From IMG/VR virus record IMGVR_UViG_3300044611_001420: a stretch of 64,000 bases of DNA. One strand, given 5' to 3'. Shown here piece by piece: positions 1 through 64,000 of this stretch. Position 1 is the stretch's first letter; every line of letters starts with the position of its first letter. Position numbers and translations under genes: made by a program. The stretch is from a virus. Below the pieces are notes generated by a model. That model ran no database searches. It was not told where the DNA came from and saw nothing but the letters and a program-made list of their open reading frames with translations.

Positions 1-68
1 GAATTATGGTATTCACAATACTCTGCTTTGTCTTACTGACTGTTGGAATGATTTATGAATGATAAAAA

Positions 69-76
69 TATAAATA
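69..76 (+). promoter_or_regulatory. T4-type late promoter (TATAAATA)
   Basis: Exact TATAAATA in intergenic space about 20 nt upstream of the ATG at 96. Confidence 0.7.
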
Positions 77-95
77 CTTAAAAGGTATTTGTACT

Positions 96-506
96 ATGGA
101 CGCACAAGAATTTCGTAGTCTTCAAGAAGCATATATGGAAGTTGTTATTGGTGAAGGAACTAATGATAAAGAATATGATGTTCACGGAAGAAGAAAAAAA
201 TTAATGCCAAAAAGAAATCCTGAAAAAGTGGGGCAGGAAAAACCAACAGTAAGAAAAGCAAAACAAAATCCCTCATTTTTCAGTAATCAAAAATATGGAA
301 TGTTAGGTACTACAAATTTTGGTAGTATGTCTGGAAAAATGACTAAAAGTGAAAGAAATATGAAAAGAACTCAAAAAGAACAAGTAGATATTTACGACAT
401 CATTCTTTCACATTTACTTGATGAAGGATATGCTGAAACACCAGAAGCAGCAGAATCTATTATGGTGAATATGAGTGAAGAGTGGAGACAAAGTATTATT
501 GGTTGA
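96..506 (+). CDS. Hypothetical late protein, possibly an internal head protein
   Basis: N-terminus MDAQEFRSLQEAY, basic middle, acidic C-terminal block VDIYDIILSHLLDEGYAETPEAAESIMVNMSEEWRQSII of the kind seen in cyanomyovirus hypothetical proteins; late promoter upstream. Confidence 0.75.
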   Translation: MDAQEFRSLQEAYMEVVIGEGTNDKEYDVHGRRKKLMPKRNPEKVGQEKPTVRKAKQNPSFFSNQKYGMLGTTNFGSMSGKMTKSERNMKRTQKEQVDIYDIILSHLLDEGYAETPEAAESIMVNMSEEWRQSIIG

Positions 507-529
507 GTATAATGTGATATGATACGGAG

Positions 530-554
530 GAGACCTGTGAAGGTCTCTTTTTTT
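530..554 (+). terminator. Rho-independent terminator
   Basis: GAGACCT-GTGA-AGGTCTC stem with a GNRA loop followed by T7. Confidence 0.75.
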
Positions 555-561
555 ATAAATA
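554..561 (+). promoter_or_regulatory. T4-type late promoter for the HNH endonuclease
   Basis: Exact TATAAATA about 30 nt upstream of the ATG at 591. Confidence 0.65.
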
Positions 562-590
562 ATAATGTAGTAGAGACAGCAACAGTAAGA

Positions 591-1169
591 ATGAAACATA
601 AACATCATATTGTTCCAAGACATATGGGTGGAACTGACGACTCATCAAATCTTATTGAACTGACTGTGGAAGAACACGCAGAGGCACACAGAAAGTTGTG
701 GGAGCAATATGGTAATATCAAAGATTATTGTGCTTGGAAAGGTTTAGAAGGAACTATTGGTAAAGAAGAGATTGTAAGGTTGCTGATGGACCCAACTGGA
801 AGAGTTCATACAGAAGAAACAAAACAAAAAATCAGTCAATCACATAAAGGTAAGTTGAAGCATACAGAAGAGAGTAAAGAAAAGTTGAGACAGTTTAGAA
901 CTGGTATGAAGTTGAGTGAGGAGCATAAGGCAAAAATCTCAAAGAGTTTAGAAGGTAATACTCGTATGGTTGGTAAAAAGTTGAGTGAAGAAACAAAACA
1001 AAAGTTGAGTGAGGCAGGTAAAGGTAATAAGAATGCTTCTAAAAATCCAAATATTAGTGAAGAAGAAAGAGAGAGAAGAAGTGAAGCAACAAAAGAGAGA
1101 TGGAGGAAATATAGAGAGGCAAAGGGACTTGACCCAGATAAACCGATTGATAAAAGATACGGTAAGTAG
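591..1169 (+). CDS. Free-standing HNH homing endonuclease with NUMOD3-type repeats
   Basis: HHIVPRHMGGTDDSSNLIELTVEEHAEAH HNH core, then HTEETKQKIS, HTEESKEKL and LSEEHKAKIS repeats. ATG 591 is preferred over 519 because a terminator and promoter lie between them. Confidence 0.85.
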   Translation: MKHKHHIVPRHMGGTDDSSNLIELTVEEHAEAHRKLWEQYGNIKDYCAWKGLEGTIGKEEIVRLLMDPTGRVHTEETKQKISQSHKGKLKHTEESKEKLRQFRTGMKLSEEHKAKISKSLEGNTRMVGKKLSEETKQKLSEAGKGNKNASKNPNISEEERERRSEATKERWRKYREAKGLDPDKPIDKRYGK

Positions 1170-1178
1170 AAATCTCTA

Positions 1179-1207
1179 TTGACCTATTTTGTGAAGTATT
1201 GTAAACT
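1179..1207 (+). promoter_or_regulatory. Sigma70-type promoter of psbD overlapping an HLR1-like direct repeat
   Basis: TTGACC-17 nt-TAAACT. The minus strand of 1188-1205 reads TTTACAAT-AC-TTCACAAA. AGGAGG RBS precedes psbD. Confidence 0.6.
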
Positions 1208-1236
1208 AAATATGAGAAATACTAAAAGGAGGATTG

Positions 1237-2298
1237 ATGGTATCTTCATCACTTTCATTACCAAACCAACAACGAAGTTGGTTTGATTTACTTGATGATT
1301 GGTTGAAAAGAGATAGGTTTGTGTTTATTGGATGGAGTGGTTTACTTTTTATGCCTTGTGCTTACCTAGCATTAGGTGGATGGTTTACTGGAATTACATT
1401 CGTCACGAGTTTTTATACACACGGTTTAGCATCCTCATTTCTAGAAGGTTGTAATGCGTTGACCGCTGCGGTAAGCACCCCAGCAGACGCTATGGGTCAT
1501 TCTCTTCTTCTACTTTGGGGTCCTGAGTCTCAGGGAGATTTCGTCCGCTGGGTCCAACTTGGGGGACTCTGGCCTTTTGTGGCACTCCACGGTGCCTTTG
1601 CTCTCATAGGTTTCATGCTTCGTCAGTTTGAAATTGCACGTTTAGTAGGAATTAGACCGTACAATGCTATTGCGTTTTCTGGGCCTATCGCTGTTTTTGT
1701 CAGTGTGTTTCTCATGTATCCACTCGGACAGTCATCTTGGTTCTTTGCGCCGTCGTTTGGTGTTGCTGCGATTTTTAGGTTCCTCCTATTCTTACAAGGT
1801 TTCCATAACTGGACGCTCAACCCCTTTCATATGATGGGAGTTGCTGGTATACTGGGAGGAGCACTGCTCTGTGCAATTCACGGAGCAACTGTAGAAAACA
1901 CTCTATTTGAAGATGGAAATCAAGCAAACACGTTCAAAGCATTTGAACCTACGCAAGAGGAAGAGACTTATTCAATGGTTACTGCAAACCGATTCTGGTC
2001 GCAGATTTTTGGAATTGCTTTTTCCAATAAGCGTTGGTTACATTTTTTCATGCTTTTTGTTCCCGTTATGGGTCTCTGGACTAGTTCTATTGGTATTATT
2101 GGTTTGGCTCTCAATCTTCGTGCTTATGATTTTGTAAGTCAGGAGATTCGTGCTGCAGAAGACCCTGAGTTTGAAACGTTCTACACGAAGAACATTCTTT
2201 TGAATGAAGGATTACGTGCTTGGATGGCACCAGTAGACCAACCAGGGGAACGGTTCGTATTTCCAGAGGAAGTTCTCCCGAGGGGCAATGCACTCTAA
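1237..2298 (+). CDS. psbD: Photosystem II reaction centre D2 protein
   Basis: [33 protein letters not shown] (TyrD), [20 protein letters not shown] and C-terminal [12 protein letters not shown]. Confidence 0.99.
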
Positions 2299-2308
2299 AA
2301 TAAATAAG

Positions 2309-2333
2309 GGAGTTCTACAAGAACTCCTTTTTT
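2309..2333 (+). terminator. Rho-independent terminator after psbD
   Basis: GGAGTTCT-ACA-AGAACTCC followed by a T run. Confidence 0.75.
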
Positions 2334-2439
2334 ATGGCATTTCTTCTAATACTTTTTCTCTTTGAACTTTTCGGTGTTATTATGTTCATATTATCAGTCG
2401 CACAAGATTTCTAATACATACAACAGTTACCTTTTAACT

Positions 2440-2601
2440 ATGAAAACTATAACCTTCACAGAAGACCAAATCAAACTTCTGGCAGATGCTGTATGGATGC
2501 GTCAACGTCGTTTTATTGCAGGAGATAAACGATTCAAAGAATATGGAGCAATGTTAGACACACTCCTAGAAGGAATGGACTATACTCCAAAAAGGTTTTG
2601 A
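2440..2601 (+). CDS. Small hypothetical protein
   Basis: MKTITFTEDQIKLLADAVWMRQRRFIAGDK; ATG 2440 lies within ORF 2362-2601 and the gene is tightly packed against the next one. Confidence 0.6.
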   Translation: MKTITFTEDQIKLLADAVWMRQRRFIAGDKRFKEYGAMLDTLLEGMDYTPKRF

Positions 2602-2605
2602 AACA

Positions 2606-3310
2606 ATGTTTGATGCCGTCTTCGTCAGTGATGTTCATCTAGGAACCCCTCGTTGTAATACTCAAAAGTTTTTAAAGTTTCTTAAAAACTTAAAAACCAA
2701 AAAGTTAGTATTGGTTGGTGATATTATTGATATTCACTGTATGGAAAAATATAATACTCGTTGGGCAAAAGAACATACAAAATGTGTTCATCAGATTCTA
2801 AACCTGGCAAAGAAAGGAACAGAGGTCATTTATATTCTCGGAAATCACGAAGCAGAAATTCGTCGTTATACTAATTTTGAACACAAGAACTTCCGAATGG
2901 TAGACGAATATACTCATAAAGATTCAAAAGGTAATAAGTTTTTGTGTATTCACGGAGATAAGTATTCTGAGTATTCTTCTGGGTCTTGGAAGCAGTTGAT
3001 GTTCAATAAAGGATATGAGATTATTACACCATTAAGTTTTTGGTTGGAAAGATTCTTTCGGTTCTCTTTGGTTTATGCTTTGAAGAATACGGTGAGGGGA
3101 AAGAATTATATTAATCAATATGAGACTGATATTGCATCATATTGTATTCAAAGAGATAAGAAATATGATGGTGTAATTTGTGGGCATATTCATCACGGAA
3201 ATGTGAGATACTTTAATAAACTTTTGTATATGTGCTGTGGTGATTGGTGTGATACTTGCTCTGCGATTGTGGAGAAAAATGGAATTTATGCTCTTGAAAA
3301 ATATAAATGA
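2606..3310 (+). CDS. Calcineurin-like metallophosphoesterase, LpxH (UDP-2,3-diacylglucosamine hydrolase)-like
   Basis: Complete motif set: SDVHLG, LVGDIID, LGNHE, IHGD, CGHIH, GDW. Confidence 0.85.
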   Translation: MFDAVFVSDVHLGTPRCNTQKFLKFLKNLKTKKLVLVGDIIDIHCMEKYNTRWAKEHTKCVHQILNLAKKGTEVIYILGNHEAEIRRYTNFEHKNFRMVDEYTHKDSKGNKFLCIHGDKYSEYSSGSWKQLMFNKGYEIITPLSFWLERFFRFSLVYALKNTVRGKNYINQYETDIASYCIQRDKKYDGVICGHIHHGNVRYFNKLLYMCCGDWCDTCSAIVEKNGIYALEKYK

Positions 3311-3429
3311 TTAGTTCGGAGACACCATACAAACTTGCAGAGATTATCAGGAATACCTGGCCTGGTCTTTACAGAAAACCAGAATCATCTTATAATGAAG
3401 AAAAGGAATTGAAAAATGAAAAAGTATAA
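3307..3429 (+). CDS. Small hypothetical protein (40 aa, not in ORF track)
   Basis: MISSETPYKLAEIIRNTWPGLYRKP; ATGA overlap with the upstream stop and fills the gap to the next gene. Confidence 0.55.
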   Translation: MISSETPYKLAEIIRNTWPGLYRKPESSYNEEKELKNEKV

Positions 3430-3706
3430 TGAAGAATATTTTTCAGTCATTGACACCAAGACTGGAAGAAAGATTGTTGATTGTGGTGATGAATTGGATG
3501 CACTTGCGATGGTTTCCTTTGACCCACAAAATCGAACGATTACAAGAAATAAGATTCTGATGAGTCCTGTGATTGATATTGAGATTCCAAAAGCACTTCC
3601 TACATCTAATGTTGTTATGTCTAATGTTCAAGAGAATGTTCGTCATCAGGAACAACTTGGGCAAATCAAATTGCCAGAAGGTCAAGGAGAACCTGTGGTG
3701 GTATGA
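3416..3706 (+). CDS. Hypothetical protein
   Basis: 96-aa ORF in a packed operon with an AAGGA RBS. Confidence 0.7.
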   Translation: MKKYNEEYFSVIDTKTGRKIVDCGDELDALAMVSFDPQNRTITRNKILMSPVIDIEIPKALPTSNVVMSNVQENVRHQEQLGQIKLPEGQGEPVVV

Positions 3707-3906
3707 ACCATCGTAAACATAAACAAGCAGAGAATCTCAAAAAGAAAAAGATGTATACACTTGAGGGTTACGTTGGAGACCCCCCAGATGCTAAATGTCC
3801 ACACTGCGGGGAATCTGGGAAATCTTGTTCTCACGTAAATAGTCTAAGTCGTGCTTGGGCAAGAGATGCTTGTGCCCATAAATACAAGAAAACTAATAAT
3901 AGTTAA
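3703..3906 (+). CDS. Small Cys-rich (putative Zn-binding) hypothetical protein
   Basis: CPHCGESGKSC...DACAH; ATGA overlap with the previous gene. Confidence 0.6.
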   Translation: MNHRKHKQAENLKKKKMYTLEGYVGDPPDAKCPHCGESGKSCSHVNSLSRAWARDACAHKYKKTNNS

Positions 3907-5838
3907 ATGGGAAGATATATTAAGACAAGAATTGTTACTGATGGATTGATTTATCTGAATGATGCTGGAAATAGCAAGTCATATTCTGGTGTAGGAACAG
4001 CAATCAAGAATTTAGTGGGTTATGGTGCCACAAATACATCATTCAATCAAACATTCGTATCCTCAGGAACAACAAGTCATTTTATATCTACATCTACTTT
4101 ATCTTATATAAGCAATACAAACGTAAGTGTAAGTGCTTCAACAGGTAGTGGTTTTACTATTTGTATGATGATTAAACCACAAACTTTGACTAGTTCTACT
4201 TGGAATTATTTTTTTCAACAATATCAATCATCTAGTAATTCATTAATAGAGATTGGTCGTTATGGAACTACGCAAGGATTTTCACTAAAAGATACTACTA
4301 AGAATGAAAATAGTATTTTGTTTGAAACTTCTTCTGTTAATAGTGATTATTTTGAATGGTATTCAAAAGTACCTGGTTATAATGGTAGTATAACAAATCA
4401 AAAAATTCAATATTGTGTTGATAATTCTCTTAGTTCAGCTGCATGTGAGACTCATTTACAAAACTCTTCCAATTATTTGTATTCAAGTGGATTTGGTACA
4501 TATACAACACCATCATCTTCGGGAATAATAACTGCAAATTATCAAACTACTTGGGTAGTTCCTGTTGGTGTAACTTCTATTACTGCTGTTTGTGTTGGGG
4601 GTGGAGGTGGATCTGGAGGTAATGATTCTGGTAATGGTCAAGGAGCAGGAGGTGGTGGAGGAGGACTTTCGTATGGAACTTTTGCTGTAACTCCAGGTGA
4701 AACTCTTTATATTCAATCTGGTGCTGGAGGAAAGGGTGGAAATGTAGAAATTTTAAATTACTATCAAGACAATAATACTACTAATAGACCTAAAACTGAT
4801 GGTACAAATGGTGGAGATAGTTATATAAAAAGGGTTGGTTATGATGCAACTGGAACAGATATTTTAATCTTATCTGGTGGAGGAAGTGGAGGAAGTGCTG
4901 GGTCAAGTAGTTCATCCGATTCTACTGGGGGAACAGGTGGAATTGGAGGACAGGGGTCAGCATCTAGTGGTGGTGGAAATGGTGGAAATGGTGGAAATGG
5001 TTATACTACCTTTGGTGGAGGTGGTGGTGGAGGAGCAGGAGGATATACAGGAGCTGGTGGAACTGGTGGATATGGATATGTTAGCCAAACAGCTGCCCAA
5101 AGAGCAGGTGGCACTGGACAGGGAGGTGGAGGAGGTGGAGGTGGAAGTTTGAATGTAGATAGTGGATCTTCTGGAAATTTTAATAGTGGTGGAGGAGTAG
5201 GAATTTATAATGCAACCAGAACAACAGGAGCTGGAGGAACTTCAACTACTGCCAGTGGAAGTGACACTAGTTCAAAGTCTGGATTGTCTGGTTCTAGTGG
5301 AACTGCACCAACAGGAAGTAGTGGAAGATATGGCATACCGAACACCTTTACTAATTATTCAACAAGAGCTGTTGGTGGAATATATGGAGGTGGTGGTGGG
5401 GCAAGTTATCAGGCAGATAGTTCTAATAGTTGGAGAGAACCTGCAAATGGTGGCAGAGGATGTGTTAGAATTGTGTGGGGAACAGGGAGAACCTTTTCAA
5501 CTTCATCTACAGTTGCTCAGGATGTTTTGTCGCAAAGATCTGCTTCTTTTTCTGATTGGACTTTTGTTGTTTGTGGTGTTACGACAGATTATAAGAGTTT
5601 TTTATCAACTAATGGAAGTTCTAAATCTGTGGGAGTTTCAACTGATTGGATGACAACAGGAGAAATCAATTTAGATAAAATTTTTGGAACAGGTTCTGAT
5701 TCTGCTGCAGGTATTACTACAGGAACAAATTCTAATTATAAATGTCATTGGAACAATTGTATGATTTATAATCGTGAATTGACAAATGAAGAAATCCAAA
5801 TAAACTTTGAAGCATTTAGACGTAAGTTTAATCTCTAA
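3907..5838 (+). CDS. LamG/concanavalin A-like virion protein with a glycine-rich insertion
   Basis: N-terminal IVTDGLIYLNDAGNSKSYSG and C-terminal MIYNRELTNEEIQINFEAFRRKF resemble phage LamG-like proteins; the centre is a Gly-rich domain from VTSITAVCVGGGGG to GGRGCVRIVWG. Confidence 0.7.
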   Translation: MGRYIKTRIVTDGLIYLNDAGNSKSYSGVGTAIKNLVGYGATNTSFNQTFVSSGTTSHFISTSTLSYISNTNVSVSASTGSGFTICMMIKPQTLTSSTWNYFFQQYQSSSNSLIEIGRYGTTQGFSLKDTTKNENSILFETSSVNSDYFEWYSKVPGYNGSITNQKIQYCVDNSLSSAACETHLQNSSNYLYSSGFGTYTTPSSSGIITANYQTTWVVPVGVTSITAVCVGGGGGSGGNDSGNGQGAGGGGGGLSYGTFAVTPGETLYIQSGAGGKGGNVEILNYYQDNNTTNRPKTDGTNGGDSYIKRVGYDATGTDILILSGGGSGGSAGSSSSSDSTGGTGGIGGQGSASSGGGNGGNGGNGYTTFGGGGGGGAGGYTGAGGTGGYGYVSQTAAQRAGGTGQGGGGGGGGSLNVDSGSSGNFNSGGGVGIYNATRTTGAGGTSTTASGSDTSSKSGLSGSSGTAPTGSSGRYGIPNTFTNYSTRAVGGIYGGGGGASYQADSSNSWREPANGGRGCVRIVWGTGRTFSTSSTVAQDVLSQRSASFSDWTFVVCGVTTDYKSFLSTNGSSKSVGVSTDWMTTGEINLDKIFGTGSDSAAGITTGTNSNYKCHWNNCMIYNRELTNEEIQINFEAFRRKFNL

Positions 5839-5861
5839 ATAATCATAAGTTGCAAAAACTT

Positions 5862-6233
5862 ATGACTCCTTTTCATTCGTCTGAAGAATATTTGTTCAAT
5901 CTTTACACAACAAGTTCTGGAGAAGCAAGACGAATATGGAGACAGCACATTAAAGAAAATTGGAATCATAAGTGTGCTTACTGTGGTTCTGAAGAAAAAT
6001 TAACTATTGATCATATAGTTCCAAGATCAAAAGGTGGAACGGATTTCACAAACAATGTTGTCTGTTGCTGCCAAGAATGCAATCATGATAAAGGACACAC
6101 AGATTGGGAAGATTGGTTCTCAAAGCAAATCTTTTTTACAGAAGAAAAAAGAAGTGCTATAATAAAATGGATGCACAATAAGCAAGAGCAAGTGCTCTAT
6201 AAATACCCTCAAAGACAAAATAAAGTTTTATAG
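5862..6233 (+). CDS. HNH endonuclease (McrA/HNH_5-like)
   Basis: CAYCG...LTIDHIVPRSKGG...NVVCCCQECNHDKG. Confidence 0.88.
   Translation: MTPFHSSEEYLFNLYTTSSGEARRIWRQHIKENWNHKCAYCGSEEKLTIDHIVPRSKGGTDFTNNVVCCCQECNHDKGHTDWEDWFSKQIFFTEEKRSAIIKWMHNKQEQVLYKYPQRQNKVL
6198..6205 (+). promoter_or_regulatory. T4-type late promoter
   Basis: Exact TATAAATA about 32 nt upstream of the glutaredoxin ATG. Confidence 0.5.
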
Positions 6234-6237
6234 TATT

Positions 6238-6486
6238 ATGAATTTTACAATTTATTCAAAACAAGGTTGCCCTTATTGCGATAAGGTAAAGACAATTTTA
6301 AATCTTCTGAGTGAATCAAAGGGATATAAAATCACTTCATATGAACTCAATACTGATTTTAATAGAGAGCAATTCTATTCCGAATTTGGGGAAGGTTCAA
6401 CATTTCCTCAGGTAATTTTAAATGATTTGCATCTTGGTGGATGTACTGATACGATCTCGTATTTGAAAGAAAATAATATGCTCTGA
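6238..6486 (+). CDS. nrdC: Glutaredoxin
   Basis: YSKQGCPYCDK, TFPQV and GGCTD motifs. Confidence 0.93.
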   Translation: MNFTIYSKQGCPYCDKVKTILNLLSESKGYKITSYELNTDFNREQFYSEFGEGSTFPQVILNDLHLGGCTDTISYLKENNML

Positions 6487-6488
6487 TC

Positions 6489-6674
6489 GTGTCTATAAAT
6501 AATTTTGGAAATTATGGCATTAATCGTGGTTTTGAGTTAATGCTTAGAAAAAAAGGAGGAGAGAAAAAGGAAACAAAATTGACATTAAGAACTTTCAATT
6601 TTGAAAAAGTATTTTCTTTCCTTAAAAGAGAGATATATTTCAAAATTGAATTAGATATAATGAAAAAAAAGTAG
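6489..6674 (+). CDS. Hypothetical protein
   Basis: Basic 61-aa ORF. TATAAATA at 6494-6501 suggests the real start may be ATG 6540. Confidence 0.5.
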   Translation: MSINNFGNYGINRGFELMLRKKGGEKKETKLTLRTFNFEKVFSFLKREIYFKIELDIMKKK

Positions 6675-6691
6675 TCTCTCGGAGAAGATCA

Positions 6692-6928
6692 ATGACAGCA
6701 ACGTATTTAGTATTTGGTTCTTTTTTATTTGTTTTGTTTTTTATGGTGGGACTTTTTATCGGATGGAGTGCCAGAGAATATATGATGAACTATCAAGAAG
6801 GACCAAAACAAATTGCTTATCATCCAGAGTTTTACAATAAAAATGGTGAGTTAATTGATCAAGAAATTGTTTCAGTAAGATTTGATCCTGATTATTTTAT
6901 TGATGAAGATGATAGTGATAATGATTGA
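6692..6928 (+). CDS. Small membrane protein
   Basis: N-terminal transmembrane helix, HPEFYNKNGELID motif and acidic tail; GGAG RBS. Confidence 0.75.
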   Translation: MTATYLVFGSFLFVLFFMVGLFIGWSAREYMMNYQEGPKQIAYHPEFYNKNGELIDQEIVSVRFDPDYFIDEDDSDND

Positions 6929-6965
6929 TAAATAAATTTAATTAATTTAATTCTGCATTAATTTT

Positions 6966-7556
6966 ATGACAATGACAGTAAAAGAAAAAACAACGACTAA
7001 AAGAACCACTTCAAAAGCAAAAGAAGTTGTAAATGAAAATATAGATCTTCCTGCAAATCCTTTTGCTTTTGAAGTTTTAAATCTTGCTAGTTCACAAAGA
7101 ACTAATGTAAAAAAAGTCGAAGTGCTTAAAAAATATGAGCACGATTCATTAAAAGCAATTTTTATATGGAATTTTGATGAATCGGTAATATCCGTTTTAC
7201 CAGAAGGTGATGTTCCCTTTTTTGGGGATAATACGATGAAGACGACAACAATGTCTGAAAGAATTGAAGAAGCAGTTAAACAATTGAGTGATTCTTCAAT
7301 CGGAGCAATTGACCAAAAGTATTCTACAATACGTAAGGAATATGATAAATTTTATAACTTTGTAAAGGGTGGTAATGATTCTTTAAATGGTATTCGTAGA
7401 GAAAATATTTTTGTAAATCTGTTGGAAGGTTTACATCCATTAGAAGCAGAGATTCTTTGTTTGTGTAAAGATAAAAAATTACAAACAAGATATAAAATTA
7501 CTAAAGAAATAGTTTCTGAAGCATACCCAGATATTACTTGGGGAAATAGAAGTTAA
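6966..7556 (+). CDS. Conserved T4-like cyanophage hypothetical protein
   Basis: WNFDESVISVLPEGDVPF...RRENIFVNLLEGLHPLEAEIL. Confidence 0.8.
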   Translation: MTMTVKEKTTTKRTTSKAKEVVNENIDLPANPFAFEVLNLASSQRTNVKKVEVLKKYEHDSLKAIFIWNFDESVISVLPEGDVPFFGDNTMKTTTMSERIEEAVKQLSDSSIGAIDQKYSTIRKEYDKFYNFVKGGNDSLNGIRRENIFVNLLEGLHPLEAEILCLCKDKKLQTRYKITKEIVSEAYPDITWGNRS

Positions 7557-7558
7557 TT

Positions 7559-7816
7559 ATGCTAATAATACATAAAAATTGTGATCCTTCTGTATCAAAT
7601 AATAAAAGTTTACCCAGGAACTCTTATTTAATTACATATCTTGAAGATGATCAAACAAAATATGATATTGTTCAAGCAGGTTCGTTTGTAGAAGTATTTG
7701 ATAATTACTACGACCAATATGGTAAAGGCAATATCTTAAAGATTAAATGGACAGAAGGAACTGTAAATCCAAAATCATATAACTATCAAGTTAAAGATAA
7801 AAAAACAAAAAAATAA
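7559..7816 (+). CDS. Hypothetical protein
   Basis: 85-aa ORF, operonic with its neighbours. Confidence 0.7.
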   Translation: MLIIHKNCDPSVSNNKSLPRNSYLITYLEDDQTKYDIVQAGSFVEVFDNYYDQYGKGNILKIKWTEGTVNPKSYNYQVKDKKTKK

Positions 7817-7819
7817 GAT

Positions 7820-7858
7820 AAAGGGGGGATTGTCTTCTCCCTTTTTTTGTGTTAACAT
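7820..7858 (+). terminator. Terminator hairpin, possibly overlapping a sigma70 promoter
   Basis: AAAGGGGGGA-ttgtct-TCTCCCTTTT plus a T run; TTGTCT-17-TAACAT at 7830-7858. Confidence 0.5.
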
Positions 7859-7879
7859 AAAGTGAGAAGAAAACATTCT

Positions 7880-8044
7880 ATGGATAAAGAAAAACTAAAA
7901 CTTATTGTCCGTAATTTGGAACTTTTAGTTGATTCTCTAAAGGCAGAAATTTATTCTGATGTTTCTGCTTACACTCCTATGAAACCGATGGGAAAAAGAC
8001 CAATTTTAGATTACGACGAAATCTTTGAGGATGATAATGACTAA
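7880..8044 (+). CDS. Small conserved hypothetical protein
   Basis: MDKEKLKLIVRNLELLVDSLKAEIYSD...LDYDEIFEDD. Confidence 0.7.
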   Translation: MDKEKLKLIVRNLELLVDSLKAEIYSDVSAYTPMKPMGKRPILDYDEIFEDDND

Positions 8045-8204
8045 TAGAGCACGAGAACTAGTAAAGTTGCTTGAAAGATTGACAAAACAAGAACACCTAT
8101 ATTCTTCTGAGCAACTGATTGATATGAAAAAACAACTGCGAGTAGTAAAACAAGAACTTGCAGAACTTGAAGCAAAAACAACAAAAGGATTTGGAAAGAA
8201 ATGA
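8037..8204 (+). CDS. Small coiled-coil hypothetical protein (55 aa, not in ORF track)
   Basis: MTNRARELVKLLERLTKQEHLYSSEQL...KGFGKK; overlaps both neighbours and ends in an ATGA overlap with thyX. Confidence 0.65.
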   Translation: MTNRARELVKLLERLTKQEHLYSSEQLIDMKKQLRVVKQELAELEAKTTKGFGKK

Positions 8205-8953
8205 AACCTATTAAAGCAAAAGACCTTCTTGAACTGGATAAAAGACTTGAAGTTGTAAAACTTCAGGGTTATCCAATCCCAGAACAAGTTATTTGGCAAG
8301 CAGGAAAGGGCGATTATTCTGAAGTTCCGATTCATAACGTTCCAGTTCCTAACCATCACGAATGTGGTCAGTGGATTGTTGAACAATTGCTTGCTAATGA
8401 GAGAGGGCATTGGGGTCCAATTGAGCACCCTGGCATTACTTTTTCTTGTGCTGGATTTGTTCATAATGTTATCGTTCAGGCAAGAACTCATCGTATCGGA
8501 ACTAGTTGGGATGTTCAATCTCAGCGTTATACTGGAAAGCGTGTAGTTAAGGTTGCTAAAAAGGAACTTGATGTTGAAGAGGTCTTCTATGTGCGCCCTG
8601 TGGGATTCTACACCAATCGTAAGGGTAAGAAGTATGAATGGACCGAAGAGCACCGACAACGCAAGTTAGATCGCATTTTGAGTGAGTGTGAGGAGTATGT
8701 TGATTACTATGAGCAGGGTATGTGTGAAGAGCATATTCGGGATTATCTTCCTCAGGCAATTCGTCAGAACTTTGTGGTTTCTTTCAATCTAAGGTCTGTT
8801 CTTCACTTTATGGATCTTCGTTCAAAACTTGATGCTCAACTTGAAATTCAAGCACTTTGTGATGCAATTGCTCCCGAACTGAAACTATGGGCACCAAATG
8901 TTTGGAACTACTATGAAGAGAAGAGACTGCATAGAGCACGTCTGAGTCCCTAA
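8201..8953 (+). CDS. thyX: FAD-dependent thymidylate synthase
   Basis: GHWGPIEH, QARTHRIGTSWDVQSQRY (ThyX motif), NLRSVLHFMDLR and AQLEIQ. Confidence 0.93.
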   Translation: MKPIKAKDLLELDKRLEVVKLQGYPIPEQVIWQAGKGDYSEVPIHNVPVPNHHECGQWIVEQLLANERGHWGPIEHPGITFSCAGFVHNVIVQARTHRIGTSWDVQSQRYTGKRVVKVAKKELDVEEVFYVRPVGFYTNRKGKKYEWTEEHRQRKLDRILSECEEYVDYYEQGMCEEHIRDYLPQAIRQNFVVSFNLRSVLHFMDLRSKLDAQLEIQALCDAIAPELKLWAPNVWNYYEEKRLHRARLSP

Positions 8954-8980
8954 ATATTTTTGTGTTGATTTTGTAATTTT

Positions 8981-9532
8981 ATGGAGTATTATACTTACGC
9001 TTATTTACGAGAAGATAAAACTCCATGGTATATTGGTAAAGGTAAAGGTAGAAGAGCATATCAAAAACATGATTTCTTTTCTCCTCCACCAAAAGACAGA
9101 ATACTCATTCTTAAAAATAATCTTACAGAAGATGCTGCATATAAACATGAAATTTATATGATTAATGTTTTTGGTAGAAAAGATTTGGGAACTGGAATTC
9201 TTCGCAATAAATCAAATGGTGGAGATGCTCCTCCTATCTTTACTGGACATACTGAAAAAAGTAAAGAAAAGATACGAAATTCCTGCAAGGGTAGAGTATT
9301 GGGTCCAGGTATGAGTGAAGATGCGAAAAATCGTCTTTCTAAACGAAATAAAGATATGGGAATAAAACCTCCCTTACATGTTAAATCGTTTAAATTGATG
9401 TCTCCAAAGGGGGAAATATATAATGGTGACAATATTAATGAATTTTGTGAACTACACAATTTAAAACCCTCTTGCATATATGATTTGCGTAGAGGAAGAC
9501 AACAACAACATAAAGGATGGAGATTGGTTTAA
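8981..9532 (+). CDS. Free-standing GIY-YIG-like (Seg-like) homing endonuclease
   Basis: YYTYAYLREDKTPWYIGKG...RRAY...E...LRNKSNGGD, a NUMOD-like HTEKSKEKI repeat and a C-terminal HKGW domain. Confidence 0.8.
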   Translation: MEYYTYAYLREDKTPWYIGKGKGRRAYQKHDFFSPPPKDRILILKNNLTEDAAYKHEIYMINVFGRKDLGTGILRNKSNGGDAPPIFTGHTEKSKEKIRNSCKGRVLGPGMSEDAKNRLSKRNKDMGIKPPLHVKSFKLMSPKGEIYNGDNINEFCELHNLKPSCIYDLRRGRQQQHKGWRLV

Positions 9533-9774
9533 TGGCAATATATCCAGTTTATAATCCGGAAACGGGTGAAAAAAAAGTTATTGAAATGAGTGTCCATGAT
9601 ATTATGGATTGGTATGAAAATAATAAACCTTGGTCCCGTGATTGGTCACAAGGATGTGCCACACCAGGAGAGATTGGTGATATGCTAAGTAAGCACGTCA
9701 GCAGAAATCCTGGATGGAATGAGGTACTTTCTAAAGTTTCAAAGGTTCCTGGGGCAAACGTAAAACCGATTTAA
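9532..9774 (+). CDS. Conserved hypothetical protein upstream of phoH (FmdB-like position)
   Basis: MAIYPVYNPETGE...PGWNEVLSKVSKVPG; this is the usual neighbour of phoH in cyanomyoviruses. Confidence 0.7.
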   Translation: MAIYPVYNPETGEKKVIEMSVHDIMDWYENNKPWSRDWSQGCATPGEIGDMLSKHVSRNPGWNEVLSKVSKVPGANVKPI

Positions 9775-9776
9775 CT

Positions 9777-10535
9777 ATGGCAAGAAAAAGAAGAAACAAT
9801 GACAATCAACCAATTGGTGTTGGTTACACATCCAAACAGATGAAGAGGAGAAAACCAATCAGTGCTGATTATCTCATTGATGTTGAACCTTTAACAGAGA
9901 ATCAAAGAAAACTTTTTGAATCATATAAAAACGGAAAACATTTGGTTGCTTATGGTTGTGCTGGTACTGGTAAAACATTTATCAGTCTCTATAATGCACT
10001 TAAAGATGTATTAGATGAGACAACACCATACGAACAAATCTATGTGGTTCGTTCTCTTGTAGCAACTCGTGAGATTGGTTTTCTTCCAGGAGACCACGAT
10101 GATAAGTCTGCTCTTTATCAAATTCCTTATAAGAATATGGTAAAGTATATGTTCCAAATGCCCAGTGATGCTGATTTTGAGATGCTTTATGGTAATCTCA
10201 AATCTCAGGAAACTGTAAAGTTTTGGAGCACATCTTTTATTCGTGGTACAACACTTGATAATTCAATCATTATTGTTGATGAATATCAGAACCTTAATTT
10301 TCACGAATTGGATTCTATCATTACTCGTGTCGGTGAAAATAGCAGAATTATTTTTTGTGGAGATGCCACACAATCTGATTTGGTTAAAACAAATGAAAGA
10401 AACGGCATTAGTGATTTTATGAATATTCTAAGAAAGATGGAATCTTTTGATATTATTGAATTTGGAGTAGATGATATTTGTAGGTCTGGACTTGTTAAGG
10501 AATATATTGTTGCAAAAATGGAAGCAGGTTATTAA
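9777..10535 (+). CDS. phoH: PhoH-family ATPase
   Basis: GCAGTGKT Walker A, IGFLPGD, FIRGTTLDNSIIIVDEYQN and GDATQSDL. Confidence 0.96.
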   Translation: MARKRRNNDNQPIGVGYTSKQMKRRKPISADYLIDVEPLTENQRKLFESYKNGKHLVAYGCAGTGKTFISLYNALKDVLDETTPYEQIYVVRSLVATREIGFLPGDHDDKSALYQIPYKNMVKYMFQMPSDADFEMLYGNLKSQETVKFWSTSFIRGTTLDNSIIIVDEYQNLNFHELDSIITRVGENSRIIFCGDATQSDLVKTNERNGISDFMNILRKMESFDIIEFGVDDICRSGLVKEYIVAKMEAGY

Positions 10536-11272
10536 TGTCTAATCCTTTAATTGAAAAATATAATGAATTATATGGTGAAAAACAAATAAAAAGTAATCTT
10601 TTCACTCATATTGATATTAATCTTCCAAAACTTGAAAGGGAAACCATAGATGGTGTTCGTTATTACACAATACCAGAAGAAGATAAACCAATTAAACTTG
10701 TTTCAATTACCTCTGTAACCAGTCATAAGAACCGTCAGTTCTTTGCTGATTGGAGAAAAAAAGTTGGGGAAAAGCAAGCAGATAAAATTACTAAACAAGC
10801 AACCAGTCGTGGAACTGATATGCATACACTGGTGGAAAATTATCTTTACAATAAAGACCTTCCACCAGTCCAACCTTTATCTGATTTTCTCTTCAAAATT
10901 GCAAAACCAGAATTAAATTGTATAAATAATATTCATGCTCTTGAAGGTTCTCTTTACAGTAAAGTTCTTGGTATTGCAGGAACTGTAGATTGTATCGGAG
11001 AGTATAATGGTGAGTTAGCAATAATCGACTTTAAAACTTCTAAAAAACCAAAACCAAGAGAGTGGATTGAACACTATTTTGTTCAGTGTATGGCATATGG
11101 TTGTATGTTATACGAGATTACTGGTATAATGGTAAAGAAATTAGTCATCATTATGGCTTGTGAAAATGGAGAATGCATTGTTTATGAAGAATATGACAAA
11201 CAAAAATACATTAAATTACTCACCGAATATATTAGAGAATTTGTTAGAGATAAACTTCACCAATATGAATGA
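10535..11272 (+). CDS. PD-(D/E)XK exonuclease (Cas4/RecB-like)
   Basis: SITSVT, RGTDMH, AGTVDC, IIDFKTS and YFVQCMAY. Confidence 0.88.
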   Translation: MSNPLIEKYNELYGEKQIKSNLFTHIDINLPKLERETIDGVRYYTIPEEDKPIKLVSITSVTSHKNRQFFADWRKKVGEKQADKITKQATSRGTDMHTLVENYLYNKDLPPVQPLSDFLFKIAKPELNCINNIHALEGSLYSKVLGIAGTVDCIGEYNGELAIIDFKTSKKPKPREWIEHYFVQCMAYGCMLYEITGIMVKKLVIIMACENGECIVYEEYDKQKYIKLLTEYIREFVRDKLHQYE

Positions 11273-11519
11273 TAAAGTAAAGGACGAATTAAATAGTAAG
11301 TTTTTATGTCCTCAAAGGTTTGCACAGGATATAGAAAATATTGTAAAAAATTCTAAAATTAATTATATTGATGCAATCGTTACTTATTGTGAAGAGAATA
11401 GCATTGAAATTGAAACGGTTTCTAAACTAATTTCAAAACCATTAAAGGAAAAAATTAAAAATGATGCTATTGAATTGAATTTTTTGAAAAAAACTACTCG
11501 TGCTAAATTGCCGTTGTGA
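11265..11519 (+). CDS. gp33: Late-promoter transcription co-activator gp33
   Basis: YIDAIVTYCEENSIEIETVSKLISKPLKEKIKNDAIELNFLK; sits before gp59 and gp32. Start taken at ATG 11265. Confidence 0.9.
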   Translation: MNDKVKDELNSKFLCPQRFAQDIENIVKNSKINYIDAIVTYCEENSIEIETVSKLISKPLKEKIKNDAIELNFLKKTTRAKLPL

Positions 11520-12106
11520 CTCCATTTGATGTATATAAAACCTATCTTGCAATAAAAAATCATTTTAATAAACCATCATACGATTACTTTAAGTATTGTG
11601 GAAAGTCCAGAGCATCTCTGGACTCTTTTCATAAGAGGAAAGATAGATTTTTCTTTGAACGAACTTCTAGACAGAAGAGTGATGATGAAATCAAAGCATA
11701 TTTTGTTGCAAATTTTGTTGAATGTAATGACCCACAATCACTTTGGATTGGTGAAATTATTCGTAGTGGGGAAGAAACATATACTAATTGGTTGAAAAAA
11801 TCTCAGAGTCTTTTTTATTTGTTTAAAACTGAATGTGAAATTTTTATCCAAAAGGATAATTTTGAAAAATTGTTTGAGATAAAAAACAATCAACATCCAG
11901 AAATTCTTAAAAAGTATTTTCAAAAAGCAGTCAGTTTAGAAACAATGGTGATATTGGATATGATATTGGGTTATGTTAAAAAATTTGATAAAAAAATAAC
12001 AGACCCAGTATGGGAAACCGTTAGGTTAAGAATTATAAAATACAAACCATTTCTAAATATTGATGTAGCAAAGTACAAGAAAGTTCTTCAGGAGATTGTG
12101 TTATGA
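11516..12106 (+). CDS. gp59: Helicase loader gp59
   Basis: FDVYKTYLAIKNHF...YDYFKY...FHKRKDRFFFE; synteny with gp33 and gp32. Confidence 0.9.
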   Translation: MTPFDVYKTYLAIKNHFNKPSYDYFKYCGKSRASLDSFHKRKDRFFFERTSRQKSDDEIKAYFVANFVECNDPQSLWIGEIIRSGEETYTNWLKKSQSLFYLFKTECEIFIQKDNFEKLFEIKNNQHPEILKKYFQKAVSLETMVILDMILGYVKKFDKKITDPVWETVRLRIIKYKPFLNIDVAKYKKVLQEIVL

Positions 12107-12435
12107 GTAGATTTTTTGATTCGGAACAAGTCAGAGAATCTTTACTTGAATTGGAAGAACTTCAGCAGAGTATTTTTGATGAATTGTTTTCTCTTCCTTT
12201 CTTTGACTCAAAACAAAAAAAGGAACATCTTGATAAGATGAAACTTTTTTTAGAAAAACAAAAAAATTTTGTTTTTAGATTATCATTGTCTGATGACCCA
12301 GAAGCAATTGAAATGAAAAATAGAATTCTGGATTCTGCCAAAATTTTTGGATTGAAACCAGGAGATAATTTGAATGCTTTCTTTGAAAAACTGGAAGAGT
12401 CAATCCAAAACCTTGAAGAAACACTTGACAAATAA
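12103..12435 (+). CDS. DUF1825-like protein
   Basis: FFDSEQVR...LEKQKNFVFRLSLSDDPEA. Confidence 0.75.
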   Translation: MSRFFDSEQVRESLLELEELQQSIFDELFSLPFFDSKQKKEHLDKMKLFLEKQKNFVFRLSLSDDPEAIEMKNRILDSAKIFGLKPGDNLNAFFEKLEESIQNLEETLDK

Positions 12436-12453
12436 CTTCATTACTGCTACAAT
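12425..12453 (+). promoter_or_regulatory. Sigma70-type early promoter of gp32
   Basis: TTGACA-17 nt-TACAAT with an extended -10 TG. Confidence 0.75.
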
Positions 12454-12498
12454 TAATATGTACAATACGTCTCAATACAACTAATATGGAGAATACAA

Positions 12499-13398
12499 AT
12501 GTCATTTGCTGATTTGAAGAAGCAATCAAAGCTGGGTTCTTTGACCGAAAAACTCATCAAACAAGTTGAGAAACTTAACGACAGTGGTTCCAAAGATGAT
12601 GATCGTTTTTGGAAACCTGTAATGGATAAGGGTGGTACTGGTTCCGCAATCATTCGATTTCTTCCTGCACCAGAGGGTTGTGATCTGCCTTGGGTTCAAG
12701 TTTGGTCTCACGCATTTCAATCAAATGGAAAATGGATGATTGATAATTGCCTCACTACTTTGGGACAAAACTGTCCTGTATGTGAAGCAAACCGTGAACT
12801 TTGGAATACTGGCAGTAAGGACAATCAAAATATTGTTCGTGATCGTAAGCGTAAACTTTCTTATTTTGCAAACATTTATGTTGTAAAAGACCCTGCAAAT
12901 CCATCAAACGAAGGAAAAGTTTTTCTTTATAAGTTTGGTAAGAAAATCTTTGATAAGATTATGGCTTCTATGCAACCAGAGTTTGATGATGAAGAACCAA
13001 TCAATCCTTTTGATTTCTGGAAGGGTGCTAACTTCAAACTGAAGTTGGTAAAGAAAGATGGTTATTGGAACTACGATAAGTCCGAGTTCGCACCATCTTC
13101 TGTTCTTCTTGAAGACGATGATGAACTGGAAACAATCTATAAGACACTCAACAACTTGAATGACTTTGTTGCTCCAGGTGAGTTCAAGTCTTATGAAGAT
13201 TTGAAGAAACGTCTTGATTATACACTTGGTCTCAAAGGAACTCCTAAGTATCAAGACCCCGAGACGATTGATGAGGAGGAAGAAGTTGAAGTTTCACGTC
13301 CTGCGAAAGAAACTACTTCAGTTCGTTCTTCTGTTTCTAATGATGATGAAGATGAAGATGACGCACTTTCATACTTTCAAAAGTTGGCATCAGACTGA
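12499..13398 (+). CDS. gp32: Single-stranded DNA-binding protein gp32
   Basis: DDRFWKP, IRFLPAP, HAFQ...CLTTLGQNCPVC, YKFGKKIFDKI, NYDKSEF and an acidic tail. Confidence 0.97.
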   Translation: MSFADLKKQSKLGSLTEKLIKQVEKLNDSGSKDDDRFWKPVMDKGGTGSAIIRFLPAPEGCDLPWVQVWSHAFQSNGKWMIDNCLTTLGQNCPVCEANRELWNTGSKDNQNIVRDRKRKLSYFANIYVVKDPANPSNEGKVFLYKFGKKIFDKIMASMQPEFDDEEPINPFDFWKGANFKLKLVKKDGYWNYDKSEFAPSSVLLEDDDELETIYKTLNNLNDFVAPGEFKSYEDLKKRLDYTLGLKGTPKYQDPETIDEEEEVEVSRPAKETTSVRSSVSNDDEDEDDALSYFQKLASD

Positions 13399-13422
13399 TT
13401 TCAAAATCAACTTTTAAATCCA

Positions 13423-13456
13423 TTTTACCCCCGAAAAAAATCGGGGGTATTTTTTT
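13423..13456. terminator. Terminator between convergent gp32 and gp53
   Basis: TACCCCCGA-A6-TCGGGGGTA followed by T7. Confidence 0.8.
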
Positions 13457-13467
13457 GTCTGTAGGGT

Positions 13468-13761
13468 TCATACCCCAGTTGTTTTTGGATTATAACCACG
13501 TTTAGTTGTTTGATTAATGTATTGAGAAGACTCATCATATTTCATAATGTTCTTCATATCACTTATGAATACTGAAAGAAATTCTGGTTTTAGAATTAAA
13601 ATAAGTCTTTTTTTTTCGTTTTGGTCAACCTCATATTCATAATTTGAAACTGCTTTAAAACTATTTTTTGTTGATACTACGTTTCCTGCTGGTGCAGTGA
13701 TTTTGGTATCTTGTTTTTCTGTAGATATTTTTATTTTTACGCCAGGTAATGGAGTTGCCAT
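13468..13761 (-). CDS. gp53 baseplate wedge, C-terminal part as a separate ORF
   Basis: VSNYEYEVDQNEKKRLILILKPEFLSVFISDMKNIMKY is the typical gp53 C-terminal motif. Confidence 0.75.
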   Translation of the reverse strand: MATPLPGVKIKISTEKQDTKITAPAGNVVSTKNSFKAVSNYEYEVDQNEKKRLILILKPEFLSVFISDMKNIMKYDESSQYINQTTKRGYNPKTTGV

Positions 13762-13774
13762 TTTTTATTTTTAT

Positions 13775-14617
13775 TTAGGATTGAGGTAGGAATTTAAATA
13801 CTGGAACAACCTTTCCGTCTTGAATTTCTCCGACAATTTCATACAGTGTTGGGTCTAATGCAACATCATTATCAAAGACAACATCACCGACTTGTATAGT
13901 TGTAGATATACTGTTTCTTCCAACTACTGAAAAACTTCCACCCCAACTATTAGGCCAATTTGATAAAGTGTTTATAATTGAAATTGGTGTGTTTGTATCT
14001 CGTGCTTTTACTTGTAGGAAGGATTTATTAGTTTCAATATCTTTTACAATGGCATCAGTATTTTCGTTAGATATATAATTTCCAAAAACACGAACAAATT
14101 GATTTAAATTAATTGTGATTACATTGTCGGCATCAGCACTTGGAAACTCAGATAGATTATATTCAGTATCTGTTGTGTTTGTTGTGACTGATATTGTTTT
14201 TTGTGGATCAACTTGCAAACCACCAGGAAGAATCAATCTATCAAAACTATCTCTAACTTCTATCGTTTCGTAGTGATGGACTTGTGCTATTGTTTCGTCA
14301 TCACCATACTTATCCAAAAGATACTTATAAAGACTATTATTATCTAAAGGCCATTGGTCATTTAGATTTGTAACGTTATTTGAGATTAGAATAACCCAAT
14401 CAAGAGATGAATCATTATAAACTTTTTGTGCTACTTGGTCTGGTCTCTCATTATCTATTATTTGGTAATATTCAAAGGCAGAAACTGCATTTGCAATATC
14501 ATCTCTAAGTTTTGCTCTTTTAAATAGATTTTTTGTTACAGTATAATCATCATTAAAACTTTGATTTGGAAAATTTGAGACGTACTCAAAGTTGGGAAGT
14601 TCTCTGAAGTATGACAT
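13775..14617 (-). CDS. gp53: Baseplate wedge subunit gp53, N-terminal part plus extension
   Basis: MSYFRELPN...YQIIDNERPDQVA...LDWVILISN...QWPL...HHYET. Confidence 0.88.
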   Translation of the reverse strand: MSYFRELPNFEYVSNFPNQSFNDDYTVTKNLFKRAKLRDDIANAVSAFEYYQIIDNERPDQVAQKVYNDSSLDWVILISNNVTNLNDQWPLDNNSLYKYLLDKYGDDETIAQVHHYETIEVRDSFDRLILPGGLQVDPQKTISVTTNTTDTEYNLSEFPSADADNVITINLNQFVRVFGNYISNENTDAIVKDIETNKSFLQVKARDTNTPISIINTLSNWPNSWGGSFSVVGRNSISTTIQVGDVVFDNDVALDPTLYEIVGEIQDGKVVPVFKFLPQS

Positions 14618-14618
14618 A

Positions 14619-16139
14619 TTAGTATCCTATATCGTTTTCTGTGATTTCATTATAATCACCAGATAGACCATCAAATATTGTATCTTGATAATCACTTTCG
14701 TATATGGGTTCAATTTCTTGAAATCCTAAAGACATTGTGTAAGAAACTGGTTGTCCTTCTTTATATGCTGACCATTGACCATCAGGAGCATAATTTACGG
14801 ATACTCCTTGAAGAGCACATATTTTAAATTTATTTACACCTGCGATTGATTTTCCTCCTACAGTTTTATATTCCAACTTAAACACATTAGGAGAACCAAG
14901 AAATACTGAACCATAACCAGCACCTTTTGTTGCATTAAGTTTTCTTGCAGCACTTCCTTGCTTGAAGAATCTGATGATTCTTCTTACATCTGCTGCCTCT
15001 GGTTCACTTCTTGGACTAAAACGATATGCGAATTGAAATTGACGGAGAGTTGGACCTCTGAATAAGAGTTCAAGATTTGAATTTGGAACCAATCCAGCAC
15101 CCCTTGCCAAAATACTTTCGGGGGAAACTTCAAATCCAGCATTTTTCAATACCATTGACATTAATGCTGTTTTTATCTCTGGCATATTTAAGTCAGCACC
15201 TGCACCCTTTAATAATGCTGCTTGATTTATTGCTCCTGATGGCAGATTTAATCCCCCCTTTTGTTGTGCAATGGCAGCAGCAAGTGCAACAAGAGATTGT
15301 TGAATTCCAGTTCCAAGCAAATTTTTACCTACATATCCAGTAGCTGCTATTGACATGTTGTTCATTCTATCATCCCCCCATTCCACATTGTTGGAATCCG
15401 AGATTCCAGATGGGATTGGTAGAATGACTGTTCCGATTGGATCTTTTAATGCACTATTTCTTTGAACTCCTTCAGTGAATATAGATTTTATATCTATTGC
15501 TTTGCCTGGTGCTGGATCAAATAATTCTTCAAGAGGTGGTTTATAATTAAACATTGTAATGTGAAGAGTATCTTGTTGATTCTCAAGAATATCTTTTGGG
15601 TACTTTAAAAGACCTTTGAATAATTCTTTTTCATTTTTACTTTGGAAATTTTTATAATTTCCTAAATTAAGTCCAGGGTCAAAAAAGTTTCCTTGTCCTG
15701 GTGGGGCAGTGAGTGATGTTCCTCCCAATCCAGGCAATGAAGGTGGTGGTCCTGCTCCAGCAGGGGCATTGTAGACAATAAATCTTCCTTGATTCTGTGG
15801 TTGCGCTGCCGCATTAATCTTATTGCCTTTTGCGCTTCCTCCTCTCGTCTGAAAAGCAGCATAAGATACTTTATTGATGTTTTCTGAATATTGTTTTGCT
15901 AGTTGTGTGGGTTTATTTGGATCCCCATCCTGAAATAATTTTGGATCTTTTATAGCATCACTAGTCCAACTACCATTTAGAAAAAATACAGAAGGGGAAA
16001 TTACATTATGTGGTGGTTGCTCTTTAAGTTGATAATCTCCTGTTTTATAGTTGTATTCAATTCCAAGTCTAATTGAAGTTGGCGCACCACTTGGTTGTGA
16101 TGTGTAATAATTGTCGTTTAGTATTATCCAGTCAGACAT
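14619..16139 (-). CDS. gp48: Baseplate tail-tube cap gp48
   Basis: LKYPKDI, ILPIPSGISDSNNVEW, ELLFRGPTLRQFQFAYRFSPRS and VNYAPDG...FQEIEP. Confidence 0.88.
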   Translation of the reverse strand: MSDWIILNDNYYTSQPSGAPTSIRLGIEYNYKTGDYQLKEQPPHNVISPSVFFLNGSWTSDAIKDPKLFQDGDPNKPTQLAKQYSENINKVSYAAFQTRGGSAKGNKINAAAQPQNQGRFIVYNAPAGAGPPPSLPGLGGTSLTAPPGQGNFFDPGLNLGNYKNFQSKNEKELFKGLLKYPKDILENQQDTLHITMFNYKPPLEELFDPAPGKAIDIKSIFTEGVQRNSALKDPIGTVILPIPSGISDSNNVEWGDDRMNNMSIAATGYVGKNLLGTGIQQSLVALAAAIAQQKGGLNLPSGAINQAALLKGAGADLNMPEIKTALMSMVLKNAGFEVSPESILARGAGLVPNSNLELLFRGPTLRQFQFAYRFSPRSEPEAADVRRIIRFFKQGSAARKLNATKGAGYGSVFLGSPNVFKLEYKTVGGKSIAGVNKFKICALQGVSVNYAPDGQWSAYKEGQPVSYTMSLGFQEIEPIYESDYQDTIFDGLSGDYNEITENDIGY

Positions 16140-16637
16140 TTATGGTGCGTCCCAAACTTTGGTTTTAAATACTGGTTGTCCTCGTCTATCCACAAATTTC
16201 TCTGTTGGAAGTAAAGATACTCCTGCCCATTCTCCTTCAGGCACTTTAAAGAAATCACTCATTACTCCAGAGAAGAGATATTTATGTAAAGTTTTCTTGG
16301 GTGCATTTACAATACCTGATTTATTTAGATAAGAATTTGCAACTGCTTCACGATACTTTGGTGTTAGATAGTGAAGATTTGAACCAAAAAAAGAACCTTC
16401 TCTTGGATTTACTTCAATGATATAAGATAGTGGATGCATATCCCAATAATCATATCTTTGAGGATACTTGGCATTGTACATAAAAAATACTAAATCACCA
16501 GGAATTATAAATCCAGTATCTAATTGATTGATATCTTTTTTGTTGTATTCTAATAAAGAATTCATCAATGAATTGACATACCAACTGGTGCTTTTATATT
16601 TTCCTCCCGTTTCTTTTATAATTTCTTCTGCTATCAT
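16140..16637 (-). CDS. gp2: DNA end protector protein gp2
   Basis: PGDLVFFMYNAK...YWDMHPL...GSNLHYL...LLPTEKF; lies between gp4 and gp48. Confidence 0.82.
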   Translation of the reverse strand: MIAEEIIKETGGKYKSTSWYVNSLMNSLLEYNKKDINQLDTGFIIPGDLVFFMYNAKYPQRYDYWDMHPLSYIIEVNPREGSFFGSNLHYLTPKYREAVANSYLNKSGIVNAPKKTLHKYLFSGVMSDFFKVPEGEWAGVSLLPTEKFVDRRGQPVFKTKVWDAP

Positions 16638-17098
16638 AATTTGATACCTAATTCTTTTTCTGTCAGAACACGAAACTCATAATTTCTGTCTGCACAATAT
16701 TCCTTTGCTGCTTCCCATTTTGCTTGATTTACTGCCCAAGTTTTAACAGCATATGCCCAAGATTTTGTTTTTCTTTTTGGATTTGTTTCTGGCATTTTTA
16801 AATCTTTTTGTGGTTTAATTTCTACAACCAGATGTCTGTTATTTCCATTTTTGTCTTTATATTTAACGAAGAAGTCTGGGAAATATCTGTGAATTTTATT
16901 ATCAATTGGAGAACGATAAGGAATCCAAAATTCTTCAGATTTCCAACCATTTACACTTTCAGTTAGGTCACAATATTGCATAAACTTCAATTCATATGAT
17001 GACCTATAAACTATGTTTGTTGGGTCACCATTATATTTTTCTGGGTTTTGTGGTCTATATTTTCCTTGCCTATACTTACTATCTTCGTTACGAGGCAT
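16634..17098 (-). CDS. gp4: Head completion nuclease gp4 (TnsA-like)
   Basis: QGKYRPQNPEKYNGD...YRSSYEL...HRYFPDF...VEIKP...NQAKWEAA...LTEKEL. Confidence 0.93.
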   Translation of the reverse strand: MPRNEDSKYRQGKYRPQNPEKYNGDPTNIVYRSSYELKFMQYCDLTESVNGWKSEEFWIPYRSPIDNKIHRYFPDFFVKYKDKNGNNRHLVVEIKPQKDLKMPETNPKRKTKSWAYAVKTWAVNQAKWEAAKEYCADRNYEFRVLTEKELGIKL

Positions 17099-17120
17099 AC
17101 ATATTATATAATCTTAATCG

Positions 17121-17128
17121 TATTTATA
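17121..17128 (-). promoter_or_regulatory. T4-type late promoter for the minus-strand gp4-gp2-gp48-gp53 operon
   Basis: Plus-strand TATTTATA is TATAAATA on the minus strand, 22 nt before the gp4 ATG. Confidence 0.7.
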
Positions 17129-17129
17129 A

Positions 17130-17834
17130 ATGGCATCAAGAGGACCAGGAGCAGGACAACCTGAAGTTGGTTTTTTGTATAAGACAACAGATGAAGCATT
17201 AGAAATCTTTGGTAAATTATCCCTTACAAGTCAATTTAAGGTATCATTGCACTTGACTAATCGTGGTGATGGTGATTTATTGATGAATTGGTTGGCAGAT
17301 GCAGGAATTACAAGTGATGGAGAATTTTCAAAATTTGACTTTTATTGTGCGGAGACTTCACTTCCTGGCGCAACCTTTGATGTCACGGAAGAGATTGGGT
17401 CACGTCAAGGAGTGATAGAGAGGTTTCCAACTAAAAGAGTTTATCCAGATGTTACAATGACATTTTATGTTGATTATGATTATAAACTCATTCGTCTTTT
17501 TGAAGAATGGATGAATTATATCAATCCTGTTTATACAGATGCTGGAGAAGTTAAAGCAAATTCAAGGGGACAGGGAGACGCAAAAAATCGTCCAGATTTC
17601 TTTAGACTTAAATATCCCGACACATATAAGAGAATTATATCAATTGTAAAATTTGAAAGAGATTTGAATAGAACTAATGATGTGCCAAGAATAACTTATC
17701 GTTTGATTGATGCTTTCCCTACAAACATAGCAGCAATGCCAGTGACTTATGAAGGAAGTACAATCACTAAAACAATAGTTACCTTTAGTTACTCCCGTTA
17801 TGTAATTGAAAAACATAAAACGAGGAGTAAATAA
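17130..17834 (+). CDS. Baseplate tail-tube initiator (gp54-like, gp19 fold)
   Basis: YCAETSLPG...TFYVD...FEEWMNYI...YRLIDAFPTNI...VTFSY. Confidence 0.75.
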   Translation: MASRGPGAGQPEVGFLYKTTDEALEIFGKLSLTSQFKVSLHLTNRGDGDLLMNWLADAGITSDGEFSKFDFYCAETSLPGATFDVTEEIGSRQGVIERFPTKRVYPDVTMTFYVDYDYKLIRLFEEWMNYINPVYTDAGEVKANSRGQGDAKNRPDFFRLKYPDTYKRIISIVKFERDLNRTNDVPRITYRLIDAFPTNIAAMPVTYEGSTITKTIVTFSYSRYVIEKHKTRSK

Positions 17835-17858
17835 ATAAAAGCACTGAACTATTGAATT

Positions 17859-18587
17859 ATGCCATTACCTAAGATTTCTACACCAACGTATGAATTGGTT
17901 TTGCCATCAACTGGGAAAACAATTAAATACAGACCATTTCTAGTCAAAGAAGAAAAGATATTAATTCTTGCTCTTGAAAGTCAAGATACAAAAGAAATTA
18001 CAAATGCAATCAAGCAAGTATTAAAAGATTGTATTTTAACAAAAGCAATTAAAGTAGAAGAACTTCCAACTTTTGATATTGAATATTTGTTCTTAAACCT
18101 TCGTTCAAAATCTGTTGGTGAGTCTATTGAATTAATTATTACTTGTGGTGATGATATGGAAACTCAAGTTCCAGTCACAATTTATATTGATGAGATTCAA
18201 GTTCAAAAAGAAGAAAATCATAGCACGGATATTAAACTTGATAGTTCTTTAGTTTTAAGAATGAAGTATCCATCTTTAGACCAGTTTATTAAAAATAATT
18301 TTGATTTTAACACAGAGCAAAGTACATCAAATATTGAAAAATCTTTAGATATTATTGCTTCTTGTATTGATATGATCTTTAATGAAGAAGAAAGTTGGGC
18401 AGCATCTGATTGTACTAAAAAAGAATTAGTTTCTTGGATTGAAACACTTGATTCAAATCAATTCAAACAGGTTGAAAACTTTTTTAATACAATGCCAAAA
18501 CTTGCACACAAAGTAAAAGTTAAGAATCCAAAGACTGGAGTGGAAAGTGAAGTTACGTTGGAGGGGTTAACATCTTTTTTCGGTTGA
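17859..18587 (+). CDS. gp26: Baseplate hub assembly protein gp26
   Basis: MPLPKISTPTYEL...YRPFLVKEEKILILA...FDIEYLFLNLRSKSVGE...LEGLTSFF. Confidence 0.92.
   Translation: MPLPKISTPTYELVLPSTGKTIKYRPFLVKEEKILILALESQDTKEITNAIKQVLKDCILTKAIKVEELPTFDIEYLFLNLRSKSVGESIELIITCGDDMETQVPVTIYIDEIQVQKEENHSTDIKLDSSLVLRMKYPSLDQFIKNNFDFNTEQSTSNIEKSLDIIASCIDMIFNEEESWAASDCTKKELVSWIETLDSNQFKQVENFFNTMPKLAHKVKVKNPKTGVESEVTLEGLTSFFG
18560..18581 (+). other. Putative programmed -1 ribosomal frameshift signal (internal SD plus T TTT TTC)
   Basis: GGAGG at 18560-64, a 10-nt spacer, then an in-phase X XXY YYZ heptamer at 18575-81. The -1 frame is open into the gp51 ATG. Confidence 0.55.
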
Positions 18588-18589
18588 GT

Positions 18590-18763
18590 ATGGCTTATAT
18601 GGAATTGGAGTCATACTTTAGAATTAATTTTGCATTACTTCAATTTCATAAATGGCCGATTAGGGATGTTGAAAATATGATGCCTTGGGAAAGAGATATT
18701 TACTTAGCACTTCTCCAACAACATATTGAAGATGAGAAACTAAAACAACAAAATGCTCAATAA
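18590..18763 (+). CDS. gp51: Baseplate hub assembly catalyst gp51 (57 aa, not in ORF track)
   Basis: MAYMELESYFRINFALLQFHKWPIRDVENMMPWERDIYLALLQQHIEDE. Confidence 0.85.
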   Translation: MAYMELESYFRINFALLQFHKWPIRDVENMMPWERDIYLALLQQHIEDEKLKQQNAQ

Positions 18764-18787
18764 ATAATTCTAAAATAAGAAAGCAAG

Positions 18788-20563
18788 ATGGTAATAGGTT
18801 CGGTTCTGAACCCAGAAAGAATAGTAGGTAAGCAGAATACAAACCAACAACTCGCCAAAAATTTTATTTCTGGTGGTTCTTTTCTTGGAACATCTTCAAT
18901 TGCTTCTGCTGCAAATAAAATAGTAGGATTTCAAAGAGGGACTGCAAAACCAGTCCCATCTTCAGTAGATTCAATCGTAAGTACTATTTCTACAAATATT
19001 ACAAACAATATAACAAGCACTTTAAATAATACTCTTCAAAGTTTCACTACAGATTATAAGAAAAGAGTATCTGATGTTGATTCTGCGAAACCAACCGGCA
19101 TTCTAAGTAAGTTTTTAAGTACCTATAAGAGTGTAATACAATTCATTCAGTTTTTTGGCAACAAAAAATTTGTGAATAGAATAAGTGACAATTTAAAAAA
19201 TCTTTCTAAATCATTTACAGAAAGTTTTGAAGTTGCAAAATTGATTCGTCAGGTCATTGTAAAAATAGTACAACAATTATCAAATCTTCCAAAAGCATCT
19301 CCAGGTGGTGGAGGTGGAATTGACATTGATGTTGATGTTCCCATGGGTGGTGTCAGAAAGAGCGCACCACGAGGACTTGGTAATATGTTCAAGGGAAGAG
19401 GCAAAATGCTTGCCCTTGGTGCTGGTGCTCTTGGATTGGGTGCTGTTGGTGCTGGCACAGTGAATGCTCTTTCTAATGTTGATGAAATTAGAGCAGGAAT
19501 GCTTCAACCTGGAGATGGTGGAGACATCATATCAACGTTTAGTTCTGCAATAGAAAGATTTATTACAGCAATTAATACAATGATTGGTATTGGAAAGGGT
19601 CCTTCCAAACCTCCTGGTGGTGGTGCAGGAGGTGGTGGGGGAAGTCCTGGAGGTCCTGGTCCTGGAGGTCCTGGTCCTGGATCTCCAGTGGATTATAGTA
19701 ATTTGAAAAGTGGTGATATATCTACTATGGCAGGCAAATCAGCAGTTTTATATGATGAATATAGAAATCTTGGATATACTGATGAGGGAGCAAAAAGATT
19801 AATTGCTGAAATTGGCAGAGAAGGTGGGATGGACAATAAAAACTTGTTTGGAACTCATACTGATCCTTCTGCAAAAATTCCTAATACTGGTATGTTTAGT
19901 TGGAATCAAGATAGAAGAACTGCTTTAATCGATCAGGCCAAAAAGGCTGGGGTTTGGGATGAGACCAAAGGTCAAATAAAAGAAACTGCTGAGGGATTGA
20001 GATTCCAAGCAAGATTTTCTGCAAATGAAATTAAGACGAGAGGTGCTGGAGTTCCTGAAGCATTAACCACTCAAGGTTATTCTGGTGCTAAAATATCACA
20101 ATTACTTAGAGATAAGTATATTGTTTATAGAACTGATCGTGGTTATTCTGGGGGTCCTGATCCAGAATATGGATCAGTTAAAACTGGAGAATGGTATAAA
20201 AAATTGACTCCAGGATTGGAAAAAACATATAAACCAAAACCAGGAATAGGAGGTAGTTATGAGGAATTGCCTAAAGAATATGCTGCAGCATATAAGGCTG
20301 GAAAATTAAAATTAGAAGAATACAACAACTTAGCAACAGGTGTTTCTCAAGTTGCTCAAACAGCAGCACAATCACAAACAAATATTGTACCAATAGATTT
20401 GTCTGGTGCAATGCCTCAACAATCTCAAGGTGGTGGAGGAGGTATTTCTGCACCACCATCAACTCAAAAAAATGGTCCATCAGTTCCATTATTACCTTCT
20501 GCAAACACTGATAATTTTTTAGTTTTATATTCAAGAATGGTTTATAATATAGTAGACGGATAA
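18788..20563 (+). CDS. Hub/tape-measure-like structural protein with a putative tail lysozyme domain
   Basis: Follows gp26 and gp51; helical and Gly-rich N-terminus. GYTDEGAKRLIAEIGREGG...GMFSWNQDRR resembles phage tail lysozyme (Phage_lysozyme2). Confidence 0.6.
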   Translation: MVIGSVLNPERIVGKQNTNQQLAKNFISGGSFLGTSSIASAANKIVGFQRGTAKPVPSSVDSIVSTISTNITNNITSTLNNTLQSFTTDYKKRVSDVDSAKPTGILSKFLSTYKSVIQFIQFFGNKKFVNRISDNLKNLSKSFTESFEVAKLIRQVIVKIVQQLSNLPKASPGGGGGIDIDVDVPMGGVRKSAPRGLGNMFKGRGKMLALGAGALGLGAVGAGTVNALSNVDEIRAGMLQPGDGGDIISTFSSAIERFITAINTMIGIGKGPSKPPGGGAGGGGGSPGGPGPGGPGPGSPVDYSNLKSGDISTMAGKSAVLYDEYRNLGYTDEGAKRLIAEIGREGGMDNKNLFGTHTDPSAKIPNTGMFSWNQDRRTALIDQAKKAGVWDETKGQIKETAEGLRFQARFSANEIKTRGAGVPEALTTQGYSGAKISQLLRDKYIVYRTDRGYSGGPDPEYGSVKTGEWYKKLTPGLEKTYKPKPGIGGSYEELPKEYAAAYKAGKLKLEEYNNLATGVSQVAQTAAQSQTNIVPIDLSGAMPQQSQGGGGGISAPPSTQKNGPSVPLLPSANTDNFLVLYSRMVYNIVDG

Positions 20564-22659
20564 TGAAAAAAGTACTTTCTTCTCCTTTAGTTTCTGCTTC
20601 CAATAACATAGTTTCTTTTAGTGGAGATTCCTCAAGAAGACTAAAAGGAATTCAGAGAGATGTTGTTGATTTCTCTAAGTTTTTAAACACTCAAAATAAA
20701 GAAATTAATAGAATAAAATTACCTGAAAAAAGAAAAATTAAAGAACTTGCGAACTTAAACATTGCTTCAAGTTTTGGTTCTCCTGGAAATTTATTATCAT
20801 CTTTACTTGGAGGGGCACTTGATGTTGCTGGTTTTCTTGGTAATATGTTCCCTCCAAGAGGAAAAATGGGTGCTCCTCAAAATACAAGAGGATTGAGACC
20901 ACCAAAACCAATAGTTTCTGGTTCTAAGTTACAATTTGGAGGACTCAAATCTGTAGGTATTTTGAATGCAGTTTTTTCTGGATTGGATTTTGCTCAGGGA
21001 TTGGCAGAGGGAGAAAGCACAGGTCAAGCAGCATCGGGAGCAGTGGGCAATCTTGCTGGTTCATTACTTGGTGGTGCCATTGGGCAAGCACTAATTCCAA
21101 TACCTGGGCTTGGTTTTGTAATTGGAAGTATGGCAGGTGGATTTTTGGGTGGTTACACCGCAGATAGAGCATATGAACTTGCAACTGGTGGTGCTGGAGG
21201 TGTGTCTGGAAAAGTTGAAGAAAAACTAAAGGCACAAGAACAACAACAAAAGGCATCAGTTCAAGAAAGTGGATTTGGTGATGTAATAAACAGATTTAGT
21301 GACTCTGTAGGAAAGTTTGAAAACTTTGTCTATAAGTCATTTGCTTCTGTGGTAAATGGTGCCGCAGCTGCTGCTGGTTCTGATGAAATGATGTTGGATT
21401 ACGGTTTAGACCCAGATGCAATTCCAGATGCTCCTGAAATTCCAGGAGAACTTCCAGATATGACTGCTGAAGGTGGTCAAATGCCCAGCAAATATACTTC
21501 ATCTCCTTATGGTTGGAGATGGGGAAGAATTCATAGTGGTGTTGATTATGCTATTACGGAAGGAACACCAGTAAGTGTGATTCAACCTGGTCAAGTAACA
21601 TACGCACAATTTAATGATGGTGGGTATGGATATGCTGTACAAATTGCACATCCTGGTGGTTCTAGTAGTTTTTATGGGCACTTAAGTAAAATATCAGTCA
21701 AAGAAGGACAACAAATAGAACCTGGAACTGTAATTGGAAATGTAGGAAGCACAGGAAATTCTACGGGACCTCACGTTCATTTTGAAGTTAGACAAGGAAG
21801 TAAAAAATTAGAAATACCTACAAGTGAGGGAGATAAGTATTTTAGATTCGGTGGCAATGTAAAAGTCAAACCAAAGGCAGGAGTTTCGGGAGCAGGTTCT
21901 AATCCTTTTGTTTTAGAATTACACGCAGACCCAAATGCAAAAGGACAAAAGACAGGATTAATCCCAAGCAATACCAGTCCAGATACTGCTGTTTCTCAAG
22001 CACTTGTTTCTAGTTTCGGGACTTATGGTAAAAATTTTAGAGGAGGATTGGGTGTTACAAATAGAGGTGGAAATATTCTAGAGTCAGATATGGCATTAGG
22101 TGCTGAAGCAAATGCAAAAAGAATAGTTGAAGCAATGATGAAAGACCCTAAACGTGCATATCATATTTTTGCAGGACACGCTGATGTAACAAAAGGTGAA
22201 ACTGGTGCTCCTGGAGAAAAGGAATATAATTTAAAAACTGCTGAATTGGTTGAAAAATTAGCAAAAGCACAGAAATTAAATGTAATGTACCATAAATCTA
22301 TTATTGCAAATGAAGCAAGTGATCCAAATTCAAATCTTTCCAGAATTAAAGCAATAATGGATGCTTCAAAGAGACCTGGAATAGGAGGTCCAGATTTAAC
22401 TCCAGAGGCAATTGCTGCATATCAATCTGGAATGATTCAAAATCTCCAACAATACCCTTCTTATAATCAACTACAACAGGTTACAACAATTATACCAATG
22501 ATGATGAGTCCTCAAGGTGGAGGAGGACAACAAAAACCAGTCTTTATTCCAGTTGGAGGTGGTGGTGGAGGAACTGTAATTCTTCCTGGTCCAGATGAAG
22601 GACAACTGGTAAATAGTCTTATGAAGACTATGTTACTTACTAATCTGTCAGCAAGCTAA
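20563..22659 (+). CDS. Hub/tape-measure-like protein with an M23 peptidase and an amidase-like domain
   Basis: Gly-zipper region GGAIGQALIPIPGLG; M23 motifs HSGVDY, YGHLS and GSTGNSTGPHVHFEVR; then ELHAD and AGHAD...GEKEYN. Confidence 0.8.
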   Translation: MKKVLSSPLVSASNNIVSFSGDSSRRLKGIQRDVVDFSKFLNTQNKEINRIKLPEKRKIKELANLNIASSFGSPGNLLSSLLGGALDVAGFLGNMFPPRGKMGAPQNTRGLRPPKPIVSGSKLQFGGLKSVGILNAVFSGLDFAQGLAEGESTGQAASGAVGNLAGSLLGGAIGQALIPIPGLGFVIGSMAGGFLGGYTADRAYELATGGAGGVSGKVEEKLKAQEQQQKASVQESGFGDVINRFSDSVGKFENFVYKSFASVVNGAAAAAGSDEMMLDYGLDPDAIPDAPEIPGELPDMTAEGGQMPSKYTSSPYGWRWGRIHSGVDYAITEGTPVSVIQPGQVTYAQFNDGGYGYAVQIAHPGGSSSFYGHLSKISVKEGQQIEPGTVIGNVGSTGNSTGPHVHFEVRQGSKKLEIPTSEGDKYFRFGGNVKVKPKAGVSGAGSNPFVLELHADPNAKGQKTGLIPSNTSPDTAVSQALVSSFGTYGKNFRGGLGVTNRGGNILESDMALGAEANAKRIVEAMMKDPKRAYHIFAGHADVTKGETGAPGEKEYNLKTAELVEKLAKAQKLNVMYHKSIIANEASDPNSNLSRIKAIMDASKRPGIGGPDLTPEAIAAYQSGMIQNLQQYPSYNQLQQVTTIIPMMMSPQGGGGQQKPVFIPVGGGGGGTVILPGPDEGQLVNSLMKTMLLTNLSAS

Positions 22660-23972
22660 TGTCACAATCTGTAGCAGCATTTAAACCAAATTATTTTATC
22701 ATACAATCATTAGATGGTAGCAAAAAAATTGATATTACCAATTCATTATTGTTTTTTGATTACTTTGAGGATATTTTATCTCCTTGTATAACTGCTACTG
22801 CACAAATAGTTAATAGTACAAGTTTGTTTAATCTTTTACCAATTCGTGGTGGAGAAAAAGTTTCCATTAGTGTTGATACTGCATTTGGTGAATTTTTATT
22901 TGACGGTGATACTGCTTTTTATGTTTATAAGGTTAGCAATCTTGATGCACAAAAGTCAAGTGAAATGTTCACTTTACACTTAGTTTCTCGTGAAGGTTTG
23001 ACGAATGATACTGTCAGATGTGAAAGAAAATATACAGGTAATATTCAAACTACAGTAACTAAAATTTTAAAGGATGTATTAAAAACTAAAAAGTTTAAAA
23101 GTGAAAATATAGAATCAACATCAAACGAATTTTCTTTTATTGGAAATAATAGAAAACCATTTCACGTTTTGACTTGGTTAGGTCCAAAAGCAGTTCCTGC
23201 AAATGGGCAAAATTCGGGAACATCTGGAGGTGAAAATAGTGGAATAGCAAAGGGAACTGCTGGATTTTTATTTTATGAGAATAAAGACGGTTTTAATTTT
23301 AGAAGTATTGACAGTTTAGTATCAAGCACTCAAATACAAAATAATAGTGCCGATAAGGAGTCAATATATAGTTATCAGTATGCTCCAATCATTGAGAGTA
23401 ATAATGTAGAAACAAATTTTAGAATTTTAAATTATAAGTATGAAAAGAATATTGACTTGATGAAAGCATTGAGAGTTGGTATGTATGCAAATAAAACATA
23501 TTATTTTGATTTGTATTCAAGTACTTTAGATATTTACAAATACACAGTGAAAGATCAAGTCAAGAATAAATTAGGTGCTTCTAAAAGTATTGCTGTATCT
23601 GAAGAATTTGGAGATAGTATTAGTAGAATTATGTTTAAAGCTTCCGATAGAGGAAACTTAAATAATGATGGAACGATAAGTGGTAAGTCTAGAAGTGGTG
23701 CTGATATGTCAATGTCTTATTCTAGATATAATTTATTGTTCACTCAAGCACTAAATATGGTTATACCTTGTAACATAAGATTGAAAGTTGGAGATATTAT
23801 AAAGGCACAGTTTCCAAGAATCACAAGAACAGACAATAAAGAAGCAGATGACGAACAGAGTGGAAACTACTTGATTAAAGAATTAAGACATCATTTTGAA
23901 GGAAACCAAATGGTTACAAGTGTAAAACTAATTCGTGATAGTTACGGTCTTTATGGTCCTCAAAACGAGTAA
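22659..23972 (+). CDS. Baseplate hub protein (gp27/late-control-D-like)
   Basis: YFEDILSP...FLFYENKDGFNFRSIDSL...SGNYLIKELRHHF...LIRDSYG; sits before gp5. Confidence 0.7.
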   Translation: MSQSVAAFKPNYFIIQSLDGSKKIDITNSLLFFDYFEDILSPCITATAQIVNSTSLFNLLPIRGGEKVSISVDTAFGEFLFDGDTAFYVYKVSNLDAQKSSEMFTLHLVSREGLTNDTVRCERKYTGNIQTTVTKILKDVLKTKKFKSENIESTSNEFSFIGNNRKPFHVLTWLGPKAVPANGQNSGTSGGENSGIAKGTAGFLFYENKDGFNFRSIDSLVSSTQIQNNSADKESIYSYQYAPIIESNNVETNFRILNYKYEKNIDLMKALRVGMYANKTYYFDLYSSTLDIYKYTVKDQVKNKLGASKSIAVSEEFGDSISRIMFKASDRGNLNNDGTISGKSRSGADMSMSYSRYNLLFTQALNMVIPCNIRLKVGDIIKAQFPRITRTDNKEADDEQSGNYLIKELRHHFEGNQMVTSVKLIRDSYGLYGPQNE

Positions 23973-23977
23973 GAAAA

Positions 23978-24187
23978 ATGGATTTACAACAATTCATACA
24001 TAATATAAATGATGAATTGGGAAATTCATCATTAAATAAACAAAGAAAAAGATACTTAGAAGCACATTTGGAAGAACTTTTGGAATATCAAAAGAATAAT
24101 CCAAATAATACTTTAATACCAAATGCATTAGAATTATTTTGCGATTTAAACCCAAACGCACTGGAGTGTAGAATTTACGATGATTGA
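23978..24187 (+). CDS. cp12: CP12 Calvin-cycle inhibitor
   Basis: C-terminal LELFCDLNPNALECRIYDD CP12 signature; only the C-terminal Cys pair is present. Confidence 0.88.
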   Translation: MDLQQFIHNINDELGNSSLNKQRKRYLEAHLEELLEYQKNNPNNTLIPNALELFCDLNPNALECRIYDD

Positions 24188-26360
24188 AGAAGCTTTATTG
24201 AAATCCAATTACATTGGTAAAGATGGTTTTTATTGGTGGATTGGACAAGTAGCAAATCAAAACTCTTGGAAAAGCAAATCTCAGTTTTCGGAGGAAAAGG
24301 GTTCTGACGGTAAAGTGTGGGCAGCAAGATGTAAGGTAAGAATTGTTGGTCATCATACTTTTGATGGTAATGTTCTTCCTGATGATGATTTGCCTTGGGC
24401 ACAGATTATGATGGACCCTGCTTTTGGAAGTGGTCAAGGTGGTATGGGAGCAACAATAAATTTAAAGGGTGGTGAGACTTGCTTTGGATTTTTTATTGAC
24501 GGAGATGATGCACAACAACCAGTCATAATGGGTCTTCTTCATCGTAGTGATGGTGTTAAGAATTTAATCTCAGAAGAGGTAATAGCAAAAGAAAAAAGTT
24601 CTCAATTCAAACCATTTACTGGACATCCTGGAAATAATATCCCAGCAACTCAAAGAAGTGCAAGAAAAGAAAAAGAAATTATTCCTGAAAATCCTCAAAC
24701 AGAAACTTCTCCACTATCAACAAAAGACAAAGTAGATATTGCTTTTAATTCAAATGTTGGATTTTACACTGGGACTACTCGTGTATTTCCTCAGTATGGA
24801 GATAGACTTCAATTTGATGCATCATCTATATGGCAAGTTGCGAAAAAAGCAGATGTAGAAATTACAATACCTAATGGTTGTCAGAATGGATTAATCGGAG
24901 ATATTTCACAAGCTCTTCAGAGCTTTATGGCAATTACAAATGGATTAGACCGATATTTAAATGTTTATGTAGATACTGTATTAAATGAAATTGTAGATAT
25001 AGGAAATCAAATTCGTAATACTGCTAGGTCTATACTTAGTATCGTAAAACTCATTATCAATAATTTAAGAAATACAATTTTTAAATGTATTACTTGGGCA
25101 TTTAGAAAATTAGTCGGTCTTGTTGTTCCACAACCCCAACAAAAGATTGTTTTGGAATCAATGAAGAAAATTCTTGATGGAATTTTTTGTATTCTAGAAA
25201 AACTTCCATCAAGTCTTTTGGATTTTATTACAAATGCTTTACAGGATTTAGTAGATAGAACAGTAAATGTCCCTCTTTGTGCAGCAGAAGAATGGACTGC
25301 TGGAATTCTTGCTAAACTAATGAATGCGATTGAAGATGCATTATCTGATATAATGTCTGGTATTAGTTGGTTGACTGGTGGATTAGGAACAATTTCTGGA
25401 ATTTTAAATCAAGCAAGTTCTTTGGCATCTCAAATTTTTAGCTTTCTTGAATGCACTGGACTTGCTTGCAAGAAACCACATACTTGGGCAGCAAAATTTG
25501 GACCAAGTGAAAAAGAAGCAGATGATTGGAAAAAAATGGTTAGTAATGTTAATGTGTTTAAAACTGCTGCTAAAGCAGGAAGTTCAATAGAAGTTTCTCT
25601 TCGTAATACTCCTTTATATTCTGCAACTGATACTTTTGGGTCTGGATTTGGTGGTTTGATTGATAGAGCACTTAATAATGCATCTTGTGTGTCTAAAGTT
25701 CTTAATCCACAGAATCAGGATGATTTAATGAGAATGCCAATTGGAAGCAGATGGAAAACGTGCATACCACCACAAGTTTATATCACAGGTGACGGAGTTG
25801 GTGCTAAAGCAATTCCAATAGTTGGTGATAATGGTAAGATTTTCTCTGTTCAAATTGCCAACAGGGGAGTTGGTTATACAAATGGAACAACAGATGTAAG
25901 AATTGTTGATAAAAGTAATTATGGTTTAGGTGCAACTGCAAGAGTTGAGGTGAATGAAAAAGATGGTGGTATTGATAAAGTTATAATTCTAAATTCTGGT
26001 GATGGATATTGTAAAGGCAATGTTACAGCACCAGGAATAAGTTCTTCTATAACTGGCACAGTTACTGATGTTGTGGTAGATAAACCAGGATATGGATATA
26101 CAACTGGGGATAAAATTACTGATGGTAAAAATACTTATGAACCAATTATTTCTCCTGGAAGTGGAGCAATTGTAGATGTTAAGTTGCCAACAAATATTAT
26201 AGGAGAATTTAAAACCATTCCCACACTAACTATAAATACCAACACAGGAGTAGGAGCAGAACTCATTCCAGTTATGCAATTTACTCCAAATTATTCTTCA
26301 ACAACTGGTGTTCCAGCAGTCTCTGGAATCGCAGTAACCTCAGTGATAGATTGTGTATGA
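24180..26360 (+). CDS. gp5: Baseplate hub/spike gp5 (N-terminal OB fold)
   Basis: GFYWWIGQV...CKVRIVGHH...LPDDDLPWA...GFFIDGDDAQQPVIMG; no T4-lysozyme motif seen. Confidence 0.88.
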   Translation: MIEEALLKSNYIGKDGFYWWIGQVANQNSWKSKSQFSEEKGSDGKVWAARCKVRIVGHHTFDGNVLPDDDLPWAQIMMDPAFGSGQGGMGATINLKGGETCFGFFIDGDDAQQPVIMGLLHRSDGVKNLISEEVIAKEKSSQFKPFTGHPGNNIPATQRSARKEKEIIPENPQTETSPLSTKDKVDIAFNSNVGFYTGTTRVFPQYGDRLQFDASSIWQVAKKADVEITIPNGCQNGLIGDISQALQSFMAITNGLDRYLNVYVDTVLNEIVDIGNQIRNTARSILSIVKLIINNLRNTIFKCITWAFRKLVGLVVPQPQQKIVLESMKKILDGIFCILEKLPSSLLDFITNALQDLVDRTVNVPLCAAEEWTAGILAKLMNAIEDALSDIMSGISWLTGGLGTISGILNQASSLASQIFSFLECTGLACKKPHTWAAKFGPSEKEADDWKKMVSNVNVFKTAAKAGSSIEVSLRNTPLYSATDTFGSGFGGLIDRALNNASCVSKVLNPQNQDDLMRMPIGSRWKTCIPPQVYITGDGVGAKAIPIVGDNGKIFSVQIANRGVGYTNGTTDVRIVDKSNYGLGATARVEVNEKDGGIDKVIILNSGDGYCKGNVTAPGISSSITGTVTDVVVDKPGYGYTTGDKITDGKNTYEPIISPGSGAIVDVKLPTNIIGEFKTIPTLTINTNTGVGAELIPVMQFTPNYSSTTGVPAVSGIAVTSVIDCV

Positions 26361-26941
26361 CAACTCCAGACCCACATTTAAGACAGACTGACCATTTTAT
26401 AGAAGCTTGTGGAGTAGAAAGTCCTCATAATGGGAAGATAGACTATTCTTGCACAACAAAAAAAGGTCAAGGATTTATCTATTATGAAAATGGTGATTTA
26501 GATATTGTTGCCGATAAAACATCAAAAGAAGTTGTCGGAAGAAAAATTACCAATGAATCTGAACCAGCAAAAATTATTCGTGCGGAAAATGGAGGAATAG
26601 TTCTATCTGCACCCTATGGAACTGTTACAATTGTTGCAGCAAACATTCGGTTTGTTGCTCTTGATGGGACAGGAGGAGGAGAGATTACATTTCAAGCATC
26701 CAAATTAATTCATCAAGACGCTCCAACGGTCACTACACAAGGAACAAATACAACAACTGCAGCAGCAAATAATGCTTCAGTAACTGGAAGCACTGCATCT
26801 TTAAGTGCGAATACACAAGCAGAAGTTCAATCAGGAATAGACTCCGATAAGTCTTCTGTTTTGGGCAAAATATTAGATGCAATTACTAGGTTTAAAAATT
26901 TCTTTGCTTCCATTTGCTCTGATAATCCTGGAGGCAAATAA
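26357..26941 (+). CDS. Putative spike/gp5 C-terminal beta-helix-like protein
   Basis: Short beta-repeats IIRAENGGIVLSAPYGTVTIVAANI; TATAAATA at 26231-38; ATGA overlap with gp5. Confidence 0.6.
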   Translation: MTTPDPHLRQTDHFIEACGVESPHNGKIDYSCTTKKGQGFIYYENGDLDIVADKTSKEVVGRKITNESEPAKIIRAENGGIVLSAPYGTVTIVAANIRFVALDGTGGGEITFQASKLIHQDAPTVTTQGTNTTTAAANNASVTGSTASLSANTQAEVQSGIDSDKSSVLGKILDAITRFKNFFASICSDNPGGK

Positions 26942-27765
26942 TGGCAGATTTTACAGTTGCTAACATTGGAGAAAAACTAATTGTAGGTCAATTGGATATG
27001 TCCTTTTTGACTGCTACTGCAGAAATTACTCCGGGAACAGCAGTTATTAATGGTCCTTGTTATATTGGTTTGACCCCACAGATTGGAGTTGCAAGAGCAA
27101 CTTGTATGATTGGACCACCAGTGCCAGGTCTTACTGTTCCTGCTTCTCTTGAAGTTTCTGGAATCGCAAATTTTGTTGGAGATACAAATACAATAGGAAT
27201 TTCTAAATTTTTGGGTCTTGCTATGAAATTAGCAGCAGATATATCTTCTGCTATAAAAGTCAATTCGGGAGCACACATTTCCACTGCAAACAAAGTAATT
27301 ACTGGAAATCTCAATGTTACTGAAAATGTAACCGCAGTTCGATATTTTGGAGATATTAGTGCTTGTGTCGGAAAAAAAAATTTTGATATTCCACATCCAT
27401 CAAAACCAGGATGGAGACTAAGGCACGTTTGTATTGAAGGTCCAACTGCTGATGTTTTTGTGAGAGGGCAACTTGATAATAAAAATGTTATTGAACTTCC
27501 ATATTATTGGAAAAATTTAGTTGATGTTGAGACCATTACTGTTCATCTTACACCAATTGAAATGCATCAAGAATTATTTGTAGATAAAATTGAGTGGGGA
27601 AATAAAATTTATATTAAAAATAATTCTGGTTCAGCAATTAAGTGTTATTATACTGTTTATGGTGAAAGAAAGGATACATCTAAAAATATTCCAGAATACG
27701 AAGGTACTTATGACGATTATCCAGGTGATAATCGTGAATATGTTTTAAGTGCAATAAGGAGTTGA
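26941..27765 (+). CDS. Structural protein with a C-terminal FDIPHP...CIEGP domain
   Basis: KNFDIPHPSKPGWRLRHVCIEGPTADVFVRG...ELPYYWKNLVD...GERKD. Confidence 0.7.
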   Translation: MADFTVANIGEKLIVGQLDMSFLTATAEITPGTAVINGPCYIGLTPQIGVARATCMIGPPVPGLTVPASLEVSGIANFVGDTNTIGISKFLGLAMKLAADISSAIKVNSGAHISTANKVITGNLNVTENVTAVRYFGDISACVGKKNFDIPHPSKPGWRLRHVCIEGPTADVFVRGQLDNKNVIELPYYWKNLVDVETITVHLTPIEMHQELFVDKIEWGNKIYIKNNSGSAIKCYYTVYGERKDTSKNIPEYEGTYDDYPGDNREYVLSAIRS

Positions 27766-27768
27766 TAT

Positions 27769-28821
27769 ATGCCAGTACAGGAAATTATTGATGAATATAA
27801 ATCAGAAATTGTTTCACTGGATAATCAAGTAAGTTCTTTGGGTACTTTGGTAGATCCATTGCAATTGAAGATTAATCGTTTTATTAACCCTGTAGCACAA
27901 CTTGATTTGGAAGTTTGCAATTTAACCGTAAAAATTAATCAAAAGATTTATGATATTGGAATTGTTGCAAACAATGCAAATGCTTGCGGATGTGGTTCAA
28001 CTGCAACTCGTACAGAGGTCATTTATGATAGTGTTGGTGCTATAGTCGGAGTTACAACAACAACTTACACTATTGGTAATTATTATTATTACGAACAAGT
28101 TAAAGCACATCGTATTAATGCAGAAAATACTTCATATACTGGAACTGATCCCTATGGACCATATTTTGGAACTGACGGTTCTACAACTTTTACGACTGGA
28201 ATAGGTTATGCTACCACTGTAAATGGAATTGACAATGATTCCATTACAAGTTTAACAATCACAAATCCTGGTTATGGATACACACCAGGAACTTATTATC
28301 GTCAAGAATTAACTGGTGAAATAGGAACTGGTGGACTTGTTGATATTATAGTAGGAAGTGGAGGGACAATAATTACTTCAGTGATTGTGAATAATGGTGG
28401 AACTGGATATCAAACTAATCAAAGTGTTGGTGTTCTTTCATTTCCTGGTGCATCTTTTAACATTTCCCGTGTAGGTTCTCCTATTCTTGGTGTTGGTACA
28501 GATACTTATATTGTTGCAAGTTCTGGTGTAGGAAGTGTTTTTGTTCCCACCGTATCCTCTGGAAATGTGAGTATTTGTTCCACATCTTGTGCGACATATT
28601 CATCTCAATTTACAATATTAAGTAATGATTTGTCATCTCTTCGTGCGAAACGAGATAGTTTATTATCTGGAACCAATCATCTTAAAACAGAATCCAAAAA
28701 AATGTATGTACAAAGATATGGATTCGTTTTTGCACAAGGTGATTTAAATTCAAGAAAAAGTACGGTAAATAGTATTATAGGTACTTTATCTGATTCTACT
28801 TACGGCGATTATTTTGTATGA
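27769..28821 (+). CDS. Virion structural protein
   Basis: Coiled-coil N- and C-termini around ITNPGYGY and VNNGGTGY beta repeats. Confidence 0.7.
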   Translation: MPVQEIIDEYKSEIVSLDNQVSSLGTLVDPLQLKINRFINPVAQLDLEVCNLTVKINQKIYDIGIVANNANACGCGSTATRTEVIYDSVGAIVGVTTTTYTIGNYYYYEQVKAHRINAENTSYTGTDPYGPYFGTDGSTTFTTGIGYATTVNGIDNDSITSLTITNPGYGYTPGTYYRQELTGEIGTGGLVDIIVGSGGTIITSVIVNNGGTGYQTNQSVGVLSFPGASFNISRVGSPILGVGTDTYIVASSGVGSVFVPTVSSGNVSICSTSCATYSSQFTILSNDLSSLRAKRDSLLSGTNHLKTESKKMYVQRYGFVFAQGDLNSRKSTVNSIIGTLSDSTYGDYFV

Positions 28822-31562
28822 GTATACTTTTAAGGGATACGAGAACTGGTCTTATAACATCAACCGATTTAATTGAACCTTGGCTTGGATTGTATCTTCG
28901 TGAAAATCCAGATATTGTAAAAGTTGGAATTGCATTAAATGAAAATAAAAATTATTATCCATATTTAAACGATAGTGCTATTGATAGCAACGATCCCGGT
29001 GTGAGTCTCGGATTAGTTTATAATCCTGGTTTGAATAGATTGGGAATAAACACAACAAATCCACAAGCAACACTTGATGTTTTTGGTAATTTAAATGTAA
29101 GTGGTGTTGGAACAATTACAAAAAGATTTGACGTTGGGTATGGTGGGACAGTTTTTACTGTACTTAATAGTGGAGACTCAAATATTGTTGGACTCGGTTC
29201 AACTTATTCTGGAAATGTTGGTATTGGCAGCAACATACCAACACAAAAACTTGATATTGCAGGAAGTATAAAAGTAGATGAAAATATATATGATTCTGTA
29301 AATTATTCTGGAGTTACTGGATATTATCTTTCCCGAGACATTAATGGAATTAGATGGGTTGAAATAACCCCTGCCAGTGCTGCTGGAATTCTTGTTTATA
29401 ATGACTTGTCTTTAATTGGAACTGGACAGTCTTTTTTTGGAATAAATTTTAACACAGGACGAGGTGCTGGTGTTAACACTGATCCAGTTCAGGCATTTGT
29501 AAATTCAAGTAATTCAAACATTGCAGATGTTTATGTTTATGATTATTGGGATTATGTAAATGGAAGTACATCAATCTACAGAAATTCTAATGTTGGAATT
29601 AACAATTCAAATCCTTCTTTTTCTCTGGATGTTGTCGGAACAGCAAGTGTTACTCAGACATTTCAAGTTGGAATTTCAGGCACAGTATTTACCACGACTG
29701 GAATTGGTTCGGTTGGAGTTGGAACCAATTTACCAATTAAAGATGTAGATATTGTAAAGGAGGTTTTATTTCAAAATACAGTAGAACTTAATTCTTCATT
29801 GATTGATATAAACAACAGCACTGCTACTGGAAAATTTGATTATCGTCTTTCTTCTGTAGGAACCGGAGTATCTTGGAGACCTTCTGGTGTTCAAACTCAA
29901 AATATCATATATGTAACCAAAGATGGTAATGATGCAAACAGTGGATTACTTGAAGGTGATGCAAAAGCAACTGTAGGAGCAGCAGCATCAATTGCACAAG
30001 ATGGTGATACAATTTATATACGTCCTGGTGTTTATTTTGAAAATAATCCTATCGGTTTGAGAACTGATGTAACAGTATCAGGACAAGATTTGAGATTAGT
30101 CACAATCGTTCCACAAAATCGCACAAAAGATGTATTTCACGTTCGTAGAGGTTGCTTAATAGAAAATTTAAATTTTGCTGGTGGAGCACCAGGAGATCCA
30201 AATGCAGTTTCAATTGCTCATACTGGATGTGCAGCAGTTGCATTTCCTCCAATAGATATTGCCGACCGTGCAAATACTGGATATATTGCTGCAGGACCAA
30301 CATTAGAAGGTCCATCTGGAAGATGGAGAAGTCCATACATTAGAAATTGTACCAACTTTATGACAAAAAGTATTGGTATGAAGATTGATGGAAATCACGC
30401 AAGTGTTTCAGATCCTATTAATAATATTGGAAATAATCTCAAGTGTATGGTTTGTGATTCATTTACTCAATATAATGAAAATGGTATTGGTGTTTCCATT
30501 ACAAACAATGGTTATGCTCAATTAGTATCTATTTTTACAATTAATTGTGATAAAGGAATTTATTGTGATAGTGGAGGATCTTGCGACCTTACAAACTCCA
30601 ACTCTTCATTTGGTAATTATGGATTGTATGCAGTTGGATTGGGTTCTACAGAATTTACTGGAAAGGTTAATCCTGTTCCTCAAAATTTTGGACCAGTTAT
30701 AACAAGAGTAACTCCTGGTGTGAATGCAAATAGTGATAAAGTTGAACTTACAAATGTAAAGGATGTATATAATGTACCACGAAGACCTTATGATGGTCAG
30801 GCTTTATTTTTCCAGATTAGTAATTTGGATGGGAGATATCCAGATGCAGCAAGTTTCCCAACTTTAACTTTACCGATGGTTAGAGTACAAGAAATTAAAA
30901 TAATAGATGCTGGATCTGGATATAGTGCTTCATCTCCACCTAATGTCCGCATTATTGATAGTAACGATAATACACAACAACCAAAAGGACCTCAAAGTAT
31001 TATAGCACAATTAAGTCCCACAGTAGATACAAATGATGGGAGTATCCTTTCAGTTGATGTTATAAGTAGTGGGAGAAATTATCTACCTACTCAAAATTTA
31101 ATAGTTCAAATTGATTCACCAATTGGTATAGGTACTACTGCAACGGCAATAGTTATTACACAACCAATTTATTATACAGTTGATGTTGCCACTCAAGTTT
31201 CTGTTGGTGGCACAACAACAGTTACATTCAATGAAAGAATTCCTTATGAGTTATATGGTGATGAAGATGTTTCATTAAAAAGAATTAGCAGAATTCTTAC
31301 GAGTTCTCACTCTTTTGAATATATTGGTACTGGCACAAGTATAAATACTTCCACACCTTTTCAGGGGGCAGTTCCTATAAAAGCAAATGAAATTGTTGCT
31401 TTAGATGGGGCACAAGTGCCATTCACAAGTACAGACCAAAAAGGTAATTTTGATATCGGAGAAGGTCTTCAGATTAATCAACCGACAAGAACAATTAGAG
31501 GGAGAGATTTTAGTAGAGCAATTCAGGCAGAAGTTACACCACTGATTTTAGCATTAAGATAG
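28818..31562 (+). CDS. Fibre-associated protein with pectin-lyase-like beta-helix (cassette A, large gene)
   Basis: YVTKDGNDANSG...IRPGVYFENNP...SPYIRNCTNF...DSFTQYN...SHSFEYIG...TSTDQKGNF...TPLILALR. Confidence 0.75.
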   Translation: MSILLRDTRTGLITSTDLIEPWLGLYLRENPDIVKVGIALNENKNYYPYLNDSAIDSNDPGVSLGLVYNPGLNRLGINTTNPQATLDVFGNLNVSGVGTITKRFDVGYGGTVFTVLNSGDSNIVGLGSTYSGNVGIGSNIPTQKLDIAGSIKVDENIYDSVNYSGVTGYYLSRDINGIRWVEITPASAAGILVYNDLSLIGTGQSFFGINFNTGRGAGVNTDPVQAFVNSSNSNIADVYVYDYWDYVNGSTSIYRNSNVGINNSNPSFSLDVVGTASVTQTFQVGISGTVFTTTGIGSVGVGTNLPIKDVDIVKEVLFQNTVELNSSLIDINNSTATGKFDYRLSSVGTGVSWRPSGVQTQNIIYVTKDGNDANSGLLEGDAKATVGAAASIAQDGDTIYIRPGVYFENNPIGLRTDVTVSGQDLRLVTIVPQNRTKDVFHVRRGCLIENLNFAGGAPGDPNAVSIAHTGCAAVAFPPIDIADRANTGYIAAGPTLEGPSGRWRSPYIRNCTNFMTKSIGMKIDGNHASVSDPINNIGNNLKCMVCDSFTQYNENGIGVSITNNGYAQLVSIFTINCDKGIYCDSGGSCDLTNSNSSFGNYGLYAVGLGSTEFTGKVNPVPQNFGPVITRVTPGVNANSDKVELTNVKDVYNVPRRPYDGQALFFQISNLDGRYPDAASFPTLTLPMVRVQEIKIIDAGSGYSASSPPNVRIIDSNDNTQQPKGPQSIIAQLSPTVDTNDGSILSVDVISSGRNYLPTQNLIVQIDSPIGIGTTATAIVITQPIYYTVDVATQVSVGGTTTVTFNERIPYELYGDEDVSLKRISRILTSSHSFEYIGTGTSINTSTPFQGAVPIKANEIVALDGAQVPFTSTDQKGNFDIGEGLQINQPTRTIRGRDFSRAIQAEVTPLILALR

Positions 31563-31566
31563 TAAT

Positions 31567-32247
31567 ATGGCAGTTTCACCACTTAATACATATTTGACCA
31601 TAGCAGTTCCTGTCGCACCAGGAGAGCAGACTGTTTATACAGTCCCCACTGGACAATCTTCTATTTTGTTATATGCTCAAGTTGCGAATGTTGGAGTCAA
31701 CACTTATCCAATAGTTACACTTACACATAGAAGAACAAGTAGTTCTCAAAGAACAGTAGGGAATACAAGGAATACAAGGATTGCGAAAAATATAGAAGTT
31801 CCTCCAAATGATGTTGCTATTTTGATTGATGGTCGTCTGGTTTTGGAAAAGAGTGCAATTATCACTGACTCAATCGTTCTTTCCGGGATACAATCCGGGA
31901 TTGTTTCAATTTCTACTTGCACTTATGATAATCAAACAGGAATTACAACTGTCACAACAGTAACTCCTCATAATTTTGTAGCAGGTGATGAAGTCACAAT
32001 GAGTGGTCTTGCATTTACTTGTTCAAGTCAGTTTATAGGACTTACTACTACAATTTTTCCATCACCTCAAAAGTCTTTTGTTATAGATTCTATTATTGGG
32101 AGTGTAGGAACATCAAAAACGTTTGTGACCAATTCTGGTATAACCATTGGTATTGCACACACTTATGTAAGTGGTGGTCAAGTGGGTCCGTTGCAAATGG
32201 AATTCCTTTGTAGCATTCTTGAAACTAATGTATCTGGCATTGTATAA
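31567..32247 (+). CDS. Small structural adaptor protein with an inserted domain (cassette A, small gene)
   Basis: MAVSPLNTY...VYTVPTG...AQVANV...VPPND...DGRLVLE...SILET; TATAAATA at 31340-47. Confidence 0.75.
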   Translation: MAVSPLNTYLTIAVPVAPGEQTVYTVPTGQSSILLYAQVANVGVNTYPIVTLTHRRTSSSQRTVGNTRNTRIAKNIEVPPNDVAILIDGRLVLEKSAIITDSIVLSGIQSGIVSISTCTYDNQTGITTVTTVTPHNFVAGDEVTMSGLAFTCSSQFIGLTTTIFPSPQKSFVIDSIIGSVGTSKTFVTNSGITIGIAHTYVSGGQVGPLQMEFLCSILETNVSGIV

Positions 32248-32249
32248 TT

Positions 32250-34298
32250 ATGACAAAGTATTTAAGTGGAAGAGTAAAAAGAAGGTCACAGTCCGATTTA
32301 ACAAGTGATAGATATAAGTACTTAGCAATAAATCAAGCAGAACCAAATCTTGGAGATCCTTCTTTACTGGAACAATCTCTTCCTTTTGGTCAACCATATC
32401 AAGTTGTTTCAGTACCTGGATATCCAGGACAACGATATTGGATTCCACCTGGAGGTGGATTGATACCTGGTTCTATTAGTGTTTATGATGAAAATATTAT
32501 TGTCCCCAGTAATGCTGGTGTGAGTAGCATTACTCAAATAAATTTTGTTGGATCTGCAATTAGTGTAACTGGTTATTTAAATGCAGATAATTCCCCAGGA
32601 ACTGGAGTTACTGTTAGAGTTTTTGCTCCAGGAAATAATCAACAAATATTTTTTAATAATAACAATGAGTTTGGAACTTCTTCATTATTGATTTTTGATA
32701 ATGTTACTGGAATTTTAACAGCAGGAAAATCCATTAATGTTGGTATTGGTGCCACTGTTTTGACTGCAACTTTAGATGGTTTAGTTGGAATTAGAACTGC
32801 AACCCCAACAGACCCATTAGACGTAAATGGAAATATAAGACTTCGTTCTGGTCTTAAAGATTTTAATAACAATGTAGGTATTGAAAGTTCTATTCTTGTT
32901 TCTACAGGTGCTGGAGTTTCTTGGACCTCCCCTTATGCTGCTGGTCTTCAGGGTCTTCAGGGACTTCAGGGCACTCAAGGAACACAGGGAACTCAAGGTA
33001 CTCAAGGAACACAGGGAACACAGGGAACTCAAGGTACTCAAGGAACACAGGGAACTCAAGGTACTCAAGGAACACAGGGAACTCAAGGTACTCAAGGTAC
33101 TCAAGGTACTCAAGGAACACAGGGAACTCAAGGAACACAGGGAACTCAAGGTACTCAAGGTACTCAAGGACTTCAGGGAACACAAGGAACTCAGGGCACT
33201 CAAGGCATCTCTGGGGAAGGAGGTGCTCAAGGAACTCAAGGAACTCAAGGAACACAGGGTACTCAGGGAACTCAAGGTACTCAAGGTCTTCAGGGAACAC
33301 AAGGAACTCAGGGCACTCAAGGCATCTCTGGGGAAGGAGGTGCTCAAGGAACTCAAGGAACTCAAGGAACACAGGGTACTCAGGGAACTCAAGGTACTCA
33401 GGGAACTCAAGGTACTCAAGGTATCTCTGGTGGAGGAGGTGCTCAAGGAACACAGGGTACTCAGGGAACTCAAGGTACTCAAGGTATCTCTGGTGGAGAA
33501 GGTGCTCAAGGAACACAGGGTACTCAGGGAACTCAAGGTACTCAAGGTATCTCTGGTGGAGGAGGTGCTCAAGGAACACAGGGTACTCAAGGAACTCAAG
33601 GTACTCAAGGTACTCAAGGAACACAGGGTACTCAAGGAACTCAAGGTACTCAAGGTCTTCAGGGACTTCAAGGAACACAGGGTACTCAGGGTACTCAGGG
33701 TACTCAAGGAACTCAAGGTACTCAAGGAACTCAAGGTACTCAAGGCACACAAGGTACTCAAGGTGCTACAGGAACAGGTACTCAAGGTACTACAGGAACA
33801 GGTACTCAAGGTACTCAGGGCACTCAGGGCACTCAAGGAACTCAAGGTGCTTCAGGTGTTAGTGTTAGTGGAAGTATTATACAAGTTGCATATGCAACAT
33901 CTAGTTTAACGAACTCAACAACATCAACATCTTTTCAGGCATCAAGTTTAGCAGTTTCAATCATCCCAAACTCTACTTCTAGTAAAATACTTATAATTTC
34001 ACATTTCTCAGCAAATCAAGAAACTCAAGCATCAAGTGGAGATGGTGGATATTTTTCTATTTTTAGAAGTGGTACTAATCTTGGAGATGCAACTTATGGT
34101 ATGATATTTGTAGGTACGAATTCACCACCAGTTTATTCAGGTGCATCGCTCACTTGGATAGATTCTCCAAGTACAACATCTTCTGTAGAATATAAACTTT
34201 ATTTTAGAAGTAAATTGGGAGGAACTGTAAGTGCTCTAACTGGAACTGGTGGTGAAACTAGAGCAGCATCAATTACGGCAATGGAGATAGTAGCATGA
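32250..34298 (+). CDS. Collagen-like tail fibre (cassette A, third gene)
   Basis: KYLSGRVK...SDRY...QAEPNLGDP N-terminus, about 300 aa of Gly-X-Y, C-terminal GSIIQV...ITAMEI beta domain. Confidence 0.85.
   Translation: MTKYLSGRVKRRSQSDLTSDRYKYLAINQAEPNLGDPSLLEQSLPFGQPYQVVSVPGYPGQRYWIPPGGGLIPGSISVYDENIIVPSNAGVSSITQINFVGSAISVTGYLNADNSPGTGVTVRVFAPGNNQQIFFNNNNEFGTSSLLIFDNVTGILTAGKSINVGIGATVLTATLDGLVGIRTATPTDPLDVNGNIRLRSGLKDFNNNVGIESSILVSTGAGVSWTSPYAAGLQGLQGLQGTQGTQGTQGTQGTQGTQGTQGTQGTQGTQGTQGTQGTQGTQGTQGTQGTQGTQGTQGTQGTQGTQGLQGTQGTQGTQGISGEGGAQGTQGTQGTQGTQGTQGTQGLQGTQGTQGTQGISGEGGAQGTQGTQGTQGTQGTQGTQGTQGTQGISGGGGAQGTQGTQGTQGTQGISGGEGAQGTQGTQGTQGTQGISGGGGAQGTQGTQGTQGTQGTQGTQGTQGTQGTQGLQGLQGTQGTQGTQGTQGTQGTQGTQGTQGTQGTQGATGTGTQGTTGTGTQGTQGTQGTQGTQGASGVSVSGSIIQVAYATSSLTNSTTSTSFQASSLAVSIIPNSTSSKILIISHFSANQETQASSGDGGYFSIFRSGTNLGDATYGMIFVGTNSPPVYSGASLTWIDSPSTTSSVEYKLYFRSKLGGTVSALTGTGGETRAASITAMEIVA
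32943..33850 (+). repeat. 9-bp degenerate tandem repeat encoding (GTQ/GLQ)n
   Basis: GG(T/A/C)AC(T/A)CA(A/G) units with higher-order GISG(E/G)GGAQ blocks. Confidence 0.95.
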
Positions 34299-34603
34299 CA
34301 ATAGAATCAAACTTTTTTTATAAGGCAATTTCATCTTTAGCACCAAAATCACAATGGTTTTGTATTGATTGTGATTATGAACAATTAAAGTGGTTTTCTG
34401 AAGATATTCCAAAACCAACTTTTGAAGAAATTGAAGCAGAGATGCAACGACTTCAAGCAGAATATGATCACAATGAATATCAAAGACTTAGAGCAATAGA
34501 ATATCCATCTTTTGCTGATCAATTTGATCTCTTATATCATGGTGGTTATGATGCTTGGAAAGCAGAGATTGATAAAATAAAGCAAAAATATCCAAAACCG
34601 TGA
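34295..34603 (+). CDS. Fibre-associated small protein (XkdW-like)
   Basis: AISSLAPKSQW...KPTFEEIEAE...YQRLRAIEYPSFADQFDLLYH...IKQKYPK. Confidence 0.75.
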   Translation: MTIESNFFYKAISSLAPKSQWFCIDCDYEQLKWFSEDIPKPTFEEIEAEMQRLQAEYDHNEYQRLRAIEYPSFADQFDLLYHGGYDAWKAEIDKIKQKYPKP

Positions 34604-34632
34604 TATAATATATACTGAAGATACTTTTTATT

Positions 34633-35059
34633 ATGAGATTTCATGTTCTTGGTTTACCGCACACGGTTTCTAGTAAAGATTTTAATGCCTGTGCATATAC
34701 TCAAAAAGTAGTTAAATTTTGTAAGATGATGAGTGCTCGTGGGCACTATATTATTCATTATGGTCATGAAGATTCTGATGCAATTTGCAATGAGCACGTT
34801 TCAGTCATTACAAATGAGGACTGGCAAACTTGTTATAGGAACTCCTGTTGGATATTTTGAAGAAAATGGAAAACATGGTGGAGGAATTTTAGTTCCTTTA
34901 GATGAATTAGGATTTCTAAACGAAACTAGAAAAAATTTACTATACTATAAAGATAATCCAAAGGAATATAAAGAAAAATGTGAAGAGATACAACATTATG
35001 CAAGAGAGCATTATGACTGGGGTAAAACCATACATTCTTGGGTTGAACTGTTTTCTTAA
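34633..35059 (+). pseudogene. Internally deleted, out-of-frame glycosyltransferase (GT-B/GT4-like) remnant
   Basis: GT-like N-terminus MRFHVLGLPHT...KFCKMMSARGHYIIHYG joined near 34821-34830, in another frame, to a GT4 C-terminus GKLVIGTPVG...AREHYDW. Confidence 0.7.
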
Positions 35060-35071
35060 GAATTGAATTGG

Positions 35072-35100
35072 TTGACAGGACCCCAAATTGGTTCTATAGA
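35072..35100 (+). promoter_or_regulatory. Possible sigma70-type promoter
   Basis: Intergenic TTGACA-17-TATAGA. Confidence 0.35.
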
Positions 35101-35208
35101 TATAAATTAGAAAAATATCTTCTTCTACTGTTAATATTGGAACTGTTTAAAAATGCTCCATAGAATGAAACCTATATATTATAAGAAAAAAAGTACCAGC
35201 AATAAGTA

Positions 35209-38200
35209 ATGACGGACAGATTTCCACTTATAGCAAATCCAACAACTCAACAGATTGAGGAATTAGCACCTGGAGATAATCTCAATTTACAGAATAGTGG
35301 AATAGTTGGTGCTACAACTATAACCGCAGATAAGTTTGTTGGAACTCTACAAGGAAACGCAGCAACTGCTGATAGATTAAATAATGCTGCGAATATAACT
35401 GGTGGATTTATTAGTAGTTCTAGATTATCTGGTTATTATGGAATTGATGTAAATAGTGCAAATATACTTACGAATGCTGCAAATATTGCTGCAGGAACAA
35501 TCAGCAGTGCAAGATTATCTGGTCATTATCCAATTTCTGTTGATTCTGCTTCTTCTTCTGATGCTTTGACTGATGCATCAAATATTACAGGTGGTATAGT
35601 TCCTTCCGAAAGGTTAGAGGGATTTTACGACATTAATGTAGGAACAGCAAACACTGCAAACATTATTACTCCTGGAAGTTTTCAGAATATTAGTATTGGA
35701 GGAAATGCTGCTACTGCTACTACAGCAGTCAATCTTTCTGGTGGAACAGTTTCTGGTGTTGATTTAAATATTAGTGACATTGGTACAATTGGAACTTTAG
35801 GTGTTTCTGGTTTAACAACAACAACTAACTTAAATGTAACCAATTTAGCATCAATTGGGTTTGCTTCTGTAGGAGTTGCAACGATTGGATTTGGAACATT
35901 TACAAATGTCAGAATATCAGGTGCTGCTACAATTGGGTTCTTAACAGCAACTAATGCTCGTGTTTCTGGAACTGCTACTGTTGGATTTTTAACTGCAACT
36001 AATTTAAATTCACCCAATGCAACTTTGGGAATTGTTACTGCAAATACACTCACTGGTCTTAATACATTATCTTCGTATGATGCAACCCTTGATTTTATTA
36101 ATAATACTAGGATTACATCGGGTTTATTGGTTGGAACTGCAGCATCAATTGGAATTGCAACAATAGGATTTGGAACTTTTACAAATGTACGAGTATCGGG
36201 AATATTAACTGCAGGTACATTTTCTGGTAATTTTAGTGGAGGAATAGTTGCTGCTGCTGCTTCTATTGGAATTGCAACAATTAGTTATGCAAATGTCGGA
36301 CTTGCATCAATTGGTATTGCAACTGTAGGATTTGCCTCTGTTGGTATTGCTACTATAGGATTTTTAACCGCAACTGATGTTCGTGTTTCTGGAACTGCTA
36401 CTGTTGGTCTTTTAACTGCAACAACAATTTTCACTAATAATTATCTTGGAAATGGGGAATCCATAGTAGGTATTGTAACTCAAATTAATATTGGGACCGG
36501 TCTTACTTTAACATCTACACAAACAGCAGGAAAGGGAATAGTTAATGTAGGAATTCGCACTACTATAGGAAAAACAATCTTTGTTTCCTTTGAAGGAAAT
36601 GATTCAAACACTGGATTGTTGAATAATGATGCAAAGAAAACTATAAAAGCAGCAGCAGCACTTGCTTTACCTGGAGATACAATTAAAGTTTTTCCAGGAA
36701 CTTATGTTGAAAATAATCCAATAGTTTTATCAAAAGATGTTTCAGTGGAAGGAACAGAGTTGCGTAACTGTTTAGTTTCACCACAAAACACTGGACTTGA
36801 TTTATTCCACGTTAATAATGGATGTCATTTAACAGATTTAAGTTTTGTTGGTGCTCCATCAACAAATGGTGCATCGGTAGTATCATTTCAACCACTTGCT
36901 GGAGTTTCTACTCATAGATTTTTTGATGCTGCAAGAATGATTCGTATGAATCTTGATTTTATTTCTGAAGAAACTGTAGGATATTTAACCAGCACAGATT
37001 ATAAAAATCCTATATTTAATTCTGGAATAAGTACAATTAGAAAAGGTGTTGTATCTGCATTAAAGGCAGTATGCCATGACATTACAAGGGGTGGAAATTC
37101 TAAGTGTGTGGTTGCAGGAAAATCATATTACACTGCAGGAGGAGCACTTCAGAATATTGTTGGATTTAAAACCGAAACAATAGATGCCTTTAATTATGCA
37201 GTAGGAATTGCAAGGTCTTGTATTAATAATGTTTCTTTTGCAAAAACAAGTGGTGGAAATTATCAGTCTTATTATACACAAGTAAAGGATGTTTCCATTC
37301 AAGCAGATTCTGCAACTGGATCTAATACTAATTTAAATTCTTGTTCAAATGTAATTTCTGCATTATATTCTTGTGTTGGAATTGTGACTACAATAATTAA
37401 TGATGGTTTGAGTGCTCTTGGTGGAGCAGGAATTAATACAACACTACCATCAGCATATGATGGACAATCAAGTAACAATTGGTCCAGCACAAAACTTGAA
37501 GGAACAACGTTCTCACCTGGTGTCGGAATTATTTCAAAAGGTCCTTATATTCGCAACTGCACAAATTTTATACCAAATAGCATTGGATTAAAGGTAAATG
37601 GTTTTGATGCAGAACCTGGAGATGAAATTGATAATGGCATTCAAGGTTCTATGAGTGTTGATTCTTATACACAATATAATCAAGGTGGTATTGGAGTGTC
37701 AATTACCAATGGTGGTTATGCTCAATTAGTTTCTATCTTTACAATTTGTGATGATATTGCGATTTATACATCTTCTGGTGGTCAGTGTGATATTACCAAT
37801 TCTAACAATTCATTCGGAACTTATGGATTATATTCAAATGGTGTAGGGGATTACTCTAGTAGATCAATTTTTAGATATACTGGAACTGCAAATACAAATG
37901 CTACTATAGGTCAAAATATAATTACAGTTTCTGGTTTGGGAACCAATAGACCATATCAAGGGCAAGCAATTTATTTTGGAAACTTATATTATTCTGTTGA
38001 ATCTATAAGTGTCACTGATGGTGGTTCTGGTTATACATCGGAACCAACTGTTACAATTAGTTCTCCAACTGGTCCAAATGGAATTACTGCCGAGGCATTT
38101 CCTGTAATTGAAAATGGAAAAGTAGTTTCAATTAATGTTATTAGTACTGGTAATCAATATGTAACTGCACCAACTGTAACGATCAGTGGTCCTGGTGCTG

Positions 38201-38631
38201 GGGTTACGGCAACTGCTTCTGCAAATCTTGCACCAATATATTATAAAGTTGATGGTGCAACTTTACCATCTGCTGGCATTTCAACTATCACATTAACTGA
38301 AAATCTAAATAATACAGTCAGTGCAGGAACTACTGCTTATTTCTCTAGAATGAGTTTGCAGGTTGCATCTACAATATCATTTGAATATATAGGAGCAGGC
38401 AATGCAATTGAATCTGCAAGACCATCTAAAGGTGGTGTGACAAGACAACAGAATGAAGTCGTTAGGATAAATGGAGGAGAAGTTGTTTATACTAGTACTG
38501 ACCAGTCAGGAAACTTTAGAATTGGTGAGGGAGTAGTTATCAATCAATTAACTGGAACCATTAGTGGAAGATCCTTCAGTCAAAGTTTGTTAAATACAGT
38601 AACACCTTTACTCATTGCATTAGGAAGATAA
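35209..38631 (+). CDS. Fibre-associated protein with repeats and pectin-lyase-like beta-helix (cassette B, large gene)
   Basis: MTDRFPLIANP N-terminus, NAANI..G.ISS.RLSG.Y and ASIGIATIGF repeats, PYIRNCTNF, DSYTQYNQGG and TPLLIALGR. Confidence 0.75.
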   Translation: MTDRFPLIANPTTQQIEELAPGDNLNLQNSGIVGATTITADKFVGTLQGNAATADRLNNAANITGGFISSSRLSGYYGIDVNSANILTNAANIAAGTISSARLSGHYPISVDSASSSDALTDASNITGGIVPSERLEGFYDINVGTANTANIITPGSFQNISIGGNAATATTAVNLSGGTVSGVDLNISDIGTIGTLGVSGLTTTTNLNVTNLASIGFASVGVATIGFGTFTNVRISGAATIGFLTATNARVSGTATVGFLTATNLNSPNATLGIVTANTLTGLNTLSSYDATLDFINNTRITSGLLVGTAASIGIATIGFGTFTNVRVSGILTAGTFSGNFSGGIVAAAASIGIATISYANVGLASIGIATVGFASVGIATIGFLTATDVRVSGTATVGLLTATTIFTNNYLGNGESIVGIVTQINIGTGLTLTSTQTAGKGIVNVGIRTTIGKTIFVSFEGNDSNTGLLNNDAKKTIKAAAALALPGDTIKVFPGTYVENNPIVLSKDVSVEGTELRNCLVSPQNTGLDLFHVNNGCHLTDLSFVGAPSTNGASVVSFQPLAGVSTHRFFDAARMIRMNLDFISEETVGYLTSTDYKNPIFNSGISTIRKGVVSALKAVCHDITRGGNSKCVVAGKSYYTAGGALQNIVGFKTETIDAFNYAVGIARSCINNVSFAKTSGGNYQSYYTQVKDVSIQADSATGSNTNLNSCSNVISALYSCVGIVTTIINDGLSALGGAGINTTLPSAYDGQSSNNWSSTKLEGTTFSPGVGIISKGPYIRNCTNFIPNSIGLKVNGFDAEPGDEIDNGIQGSMSVDSYTQYNQGGIGVSITNGGYAQLVSIFTICDDIAIYTSSGGQCDITNSNNSFGTYGLYSNGVGDYSSRSIFRYTGTANTNATIGQNIITVSGLGTNRPYQGQAIYFGNLYYSVESISVTDGGSGYTSEPTVTISSPTGPNGITAEAFPVIENGKVVSINVISTGNQYVTAPTVTISGPGAGVTATASANLAPIYYKVDGATLPSAGISTITLTENLNNTVSAGTTAYFSRMSLQVASTISFEYIGAGNAIESARPSKGGVTRQQNEVVRINGGEVVYTSTDQSGNFRIGEGVVINQLTGTISGRSFSQSLLNTVTPLLIALGR

Positions 38632-38632
38632 A

Positions 38633-38986
38633 ATGGCAGTAGTAGCACTTAATACATTTAAAACTGTAAGAAAAAATTTAACCACTTCCAACGTTGGAAT
38701 TTATACTTGTCCATCTGGAGTTGCTTCAATTGTAATTTTGGCACAAGTAACAAATGTCTCAACAGGATCAACCACTTATACAGTGACTGCTGTTCATTCT
38801 AGAAGCACAGAATCTCCCACTGATTATAAATTTGCAAATAATGTTTCTGTTCCCCCCAATGATTCTGTAAATTTAATTCCAGACGGAAGACTTGTGTTGG
38901 AAACTGGTGATGTAATTAAAGTTTCGGCAAATTCTGATGATAATTTAAATATTGTGTTGAGTGTTTTAGAAACTGCAAAAGGATAA
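38633..38986 (+). CDS. Small structural adaptor protein (cassette B, small gene)
   Basis: MAVVALNTFKT...IYTCPSG...LAQVTNV...VPPND...DGRLVLETGD...SVLET. Confidence 0.8.
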   Translation: MAVVALNTFKTVRKNLTTSNVGIYTCPSGVASIVILAQVTNVSTGSTTYTVTAVHSRSTESPTDYKFANNVSVPPNDSVNLIPDGRLVLETGDVIKVSANSDDNLNIVLSVLETAKG

Positions 38987-38991
38987 TATAA

Positions 38992-40434
38992 ATGTATAAT
39001 TACACTTCCGGAAGAGTTAAAAAAGAAACAAGAACAGGAATCACATCCGATAGATATGAATTTTTAGGATTAAATCAAGCAGAGCCAGATCTCGGAGATC
39101 CATTGGTTGGTCCTTCTTCAGTTGGTGCAAATCCAGCACCACCTTCAATATCTGGTGATCAATATTTACTCGTTGCCAATAAAAATAATCCGGGAAAAAG
39201 ATATTGGATTGCATCTTCTCAGGTATTGACTGGTGGTTTAATTCCCGGTTCTTTCACTATTTTTGATGATAATATTCAAGTAGGAGCAGCAAATAGTTTT
39301 AATGTTTTTAATTTAGTTGGTGATATTGTGTCAGTAGATCCAGTTGGTTCTGGGGTTTCCGATCAAACTGGAATTGCGACAATTAGATTTTCACTAAAAG
39401 CGCCTGGTCAAGCAAATCAAATAATGTATCACGGAAGTGGTAATTTAATTAGAGCAGCAAGTGGATTTGTATATTCTTCAGGAAATATTGGAATTGGAAG
39501 TAATTCTCCAACTGAAATACTGGATGTAAGTGGAAATGGTAAGTTTCTTGGATCTGTAAGTGCTTCAAGTTTTGTAGGTAACTTAACAGGTACAGCAACT
39601 ACTGCTTCTGGATTAACTGCAACATCAAATATAAACACTACTGGTATTATAACTGCTTCAAGTTTTGTAGGTAACTTAACTGGAACAGCAACCACTGCTT
39701 CTGGTGTTTCCACAGAAATAAACATTAACACTACTGGTATTATAACTTCTTCAAGTTTTGTAGGTAACTTAACAGGCACAGCAACCACAGCAACCATAGC
39801 ATCTACAGCACTTGGAGTATCAACATCAATTAGCATCAATACCACAGGAATTATAACTTCTTCAAGTTTTGTAGGTAATTTAACTGGAACAGCAACTACA
39901 GCAAATAATGTAAGTTCTAGTATTAATATAAACACTAGTGGAATTATAACTGCTTCAAGTTTTGTAGGTAACTTAACAGGCACAGCAACTACAGCAACAA
40001 ATGTAATTAGTGGTTTTGCATCTGTTTCTTCATTGAATGTCTCTGGCATAACTACGATTGGAAGTGCAACAACTTCCACAAATACACCATTACAAGTTGA
40101 AACTTATGGAGTAAAAACAGGAACTGGTAATTTTATTGCTTCAGTTGGAATTACTACATCCATAGATAGTTTTTCCATTACAACTACAGACTTCAAATTA
40201 GTTGAGTATTCTGTTCATATTGGATTTAGTAGCAGTATTCAAGTTCAAAAAGTTTTAATTATGCAAGATGGCATTATTGCAAATGCTGAATCTTATGGCA
40301 TTATGTATAACAAAAATGCTTTGGTTGCAATTGGAGCAACTTTGGATGGGACTGACTGTAAATTGCAAGTTACACCTCAGTCTGGAGTAAATGGAGTGAC
40401 CACATATAGATTCGTAAGAGGAAGTTTATTATAA
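38992..40434 (+). CDS. Tail-fibre-like protein with about 30-aa repeats (cassette B, third gene)
   Basis: YTSGRVKK...SDRY...QAEPDLGDP N-terminus shared with the gene at 32250; five ASSFVGNLTGTATTA repeats. Confidence 0.8.
   Translation: MYNYTSGRVKKETRTGITSDRYEFLGLNQAEPDLGDPLVGPSSVGANPAPPSISGDQYLLVANKNNPGKRYWIASSQVLTGGLIPGSFTIFDDNIQVGAANSFNVFNLVGDIVSVDPVGSGVSDQTGIATIRFSLKAPGQANQIMYHGSGNLIRAASGFVYSSGNIGIGSNSPTEILDVSGNGKFLGSVSASSFVGNLTGTATTASGLTATSNINTTGIITASSFVGNLTGTATTASGVSTEININTTGIITSSSFVGNLTGTATTATIASTALGVSTSISINTTGIITSSSFVGNLTGTATTANNVSSSININTSGIITASSFVGNLTGTATTATNVISGFASVSSLNVSGITTIGSATTSTNTPLQVETYGVKTGTGNFIASVGITTSIDSFSITTTDFKLVEYSVHIGFSSSIQVQKVLIMQDGIIANAESYGIMYNKNALVAIGATLDGTDCKLQVTPQSGVNGVTTYRFVRGSLL
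39561..39990 (+). repeat. About 90-105 bp tandem repeat (SSFVGNLTGTATTA...INTTGIIT)
   Basis: Recurrent TTCAAGTTTTGTAGGTAACTTAAC; the same unit occurs at 40980-41760 and 58980. Confidence 0.85.
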
Positions 40435-40479
40435 TTAATTTATCATTTCAAATGAAAACATAAATACTTAAAAACTCTC

Positions 40480-43400
40480 ATGGCAGATAAAGGTTTCGGT
40501 TTAAATCAACTAAATTTTACTGGAATAGCAGGAACTTCATTAATTGAGAGTGGAGATACTCTGCAGGTAAATGCTCCTTTATTTTCTGTTAGCACAGATT
40601 TTTCTGTCGGTGGGAAGGTAAACTCAAATATAATTCTCTCAAGTTCTTATTCTATTGGTATTGGTTCTACTCAACCAAAAGAAAAACTTGATGTTTTAGG
40701 GAATATAAATGTTTCTGGTTCAGTAACTGCAACATCTTTTGTGGGATCTGGTACTGATCTCATTGGAGTAGCAAAAAATACAATATCTGCAATTGACGAG
40801 AATAATTATTATTATCCAATTCTGACTCCATCTTCAGCAAATGCTGGTACTTATTCAACAGTTGTAGTTCCATCCAGTAAACTTGTTTTTAACCCATCAG
40901 GTTTGTTGGGAATTGGAAGCACGACTCCAAATTATAATTTAGATGTTGTTGGTACTGGAAGATTTACAGGAAATTTAATTGCTTCAAGTTTTGTAGGTAA
41001 CTTAACAGGTACAGCAACTACTGCTTCTGGATTAACTGCAACATCAAATATAAACACTACAGGAATTATAACTGCTTCTAGTTTTACTGGAAATCTTACA
41101 GGTACAGCAACTACAGCATCCAATGTAAGTTCTACTATTAACGTAAACACTACAGGTATTATAACTGCTTCTAGTTTTACTGGAAATCTTACAGGTACAG
41201 CAACTACAGCATCCAATGTAAGTTCTACTATTAACGTAAACACTACAGGTATTGTAACTGCTTCTAGTTTTACTGGAAATCTTACAGGTACAGCAACTAC
41301 AGCAACAACAGCACTTGGTGTATCAACAACAATTAGCATTAATACTACAGGAATTATAACTGCTTCTAGTTTTACTGGAAATCTTACAGGTACAGCAACT
41401 ACAGCAACTACAGCAAATAATGTAAATTCTAGTATTAATATAAACACTACAGGAATTATAACTGCTTCAAGTTTTGTAGGTAACTTAACTGGAACAGCAA
41501 CTACTGCCTCAGGATTAACTGCAACATCAAGTGTAAACACTACTGGAATTGTAACTGCTTCTAGTTTTGTAGGTAACTTAATTGGAACAGCAACTACAGC
41601 AGTTGGTTTAGGTACAACATCAAGCATTAACACTACAGGAATTATAACTGCTTCAAGTTTTGTAGGTAACTTAACAGGTACAGCAACTACAGCAACTACA
41701 GCACTTGGTGTATCAACAACAATTAGCATTAATACTACAGGAATTATAACTGCTTCAGTTTTAAGAGTTGGAACTAGTGTAACTGAATCAATTGGAATTA
41801 CTACAAATATTATTAGTGGTGGAAATTTATTACTCATAAATCCTGCCACCGTAGGAGTTTCTACAGGAACAGTTAGAATCCTTGGCAACTTGATTGTTGA
41901 GGGAACAACATCCACTACCCAAGAATTAGTATTAACTTCTTCAGATAAACTTATAGCAGTTGCAAGTACAATAGGAAATGATATTGACTTAAATGGAGCT
42001 GGAATAGGGATTGGTTCTACATCTGTAAGAAAATTTATACGATGGCATTATGCATCTAACACATTAAAGAGTTCCGAGAATTGGAATTTAGAATCAGGAA
42101 AGACTTATCAAATCAATGACACTTCGGTTCTTACATCAACAACATTAGGTTCTGGTGTTACTATCTCCAGTATTAGAAGTGTTAGTTCTGGAATCATAAC
42201 TGATAGAACAGAACTTACTTCTGGTCAGGTATCTGGTAGTGACTATTTGTTAATTTACGATGTAAGTGACCCAACAAACTTAAAGAAAGCAACAATTCAA
42301 AATGCTGCTCTTCAAGGTCTTCAGGGAACTCAGGGTACTCAGGGTCTCCAGGGACTTCAAGGTACTCAGGGAACTCAAGGTACTCAGGGAACTCAAGGAA
42401 CTCAAGGCACTCAAGGTCTTCAGGGAACTCAAGGCACTCAAGGTCTTCAGGGAACTCAAGGTACTCAGGGAACTCAAGGAACTCAAGGTCTTCAAGGTCT
42501 TCAGGGAACCCAAGGTACTCAAGGTGCTCAAGGTCTTCAAGGTCTTCAGGGAACCCAAGGTACTCAAGGTACTCAGGGATCTCAAGGTCTTCAGGGTACT
42601 CAGGGAACTCAAGGTACTCAAGGACTTCAGGGTACTCAGGGAACTCAAGGTACTCAAGGACTTCAGGGTACTCAGGGAACTCAAGGTACTCAGGGTACTC
42701 AAGGACTTCAGGGTACTCAGGGAACTCAAGGTACTCAGGGTACTCAAGGACTTCAGGGTACTCAGGGAACTCAAGGTACTCAGGGAACTCAAGGTCTTCA
42801 GGGAACTAGTGGAACTAGTGGAACTAGTGGTTCTTCCAATTGGACTGCAGTTTTAGTTAATGTGACGAGAGATTCCTCCGACCCAACAAAATTCACCAAA
42901 ACTGGTGGTTCTGATTCTACTTGGGACTCATCTGTTTATTCAGAACAAGGTTTTGTTCTTGGTGCTTACATATCATCAAGAATATCATCAACAAGTGGTA
43001 GTGCTATAGTTGGTCTAGGAACAAATCCATCAGCATCTAGTAATCAAAATTTTGATTACGGTATGTATTTGGATAATGGTGACATCAAATCAATTGAAAA
43101 TGGTTCTGTTACTGGTCTTGGCACTACATATGAAATTAGTGATTATCTTTCAGTTACTTATGATGGTGCAAATATTAGATACTATAAAAATTCATCTTTA
43201 CTGAGAACTGTTGCCCGTTCTACAGGAAATGCATTATATCTTGATAGTTCAATTTTTACATCCAATCTTGCATTTGAAGACCTTGTATTTGGTCCTATGG
43301 GACCTCAAGGTACTCAAGGATTACAAGGATTACAAGGAACACAGGGAACTCAAGGTACACAGGGAACTCAAGGTACACAGGGAACACAAGGAACTCAGGG

Positions 43401-44940
43401 CACTCAAGGTATTCAAGGACTTCAAGGAACACAAGGTACTCAGGGACTTCAGGGAACTCAAGGTACTCAGGGACTTCAGGGAACTCAAGGTACTCAAGGT
43501 ACTCAAGGTCTTCAGGGAACTCAAGGTACTCAAGGTACTCAAGGTCTTCAGGGACTTCAAGGACTTCAAGGAAGACAAGGTACTCAAGGTCTCCAGGGAC
43601 TTCAAGGAACTCAAGGTACTCAAGGTACTCAAGGTACTCAAGGAACTCAGGGTACTCAGGGTACTCAGGGTACTCAGGGTACTCAAGGTCTTCAGGGTAC
43701 TCAGGGTACTCAGGGTACTCAAGGTCTTCAGGGTACTCAAGGTCTTCAGGGACTTCAAGGAACTCAAGGTACTCAAGGAACTCAGGGCATTCAAGGTACT
43801 CAAGGTACTCAAGGTACTCAAGGTACTCAGGGTACTCAAGGAACTCAAGGAACTCAGGGTACTCAAGGAACTCAGGGTACTCAGGGTCTCCAGGGACTTC
43901 AAGGTACTCAGGGAACTCAAGGTACTCAGGGAACTCAAGGAACTCAAGGCACTCAAGGAACTCAGGGTACTCAAGGAACTCAGGGTACTCAGGGTCTCCA
44001 GGGACTTCAAGGTACTCAGGGAACTCAAGGTACTCAGGGAACTCAAGGAACTCAAGGCACTCAAGGTCTTCAGGGAACTCAGGGAACTCAAGGTACTCAG
44101 GGAACTCAAGGAACTCAAGGCACTCAAGGTCTTCAGGGAACTCAAGGCACTCAAGGTCTTCAGGGAACTCAAGGAACTCAAGGTACTCAGGGAACTCAAG
44201 GAATTACTGGACCAGTAGCAGGTTCTTCAAATCAAATTGTCTATAAAGATTCCTCTAATACAGTAACTGGGTCAAGTAGTTTAACATATACTGGTCCAGT
44301 TTCTGGAATTGGAACATTAGGAATTGGAACAGTTATTACTATCAAGCACAATGATACTTTAAATTTTGGAACTTTAACCTTTGAAGGTTCTGCAGGTCAA
44401 TTATTTACAATTACAAATAATCTTACCAGTGGTTCTATATTCTCTGTATCCGATTCTTCTGGTATTCCAAGTATTGATGTAAATGCAGATGATACCGTTC
44501 TATTAGCACCTTATAATGGCAATGTTGGTATAGGAACCACAAATCCAACCTCAAAACTTTTTGTGGGTGGTGAAATAAGAGCGACAGGAAATGTTATTGC
44601 TTACTATTCATCAGATATTAAACTAAAAAACAATATTGAAAATATAAAAAATCCAATCAAAAAACTGATGCAAATAAATGGAGTTGAATTTGATTGGACC
44701 GATGAATATATTCAAAATAAAGGAGGAGTTGATGGTTATTTCATAAAAAAACATGATATTGGTGTCATTGCTCAAGAAATAGAAAAAGTTCTTCCTGAAG
44801 CAGTGGCAACAAGAAATGATGGTGAAAAAGCAGTTAAGTACGAATTGATTGTTCCATTGTTGATTGAAGCAATTAAAGAACAACAAATTCAAATAAATAT
44901 TCTTAAAGAAAAACTAACTTTAATTATTGGAGAAGACTAA
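40480..44940 (+). CDS. Long tail fibre with two collagen-like stalks and a C-terminal peptidase S74 intramolecular chaperone
   Basis: GNLTGTATTA repeats, (GTQ)n blocks, and C-terminal YSSDIKLKNNI...GVEFDW...DIGVIAQEIEKVLPEAV...LLIEAIKEQQ. Confidence 0.88.
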   Translation: MADKGFGLNQLNFTGIAGTSLIESGDTLQVNAPLFSVSTDFSVGGKVNSNIILSSSYSIGIGSTQPKEKLDVLGNINVSGSVTATSFVGSGTDLIGVAKNTISAIDENNYYYPILTPSSANAGTYSTVVVPSSKLVFNPSGLLGIGSTTPNYNLDVVGTGRFTGNLIASSFVGNLTGTATTASGLTATSNINTTGIITASSFTGNLTGTATTASNVSSTINVNTTGIITASSFTGNLTGTATTASNVSSTINVNTTGIVTASSFTGNLTGTATTATTALGVSTTISINTTGIITASSFTGNLTGTATTATTANNVNSSININTTGIITASSFVGNLTGTATTASGLTATSSVNTTGIVTASSFVGNLIGTATTAVGLGTTSSINTTGIITASSFVGNLTGTATTATTALGVSTTISINTTGIITASVLRVGTSVTESIGITTNIISGGNLLLINPATVGVSTGTVRILGNLIVEGTTSTTQELVLTSSDKLIAVASTIGNDIDLNGAGIGIGSTSVRKFIRWHYASNTLKSSENWNLESGKTYQINDTSVLTSTTLGSGVTISSIRSVSSGIITDRTELTSGQVSGSDYLLIYDVSDPTNLKKATIQNAALQGLQGTQGTQGLQGLQGTQGTQGTQGTQGTQGTQGLQGTQGTQGLQGTQGTQGTQGTQGLQGLQGTQGTQGAQGLQGLQGTQGTQGTQGSQGLQGTQGTQGTQGLQGTQGTQGTQGLQGTQGTQGTQGTQGLQGTQGTQGTQGTQGLQGTQGTQGTQGTQGLQGTSGTSGTSGSSNWTAVLVNVTRDSSDPTKFTKTGGSDSTWDSSVYSEQGFVLGAYISSRISSTSGSAIVGLGTNPSASSNQNFDYGMYLDNGDIKSIENGSVTGLGTTYEISDYLSVTYDGANIRYYKNSSLLRTVARSTGNALYLDSSIFTSNLAFEDLVFGPMGPQGTQGLQGLQGTQGTQGTQGTQGTQGTQGTQGTQGIQGLQGTQGTQGLQGTQGTQGLQGTQGTQGTQGLQGTQGTQGTQGLQGLQGLQGRQGTQGLQGLQGTQGTQGTQGTQGTQGTQGTQGTQGTQGLQGTQGTQGTQGLQGTQGLQGLQGTQGTQGTQGIQGTQGTQGTQGTQGTQGTQGTQGTQGTQGTQGLQGLQGTQGTQGTQGTQGTQGTQGTQGTQGTQGTQGLQGLQGTQGTQGTQGTQGTQGTQGLQGTQGTQGTQGTQGTQGTQGLQGTQGTQGLQGTQGTQGTQGTQGITGPVAGSSNQIVYKDSSNTVTGSSSLTYTGPVSGIGTLGIGTVITIKHNDTLNFGTLTFEGSAGQLFTITNNLTSGSIFSVSDSSGIPSIDVNADDTVLLAPYNGNVGIGTTNPTSKLFVGGEIRATGNVIAYYSSDIKLKNNIENIKNPIKKLMQINGVEFDWTDEYIQNKGGVDGYFIKKHDIGVIAQEIEKVLPEAVATRNDGEKAVKYELIVPLLIEAIKEQQIQINILKEKLTLIIGED
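40980..41760 (+). repeat. About 90-105 bp tandem repeat (ASSF(V/T)GNLTGTATTA)
   Basis: About 8 copies; 40980-41060 is identical to 39561-39641. Confidence 0.85.
42316..42832 (+). repeat. 9-bp repeat encoding (GTQ/GLQ)n
   Basis: Uninterrupted Gly-X-Y ending in GTS GTS GTS. Confidence 0.95.
43291..44214 (+). repeat. 9-bp repeat encoding (GTQ/GLQ)n
   Basis: Uninterrupted Gly-X-Y from GPM GPQ to GIT GP. Confidence 0.95.
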
Positions 44941-45267
44941 ATGAGTAATATAGAATATTCTTGGAAAATAAATTCTTTAAATAAAAAGAATACAGAATTG
45001 CATAATGATGTAATTTATAATGTAGTCTGGACAATAAGTGGATTGGATTTAGAAACCAATATTGCAACCTCATTGACTTCTAATTTGCAACTTGAAATTC
45101 CAATTGAATCTGAAGTATTTGTTCCTTACTCAAATTTATCAGAAAATATAATTATTGAATGGATTCTGAGTAAAATTGATATTGAAAAAGTTGAAGAAAA
45201 TATTCAAAAACAAATTGAATATAATAAATCATTAGTTGTTGAATCTCAATTTCCCTGGAACTCATAG
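44941..45267 (+). CDS. Fibre-associated small hypothetical protein
   Basis: YSWKINSL...DVIYNVVW...FVPYSNLSENIIIEWI...FPW; directly follows the S74 fibre. Confidence 0.7.
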   Translation: MSNIEYSWKINSLNKKNTELHNDVIYNVVWTISGLDLETNIATSLTSNLQLEIPIESEVFVPYSNLSENIIIEWILSKIDIEKVEENIQKQIEYNKSLVVESQFPWNS

Positions 45268-45278
45268 ATTTAACAAAT

Positions 45279-45791
45279 ATGGTTCTTCCCCTCTCTGGTC
45301 AAATTAGTTTGTTATCTCTCCAAGATGAATTTGGAGGGTCAAATCCAATTGGAATTGATGAGTATTATTCAAGTGGTGGTGCTCCTGGTTCTGGTCAAAT
45401 TGGAATTAATACTTTTTATGGTCGGTTTGCAAATTGGACCACTTATATGATGGGTAATGGTAATTTATTTGATGTGTATTCAGGAAACATTGTAGTTCCT
45501 GGTTCATCCCGTAGTCCAACAGTTTTTACTATTAATTTTAACAGACCTACAATAGATTTCACGGGGACTTTAAGTATCTATGTAAATGAAGTTTTGAATT
45601 CTACTTACACCAATGGTGCGGTTGGAAATATAAACGTAGCGAACCCAAGTATAAGTTTTGGGAGTTCCAATATAAGATTTTCTTCTATAATAGTAGATGC
45701 AAGTAATGAAACCGCTCCTTCACTATCAGAGTGGAAAGTGTCTGTTGGTAGCACTTTAGTGTATTATCAGTCTTATGATAATACTACATAA
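45279..45791 (+). CDS. Putative fibre-tip/adhesin protein
   Basis: N-terminal LPLSGQISL...EFGGSNPIGIDEYY...PGSGQIGINTFYG motif followed by a beta-rich C-terminus. Confidence 0.6.
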   Translation: MVLPLSGQISLLSLQDEFGGSNPIGIDEYYSSGGAPGSGQIGINTFYGRFANWTTYMMGNGNLFDVYSGNIVVPGSSRSPTVFTINFNRPTIDFTGTLSIYVNEVLNSTYTNGAVGNINVANPSISFGSSNIRFSSIIVDASNETAPSLSEWKVSVGSTLVYYQSYDNTT

Positions 45792-46503
45792 TAATTTGAA
45801 CATACATTATCAAAAAAAAGTTTTAGATTCAATAAATCAAATATCAGAAGAATATAGTTATTTTTTATCTACTGATGAGCACCCAAAGATGTCTCTTATT
45901 GGAGATGTTTCCTCTGATTTAAAATATATTTTTCCAAGTCCATTCAGTAAAGAAGAATTATATGAAAATTTGTTTAAGCAGTTTGAAATACAATATTCGT
46001 TGATAGATAAACCAAAAGACCCATATCTGAAATTTAACTTCAAAAAAGAAAAAAAATTAACTTTTACTACTGGTTATGGAATTATAGTTTCAAATAGTAA
46101 TCTATTAGTTTTAGATGTTGATAATCAATATCAACTTGAAGAGCTGAAATCAATATGCTCAAATATTATAACCGATTGTAAATTCAAAAGAATAAACACC
46201 GATAATCAGAATAGACTTCATTTATATTATAAAAAACCTAAAGATTTTAATCCTTCTGAAAAAATTAGAAGAATTAACTTGAAAAAGACAAATTTGTGGG
46301 TGTGTGGAATGAATTGTACTAAAGATTTGATATTTGGATTAGACACTGCACATTTTTTTCGCAATCCACATTTTAACTATGAGTTAGTTGGACATATGGA
46401 CGATATAACTGAGTGTCCATCGGAAATTATTCATAGAATTATTGAAAGTGAAAAACGATACGATTATTTTCACAGCAATAGTAGGGGCAAAATTACCACT
46501 TGA
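45775..46503 (+). CDS. Hypothetical protein with Prim-Pol-like motifs
   Basis: GYGIIV...LLVLDVD...T...RLHLYYKKP resembles the bifunctional primase-polymerase DxD and H motifs. Confidence 0.5.
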   Translation: MIILHNNLNIHYQKKVLDSINQISEEYSYFLSTDEHPKMSLIGDVSSDLKYIFPSPFSKEELYENLFKQFEIQYSLIDKPKDPYLKFNFKKEKKLTFTTGYGIIVSNSNLLVLDVDNQYQLEELKSICSNIITDCKFKRINTDNQNRLHLYYKKPKDFNPSEKIRRINLKKTNLWVCGMNCTKDLIFGLDTAHFFRNPHFNYELVGHMDDITECPSEIIHRIIESEKRYDYFHSNSRGKITT

Positions 46504-46528
46504 CAACCAAAAGTTTTTGTGCTATGAT
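46500..46528 (+). promoter_or_regulatory. Sigma70-type early promoter
   Basis: TTGACA-17-TATGAT with an extended -10 TG. Confidence 0.7.
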
Positions 46529-46553
46529 AGTAGAGACCTAATATTACTACAAA

Positions 46554-46727
46554 ATGCAAATTAGTCGTGAAACTCTTCGTGAACTTCAAGGAATGCAGGA
46601 GGACGTTGCATCTCATTTCACTGAAGAGTTTTTTCCCATTAGTGGTGAAACATATTGGACTTGCGTTCAATGTCTTGCGGAAGCAAAATTGGCAGAACTT
46701 CGTGGTGAATTGACATATTCAAATTGA
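46554..46727 (+). CDS. Small hypothetical protein (57 aa, not in ORF track)
   Basis: MQISRETLRELQGMQEDVASHF...SGETYWTCVQCLAEAKLAELRG, directly downstream of the promoter. Confidence 0.7.
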   Translation: MQISRETLRELQGMQEDVASHFTEEFFPISGETYWTCVQCLAEAKLAELRGELTYSN

Positions 46728-46757
46728 ACTCTAAATAAAGAAAATTAGGTTCGTTCT

Positions 46758-47030
46758 ATGAAATACCACATAGACACTACGTATTGTTGGTATAATTGTG
46801 GAACAGAAATTGTTCTTATGTATTTTATAAATGGTATTCCGTTTACATTTGATGAGTTGCCCCACAGTGGTCTTTACACAACAGAAATTGTAGAACACGC
46901 AAACAATGAATTATCCTATGAACCTGAGGACTTATACCAATCTTCTTATTACTTAATGCTTGAGGAATGCCATCCACTTATGTTTGAATTAGAGTTAGAG
47001 AACCCAGAGATGCTTCCATGTGATGACTAA
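46758..47030 (+). CDS. Conserved hypothetical protein
   Basis: YCWY...IVLMYFINGIPFTFDEL...SYYLMLEECHP; CTAAATA late-promoter variant upstream. Confidence 0.75.
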   Translation: MKYHIDTTYCWYNCGTEIVLMYFINGIPFTFDELPHSGLYTTEIVEHANNELSYEPEDLYQSSYYLMLEECHPLMFELELENPEMLPCDD

Positions 47031-47140
47031 AACCAAAATTGACCTTTGATTACAAAAATGGTCAAAAAAAATTTCCCCAAATTTTTTTATCGTAAGGTTT
47101 TTGACTAAATACAACTATAAAAGATTATAGTGCTAATAAA

Positions 47141-50100
47141 ATGCCTCTGTCAAGATTAGAGAATTTTTTAAAGAATGCTGAAGGAAATATTCTTTATGTA
47201 AATCCATCAGATTTTGATGCTACAGATAGTTACGAAAATCAAGGCAATTCTTTAACTCGTCCATTTAAGACAATTCAAAGAGCATTAATAGAAGCTGCAA
47301 GATTTTCATATCAAAGTGGCAAAAACAACGATAGAATTGACAGAACGACTATATTAGTCTATCCGGGAACTCATTACATTGATAATAGACCTGGTTTTTC
47401 AATCGCAAAGCAAGGTTCCAATGCGATTTATAAAAAAAGAACAGGTACATCAACTTGGACTGAAGTTAATTTACCAGAACTAAATGAAAATTCAAATTAT
47501 AATATTTTAGATACAAATAACGATTTATATAAATTTAACTCAGTTCTTGGTGGTGCAATTCTACCTCGTGGAACTTCAATTATTGGATATGATTTAAGAA
47601 AAACAAAGATTCGTCCTCTTTATGTACCAAATCCTGAGGATTCTTCTGTTGATAACACAAGCATTTTTAATGTAACTGGTACTTGCTACTTCAGTACCTT
47701 CACATTCTTAGATGCAGACCAAACAAAGACGGTATTTAGTGATTATACAGACAATCGTTTTGTTCCTAATTTTTCACACCATAAAGTAGTTTCGTTCGCT
47801 TATGCAGATGGTGTGAATAAAGTTGCTCTTGGTACGGAGCAGACTGATTTAACTGACCTTGATATGTATTATTACAAGGTCGCAAAAGCATATGGTGATA
47901 TTACAGGACGAGGAGTTCTTGATTATCCAACTCTTGATGATTTTGAACCATCTAAAGATGAATTTAGAATTGTTGGTGAATTGCAGGCAAATCCACTTGG
48001 CATTTCAAGTATCAGTGGTGGAGATGGAGTTACACAAGCAACTAATGTAATTAAAGTTACAACTAAAAATCTTCAAACTGGAGAGGAACTTCCTCACGGT
48101 CTTTTTGTGGATAGTCCTGTTTTAATTTCTGGAATTACCACAGATGCTTCTGCATTTAACGGTTCATTTACAGTTAGAGAAGTCGTTGGAGTCTCTACTT
48201 TTACTTATACTTCAACGTCTTCCCCATCAAATCCGAACCCCGATGTTGCAGATTATGAAACTGGAATCGTAACAATTGAATCAGATAGTGTAAGTTCTGC
48301 GTCTCCTTATGTTTTCAACTGTTCAATTCGTTCTGCATATGGATTGTGCGGAATGTGGGCAGATGGCAACAAGGCAGATGGTTTCAAGAGTATGGTTGTT
48401 GCCCAATTTACTGGAGTTTCTCTTCAAAAAGATGATAATGCATTTATTGTTTATAATAAAACAACAGGAAAATATGAAGGTAATGATGTTCTAGCACTAA
48501 CAAGTAGTGAAAGACCATTACACACTAATAGTAACGCAATTTATAAACCAGATTATGAAGGTTTTCACATTCGTGTATCAAATAATGGTTTTGTTCAATG
48601 TGTTTCTATTTTCGCAATTGGATTTGCAAAACACTTTATAACTGAATCTGGTGGTGATATGAGTATCACCAACTCCAATTCAAACTTTGGTGCCATTTCA
48701 CTTGAATCTGTTGGTTATAGAAACGAATCATTTGATAGAGATGACGTTGGTTATATTACTCATATTATACCACCAAAAGAAGTAGATGAACTAGAAAGTA
48801 ATATTAACTGGATTTCTTTTGATGTTCCAAAAACTATTTCTGTAGGATTGACAGAAAGATTATATCTTTATAATTACAAAAACAAAGAAGTTTCACCATC
48901 AAAAGACGTAGATGGATTTAAAATTGGTGCAAAAACAAACGATACTTTAAATCTTAATATAGTAATTGGAACTGCACAAACAGTTTATAGTTCTCCAATA
49001 TTAATGCCAGTTGTTTCTGGTGTAGGAGTTACTGCAAGAAAGTCATACACCGTATCAAGATCTGGAAATTTAAATCAAATTTCAAACAATGTTTTAACTT
49101 TGAATGCAAATCACCAATTAATTAATGGTGAAAGTGTTAGAATTTTCTCAGATACTGGTGAAGTTCCAAATGGATTAACTGCAGGAGTTGTTGCTTATGC
49201 AATCACAACAGGTTTAGCAGTAAATCAGGTTAAACTTGCATATTCATTGAATGATGCAATTGCAGAAAATGAGATTGAGGGAATTAATGATAGAGGTGGT
49301 GTTCTTACCATTGTAAGTTCTGTAACTGACAAAAAACCTGGAGATATTGGAAGTCCAATCCAATATGATGATGTAAATGGACAATGGTATATTTTAAGTA
49401 GCAATTCATCAGATAATCAGATATTTCCAGCAATTGTTGGTTTTGGAACAACTTCTTTGGGAAATGAAACATCTTCAACTTTCGTAAAACGTAAATTGGA
49501 CAATCGTTCAATACAAGATAGAATTTATAGACTAAGATACGTAGTTCCCAAAGAATATACTAATGCCAGACCACCACAAGCTGGATTTGTATTGCAAGAA
49601 TCCAAGACTGTTAATATTAGTCCGATTTCCTTTGATTATACCCAATCCATTACTGAGCAAACACCACCAGCATATTTAAGAAACGAAAAAATAATTAAAA
49701 ATGCTACTGTTGGTGCTGTTTCTGGTGGAAAACAAACAGTAACTATCACTACCGAAAAACCTCATAAGTTTTTTACTGGAGACAAAGTTAAAGTCCAAAG
49801 AATCAAAAGTGAAAATAATCCTACTGCAGTTGGAATCACTTCAACTTATAATGGTTCTTACGTTATTGCTTCAGTTCCAAGTTCCAAAACATTTACATAT
49901 GAAATTTCTGGAGTGAAAATCAATCCAGGAACATTTACTAATCAAGTTGATGAACGTGATACCAATCAAGAAAGAAGTCAAATTCCTTTGGTATCCAGAG
50001 AAGAATATGAAAATGATTTTTATATCTATAGAGTAGATACAATTAAATCTCATATTCCAGGACTAAATGGTCAAGATGGAATTTATCATTTGATTGTTTT

Positions 50101-53100
50101 ATCATCTAATGTTTCTCCATCTTCTGATATTGGATATAATCTTTCTTCTAAGTCGTTTAATCAAGATGTTAGAAATTTATATCCACAAATTGATCGTGAT
50201 AATTTCAATTCCGATCCATCTGAATCAGTTACTTATGCTGATGCATCTGTAATTGGAAAGGTTGTAACTGATGATAAAAGAAAATCAGTCACAAGAGAAA
50301 CCATAAACACGTTTTTAAAGAATTCAAATGTTGGATTTGGAATCACTGGAGTAGTTGTAAGTGGAACTGGAAATACTACGGTTACTATTCATACAAATGT
50401 TGAACATAACTTCAATTCAATCAAATCAATATCAGTAAAAAATCCTACTGGTGCAGGAACATCAGGAGCAGGATATGGAAATACCACAATTTATTCGTCT
50501 AATTTAATTGGAGGTACTGGTCAGGGTGCTTCTCTTTACGTTCCTGTTATTGGTTCTACTGGTACAATTAATACAAGTTCAATTAAAATAGTTGATGTTG
50601 GTTCAGTTTATTCTGTTGGAGATGTACTTGATATTTCTGGTCCATCTGGAATCACTCCAACAATTTATGCAAAAGCAGAAGTATTAGAAATCAACAATAA
50701 TATTGGAGATGCCCTTGAAATACGTGGTTTTAATACGACAAATTTAGATGGAGTTTATAGAATTACAAACGTTCCATCATCAAAATCTATTGAAATTTAT
50801 GTTCCAAGTGGTGTTCCATCATATCAATCAAATACAAATGGAAGAATCCCTGTAGCAGTTTTATCGGCCGAAGGAATTGGAATCAATTCGTTTAGATTTG
50901 ACAGCACTGTTACAGGAATAGTTACAGTCACAACGAATAATTCTCACGGATTACTTAGAGGAAATAAATTTACAATTGTTGGTAGTGGTCATACCATATA
51001 CGATAAAACATTTGTTGTAAAAGAAAATGTTGGATTGAATACCTTCACTTTTAATGTTGGAGTTGTAACACAAACTAAATCCTCAACGACTGGAACATTA
51101 CTTAAGCACTCTATAAGTTCAAACGAACTTGTACTCTCAAGAGGTGAAGATACTCTTGGTTCTAGAGCATCTTATTTTTATGCTGGTATTACAACAACAC
51201 TTTCGTCAACAATTCTTGTAGATAGCACATCAATTACTCTGACAAGTTCCAAAGGTTTTGATCGTGGTGATTATGTAGTCATTAATAATGAAATTATTCG
51301 TCTTGCTAACTCAACAACTTCAAATACATTTAATGCTCTTCGTGGTAGATTTAGCACTTTCAAAACCACTGCTGAAGCAGGAACACAAGTCAAAAAGATA
51401 AATGTAATGCCAATGGAGGTTCGCAGACCTTCATTTATGAGAGCATCTGGTCATACCTTTGAATATCTTGGTTATGGTCCAGGCAACTATTCAACTGGTA
51501 TGCCACAAAAGCAGACTAGAATTTTAACAGAAGATGACGTTCTTGTATCTCAAGCAAGAAAGCAAAAAGGTGGTGTAGTTGTTTATACTGGAATGAATGA
51601 TGTTGGTGAATTTTATTCTGGTGCAAAGAAACTAAGTTCATCCACTGGTGAAGAAAAAATTGTTGAGGCACCAATCCTCAGTTATACTGGAGATGATGCA
51701 GAAGGAACTAATACCAATAAGTTAGATGTAACATTTGATAATATTCTAGCAAGGGGAAGAATTACTGTTGAGGGTGGTGATGGAGCAAAAGAGACAAGTC
51801 AATTCTATGGACCAGTAAGTTTCAATAAAAAAGTAGTAAGCACTTCTGATGAAGGTGTTAATGTTAAAAATCTTTATGTAAAAGGTGACACAACAACTTA
51901 TAAATTAGTTACAGTAGGAATATCAACCCCAACTGATGCAAATTTAGTAAATCGTGGTAATATTTCCCTAAAATCCCTTCCAAACGAAGGTTACATTGGA
52001 CAAGTTTATGTCGATGGAGAGTGGAAGAAATTTGGTCCAATCAGTCAATCTAAAGATATTTTAGATTTTAAAGTTGATAAAATTGGAATTGGTAATTCCA
52101 ATGATTTTGCAAATACTTCAGATCCTGGAGTTAATGATGTTGCATTTTACGTTGGTGGAAAATCAAAATTTAAGGACGTAGTATTTTCTGGTCAAGTTGA
52201 AATTGAATCTGGAATTACCTTAAATAATGTCAATTTTAATAATATTAATATCAGAAAAACTGCATTTTTTAGTGGAGCAGGTGCTGGTGGCACAAGTTAT
52301 GCCATTTATGTTTATAATCCAGGAGACCTTGTTGATAGTCAAACTGTACCAAGACTTAGAAGTAGATTTTATGATTTAGAAGTTGCTGGGGTTTCTACAT
52401 TTAGTGGTCTTGTAGGAATCGGAACAACAATTTTTACGGGAACTTCCAATCAATTGTTACAGATCAATAGTGGTGCTTATATAAGTGGGTCTGTAGGTAT
52501 AGGAACCACAAATCCAACAGATAAATTGTCTATAATTGGTGATGTTGGAATTCAAACTAGTTTGAATTTATATTCCTCAAATCAAGTCAAAAAAGGAACA
52601 ATACAAGCAGTAGAGACAACTGAAAAATATCAATCCGGTTTAGTAATTAACGTTCCTAATGGTAATGAAATTGCATTTTCTGATGGTGATTCAAGAAATG
52701 TTGTTATAACTGGTGATGGAAATCTTGGAATTGGAACTACAACTCTATCATCAAAATTACAAGTTCACGGAACAATTGGAATATCTTCTATTGGAGACAG
52801 TGAAGATCTTGTGCCTGGTGGAAGAACACAATTTAGTTCAAGTAGCACCTCTGGATTTGTCTTAAATCACAATCACAGCACCGATATAGTTTTCCAAAAT
52901 CAAGGAATTGAAAGATTTAGAGTTGGTAGTGGAATAACAGCAACTTATACAAGTCTTAGTGCTGGATCTGACTTGACTGGAAGTCATTTCAAACTTAAAA
53001 ATGATGGACCTGGAGACGTTGTTCTTTCTTGGTTCTCAAATGATTCAGGTAATCGTAGATGGTATGCTGGTATTGATGTAAGTGATTCTTATTCTTGGAA

Positions 53101-54673
53101 ATTAGCAAGTACAAATAGTTCTGTTTCACCAGGACAAGAAAGTTTTGATTCAGTTGGTGAGAATACAGCAAGAAATCAAATTGAAACTAAACTTAAACTC
53201 AATCAAGATGGTGATTTAAGTGTTCTTGGTGCATTGACTCTAAATGGTTTGAACACACCATCAAGATTTGAAGTCGGAAGTGTTGGAGTTTCAACCATTA
53301 GAGGAAATTTAAATCTTTTCAATCTTGTTAATACTAGTGGACAAACAGTAACTGTTTCTGATTTTAACATTAATACTGACAAATTTACTGTTGCAGGAAA
53401 TACTGGAAATGTTACTACAAAAGGAACAATTGTTTCTGATGGAATTTTAACTGTTAATTCTCAAGGAAATTCATCTTTTAATGGTACTCTTGGAGTTAGT
53501 GGTAATGTAACTTCTTCTGGATTTGCTGTGAATGGAAGTCCATCGACATCTGGCATTCCAAATATACTAAGAGCAGATGGGTCAAATTCAAAACTGGAGT
53601 CACAAGATGTGGTAAATGCTCTTGGGTTTGTCCCTCAACCTCCAATTGCAACATCAAATTTACCAACAGGAAATTCCGAAGTATTGAAGGATATTAGTGG
53701 TTTATTTAATGGAACTGGAACATCATTCCAATTGTTTAGAACTTCAAATGCAGCATTTGTACCACTTGGTCCTGATAATTTAATTGTTTCTCTTGGTGGT
53801 GTAATACAAAAACCATCTACTGACTATATAATCCGACAGGTTAGTGGTGCTTATACAAATATAATTGACTTCAGTGAAGCTCCCCCTTCTGGAATTCCTT
53901 GTTTTATTCTTGCTCTTGGTGGGCAGGGAAGTCTCAAATCTAATCAGGATTGGAACAATAAAGGTGAAATTCTTGTTGCAACAGGAGATAATGCAGCAAC
54001 AACACTTGCTGTCGGTGCCAATGGAACAATATTAACTGCTGATAGTAATGAAGCTGGTGGTGTTGAGTGGAAAAACTCTCTGAATCTTAATGGTTCTATT
54101 ACTGGAACTTCATTAAGTGTTGGGACTGGTTCTGTTACTGCTGGTTCATTTGTTGGAAATGGAACTATTCCAGTTGGTGGAATTATTATGTGGTCTGGAA
54201 CTACGGTTCCAACAGGATGGGCATTATGTAATGGGAGTAATGGAACTCCAGATTTGAGAAATAAATTTATTGTTGCTGCAGATAGTCTTACTAAGACTGG
54301 AACTACATCCCAAAGTGGAAGTTCTCCATATGATCCTGGAGATATTGGTGGTAGTGCAGATGCCACTTTGGTTTCTCATAGTCATACAGCATCAACATCA
54401 GACACCAGTAAAGTATTAACGGGTGACATTTGGCCAATTGCAGAATCTTATGGTGCTAGTACAGTATTTAATGAAGGTATTTTATCTCGCTCAGACCGTT
54501 CTGCATTTCAAAATGCGACGCCATCACAAACAGATAGTCAATTTGTTGATGGTGGTATTGCTATTGATGCAACACACGGGCATAATGTTTCTGTCAGTGT
54601 AGAAGGTTCAGTAGCAACAAATGCAAACTTACCTCCGTATTATGCACTTGCATTCATTATGAGAACTGCATAA
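47141..54673 (+). CDS. Giant virion structural protein (baseplate/fibre, 2510 aa) with a C-terminal tail-collar-like domain
   Basis: MPLSRLENFLKN...ILYVNPSDFDATD...PFKTIQRALIEAARFSY, ASGHTFEYLGYGPGNYS, and C-terminal PVGGIIMWSG...GWALCNG...TPDLRNKF...NLPPYYALAFIMR. Confidence 0.85.
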   Translation: MPLSRLENFLKNAEGNILYVNPSDFDATDSYENQGNSLTRPFKTIQRALIEAARFSYQSGKNNDRIDRTTILVYPGTHYIDNRPGFSIAKQGSNAIYKKRTGTSTWTEVNLPELNENSNYNILDTNNDLYKFNSVLGGAILPRGTSIIGYDLRKTKIRPLYVPNPEDSSVDNTSIFNVTGTCYFSTFTFLDADQTKTVFSDYTDNRFVPNFSHHKVVSFAYADGVNKVALGTEQTDLTDLDMYYYKVAKAYGDITGRGVLDYPTLDDFEPSKDEFRIVGELQANPLGISSISGGDGVTQATNVIKVTTKNLQTGEELPHGLFVDSPVLISGITTDASAFNGSFTVREVVGVSTFTYTSTSSPSNPNPDVADYETGIVTIESDSVSSASPYVFNCSIRSAYGLCGMWADGNKADGFKSMVVAQFTGVSLQKDDNAFIVYNKTTGKYEGNDVLALTSSERPLHTNSNAIYKPDYEGFHIRVSNNGFVQCVSIFAIGFAKHFITESGGDMSITNSNSNFGAISLESVGYRNESFDRDDVGYITHIIPPKEVDELESNINWISFDVPKTISVGLTERLYLYNYKNKEVSPSKDVDGFKIGAKTNDTLNLNIVIGTAQTVYSSPILMPVVSGVGVTARKSYTVSRSGNLNQISNNVLTLNANHQLINGESVRIFSDTGEVPNGLTAGVVAYAITTGLAVNQVKLAYSLNDAIAENEIEGINDRGGVLTIVSSVTDKKPGDIGSPIQYDDVNGQWYILSSNSSDNQIFPAIVGFGTTSLGNETSSTFVKRKLDNRSIQDRIYRLRYVVPKEYTNARPPQAGFVLQESKTVNISPISFDYTQSITEQTPPAYLRNEKIIKNATVGAVSGGKQTVTITTEKPHKFFTGDKVKVQRIKSENNPTAVGITSTYNGSYVIASVPSSKTFTYEISGVKINPGTFTNQVDERDTNQERSQIPLVSREEYENDFYIYRVDTIKSHIPGLNGQDGIYHLIVLSSNVSPSSDIGYNLSSKSFNQDVRNLYPQIDRDNFNSDPSESVTYADASVIGKVVTDDKRKSVTRETINTFLKNSNVGFGITGVVVSGTGNTTVTIHTNVEHNFNSIKSISVKNPTGAGTSGAGYGNTTIYSSNLIGGTGQGASLYVPVIGSTGTINTSSIKIVDVGSVYSVGDVLDISGPSGITPTIYAKAEVLEINNNIGDALEIRGFNTTNLDGVYRITNVPSSKSIEIYVPSGVPSYQSNTNGRIPVAVLSAEGIGINSFRFDSTVTGIVTVTTNNSHGLLRGNKFTIVGSGHTIYDKTFVVKENVGLNTFTFNVGVVTQTKSSTTGTLLKHSISSNELVLSRGEDTLGSRASYFYAGITTTLSSTILVDSTSITLTSSKGFDRGDYVVINNEIIRLANSTTSNTFNALRGRFSTFKTTAEAGTQVKKINVMPMEVRRPSFMRASGHTFEYLGYGPGNYSTGMPQKQTRILTEDDVLVSQARKQKGGVVVYTGMNDVGEFYSGAKKLSSSTGEEKIVEAPILSYTGDDAEGTNTNKLDVTFDNILARGRITVEGGDGAKETSQFYGPVSFNKKVVSTSDEGVNVKNLYVKGDTTTYKLVTVGISTPTDANLVNRGNISLKSLPNEGYIGQVYVDGEWKKFGPISQSKDILDFKVDKIGIGNSNDFANTSDPGVNDVAFYVGGKSKFKDVVFSGQVEIESGITLNNVNFNNINIRKTAFFSGAGAGGTSYAIYVYNPGDLVDSQTVPRLRSRFYDLEVAGVSTFSGLVGIGTTIFTGTSNQLLQINSGAYISGSVGIGTTNPTDKLSIIGDVGIQTSLNLYSSNQVKKGTIQAVETTEKYQSGLVINVPNGNEIAFSDGDSRNVVITGDGNLGIGTTTLSSKLQVHGTIGISSIGDSEDLVPGGRTQFSSSSTSGFVLNHNHSTDIVFQNQGIERFRVGSGITATYTSLSAGSDLTGSHFKLKNDGPGDVVLSWFSNDSGNRRWYAGIDVSDSYSWKLASTNSSVSPGQESFDSVGENTARNQIETKLKLNQDGDLSVLGALTLNGLNTPSRFEVGSVGVSTIRGNLNLFNLVNTSGQTVTVSDFNINTDKFTVAGNTGNVTTKGTIVSDGILTVNSQGNSSFNGTLGVSGNVTSSGFAVNGSPSTSGIPNILRADGSNSKLESQDVVNALGFVPQPPIATSNLPTGNSEVLKDISGLFNGTGTSFQLFRTSNAAFVPLGPDNLIVSLGGVIQKPSTDYIIRQVSGAYTNIIDFSEAPPSGIPCFILALGGQGSLKSNQDWNNKGEILVATGDNAATTLAVGANGTILTADSNEAGGVEWKNSLNLNGSITGTSLSVGTGSVTAGSFVGNGTIPVGGIIMWSGTTVPTGWALCNGSNGTPDLRNKFIVAADSLTKTGTTSQSGSSPYDPGDIGGSADATLVSHSHTASTSDTSKVLTGDIWPIAESYGASTVFNEGILSRSDRSAFQNATPSQTDSQFVDGGIAIDATHGHNVSVSVEGSVATNANLPPYYALAFIMRTA

Positions 54674-54708
54674 TAACATAAATACCCTCATAGTTATTCT
54701 ATAAAATT

Positions 54709-54879
54709 ATGACTAAACAAGAAATGATTAGTTCTTTAACACAAAAGGCAGTTCAAATTCGTGATGAACTTGTTGCACTTGAGCAACAATTTAATGTCAA
54801 AAAAGAAGAATTTCTTAAAGTTCAGGGAGCATTAGAAGCATTGGATGAGTTAGAAGAAGGAAAGCAAGAAGAAGAATAA
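54709..54879 (+). CDS. Small coiled-coil protein (56 aa, not in ORF track), possible fibre chaperone
   Basis: MTKQEMISSLTQKAVQIRDEL...KVQGALEALDEL; CATAAATA upstream and a terminator downstream. Confidence 0.65.
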   Translation: MTKQEMISSLTQKAVQIRDELVALEQQFNVKKEEFLKVQGALEALDELEEGKQEEE

Positions 54880-54881
54880 AT

Positions 54882-54908
54882 AAAAGGGACAAAGATATTG
54901 TCCCTTTT
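54882..54908. terminator. Bidirectional terminator hairpin
   Basis: AAAAGGGACAA-agata-TTGTCCCTTTT, an 11-bp perfect stem. Confidence 0.75.
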
Positions 54909-55001
54909 GTAATTAGAAATTGAAGTTCCTACCATTACCTTAGTAATTATAGAACAGGGAAAATATCTATAAATTCTGAGGTTATTTTCTCTCAATACCA
55001 G

Positions 55002-56816
55002 ATGGATAATATTAAAGTAAGAGTAGGAACAAATAATACTAAGGTAAGAGTTGGAACTAATAATGCTATAAAAGTAATTTCAGCAAATCTTGCTGACGCA
55101 GTACAAGTAAACTCTGATTATGTAGTTTCAAATATTTTATATGTCACAGAAGACGGAAACGATTCAAACACAGGAAAAAAACTCGGAGAAGCAAAAGCAA
55201 CTATCGCAGCAGCAGTTGGAATTGCAACAGAGGGAACTGTTATTAAAGTTAGTGCTGGAACTTACATAGAAAATAATCCAATTTCTTTACCAAAACAAAT
55301 TAGTATTGTTGGAGACAACCTAAGAGAAGTTACAGTTGTCCCACAGAATTCAAATACTGATTTCTTTTATGTTAATAATGGAAATTATGTTTCCAATATG
55401 TCTTTTTCTGGAAGTTTAAATTCAGGAAAGGCAGTTTTTGCTTTCAATCCAACCAAACCTGTTTATATAAATCAATCACCTTATATTCAAAATTGTACTA
55501 ATTTTATTCCAAATAGTATTGGATTAAAAGTTGATGGTTCTAAAGCAATAGGACCAACTAAAAGTATGGTTTTGGATTCTTATACGCAATACAATCAGAA
55601 TGGAATTGGAGCATCCATTACAAATGAAGGATACGCACAGTTAGTATCTATGTTTACTATTTGTAATGATATTGCTGTTTATTGTGGTTCTGGTGGTGGT
55701 TGTGATTTAACTAATTCCAACTCATCCTTTGGAAATTATGCTCTAGTTGCAGATGGAGTAAGTGCTAAAAAATATACAGGAATAGTTACAGTAGCAGCAT
55801 CTGAAAATTCTGATACTTTTGTTTTAGATTTAAATATACCAACGTTAAATGTCACAAACGCAGTTTATGATAATGCAACTGGTTTAACGACTATTACTGT
55901 CAGTCAAAATCATAATTTCAGTGTTGGAATGGGAGTCTCAATTAATAATCTTACTTTTACTTGTTCCTATGGAGAGGGAACTTCTATATTTCCTTCGGGA
56001 AATAATGGATATGTTTTTGAGGTTGCAAATTTACCATCATCAACATCATTTGAAGTTTATGTTGGAGTTTCCACCATTCAGCACACTTATTCATCTGGAG
56101 GTGCTGTAAAAATAAATGTAGTTCGTCCATTTGATGGTCAAGTTGTTTATTTTGGGCAACCGTATTATACAATTGGAAGTGTGAACGTAAGTGCTGGTGG
56201 AACTGGTTACAGTGGAAATACATCAATTACATTTTCTTCACCAGAAACTTCTTGGGGAATATCTGCTTCTGGAATTGCTGAAGTTGAAAATGGATCAGTA
56301 GTTTCTGTTCAAATGGTTTCAAGTGGAAGAGGATATGGTTCAACTCCACCAACAGTTACTTTTGGTTCTCCTAATGTTGGAATAAATACTGCAATAGGGG
56401 TTGCTAATTTGATTCCATCTTATTATTCAATTCAAAGTTCTACTCCAATTGTATCTGGAATTTGTACAATTATTTTAAATGATAGTGTTCCATTTTCCGT
56501 TGGAGTTGGAACTACAACTTTTTTCTTTAAGCAAAGTCGTATTTTAGCATCTGGTCATTCATTTGAATATATTGGGTCAGGAACAAACATCGCATCTGCT
56601 TTACCTGTAACTGGTGGTGTTGCAATTCAAGAAAATGAAATTGATATGAGAAATGGTGGATTAGTTGTTTATACAAGTACAGACCAATCTGGAAATTTTA
56701 GAATAGGAGATGGTGTTACCATTAACCAACAAACAGGAACAATTAGTGGAACAATTTATTCTAAGAGTTTGTTTTCATCAATGACACCATTCATTTTAGC
56801 ACTTGGAGGAGAATAA
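55002..56816 (+). CDS. Fibre-associated pectin-lyase-like protein (cassette C, large gene)
   Basis: ILYVTEDGNDSNTG...GTYIENNP...SPYIQNCTNF...DSYTQYN...ASGHSFEYIG...TSTDQSGNFRIG...TPFILALGG. Confidence 0.78.
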   Translation: MDNIKVRVGTNNTKVRVGTNNAIKVISANLADAVQVNSDYVVSNILYVTEDGNDSNTGKKLGEAKATIAAAVGIATEGTVIKVSAGTYIENNPISLPKQISIVGDNLREVTVVPQNSNTDFFYVNNGNYVSNMSFSGSLNSGKAVFAFNPTKPVYINQSPYIQNCTNFIPNSIGLKVDGSKAIGPTKSMVLDSYTQYNQNGIGASITNEGYAQLVSMFTICNDIAVYCGSGGGCDLTNSNSSFGNYALVADGVSAKKYTGIVTVAASENSDTFVLDLNIPTLNVTNAVYDNATGLTTITVSQNHNFSVGMGVSINNLTFTCSYGEGTSIFPSGNNGYVFEVANLPSSTSFEVYVGVSTIQHTYSSGGAVKINVVRPFDGQVVYFGQPYYTIGSVNVSAGGTGYSGNTSITFSSPETSWGISASGIAEVENGSVVSVQMVSSGRGYGSTPPTVTFGSPNVGINTAIGVANLIPSYYSIQSSTPIVSGICTIILNDSVPFSVGVGTTTFFFKQSRILASGHSFEYIGSGTNIASALPVTGGVAIQENEIDMRNGGLVVYTSTDQSGNFRIGDGVTINQQTGTISGTIYSKSLFSSMTPFILALGGE

Positions 56817-56818
56817 GA

Positions 56819-57148
56819 ATGGCACTACCGTTAAATGTATTTCAGACAGTTACTGCAGTTGTATCTGCAAGTCCAACAGAAGTTTATACTGCTCCAGTTG
56901 GTTATACTGGAGTTGTACTTTTAGCACAAGTCACAAATATCGGAACAACTTCTCAAGATATTACAGTTTTTCATCGCAGAAGTTCTACTGACACAGAAAT
57001 GTTAAAGCAATATCCAGTTGCTGGAAATGATACAATAAATCTTCTTTCTGGAAAATTAGTTCTTGAAAGTGGAGATAAATTAGTTATATCTGGTAGTAAT
57101 GCAACTAATCTGAAACTTGTCGCAAGTATTTTAGAAACACTTAACTAA
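56819..57148 (+). CDS. Small structural adaptor protein (cassette C, small gene)
   Basis: MALPLNVFQT...VYTAPVG...LAQVTNI...GKLVLESGD...SILET. Confidence 0.8.
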   Translation: MALPLNVFQTVTAVVSASPTEVYTAPVGYTGVVLLAQVTNIGTTSQDITVFHRRSSTDTEMLKQYPVAGNDTINLLSGKLVLESGDKLVISGSNATNLKLVASILETLN

Positions 57149-57156
57149 TACCAAAA

Positions 57157-60100
57157 ATGGCAAAGTACCTCAGCAATCGTCAAAAAAACTTTAAGATTGG
57201 TATAAGTTCTTATACAGAAGGGAAAACAGTACTTGAAGTTATTGGAAATGTAGGAATAGGAACTACAACTTCTGAGGGTAGAAGTTTATATGTAATTGGA
57301 GATGGTGAATTTACTGGAATTCTTACTGCTAAGGGTTTTTATGTTGATGGTGAATTAATTGGTTCTGCGACATCACTAAGTAGTTTATATGTTTCTGGAA
57401 TTTCAACTTTTAATAATAATGTAGATATTAATGCATCTGCAGACATTTTAAATGACTTAGTTATAAATGGTAATTTAAAAAGTATTGGAGTAACAACCTT
57501 AGCATTTGGTGGTGGCATTACTACAACTGGCGGAAACTTATATATCGGTGGAAATTTAGAAGTTGCTGGAAGTTCTAACTTTATAGGAACAGCAATTTTT
57601 AGGGGTGGGACAATTGGAATTGGTGACTCTACTTCTGATGATATTAATGTTGGTGGTGAATTTGTATCAAATTTAGTTCCAAAATATGACAATACGTATG
57701 ATATTGGTTTAGAAAGTAATAGATGGAGAAACGCAAGATTTTCTGGTTTAACAACAACTGGTAATCTTTATGTATCAGGTGTTGGTACTATTACATCGTT
57801 AGATGTTACTACTGGTGTTATTGACTATCTTTCTGGTATTGACCTGTATTATAGTGGAATTAGTACTCTTGGTATCACATCTGCAACACAATTAACTGCC
57901 CAAAGTCTTACTGTTTCTGGGAATAGTAATTTTGGAATCACTGATATAACAGTTAACAGTTCCAGTGATGCTCTCAAAATCACTCAAACTGGAACTGGGA
58001 ATGCATTAGTTGTTAGGGATGCTAATCCAGATTCCAGCCCTTTTGTAGTTACTGGTATTGGTTCTGTTGGTGTTGGTGTTGAAAATCCATTAGAAAAACT
58101 TCAAGTTGATGGAAATATCAGATTAGGTTCTTCTGATTCAAATTATATTGCGTTTAAAGGTACAACTGGAGATTCTCCTAATGGAGGATTTACTCACACC
58201 TTTATTGGAGAAAGAATTTACACTCCTGCAACAGAAGAATCCGAACTTCTTATATTTAAAGGGAACGACCACGATTTATCAGTTGAAGGACCAGATAGAA
58301 TTCGATTAGCAGCAGCAGAAATTAGATTTGATACTTATACAATTCCAACTTCAGGTTCTTTTGAAGAAGTTGCTACTTCTGGAAATTTAGATACGAAATT
58401 TATAATAATAAATAGTGGTTTTGTTGGTGTAGGAACTACAAATCCAACTTCAAAACTTGATGTCTATGGTGATTTTAAGGTTAGTGGCATTGGGACTGTT
58501 GAAACATTAGATGCCAATACAGGTACTATCGATTACCTAACAAATACCAACCTCAACACTTCTGGTATTGGAACTATCATTACTTTAGATGCCACTACAG
58601 GTACTATTGATTATTTGACTAATACTAATCTCTATGTCTCTGGGGTTTCTACATTTATTGGAATAGCTACTTTCTCTGGTGACATTTATGTTGGTGGTGA
58701 CCTGTATGTTGCTGATGATATTACTTTTGATGAACTTATTGCTCGTAATATCAATGTAACTGGTATTGGAACAATCGAAACCCTTGACGTAACAACAGGT
58801 ACGATTGATTATCTTTCAGGTACTAATTTATCTTATATTGGAATTTCCACTTTAGCAACCTTGGGTGTTACTGGTCTTACCACAACTAAAAATCTTCAAG
58901 TTATCGGAGTATCAACACTCGGAGTCACCAGTGTTACTAATTTAACGGCTCAAACTATTAATTCCTCAGGTGTTGTAACTGCTTCAAGTTTTGTAGGTAA
59001 CTTAACAGGTACAGCAACTACAGCAACAAACCTTGAAACTGCAAGAACTTTTGAAATTACTGGAGATATTGTTGCTTCACCAGTCAGTTTTGATGGAACT
59101 GGTAATGTATCTTTAGCAGCAACAATTCAACCAAATAGTGTTGCTCTTGGTTCAGATACTACTGGTGATTATATTCAGTCAGTTTCTGGAACTTCAAATC
59201 AAATTACTGTTACTGGTGGAACTGGTGAAGGTTCAACTCCAGTATTAAGTCTTCCAAATAATCTAGTTGTTCCTCAAGATTTAACAGTAACTAGAGATGT
59301 TCAAATCAATCGTAACTTAAATGTAACTGGAAATATCACAATTGGTGGTACAACTGCATTTGTTAATGTTCAAGAATTGGTTGTCACAGACCCTGATATT
59401 ATTCTTGGTTATAGAACTGATGCATTTGGTAATGATGTTTCTAACGATAATACTGCAAATCATGGTGGTGTTGCTCTTGCTTCAACAGAAGGAAATCCAT
59501 TAGTTAATTTATTTGTTACTGGAATTGAGACAGCACCTTCCACATATAAGAAAATTATGTGGTTCAAGGAAGGCACTTTTGCTGGACTTGGAACTGATGC
59601 TTGGTTAATCAATTATGCAGTCGGTATTGGTTCAACACAATTCCCAACTGGAACAAGACTTGCTGCTGGTAATGTACAATTTACTGAAAATGATTTAGCA
59701 GTTGTTAGAAATATTAATTCTTCTGGACTTATAACAGCAACCAGATTTATTGGAACAGCAACAAATCTTGATATTAATGGTCTTACGACAATTAATGACC
59801 CACAAAGTAATGATTTTATAGCACTTTATGATGTGAGTGGAGCAGTTGTAGGAAAAGCAACTATTCAAAATGCTGCTCTTCAAGGAACTCAAGGTCTTCA
59901 GGGAACACAAGGTACACAGGGAACACAAGGTACTCAGGGAACTCAGGGAACACAAGGTCTTCAGGGTCTTCAAGGCACTCAGGGAACACAGGGAACACAG
60001 GGAACTCAAGGCACTCAGGGAACACAAGGTACTCAAGGCACTCAGGGAACTCAAGGAACACAGGGAACTCAAGGTACTCAAGGTCTTCAGGGAACCCAAG

Positions 60101-63100
60101 GTACTCAAGGTACTCAGGGAACACAAGGTACTCAAGGTACTCAAGGTACTCAAGGTACACAGGGCACACAGGGAACTCAAGGTCTTCAAGGTCTTCAGGG
60201 AACCCAAGGTACTCAAGGTACTCAGGGAACACAAGGTACTCAGGGAACTCAAGGAACACAGGGAACTCAAGGTACTCAAGGTCTTCAGGGAACCCAAGGT
60301 ACTCAAGGCACTCAGGGAACTCAGGGAACTCAGGGAACTCAGGGAACTCAAGGTACTCAAGGTCTTCAGGGAACCCAAGGTACTCAAGGTCTTCAGGGAA
60401 CCCAAGGTACTCAAGGTACTCAAGGTACTCAAGGTACACAGGGCACACAGGGAACTCAAGGTCTTCAAGGTCTTCAGGGAACCCAAGGTACTCAAGGTAC
60501 TCAGGGAACACAAGGTACTCAAGGTACTCAGGGAACACAAGGTACTCAGGGAACACAGGGAACACAAGGTACACAAGGTACTCAAGGTGCTCAAGGAACA
60601 CAGGGAACTCAAGGTGCTCAAGGTCTTCAAGGTACTCAAGGTACACAGGGCACACAGGGCACTCAGGGAACTCAAGGAACTCAAGGGACTCAAGGTCTTC
60701 AAGGACTTCAAGGAACACAGGGAACACAGGGAACTCAAGGCACTCAGGGAACACAAGGTACACAAGGTACTCAAGGTACTCAAGGAACTCAAGGTCTTCA
60801 AGGACTTCAAGGAACACAGGGAACACAGGGAACTCAAGGCACTCAGGGAACACAAGGTACACAAGGTACACAAGGTACACAAGGTACACAAGGTACTCAA
60901 GGAACTCAAGGACTTCAAGGAACTCAAGGTCTTCAAGGTCTTCAAGGTCTTCAAGGACTTCAAGGAACACAAGGTACACAAGGTACTCAAGGAACACAGG
61001 GAACACAGGGAACACAGGGAACTCAAGGCACTCAAGGCACTCAAGGTCTTCAAGGTCTTCAAGGTCGTCAAGGAACACAGGGAACTCAAGGTACTCAGGG
61101 AACACAAGGAACTCAGGGAACTCAAGGCACTCAAGGCACTCAGGGAACTCAAGGTACTCAAGGTCTTCAAGGTCTTCAAGGTCTTCAAGGTACTCAAGGT
61201 ACTCAGGGAACACAGGGCACTCAGGGAACACAAGGAACACAAGGAACACAAGGAACTCAGGGAACACAAGGAACTCAGGGAACTCAAGGCACTCAAGGCA
61301 CTCAGGGAACTCAAGGTCTTCAAGGTCTTCAAGGTACTCAAGGTACTCAGGGAACACAGGGCACTCAGGGAACACAAGGAACACAAGGAACACAAGGAAC
61401 TCAGGGGTCTCAGGGAACTCAAGGCACTCAGGGTACTCAAGGTCTTCAAGGTCTTCAAGGTACTCAAGGTACTCAGGGAACACAGGGCACTCAGGGAACA
61501 CAAGGAACACAAGGAACACAGGGAACTCAAGGTCTTCAAGGACTTCAAGGTACTCAGGGAAGACAAGGAACTCAAGGAAGACAGGGGACTCAAGGTCTTC
61601 AGGGAACACAAGGTACTCAGGGAACTCAGGGTATTCAAGGCACTCAGGGAACACAAGGTACACAAGGTACACAAGGAACTCAAGGAACTCAAGGAACTAC
61701 TGGACCTGTTGCTGGTTCAGCAAATCAAGTTGTTTATAAAGATGGCTCTAATAATCCAACTGGTTCTGCAAACTTAACTTTTGATGGAACGACTCTGAGT
61801 GCTTATAATGTTAACATTACTAATAATTTAAGTATTGGTGGAACAACAACAATTGTTACTGCTCAAGATTTAAGAGTTCTCGATGCTGATATTATTCTTG
61901 GTTTCACAACCAATGCTTTAGGGCAAGATGTTTCTACAGATATAACAGCAAATCACGGTGGCATTGCTGTTGCTTCTACTGAAGGTAGTCCATTAGTTAA
62001 TCTGTTTATTGCTGGAATTGAGACATCACCTTCAACATATAAGAAAATTATGTGGTTTAAGTCTGGAGCATTCTCTGGACTTGGCACTGATGCTTGGTTA
62101 ATCAATTATGGTGTTGGTATTGGTTCAACTCAAGTCCCATTTGGTGTAAGACTTGCTGCAGGGGGAATGCAAGTTACTGATAGTAAAATATCTTCTCCAA
62201 ATCTTGACATAACTGGAATTGCAACTATCAATAAACTTGATGTCAATCAATTATCTCCAAATGGTACTGATTTTGGTACTGCTTCTTATGTTCCAATTGC
62301 AGATGGTACAGGAAATTGGAGTTGGGGAACAGTAAGTGCTGCTGGTGCTGCGACAACAAATGCAATTAATATTAGAGATGAGAATTCTCCGCAAGGAAGT
62401 GCAACAATACTAAACTTTACTGGAGATGCCATAAGTGCCACAGTTGCTGGAAGCACTGCAACTATAACTGTTAGTTCTCTTCAAGGATTGCAGGGAACTC
62501 AAGGTACTCAAGGTCTTCAGGGACCTTCATTTGCAGTTGGTGGATTAAACTATTCGCAAACTTTAGGTACAAAAGTAACAGTATTAAGTAGTGCTTCTTT
62601 CCCAGTTGGTATTGTTACAACTACTATTACAACTAATGGAAATCCAGTTCAGGTCACTGTAACTGGAGATGCTGAAAATCTAGCTGCTGGTGTTTGGGGT
62701 CGTCTGCAATTATACAGAGATAATACCCCAATTGGAAACGACATTCAGTTTGAAGGTTCTGCTGGAAGTGAAAACTCCCCATATGCCCTTTCTGTAATTG
62801 ATACTCCTTCTGCTGGAACATATTCATATAATTTAAAAGTTGTAACTTTAGCTGGAGGTAATGTTGCCTTTGGTGAAAACACTGGTCCAGTCCTTTATGC
62901 TTATGAACTTGCAAATGTTTTAGGAGTTCAAGGACTTCAAGGTACACAAGGTACACAAGGTACACAAGGTACACAAGGTACACAAGGAACTCAGGGTACT
63001 CAAGGAACTCAAGGAACTCAAGGAACTCAAGGAACTCAGGGTACTCAAGGTCTCCAAGGACTTCAAGGAAGACAAGGAACTCAGGGCACTCAGGGTACTC

Positions 63101-64000
63101 AAGGAACTCAAGGTACTCAAGGACTTCAGGGCACTCAAGGAACTCAAGGTCTCCAAGGTCTTCAAGGAACTCAGGGCACTCAAGGAACACAGGGTACTCA
63201 AGGAACACAGGGTACTCAAGGTCTTCAGGGTCTTCAAGGAACTCAAGGTACTCAAGGTCTTCAGGGAACACAAGGAACACAAGGAACTCAAGGTACTCAA
63301 GGAACACAAGGAACTCAAGGTAGTCAGGGCACTCAAGGTCTTCAAGGAACTCAAGGAACACAAGGAACTCAAGGTACTCAAGGAACACAAGGAACTCAAG
63401 GTAGTCAGGGCACTCAAGGTCTTCAAGGAACTCAAGGAACACAAGGAACTCAAGGTCTTCAGGGAACACAAGGTACACAAGGTCTTCAGGGATTGACTGG
63501 CCCTATTGCAGGATCTAATACTCAAGTTATTTTTAATAATAACAATGTTTCTGCTGGAGCAACTAATTTTGTTTATGATGCAACAAATCAAAGAGTTGGT
63601 ATAGGAACCACAAATCTAGGAGCAACTTTAAATGTAGTCCCAACATCTACAAGTATTGCTGGACTCTTCTCTGGAACCACATCAAGTGATATGGTTCGTA
63701 TTACTCAACTTGGTTCTGGTAATGCTCTGGTTGTTGAAGACGAAACAAATCCCGATTCTACTCCATTTGTTATTAATGCAAGTGGTTCTATTGGTGTAGG
63801 TACTAACAATCCAACAAGAAAACTTCATGTTCGTGCTGGATCTAATGATGGTCTTTATTTAGATTCTTCTGATCAAACTGGTAATAGTGGTTCCCCAACA
63901 GTAAGAGTTCGTGGTCAGAGGGTTGATAGTAATTCATCACAATCTTTTGCGGGAACTCTGGTTCTTGAAAAATATAACATGAACCTTCCCACTCCAAGTG
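57157..64000 (+). CDS. Very long collagen-like tail fibre, over 2280 aa, running off the window end (cassette C, third gene; not in ORF track)
   Basis: ATG 57157 MAKYLSNRQKNFKIG; the frame reads open by eye to 64000, with VGIGTT motifs and two long (GTQ)n stalks. Confidence 0.85.
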   Translation, partial: MAKYLSNRQKNFKIGISSYTEGKTVLEVIGNVGIGTTTSEGRSLYVIGDGEFTGILTAKGFYVDGELIGSATSLSSLYVSGISTFNNNVDINASADILNDLVINGNLKSIGVTTLAFGGGITTTGGNLYIGGNLEVAGSSNFIGTAIFRGGTIGIGDSTSDDINVGGEFVSNLVPKYDNTYDIGLESNRWRNARFSGLTTTGNLYVSGVGTITSLDVTTGVIDYLSGIDLYYSGISTLGITSATQLTAQSLTVSGNSNFGITDITVNSSSDALKITQTGTGNALVVRDANPDSSPFVVTGIGSVGVGVENPLEKLQVDGNIRLGSSDSNYIAFKGTTGDSPNGGFTHTFIGERIYTPATEESELLIFKGNDHDLSVEGPDRIRLAAAEIRFDTYTIPTSGSFEEVATSGNLDTKFIIINSGFVGVGTTNPTSKLDVYGDFKVSGIGTVETLDANTGTIDYLTNTNLNTSGIGTIITLDATTGTIDYLTNTNLYVSGVSTFIGIATFSGDIYVGGDLYVADDITFDELIARNINVTGIGTIETLDVTTGTIDYLSGTNLSYIGISTLATLGVTGLTTTKNLQVIGVSTLGVTSVTNLTAQTINSSGVVTASSFVGNLTGTATTATNLETARTFEITGDIVASPVSFDGTGNVSLAATIQPNSVALGSDTTGDYIQSVSGTSNQITVTGGTGEGSTPVLSLPNNLVVPQDLTVTRDVQINRNLNVTGNITIGGTTAFVNVQELVVTDPDIILGYRTDAFGNDVSNDNTANHGGVALASTEGNPLVNLFVTGIETAPSTYKKIMWFKEGTFAGLGTDAWLINYAVGIGSTQFPTGTRLAAGNVQFTENDLAVVRNINSSGLITATRFIGTATNLDINGLTTINDPQSNDFIALYDVSGAVVGKATIQNAALQGTQGLQGTQGTQGTQGTQGTQGTQGLQGLQGTQGTQGTQGTQGTQGTQGTQGTQGTQGTQGTQGTQGLQGTQGTQGTQGTQGTQGTQGTQGTQGTQGTQGLQGLQGTQGTQGTQGTQGTQGTQGTQGTQGTQGLQGTQGTQGTQGTQGTQGTQGTQGTQGLQGTQGTQGLQGTQGTQGTQGTQGTQGTQGTQGLQGLQGTQGTQGTQGTQGTQGTQGTQGTQGTQGTQGTQGTQGAQGTQGTQGAQGLQGTQGTQGTQGTQGTQGTQGTQGLQGLQGTQGTQGTQGTQGTQGTQGTQGTQGTQGLQGLQGTQGTQGTQGTQGTQGTQGTQGTQGTQGTQGTQGLQGTQGLQGLQGLQGLQGTQGTQGTQGTQGTQGTQGTQGTQGTQGLQGLQGRQGTQGTQGTQGTQGTQGTQGTQGTQGTQGTQGLQGLQGLQGTQGTQGTQGTQGTQGTQGTQGTQGTQGTQGTQGTQGTQGTQGLQGLQGTQGTQGTQGTQGTQGTQGTQGTQGSQGTQGTQGTQGLQGLQGTQGTQGTQGTQGTQGTQGTQGTQGLQGLQGTQGRQGTQGRQGTQGLQGTQGTQGTQGIQGTQGTQGTQGTQGTQGTQGTTGPVAGSANQVVYKDGSNNPTGSANLTFDGTTLSAYNVNITNNLSIGGTTTIVTAQDLRVLDADIILGFTTNALGQDVSTDITANHGGIAVASTEGSPLVNLFIAGIETSPSTYKKIMWFKSGAFSGLGTDAWLINYGVGIGSTQVPFGVRLAAGGMQVTDSKISSPNLDITGIATINKLDVNQLSPNGTDFGTASYVPIADGTGNWSWGTVSAAGAATTNAINIRDENSPQGSATILNFTGDAISATVAGSTATITVSSLQGLQGTQGTQGLQGPSFAVGGLNYSQTLGTKVTVLSSASFPVGIVTTTITTNGNPVQVTVTGDAENLAAGVWGRLQLYRDNTPIGNDIQFEGSAGSENSPYALSVIDTPSAGTYSYNLKVVTLAGGNVAFGENTGPVLYAYELANVLGVQGLQGTQGTQGTQGTQGTQGTQGTQGTQGTQGTQGTQGTQGLQGLQGRQGTQGTQGTQGTQGTQGLQGTQGTQGLQGLQGTQGTQGTQGTQGTQGTQGLQGLQGTQGTQGLQGTQGTQGTQGTQGTQGTQGSQGTQGLQGTQGTQGTQGTQGTQGTQGSQGTQGLQGTQGTQGTQGLQGTQGTQGLQGLTGPIAGSNTQVIFNNNNVSAGATNFVYDATNQRVGIGTTNLGATLNVVPTSTSIAGLFSGTTSSDMVRITQLGSGNALVVEDETNPDSTPFVINASGSIGVGTNNPTRKLHVRAGSNDGLYLDSSDQTGNSGSPTVRVRGQRVDSNSSQSFAGTLVLEKYNMNLPTPS
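59884..61707 (+). repeat. About 1.8 kb of 9-bp repeat encoding about 200 Gly-X-Y triplets
   Basis: (GTQ/GLQ)n with rare GAQ, GRQ, GSQ and GIQ. Confidence 0.95.
62923..63503 (+). repeat. 9-bp repeat encoding (GTQ/GLQ)n
   Basis: Gly-X-Y from GVQ to GLT GP, including a higher-order duplicate. Confidence 0.95.

What the first reader, a model, noticed from the sequence alone, without database searches (positions are those of the whole stretch)
18555..18763. Candidate programmed -1 frameshift fusing gp26 to gp51, a G/GT-type tail chaperone arrangement in a T4-like phage
Seen: gp26 ends GAG GGG TTA ACA TCT TTT TTC GGT TGA GT ATG. T TTT TTC (18575-81) is an X XXY YYZ heptamer in the correct phase. 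A -1 slip reads TTT TTT CGG TTG AGT ATG GCT with no stop, in frame with the 57-aa gp51. GGAGG lies 10 nt upstream of the heptamer, and gp51 has no obvious SD at normal spacing. The next genes are tape-measure-like. Known: long-tailed phages make G and GT tail chaperones by a -1 frameshift just before the tape measure gene (lambda G/T, P2 E/E' on a T run), and an internal SD about 10 nt upstream stimulates -1 slips (E. coli dnaX). Inference: gp26 and gp51 here are G/GT equivalents making a fusion of about 300 aa. I do not know of this being described for T4-like cyanophages.
Basis: partly seen in the sequence, partly recalled or inferred. Interest (0 to 1): 0.8.

Follow-up and report, generated by a model that had tools for sequence, protein, structure and literature searches.

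The report
Frameshift in T4-like baseplate-hub chaperone gene
One tail-assembly gene of this T4-like cyanophage very probably makes a 242-residue and a 301-residue protein because some ribosomes slip back one base on a strictly conserved TTTTTTC, which does with one gene what phage T4 does with its two genes 26 and 51.

Summary
The gp26-like ORF (17859-18587) ends TCT TTT TTC GGT TGA. T TTT TTC (18575-81) is in X XXY YYZ phase, and the -1 frame runs open into the 57-aa 'gp51' ORF.

One heptamer alone is not beyond chance (37 in the window). Conservation makes the case:
- All 77 distinct IMG/VR relatives (63-96% aa identity) keep TTTTTTC and the -1 phase.
- The codon before it always ends in T, although its amino acid varies.
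- The next -1 codon is almost always Arg (CGN), while the 0-frame residue varies.
- 15 of 77 close relatives and all 19 of a distant clade have Leu, not ATG, at the 'gp51 start'.
- The same site occurs in KVP40-type, Aeromonas and Cronobacter T4-like phages.

The 301-aa fusion aligns collinearly with T-even gp51. That protein is itself a gp26 paralogue (PF12322) with a C-terminal extension.

The N-terminal domain of gp26 resembles solved tail assembly chaperones (Z 7.3-7.8). This supports the G/GT analogy but does not prove it.

I found no paper or record describing the slip. A 2016 review lists T4 as the exception to G-T frameshifting.

This scan has already noted the same feature on other DNA, in at least 335 genomes.

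The parts
17130..17834 (+). Tail-tube-family gene (gp54-like tube initiator, 234 aa) immediately upstream of gp26
   Evidence: Pfam PF23849 Phage_TTP_2 at 1e-16 and phrog_45 'tail tube' at 7.7e-34. The gene is conserved directly upstream of gp26 in the related loci. It is annotated gp54 in phage nt-1 and Aeromonas AsFcp_2.
17859..18587 (+). gp26-like baseplate-hub assembly chaperone, the short 0-frame product (242 aa, stop TGA at 18585-18587)
   Evidence: PF12322 T4_baseplate at 1.7e-72 and phrog_150 at 1.7e-78. The AF2 model has pLDDT 93.5. Residues 1-95 resemble HK97 TAC 2ob9, YqbN 3klu and 3fgx at Z 7.3-7.8.
18560..18565 (+). Shine-Dalgarno-like GGAGGG (codons of L-E-G), 10 nt upstream of the slip site; a possible stimulator
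   Evidence: Sequence. Glu is GAG in 65 of 77 loci at this codon, against 27% GAG elsewhere in the gene. (G)AGG persists at the same distance where the residues are LRG or LKG. It is absent as GGAGG in about 15% of loci.
18575..18581 (+). Slippery heptamer T TTT TTC, the proposed -1 frameshift site
   Evidence: Kept in 77 of 77 distinct loci. Distant clades carry T TTT TTC, TTA or TTT. The preceding codon always ends in T across at least 8 different codons.
18586..18618 (+). Predicted RNA hairpin (11 bp, 11-nt loop) starting 4 nt after the heptamer. It buries the ATG at 18590 and is a possible stimulator.
   Evidence: Free energy -11.5 kcal/mol, z -3.69, and 0 of 200 shuffles fold as well. A hairpin at this place has z below -1.5 in 60 of 73 relatives. 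Covariation is partial (UA/AU/GC at columns 33-47, GU/UG at 31-49). RNAalifold finds no consensus structure.
18581..18763 (+). -1 frame continuation (R-L-S plus the 57-aa 'gp51' ORF, stop TAA at 18761-18763). This is the C-terminal extension of the 301-aa long form.
   Evidence: phrog_634 'baseplate hub assembly catalyst' at 2.6e-23, and also phrog_150 positions 240-280. hhalign places it on T-even gp51 residues 208-245 at E 3.5e-5. The fusion aligns collinearly to gp51 residues 14-245.
18788..22659 (+). Two large Gly-rich genes (591 aa and 698 aa) downstream. They are tape-measure-like candidates carrying lysozyme-like and M23 peptidase domains.
   Evidence: Peptidase_M23 at 1.6e-29 and several 'tail length tape measure' PHROGs for the 698-aa protein. 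Their identity as the tape measure was not established here.
22659..23972 (+). Tail/hub protein (437 aa)
   Evidence: phrog_350 'tail protein' at 1.2e-97. P-SSM2 has the same gene order, followed by gp5.

Best explanation
Gene 26 of this T4-like cyanophage (Kyanoviridae) is decoded in two ways.

Most ribosomes stop at TGA 18585 and make the 242-aa gp26-type hub assembly chaperone. A minority slip back one base with tRNA-Phe on T TTT TTC (18575-81). They read CGG TTG AGT ATG... and finish at 18763. The result is a 301-aa protein whose last 60 residues include the ORF annotated 'gp51'.

The slip is probably helped by the GGAGG 10 nt upstream and by a hairpin starting 4 nt downstream. The hairpin also buries the ATG.

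The short and long forms correspond to T4 gp26 and T4 gp51. T-even phages encode these as two paralogous genes.

By analogy with lambda G/GT, the shared body would hold the tape-measure or hub proteins, and the helical extension would recruit another tail component. This functional step is inferred.

Shown here: the site, its phase, its conservation, the missing start codons in many lineages, the collinearity with gp51, and the TAC-like N-domain.

Inferred: that slipping occurs, its efficiency, the stimulators and the binding partners.
For: (1) Anatomy at the stated coordinates is confirmed.

(2) In 77 distinct IMG/VR loci at 63-96% aa identity, TTTTTTC is present in 77 of 77. The first Phe is TTT and the second TTC in all of them, although Phe elsewhere in the gene is 73% TTT and 27% TTC. 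The downstream ORF is always in the -1 frame.

(3) The codon before the run is AGT, TCT, GCT, GGT or AAT, and GAT or ACT in distant clades. The amino acid varies but the third base is always T.

(4) The codon after the run in the -1 frame is CGN (Arg) in 75 of 77, while the 0-frame residue there varies among G, A, V, E and S. Selection therefore acts on the -1 frame upstream of the supposed start.

(5) In 15 of 77 close loci, in all 19 loci of a 28-44% identity clade, and in Cronobacter LPCS28, Aeromonas AsFcp_2 and phage C48C1, the position of the ATG is Leu or another residue. In three of those isolate records the region is unannotated or annotated as a truncated ORF.

(6) The Z base of the heptamer is C, A or T, and the T6 run is never broken.

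(7) T-even gp51 (249 aa) matches PF12322 over residues 2-200 at 3e-58, like gp26. The window's fusion aligns to it across the junction without a gap (E 1e-6). The profile of the 57-aa family matches gp51 residues 208-245 (E 3.5e-5).

(8) Sullivan et al. 2010 (PMC3037559) recorded that cyanophage and marine vibriophage gp51 lack the first ~200 aa, without explaining it.

(9) The hairpin and SD-like element sit at frameshift-typical spacing.

(10) Full-length matches among the top 150 of 4592 family clusters (50% identity level) end within 1-2 residues of the FF motif.

(11) The three best structural matches of gp26 residues 1-95 include two phage or prophage tail assembly chaperones. They stand about 3 Z units above unrelated rows (also the only high-probability Foldseek row).
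Against: No direct evidence of the long product exists: no proteomics, ribosome profiling or reporter data. In the window itself an ATG lies 2 nt after the stop, so coupled re-initiation could yield a free 57-aa peptide as well or instead. The heptamer alone is not rarer than chance in this genome. The hairpin is absent or different in about 18% of relatives, and RNAalifold finds no consensus. GGAGG is not universal. The related loci are not independent samples, so the counts overstate statistical weight. The structural match to tail assembly chaperones is below Z 8 and covers one domain only. There is no sequence similarity to lambda G/T.
Confidence: 0.85

Rival explanations
1. There is no recoding. 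The 57-aa ORF is a separate small protein, translated from its own ATG (18590) by termination-reinitiation coupling 2 nt after the gp26 stop. The T run merely encodes Phe-Phe.
For: 61 of 77 close loci, including the window, have an ATG 2 nt after the stop. GenBank and RefSeq annotate two separate CDSs. Cyanophage genes often lack strong SD sequences (general knowledge).
Against: 15 of 77 close loci, 19 of 19 distant loci and three isolate phages have no start codon there. Arg is conserved in the -1 frame upstream of the ATG. The third-base T and the TTT-TTC codon choice are invariant, which a Phe-Phe requirement alone does not explain. The ATG lies inside a stable hairpin. T-even gp51 carries the homologous segment fused to a gp26-like body.
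Confidence: 0.07
2. The same 301-aa fusion is made, but by transcriptional slippage. RNA polymerase adds one extra U on the T6 run, so a fraction of mRNAs carry the two ORFs in frame.
For: A homopolymer run is required, and insertion of one U gives exactly the same protein sequence (inference). One distant locus (L110) and phage C48C1 have T7-T8 runs.
Against: Six T is shorter than the runs of about 9 known to give efficient slippage by bacterial RNA polymerase (general knowledge). The Z base is mostly C, not T, so the run is not lengthened although that would be synonymous for Phe. Ribosome-specific features accompany the site: an SD-like element at about 10 nt and a hairpin at 4-8 nt.
Confidence: 0.06
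3. The run and the phase are a chance coincidence with no function, frozen by recent common ancestry.
For: TTTTTTC is common in this genome, and the loci are related.
Against: The pattern holds down to 28% protein identity and across Kyanoviridae and several Straboviridae genera, where synonymous sites are saturated elsewhere in the gene.
Confidence: 0.01

Closest known systems
Lambda gpG/gpGT, P2 gpE/gpE+E' and the conserved -1 frameshift of tail assembly chaperone genes (Xu, Hendrix & Duda 2004, cited in PMC9024508; reviewed in Atkins et al. 2016, PMC5009743)
   Same: There is a -1 slip on an in-phase heptamer near the 3' end of a chaperone gene. The gene lies between a tube-family gene and tape-measure-like genes. 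It gives a short product and a C-terminally extended product that share their N-terminal body. The N-terminal domain of gp26 has a TAC-like fold.
   Different: There is no sequence similarity. gp26 is larger (242 aa) and has extra zinc-ribbon-like and helical domains. The extension is only about 60 aa. The T4 counterparts act in hub assembly, not shown to act in tube polymerisation. Binding partners are untested. The 2016 review explicitly lists T4 as the exception.
Phage T4 / T-even gp26 (208 aa) and gp51 (249 aa), baseplate hub assembly chaperones (Leiman et al. 2010, PMC3004832)
   Same: They belong to the same Pfam family, PF12322. The short form corresponds to gp26. The long form is collinear with gp51, including its C-terminal extension.
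   Different: T-even phages use two separate, divergently transcribed paralogous genes and no slippery run. Gene 26 there ends GAA TTC TTT GAG TTA CTA TAA and is followed by gene 25. Here one gene plus recoding gives both forms.
E. coli dnaX -1 frameshift (A AAA AAG with an upstream SD and a downstream hairpin)
   Same: The three-part layout matches: an SD-like GGAGG about 10 nt upstream, a homopolymeric heptamer, and a hairpin a few nt downstream.
   Different: In dnaX the shifted frame stops almost at once and gives a shorter protein, whereas here it gives a longer one. The stimulators here are only partly conserved.
HIV-1 gag-pol U UUU UUA slip site
   Same: A distant clade of this family uses exactly T TTT TTA. 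The tRNA-Phe slippage chemistry is the same (general knowledge).
   Different: It is a eukaryotic viral context, unrelated in proteins and purpose.

Membership tests
G/GT-type tail assembly chaperone frameshift | [quoted passage not shown] | tested here: met
   T TTT TTC at 18575-81 lies two codons before the stop, and the -1 frame is open to 18763.
G/GT-type tail assembly chaperone frameshift | Slip site and frame relation conserved among diverged relatives despite low sequence similarity | tested here: met
   Kept in 77 of 77 close loci, 19 of 19 distant loci, and in KVP40-type, Angelvirus, Nanhuvirus and C48C1 genomes.
G/GT-type tail assembly chaperone frameshift | Position between the tail tube gene and the tape measure gene | tested here: inconclusive
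   A tube-family (gp54-like) gene lies directly upstream. The downstream 591-aa and 698-aa genes hit tape-measure PHROGs only through enzyme domains, so the tape measure was not identified with certainty.
G/GT-type tail assembly chaperone frameshift | Chaperone fold shared with solved tail assembly chaperones | tested here: inconclusive
   Residues 1-95 match 3fgx (Z 7.8), YqbN 3klu (Z 7.4) and HK97 TAC 2ob9 (Z 7.3, 85 aligned residues). These are the top rows, about 3 Z units above unrelated ones. Foldseek gives 2ob9 probability 0.77 but E 0.8. Z is below 8.
G/GT-type tail assembly chaperone frameshift | Both products made in vivo, the long form in minor amount, neither in the virion | not testable with these tools
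   This needs proteomics or reporters. T4 gp51 is absent from particles (PMC3004832).
G/GT-type tail assembly chaperone frameshift | Shared body binds the tape measure; the extension binds the tube protein | not testable with these tools
   No binding data are available.
Pfam PF12322 T4_baseplate (gp26/gp51 family) | Profile match above the curated cut-off over the whole domain | tested here: met
   244 bits against a cut-off of 24.5, covering residues 9-241.
Orthologue of full-length T4 gp51 | gp26-like body followed, in one polypeptide, by the gp51 C-terminal segment | tested here: met
   This is met only by the -1 fusion. BLASTP aligns residues 23-288 of the fusion to gp51 residues 14-245 across the junction. 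hhalign places the 57-aa profile on gp51 residues 208-245. The 57-aa ORF alone covers about 20% of gp51 (PMC3037559).
dnaX-type stimulated -1 frameshift | SD-like element about 10 nt upstream and a stem-loop 5-9 nt downstream | tested here: inconclusive
   GGAGG lies 10 nt upstream, and GAG is enriched at that codon (65 of 77 against 27% background). A hairpin has z -3.69 in the window and z below -1.5 in 60 of 73 relatives, but there is no consensus structure.

The most novel reading that the evidence does not exclude
The G/GT-type chaperone frameshift is ancestral to the whole T4 superfamily. gp26 is a true, much-elaborated homologue of lambda-type tail assembly chaperones. T-even phages are the derived state: they duplicated the gene and hard-wired the long form as gene 51. 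If so, the one textbook exception ('except T4') disappears, and the role of the T4 'hub assembly catalyst' gp51 becomes that of a GT protein.
Probability: 0.5. Interest if true: 0.75.

Novelty: new member of a known kind. Interest (0 to 1): 0.66.

Why it matters
This would explain a recorded oddity: cyanophage and marine vibriophage 'gp51' is only about 20% as long as T4 gp51 (Sullivan et al. 2010).

It would correct the annotation of hundreds of isolate genomes and thousands of metagenomic contigs. In those records the extension is called a separate gene, is truncated to an internal Met, or is left unannotated.

It would remove the stated exception of T4-type phages to the otherwise general tail-chaperone frameshift.

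It would give a concrete, testable role (a G/GT-like pair) to T4 gp26 and gp51, whose mechanism in hub assembly has been unclear since the 1970s.

It also shows two evolutionary solutions to one need: recoding versus gene duplication.

Tried and rejected
1. RNAalifold on 73 junctions gave no consensus structure. The hairpin is clade-specific, so I do not claim a universal stimulator.

2. Complex prediction of the 57-aa extension with the upstream gp54-like tube protein gave no verdict (score 0.00, controls not run). It counts neither for nor against binding.

3. Foldseek against the PDB gave no match at E 0.001 or better. A profile search of PDB sequences gave only chance-level rows, so no gp26 or gp51 structure is solved.

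4. An AF2 model of a natural 301-aa in-frame form (P0271), built on a composite alignment, was poor (pLDDT 73, and below 50 over much of residues 149-247). I use it only to say that the extension is predicted helical.

5. The search for related loci with phage nt-1 gp26 found only 2 loci.

I could not see whether the two database 'fused' proteins (P0271, P0272) are true fusions or homopolymer sequencing errors. They are 2 clusters among thousands, so I give them no weight.

7. Pfam PF28602, precomputed on those two proteins, is not in the local library. The 57-aa ORF has no Pfam hit in the local copy.

8. Seven literature searches found no paper proposing this frameshift. The library lacks most subscription journals, and I did not read Xu et al. 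2004 itself.

9. I rejected the idea that T4 itself uses the slip. T-even gene 26 has no run and is followed by gene 25.

Full report
**What is there**

The window is a structural-gene block of a T4-like cyanophage. Its nearest isolate relatives are Prochlorococcus and Synechococcus myoviruses of the Kyanoviridae at about 70% nucleotide identity.

On the + strand the gene order is as follows:
- A tail-tube-family gene at 17130-17834 (Phage_TTP_2, phrog_45). It is called gp54 in vibriophage nt-1 and Aeromonas AsFcp_2.
- A gp26-type gene at 17859-18587 (PF12322 T4_baseplate, 1.7e-72).
- A 57-aa ORF at 18590-18763 (phrog_634, 'baseplate hub assembly catalyst').
- Two large Gly-rich genes of 591 and 698 aa, with lysozyme-like and M23 domains.
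- A hub or tail protein of 437 aa.

P-SSM2 has the same order, followed by gp5, and its RefSeq record lists gp26 and gp51 as two separate CDSs.

**Check of the observation**

The sequence reads TTG GAG GGG TTA ACA TCT TTT TTC GGT TGA GT ATG. T TTT TTC lies at 18575-81 in X XXY YYZ phase. After a -1 slip the reading CGG TTG AGT ATG... is open to 18763. GGAGG lies 10 nt upstream of the heptamer. The fusion is 301 aa.

Taken alone, the heptamer is not remarkable. There are 37 copies in the window against 46 expected.

**Conservation**

I fetched 80 IMG/VR loci encoding gp26 relatives at 63-96% identity, which gave 77 distinct junctions. The results:
- Every one has TTTTTTC. The codons are always TTT then TTC, although Phe elsewhere in the same genes is 73% TTT and 27% TTC.
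- The downstream ORF is always in the -1 frame.
- In 76 of 77 the stop follows one codon after the run, and in one it follows after two codons.
- The codon before the run encodes Ser (AGT or TCT), Ala (GCT), Gly (GGT) or Asn (AAT), but always ends in T.
- The codon after the run, read in the -1 frame, is CGN (Arg) in 75 of 77. Read in the 0 frame it is Gly, Ala, Val, Glu or Ser.

The variation in the last point is synonymous in the -1 frame and non-synonymous in the 0 frame. So the -1 frame is already under selection upstream of the supposed gp51 start.

In 15 of 77 loci the 'start' codon is CTN (Leu).

A second scan with a 36%-identical family member gave 19 more loci at 28-44% identity. All keep the T6 run, with Z = C, A or T. 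T TTT TTA is the HIV-1 type. All read FFRIAL(L/S)H... in the -1 frame with no Met.

Isolate genomes outside the cyanophages show the same pattern:
- KVP40-type vibriophages: GAT TTT TTC GTA TAA.
- Aeromonas AsFcp_2 and Cronobacter LPCS28: GAT TTT TTC GAT TGA or TAA. There is no ATG, and the region is left unannotated.
- Phage C48C1: GAT TTT TTT TAA. The 'catalyst' is annotated as a 35-aa stub starting at an internal Met.

The loci are related, so the counts are not independent trials. Even so, the pattern survives to divergences at which synonymous sites elsewhere in the gene are scrambled.

**What the long form is**

In a T-even-type phage (Mosigvirus APCEc01), gene 26 (208 aa) is followed by gene 25. 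Gene 51 (249 aa) is transcribed divergently, ahead of genes 27-28-29. Its gene 26 ends GAA TTC TTT GAG TTA CTA TAA, with no run.

Pfam places gp51 residues 2-200 in the same family as gp26 (3e-58). So gp51 is a gp26 paralogue with a roughly 49-aa tail.

The window's fusion aligns to that gp51 from residue 14 to residue 245, straight across the junction: SFFRLSMAYMELESYFRIN aligns with EVFKLLVNPDEIFTFYQIN (E 1e-6). A profile of the 57-aa family matches gp51 residues 208-245 (E 3.5e-5). The 57-aa ORF also hits the tail of the gp26/gp51 PHROG.

Sullivan et al. 2010 noted that cyanophage and marine vibriophage gp51 lack the first ~200 residues, and offered no explanation. The frameshift supplies exactly those residues.

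**Possible stimulators**

The Glu codon of the L-E-G motif is GAG in 65 of 77 loci, against 27% elsewhere. This creates (G)GAGG about 10 nt upstream. Where the residues are LRG or LKG, the bases are still CGA GG or AAA GG. The element is enriched but not universal.

Downstream, the window folds into an 11-bp hairpin at 18586-18618 (-11.5 kcal/mol, z -3.69, 0 of 200 shuffles as good). It contains the ATG.

60 of 73 relatives have a hairpin with z below -1.5 starting 4-8 nt after the run. Some pairs covary, with UA, AU and GC at one pair, two of these changes costing an amino-acid change. But one subclade uses a different hairpin (GGTCC ATAT GGACC), the Leu-start lineages mostly lack one, and RNAalifold returns no consensus. 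I therefore treat both elements as probable, lineage-dependent enhancers.

**Is it G/GT-like?**

T4 gp26 and gp51 are listed as hub assembly chaperones, and gp51 is absent from the particle (PMC3004832).

An AF2 model of the window's gp26 is confident (pLDDT 93.5). A search that does not rely on Foldseek puts three proteins on top for residues 1-95: 3fgx (Z 7.8), B. subtilis prophage YqbN 3klu (Z 7.4) and the HK97 tail assembly chaperone 2ob9 (Z 7.3, 85 of 104 residues). A phage-satellite protein follows at Z 5.3, and unrelated rows score 4.5 or less. In Foldseek, 2ob9 is the only row with high probability and low rmsd, but its E-value is 0.8.

That YqbN/XkdN is a tail assembly chaperone rests on my own knowledge.

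These scores are below the level at which fold identity is safe, and there is no sequence similarity. I therefore rate 'works like G/GT' at about 0.6 and 'is homologous to G' at about 0.5.

Atkins et al. 2016 state that G-T frameshifting is conserved among long-tailed phages 'except T4'.

**Rivals**

Independent or coupled initiation at the ATG may occur in ATG-bearing lineages such as this window. It cannot be the general mechanism, given the Leu-start lineages and the -1 frame selection upstream of the ATG.

Transcriptional insertion of one U would give the same protein. Three things argue against it: six T is short for that mechanism, Z is usually C, and ribosome-type stimulators are present.

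**Prior knowledge and earlier scan notes**

Seven literature searches found no description of this slip. The records I inspected annotate two genes or none.

This scan's own index holds 379 notes with the same reading, in at least 335 other genomes. I took two leads from them, the 'except T4' statement and the TAC-like fold, and checked both myself.

**Verdict**

It is a new member of the known class of tail-chaperone frameshifts, in the one phage group where that frameshift was thought absent.

Noticed in passing
L082:3290-3480 (Salmonella phage Vi01) and L090:2200-2400 (Vibrio phage K413): A homologous -1-frame extension (…MPWH…) follows gp26, but the site is GAA ATT TTC ATT TAA or TCA CTT TTC AAG TAA. 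This is not an X XXY YYZ heptamer. In Vi01 the 500-nt stretch after gp26 is unannotated. The slip mechanism there, if any, is unexplained.
   Followed up: partly
P0271, P0272 (database proteins): Two metagenomic proteins of 301 and 306 aa carry gp26 and the extension in one frame, with the junction ...IFFRVAMVHM.... They have a precomputed Pfam family PF28602 on the tail that is absent from the local Pfam copy. They may be true fusions or homopolymer sequencing errors.
   Followed up: partly
window, whole: Of 37 TTTTTTC copies, only 9 are on the + strand, which is the coding strand of most genes here. The sense-strand run may be avoided in coding sequence, or this may only reflect strand composition.
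   Followed up: no
L088:2211-2375, L089:2217-2384, L087:2208-2387: The GenBank records of Cronobacter phage LPCS28 and Aeromonas phage AsFcp_2 leave the extension unannotated. Phage C48C1 annotates a 35-aa stub. These annotation gaps are caused by the missing start codon.
   Followed up: yes
window 18788-22659: There are two adjacent large Gly-rich proteins (591 and 698 aa). One has a weak phage-lysozyme match and the other a strong M23 peptidase domain plus a weak amidase match. Which of them, if either, is the tape measure (the T4 gp29 counterpart) is unclear.
   Followed up: partly
window 17859-18587 versus L081, L082, L083: T-even, Vi01 and nt-1 gp26 carry CxxC...CPxCG zinc-ribbon cysteines. 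The cyanophage protein has lost most of them (VKNPKTG in place of KCPKCG), yet the model keeps the beta-hairpin fold.
   Followed up: no
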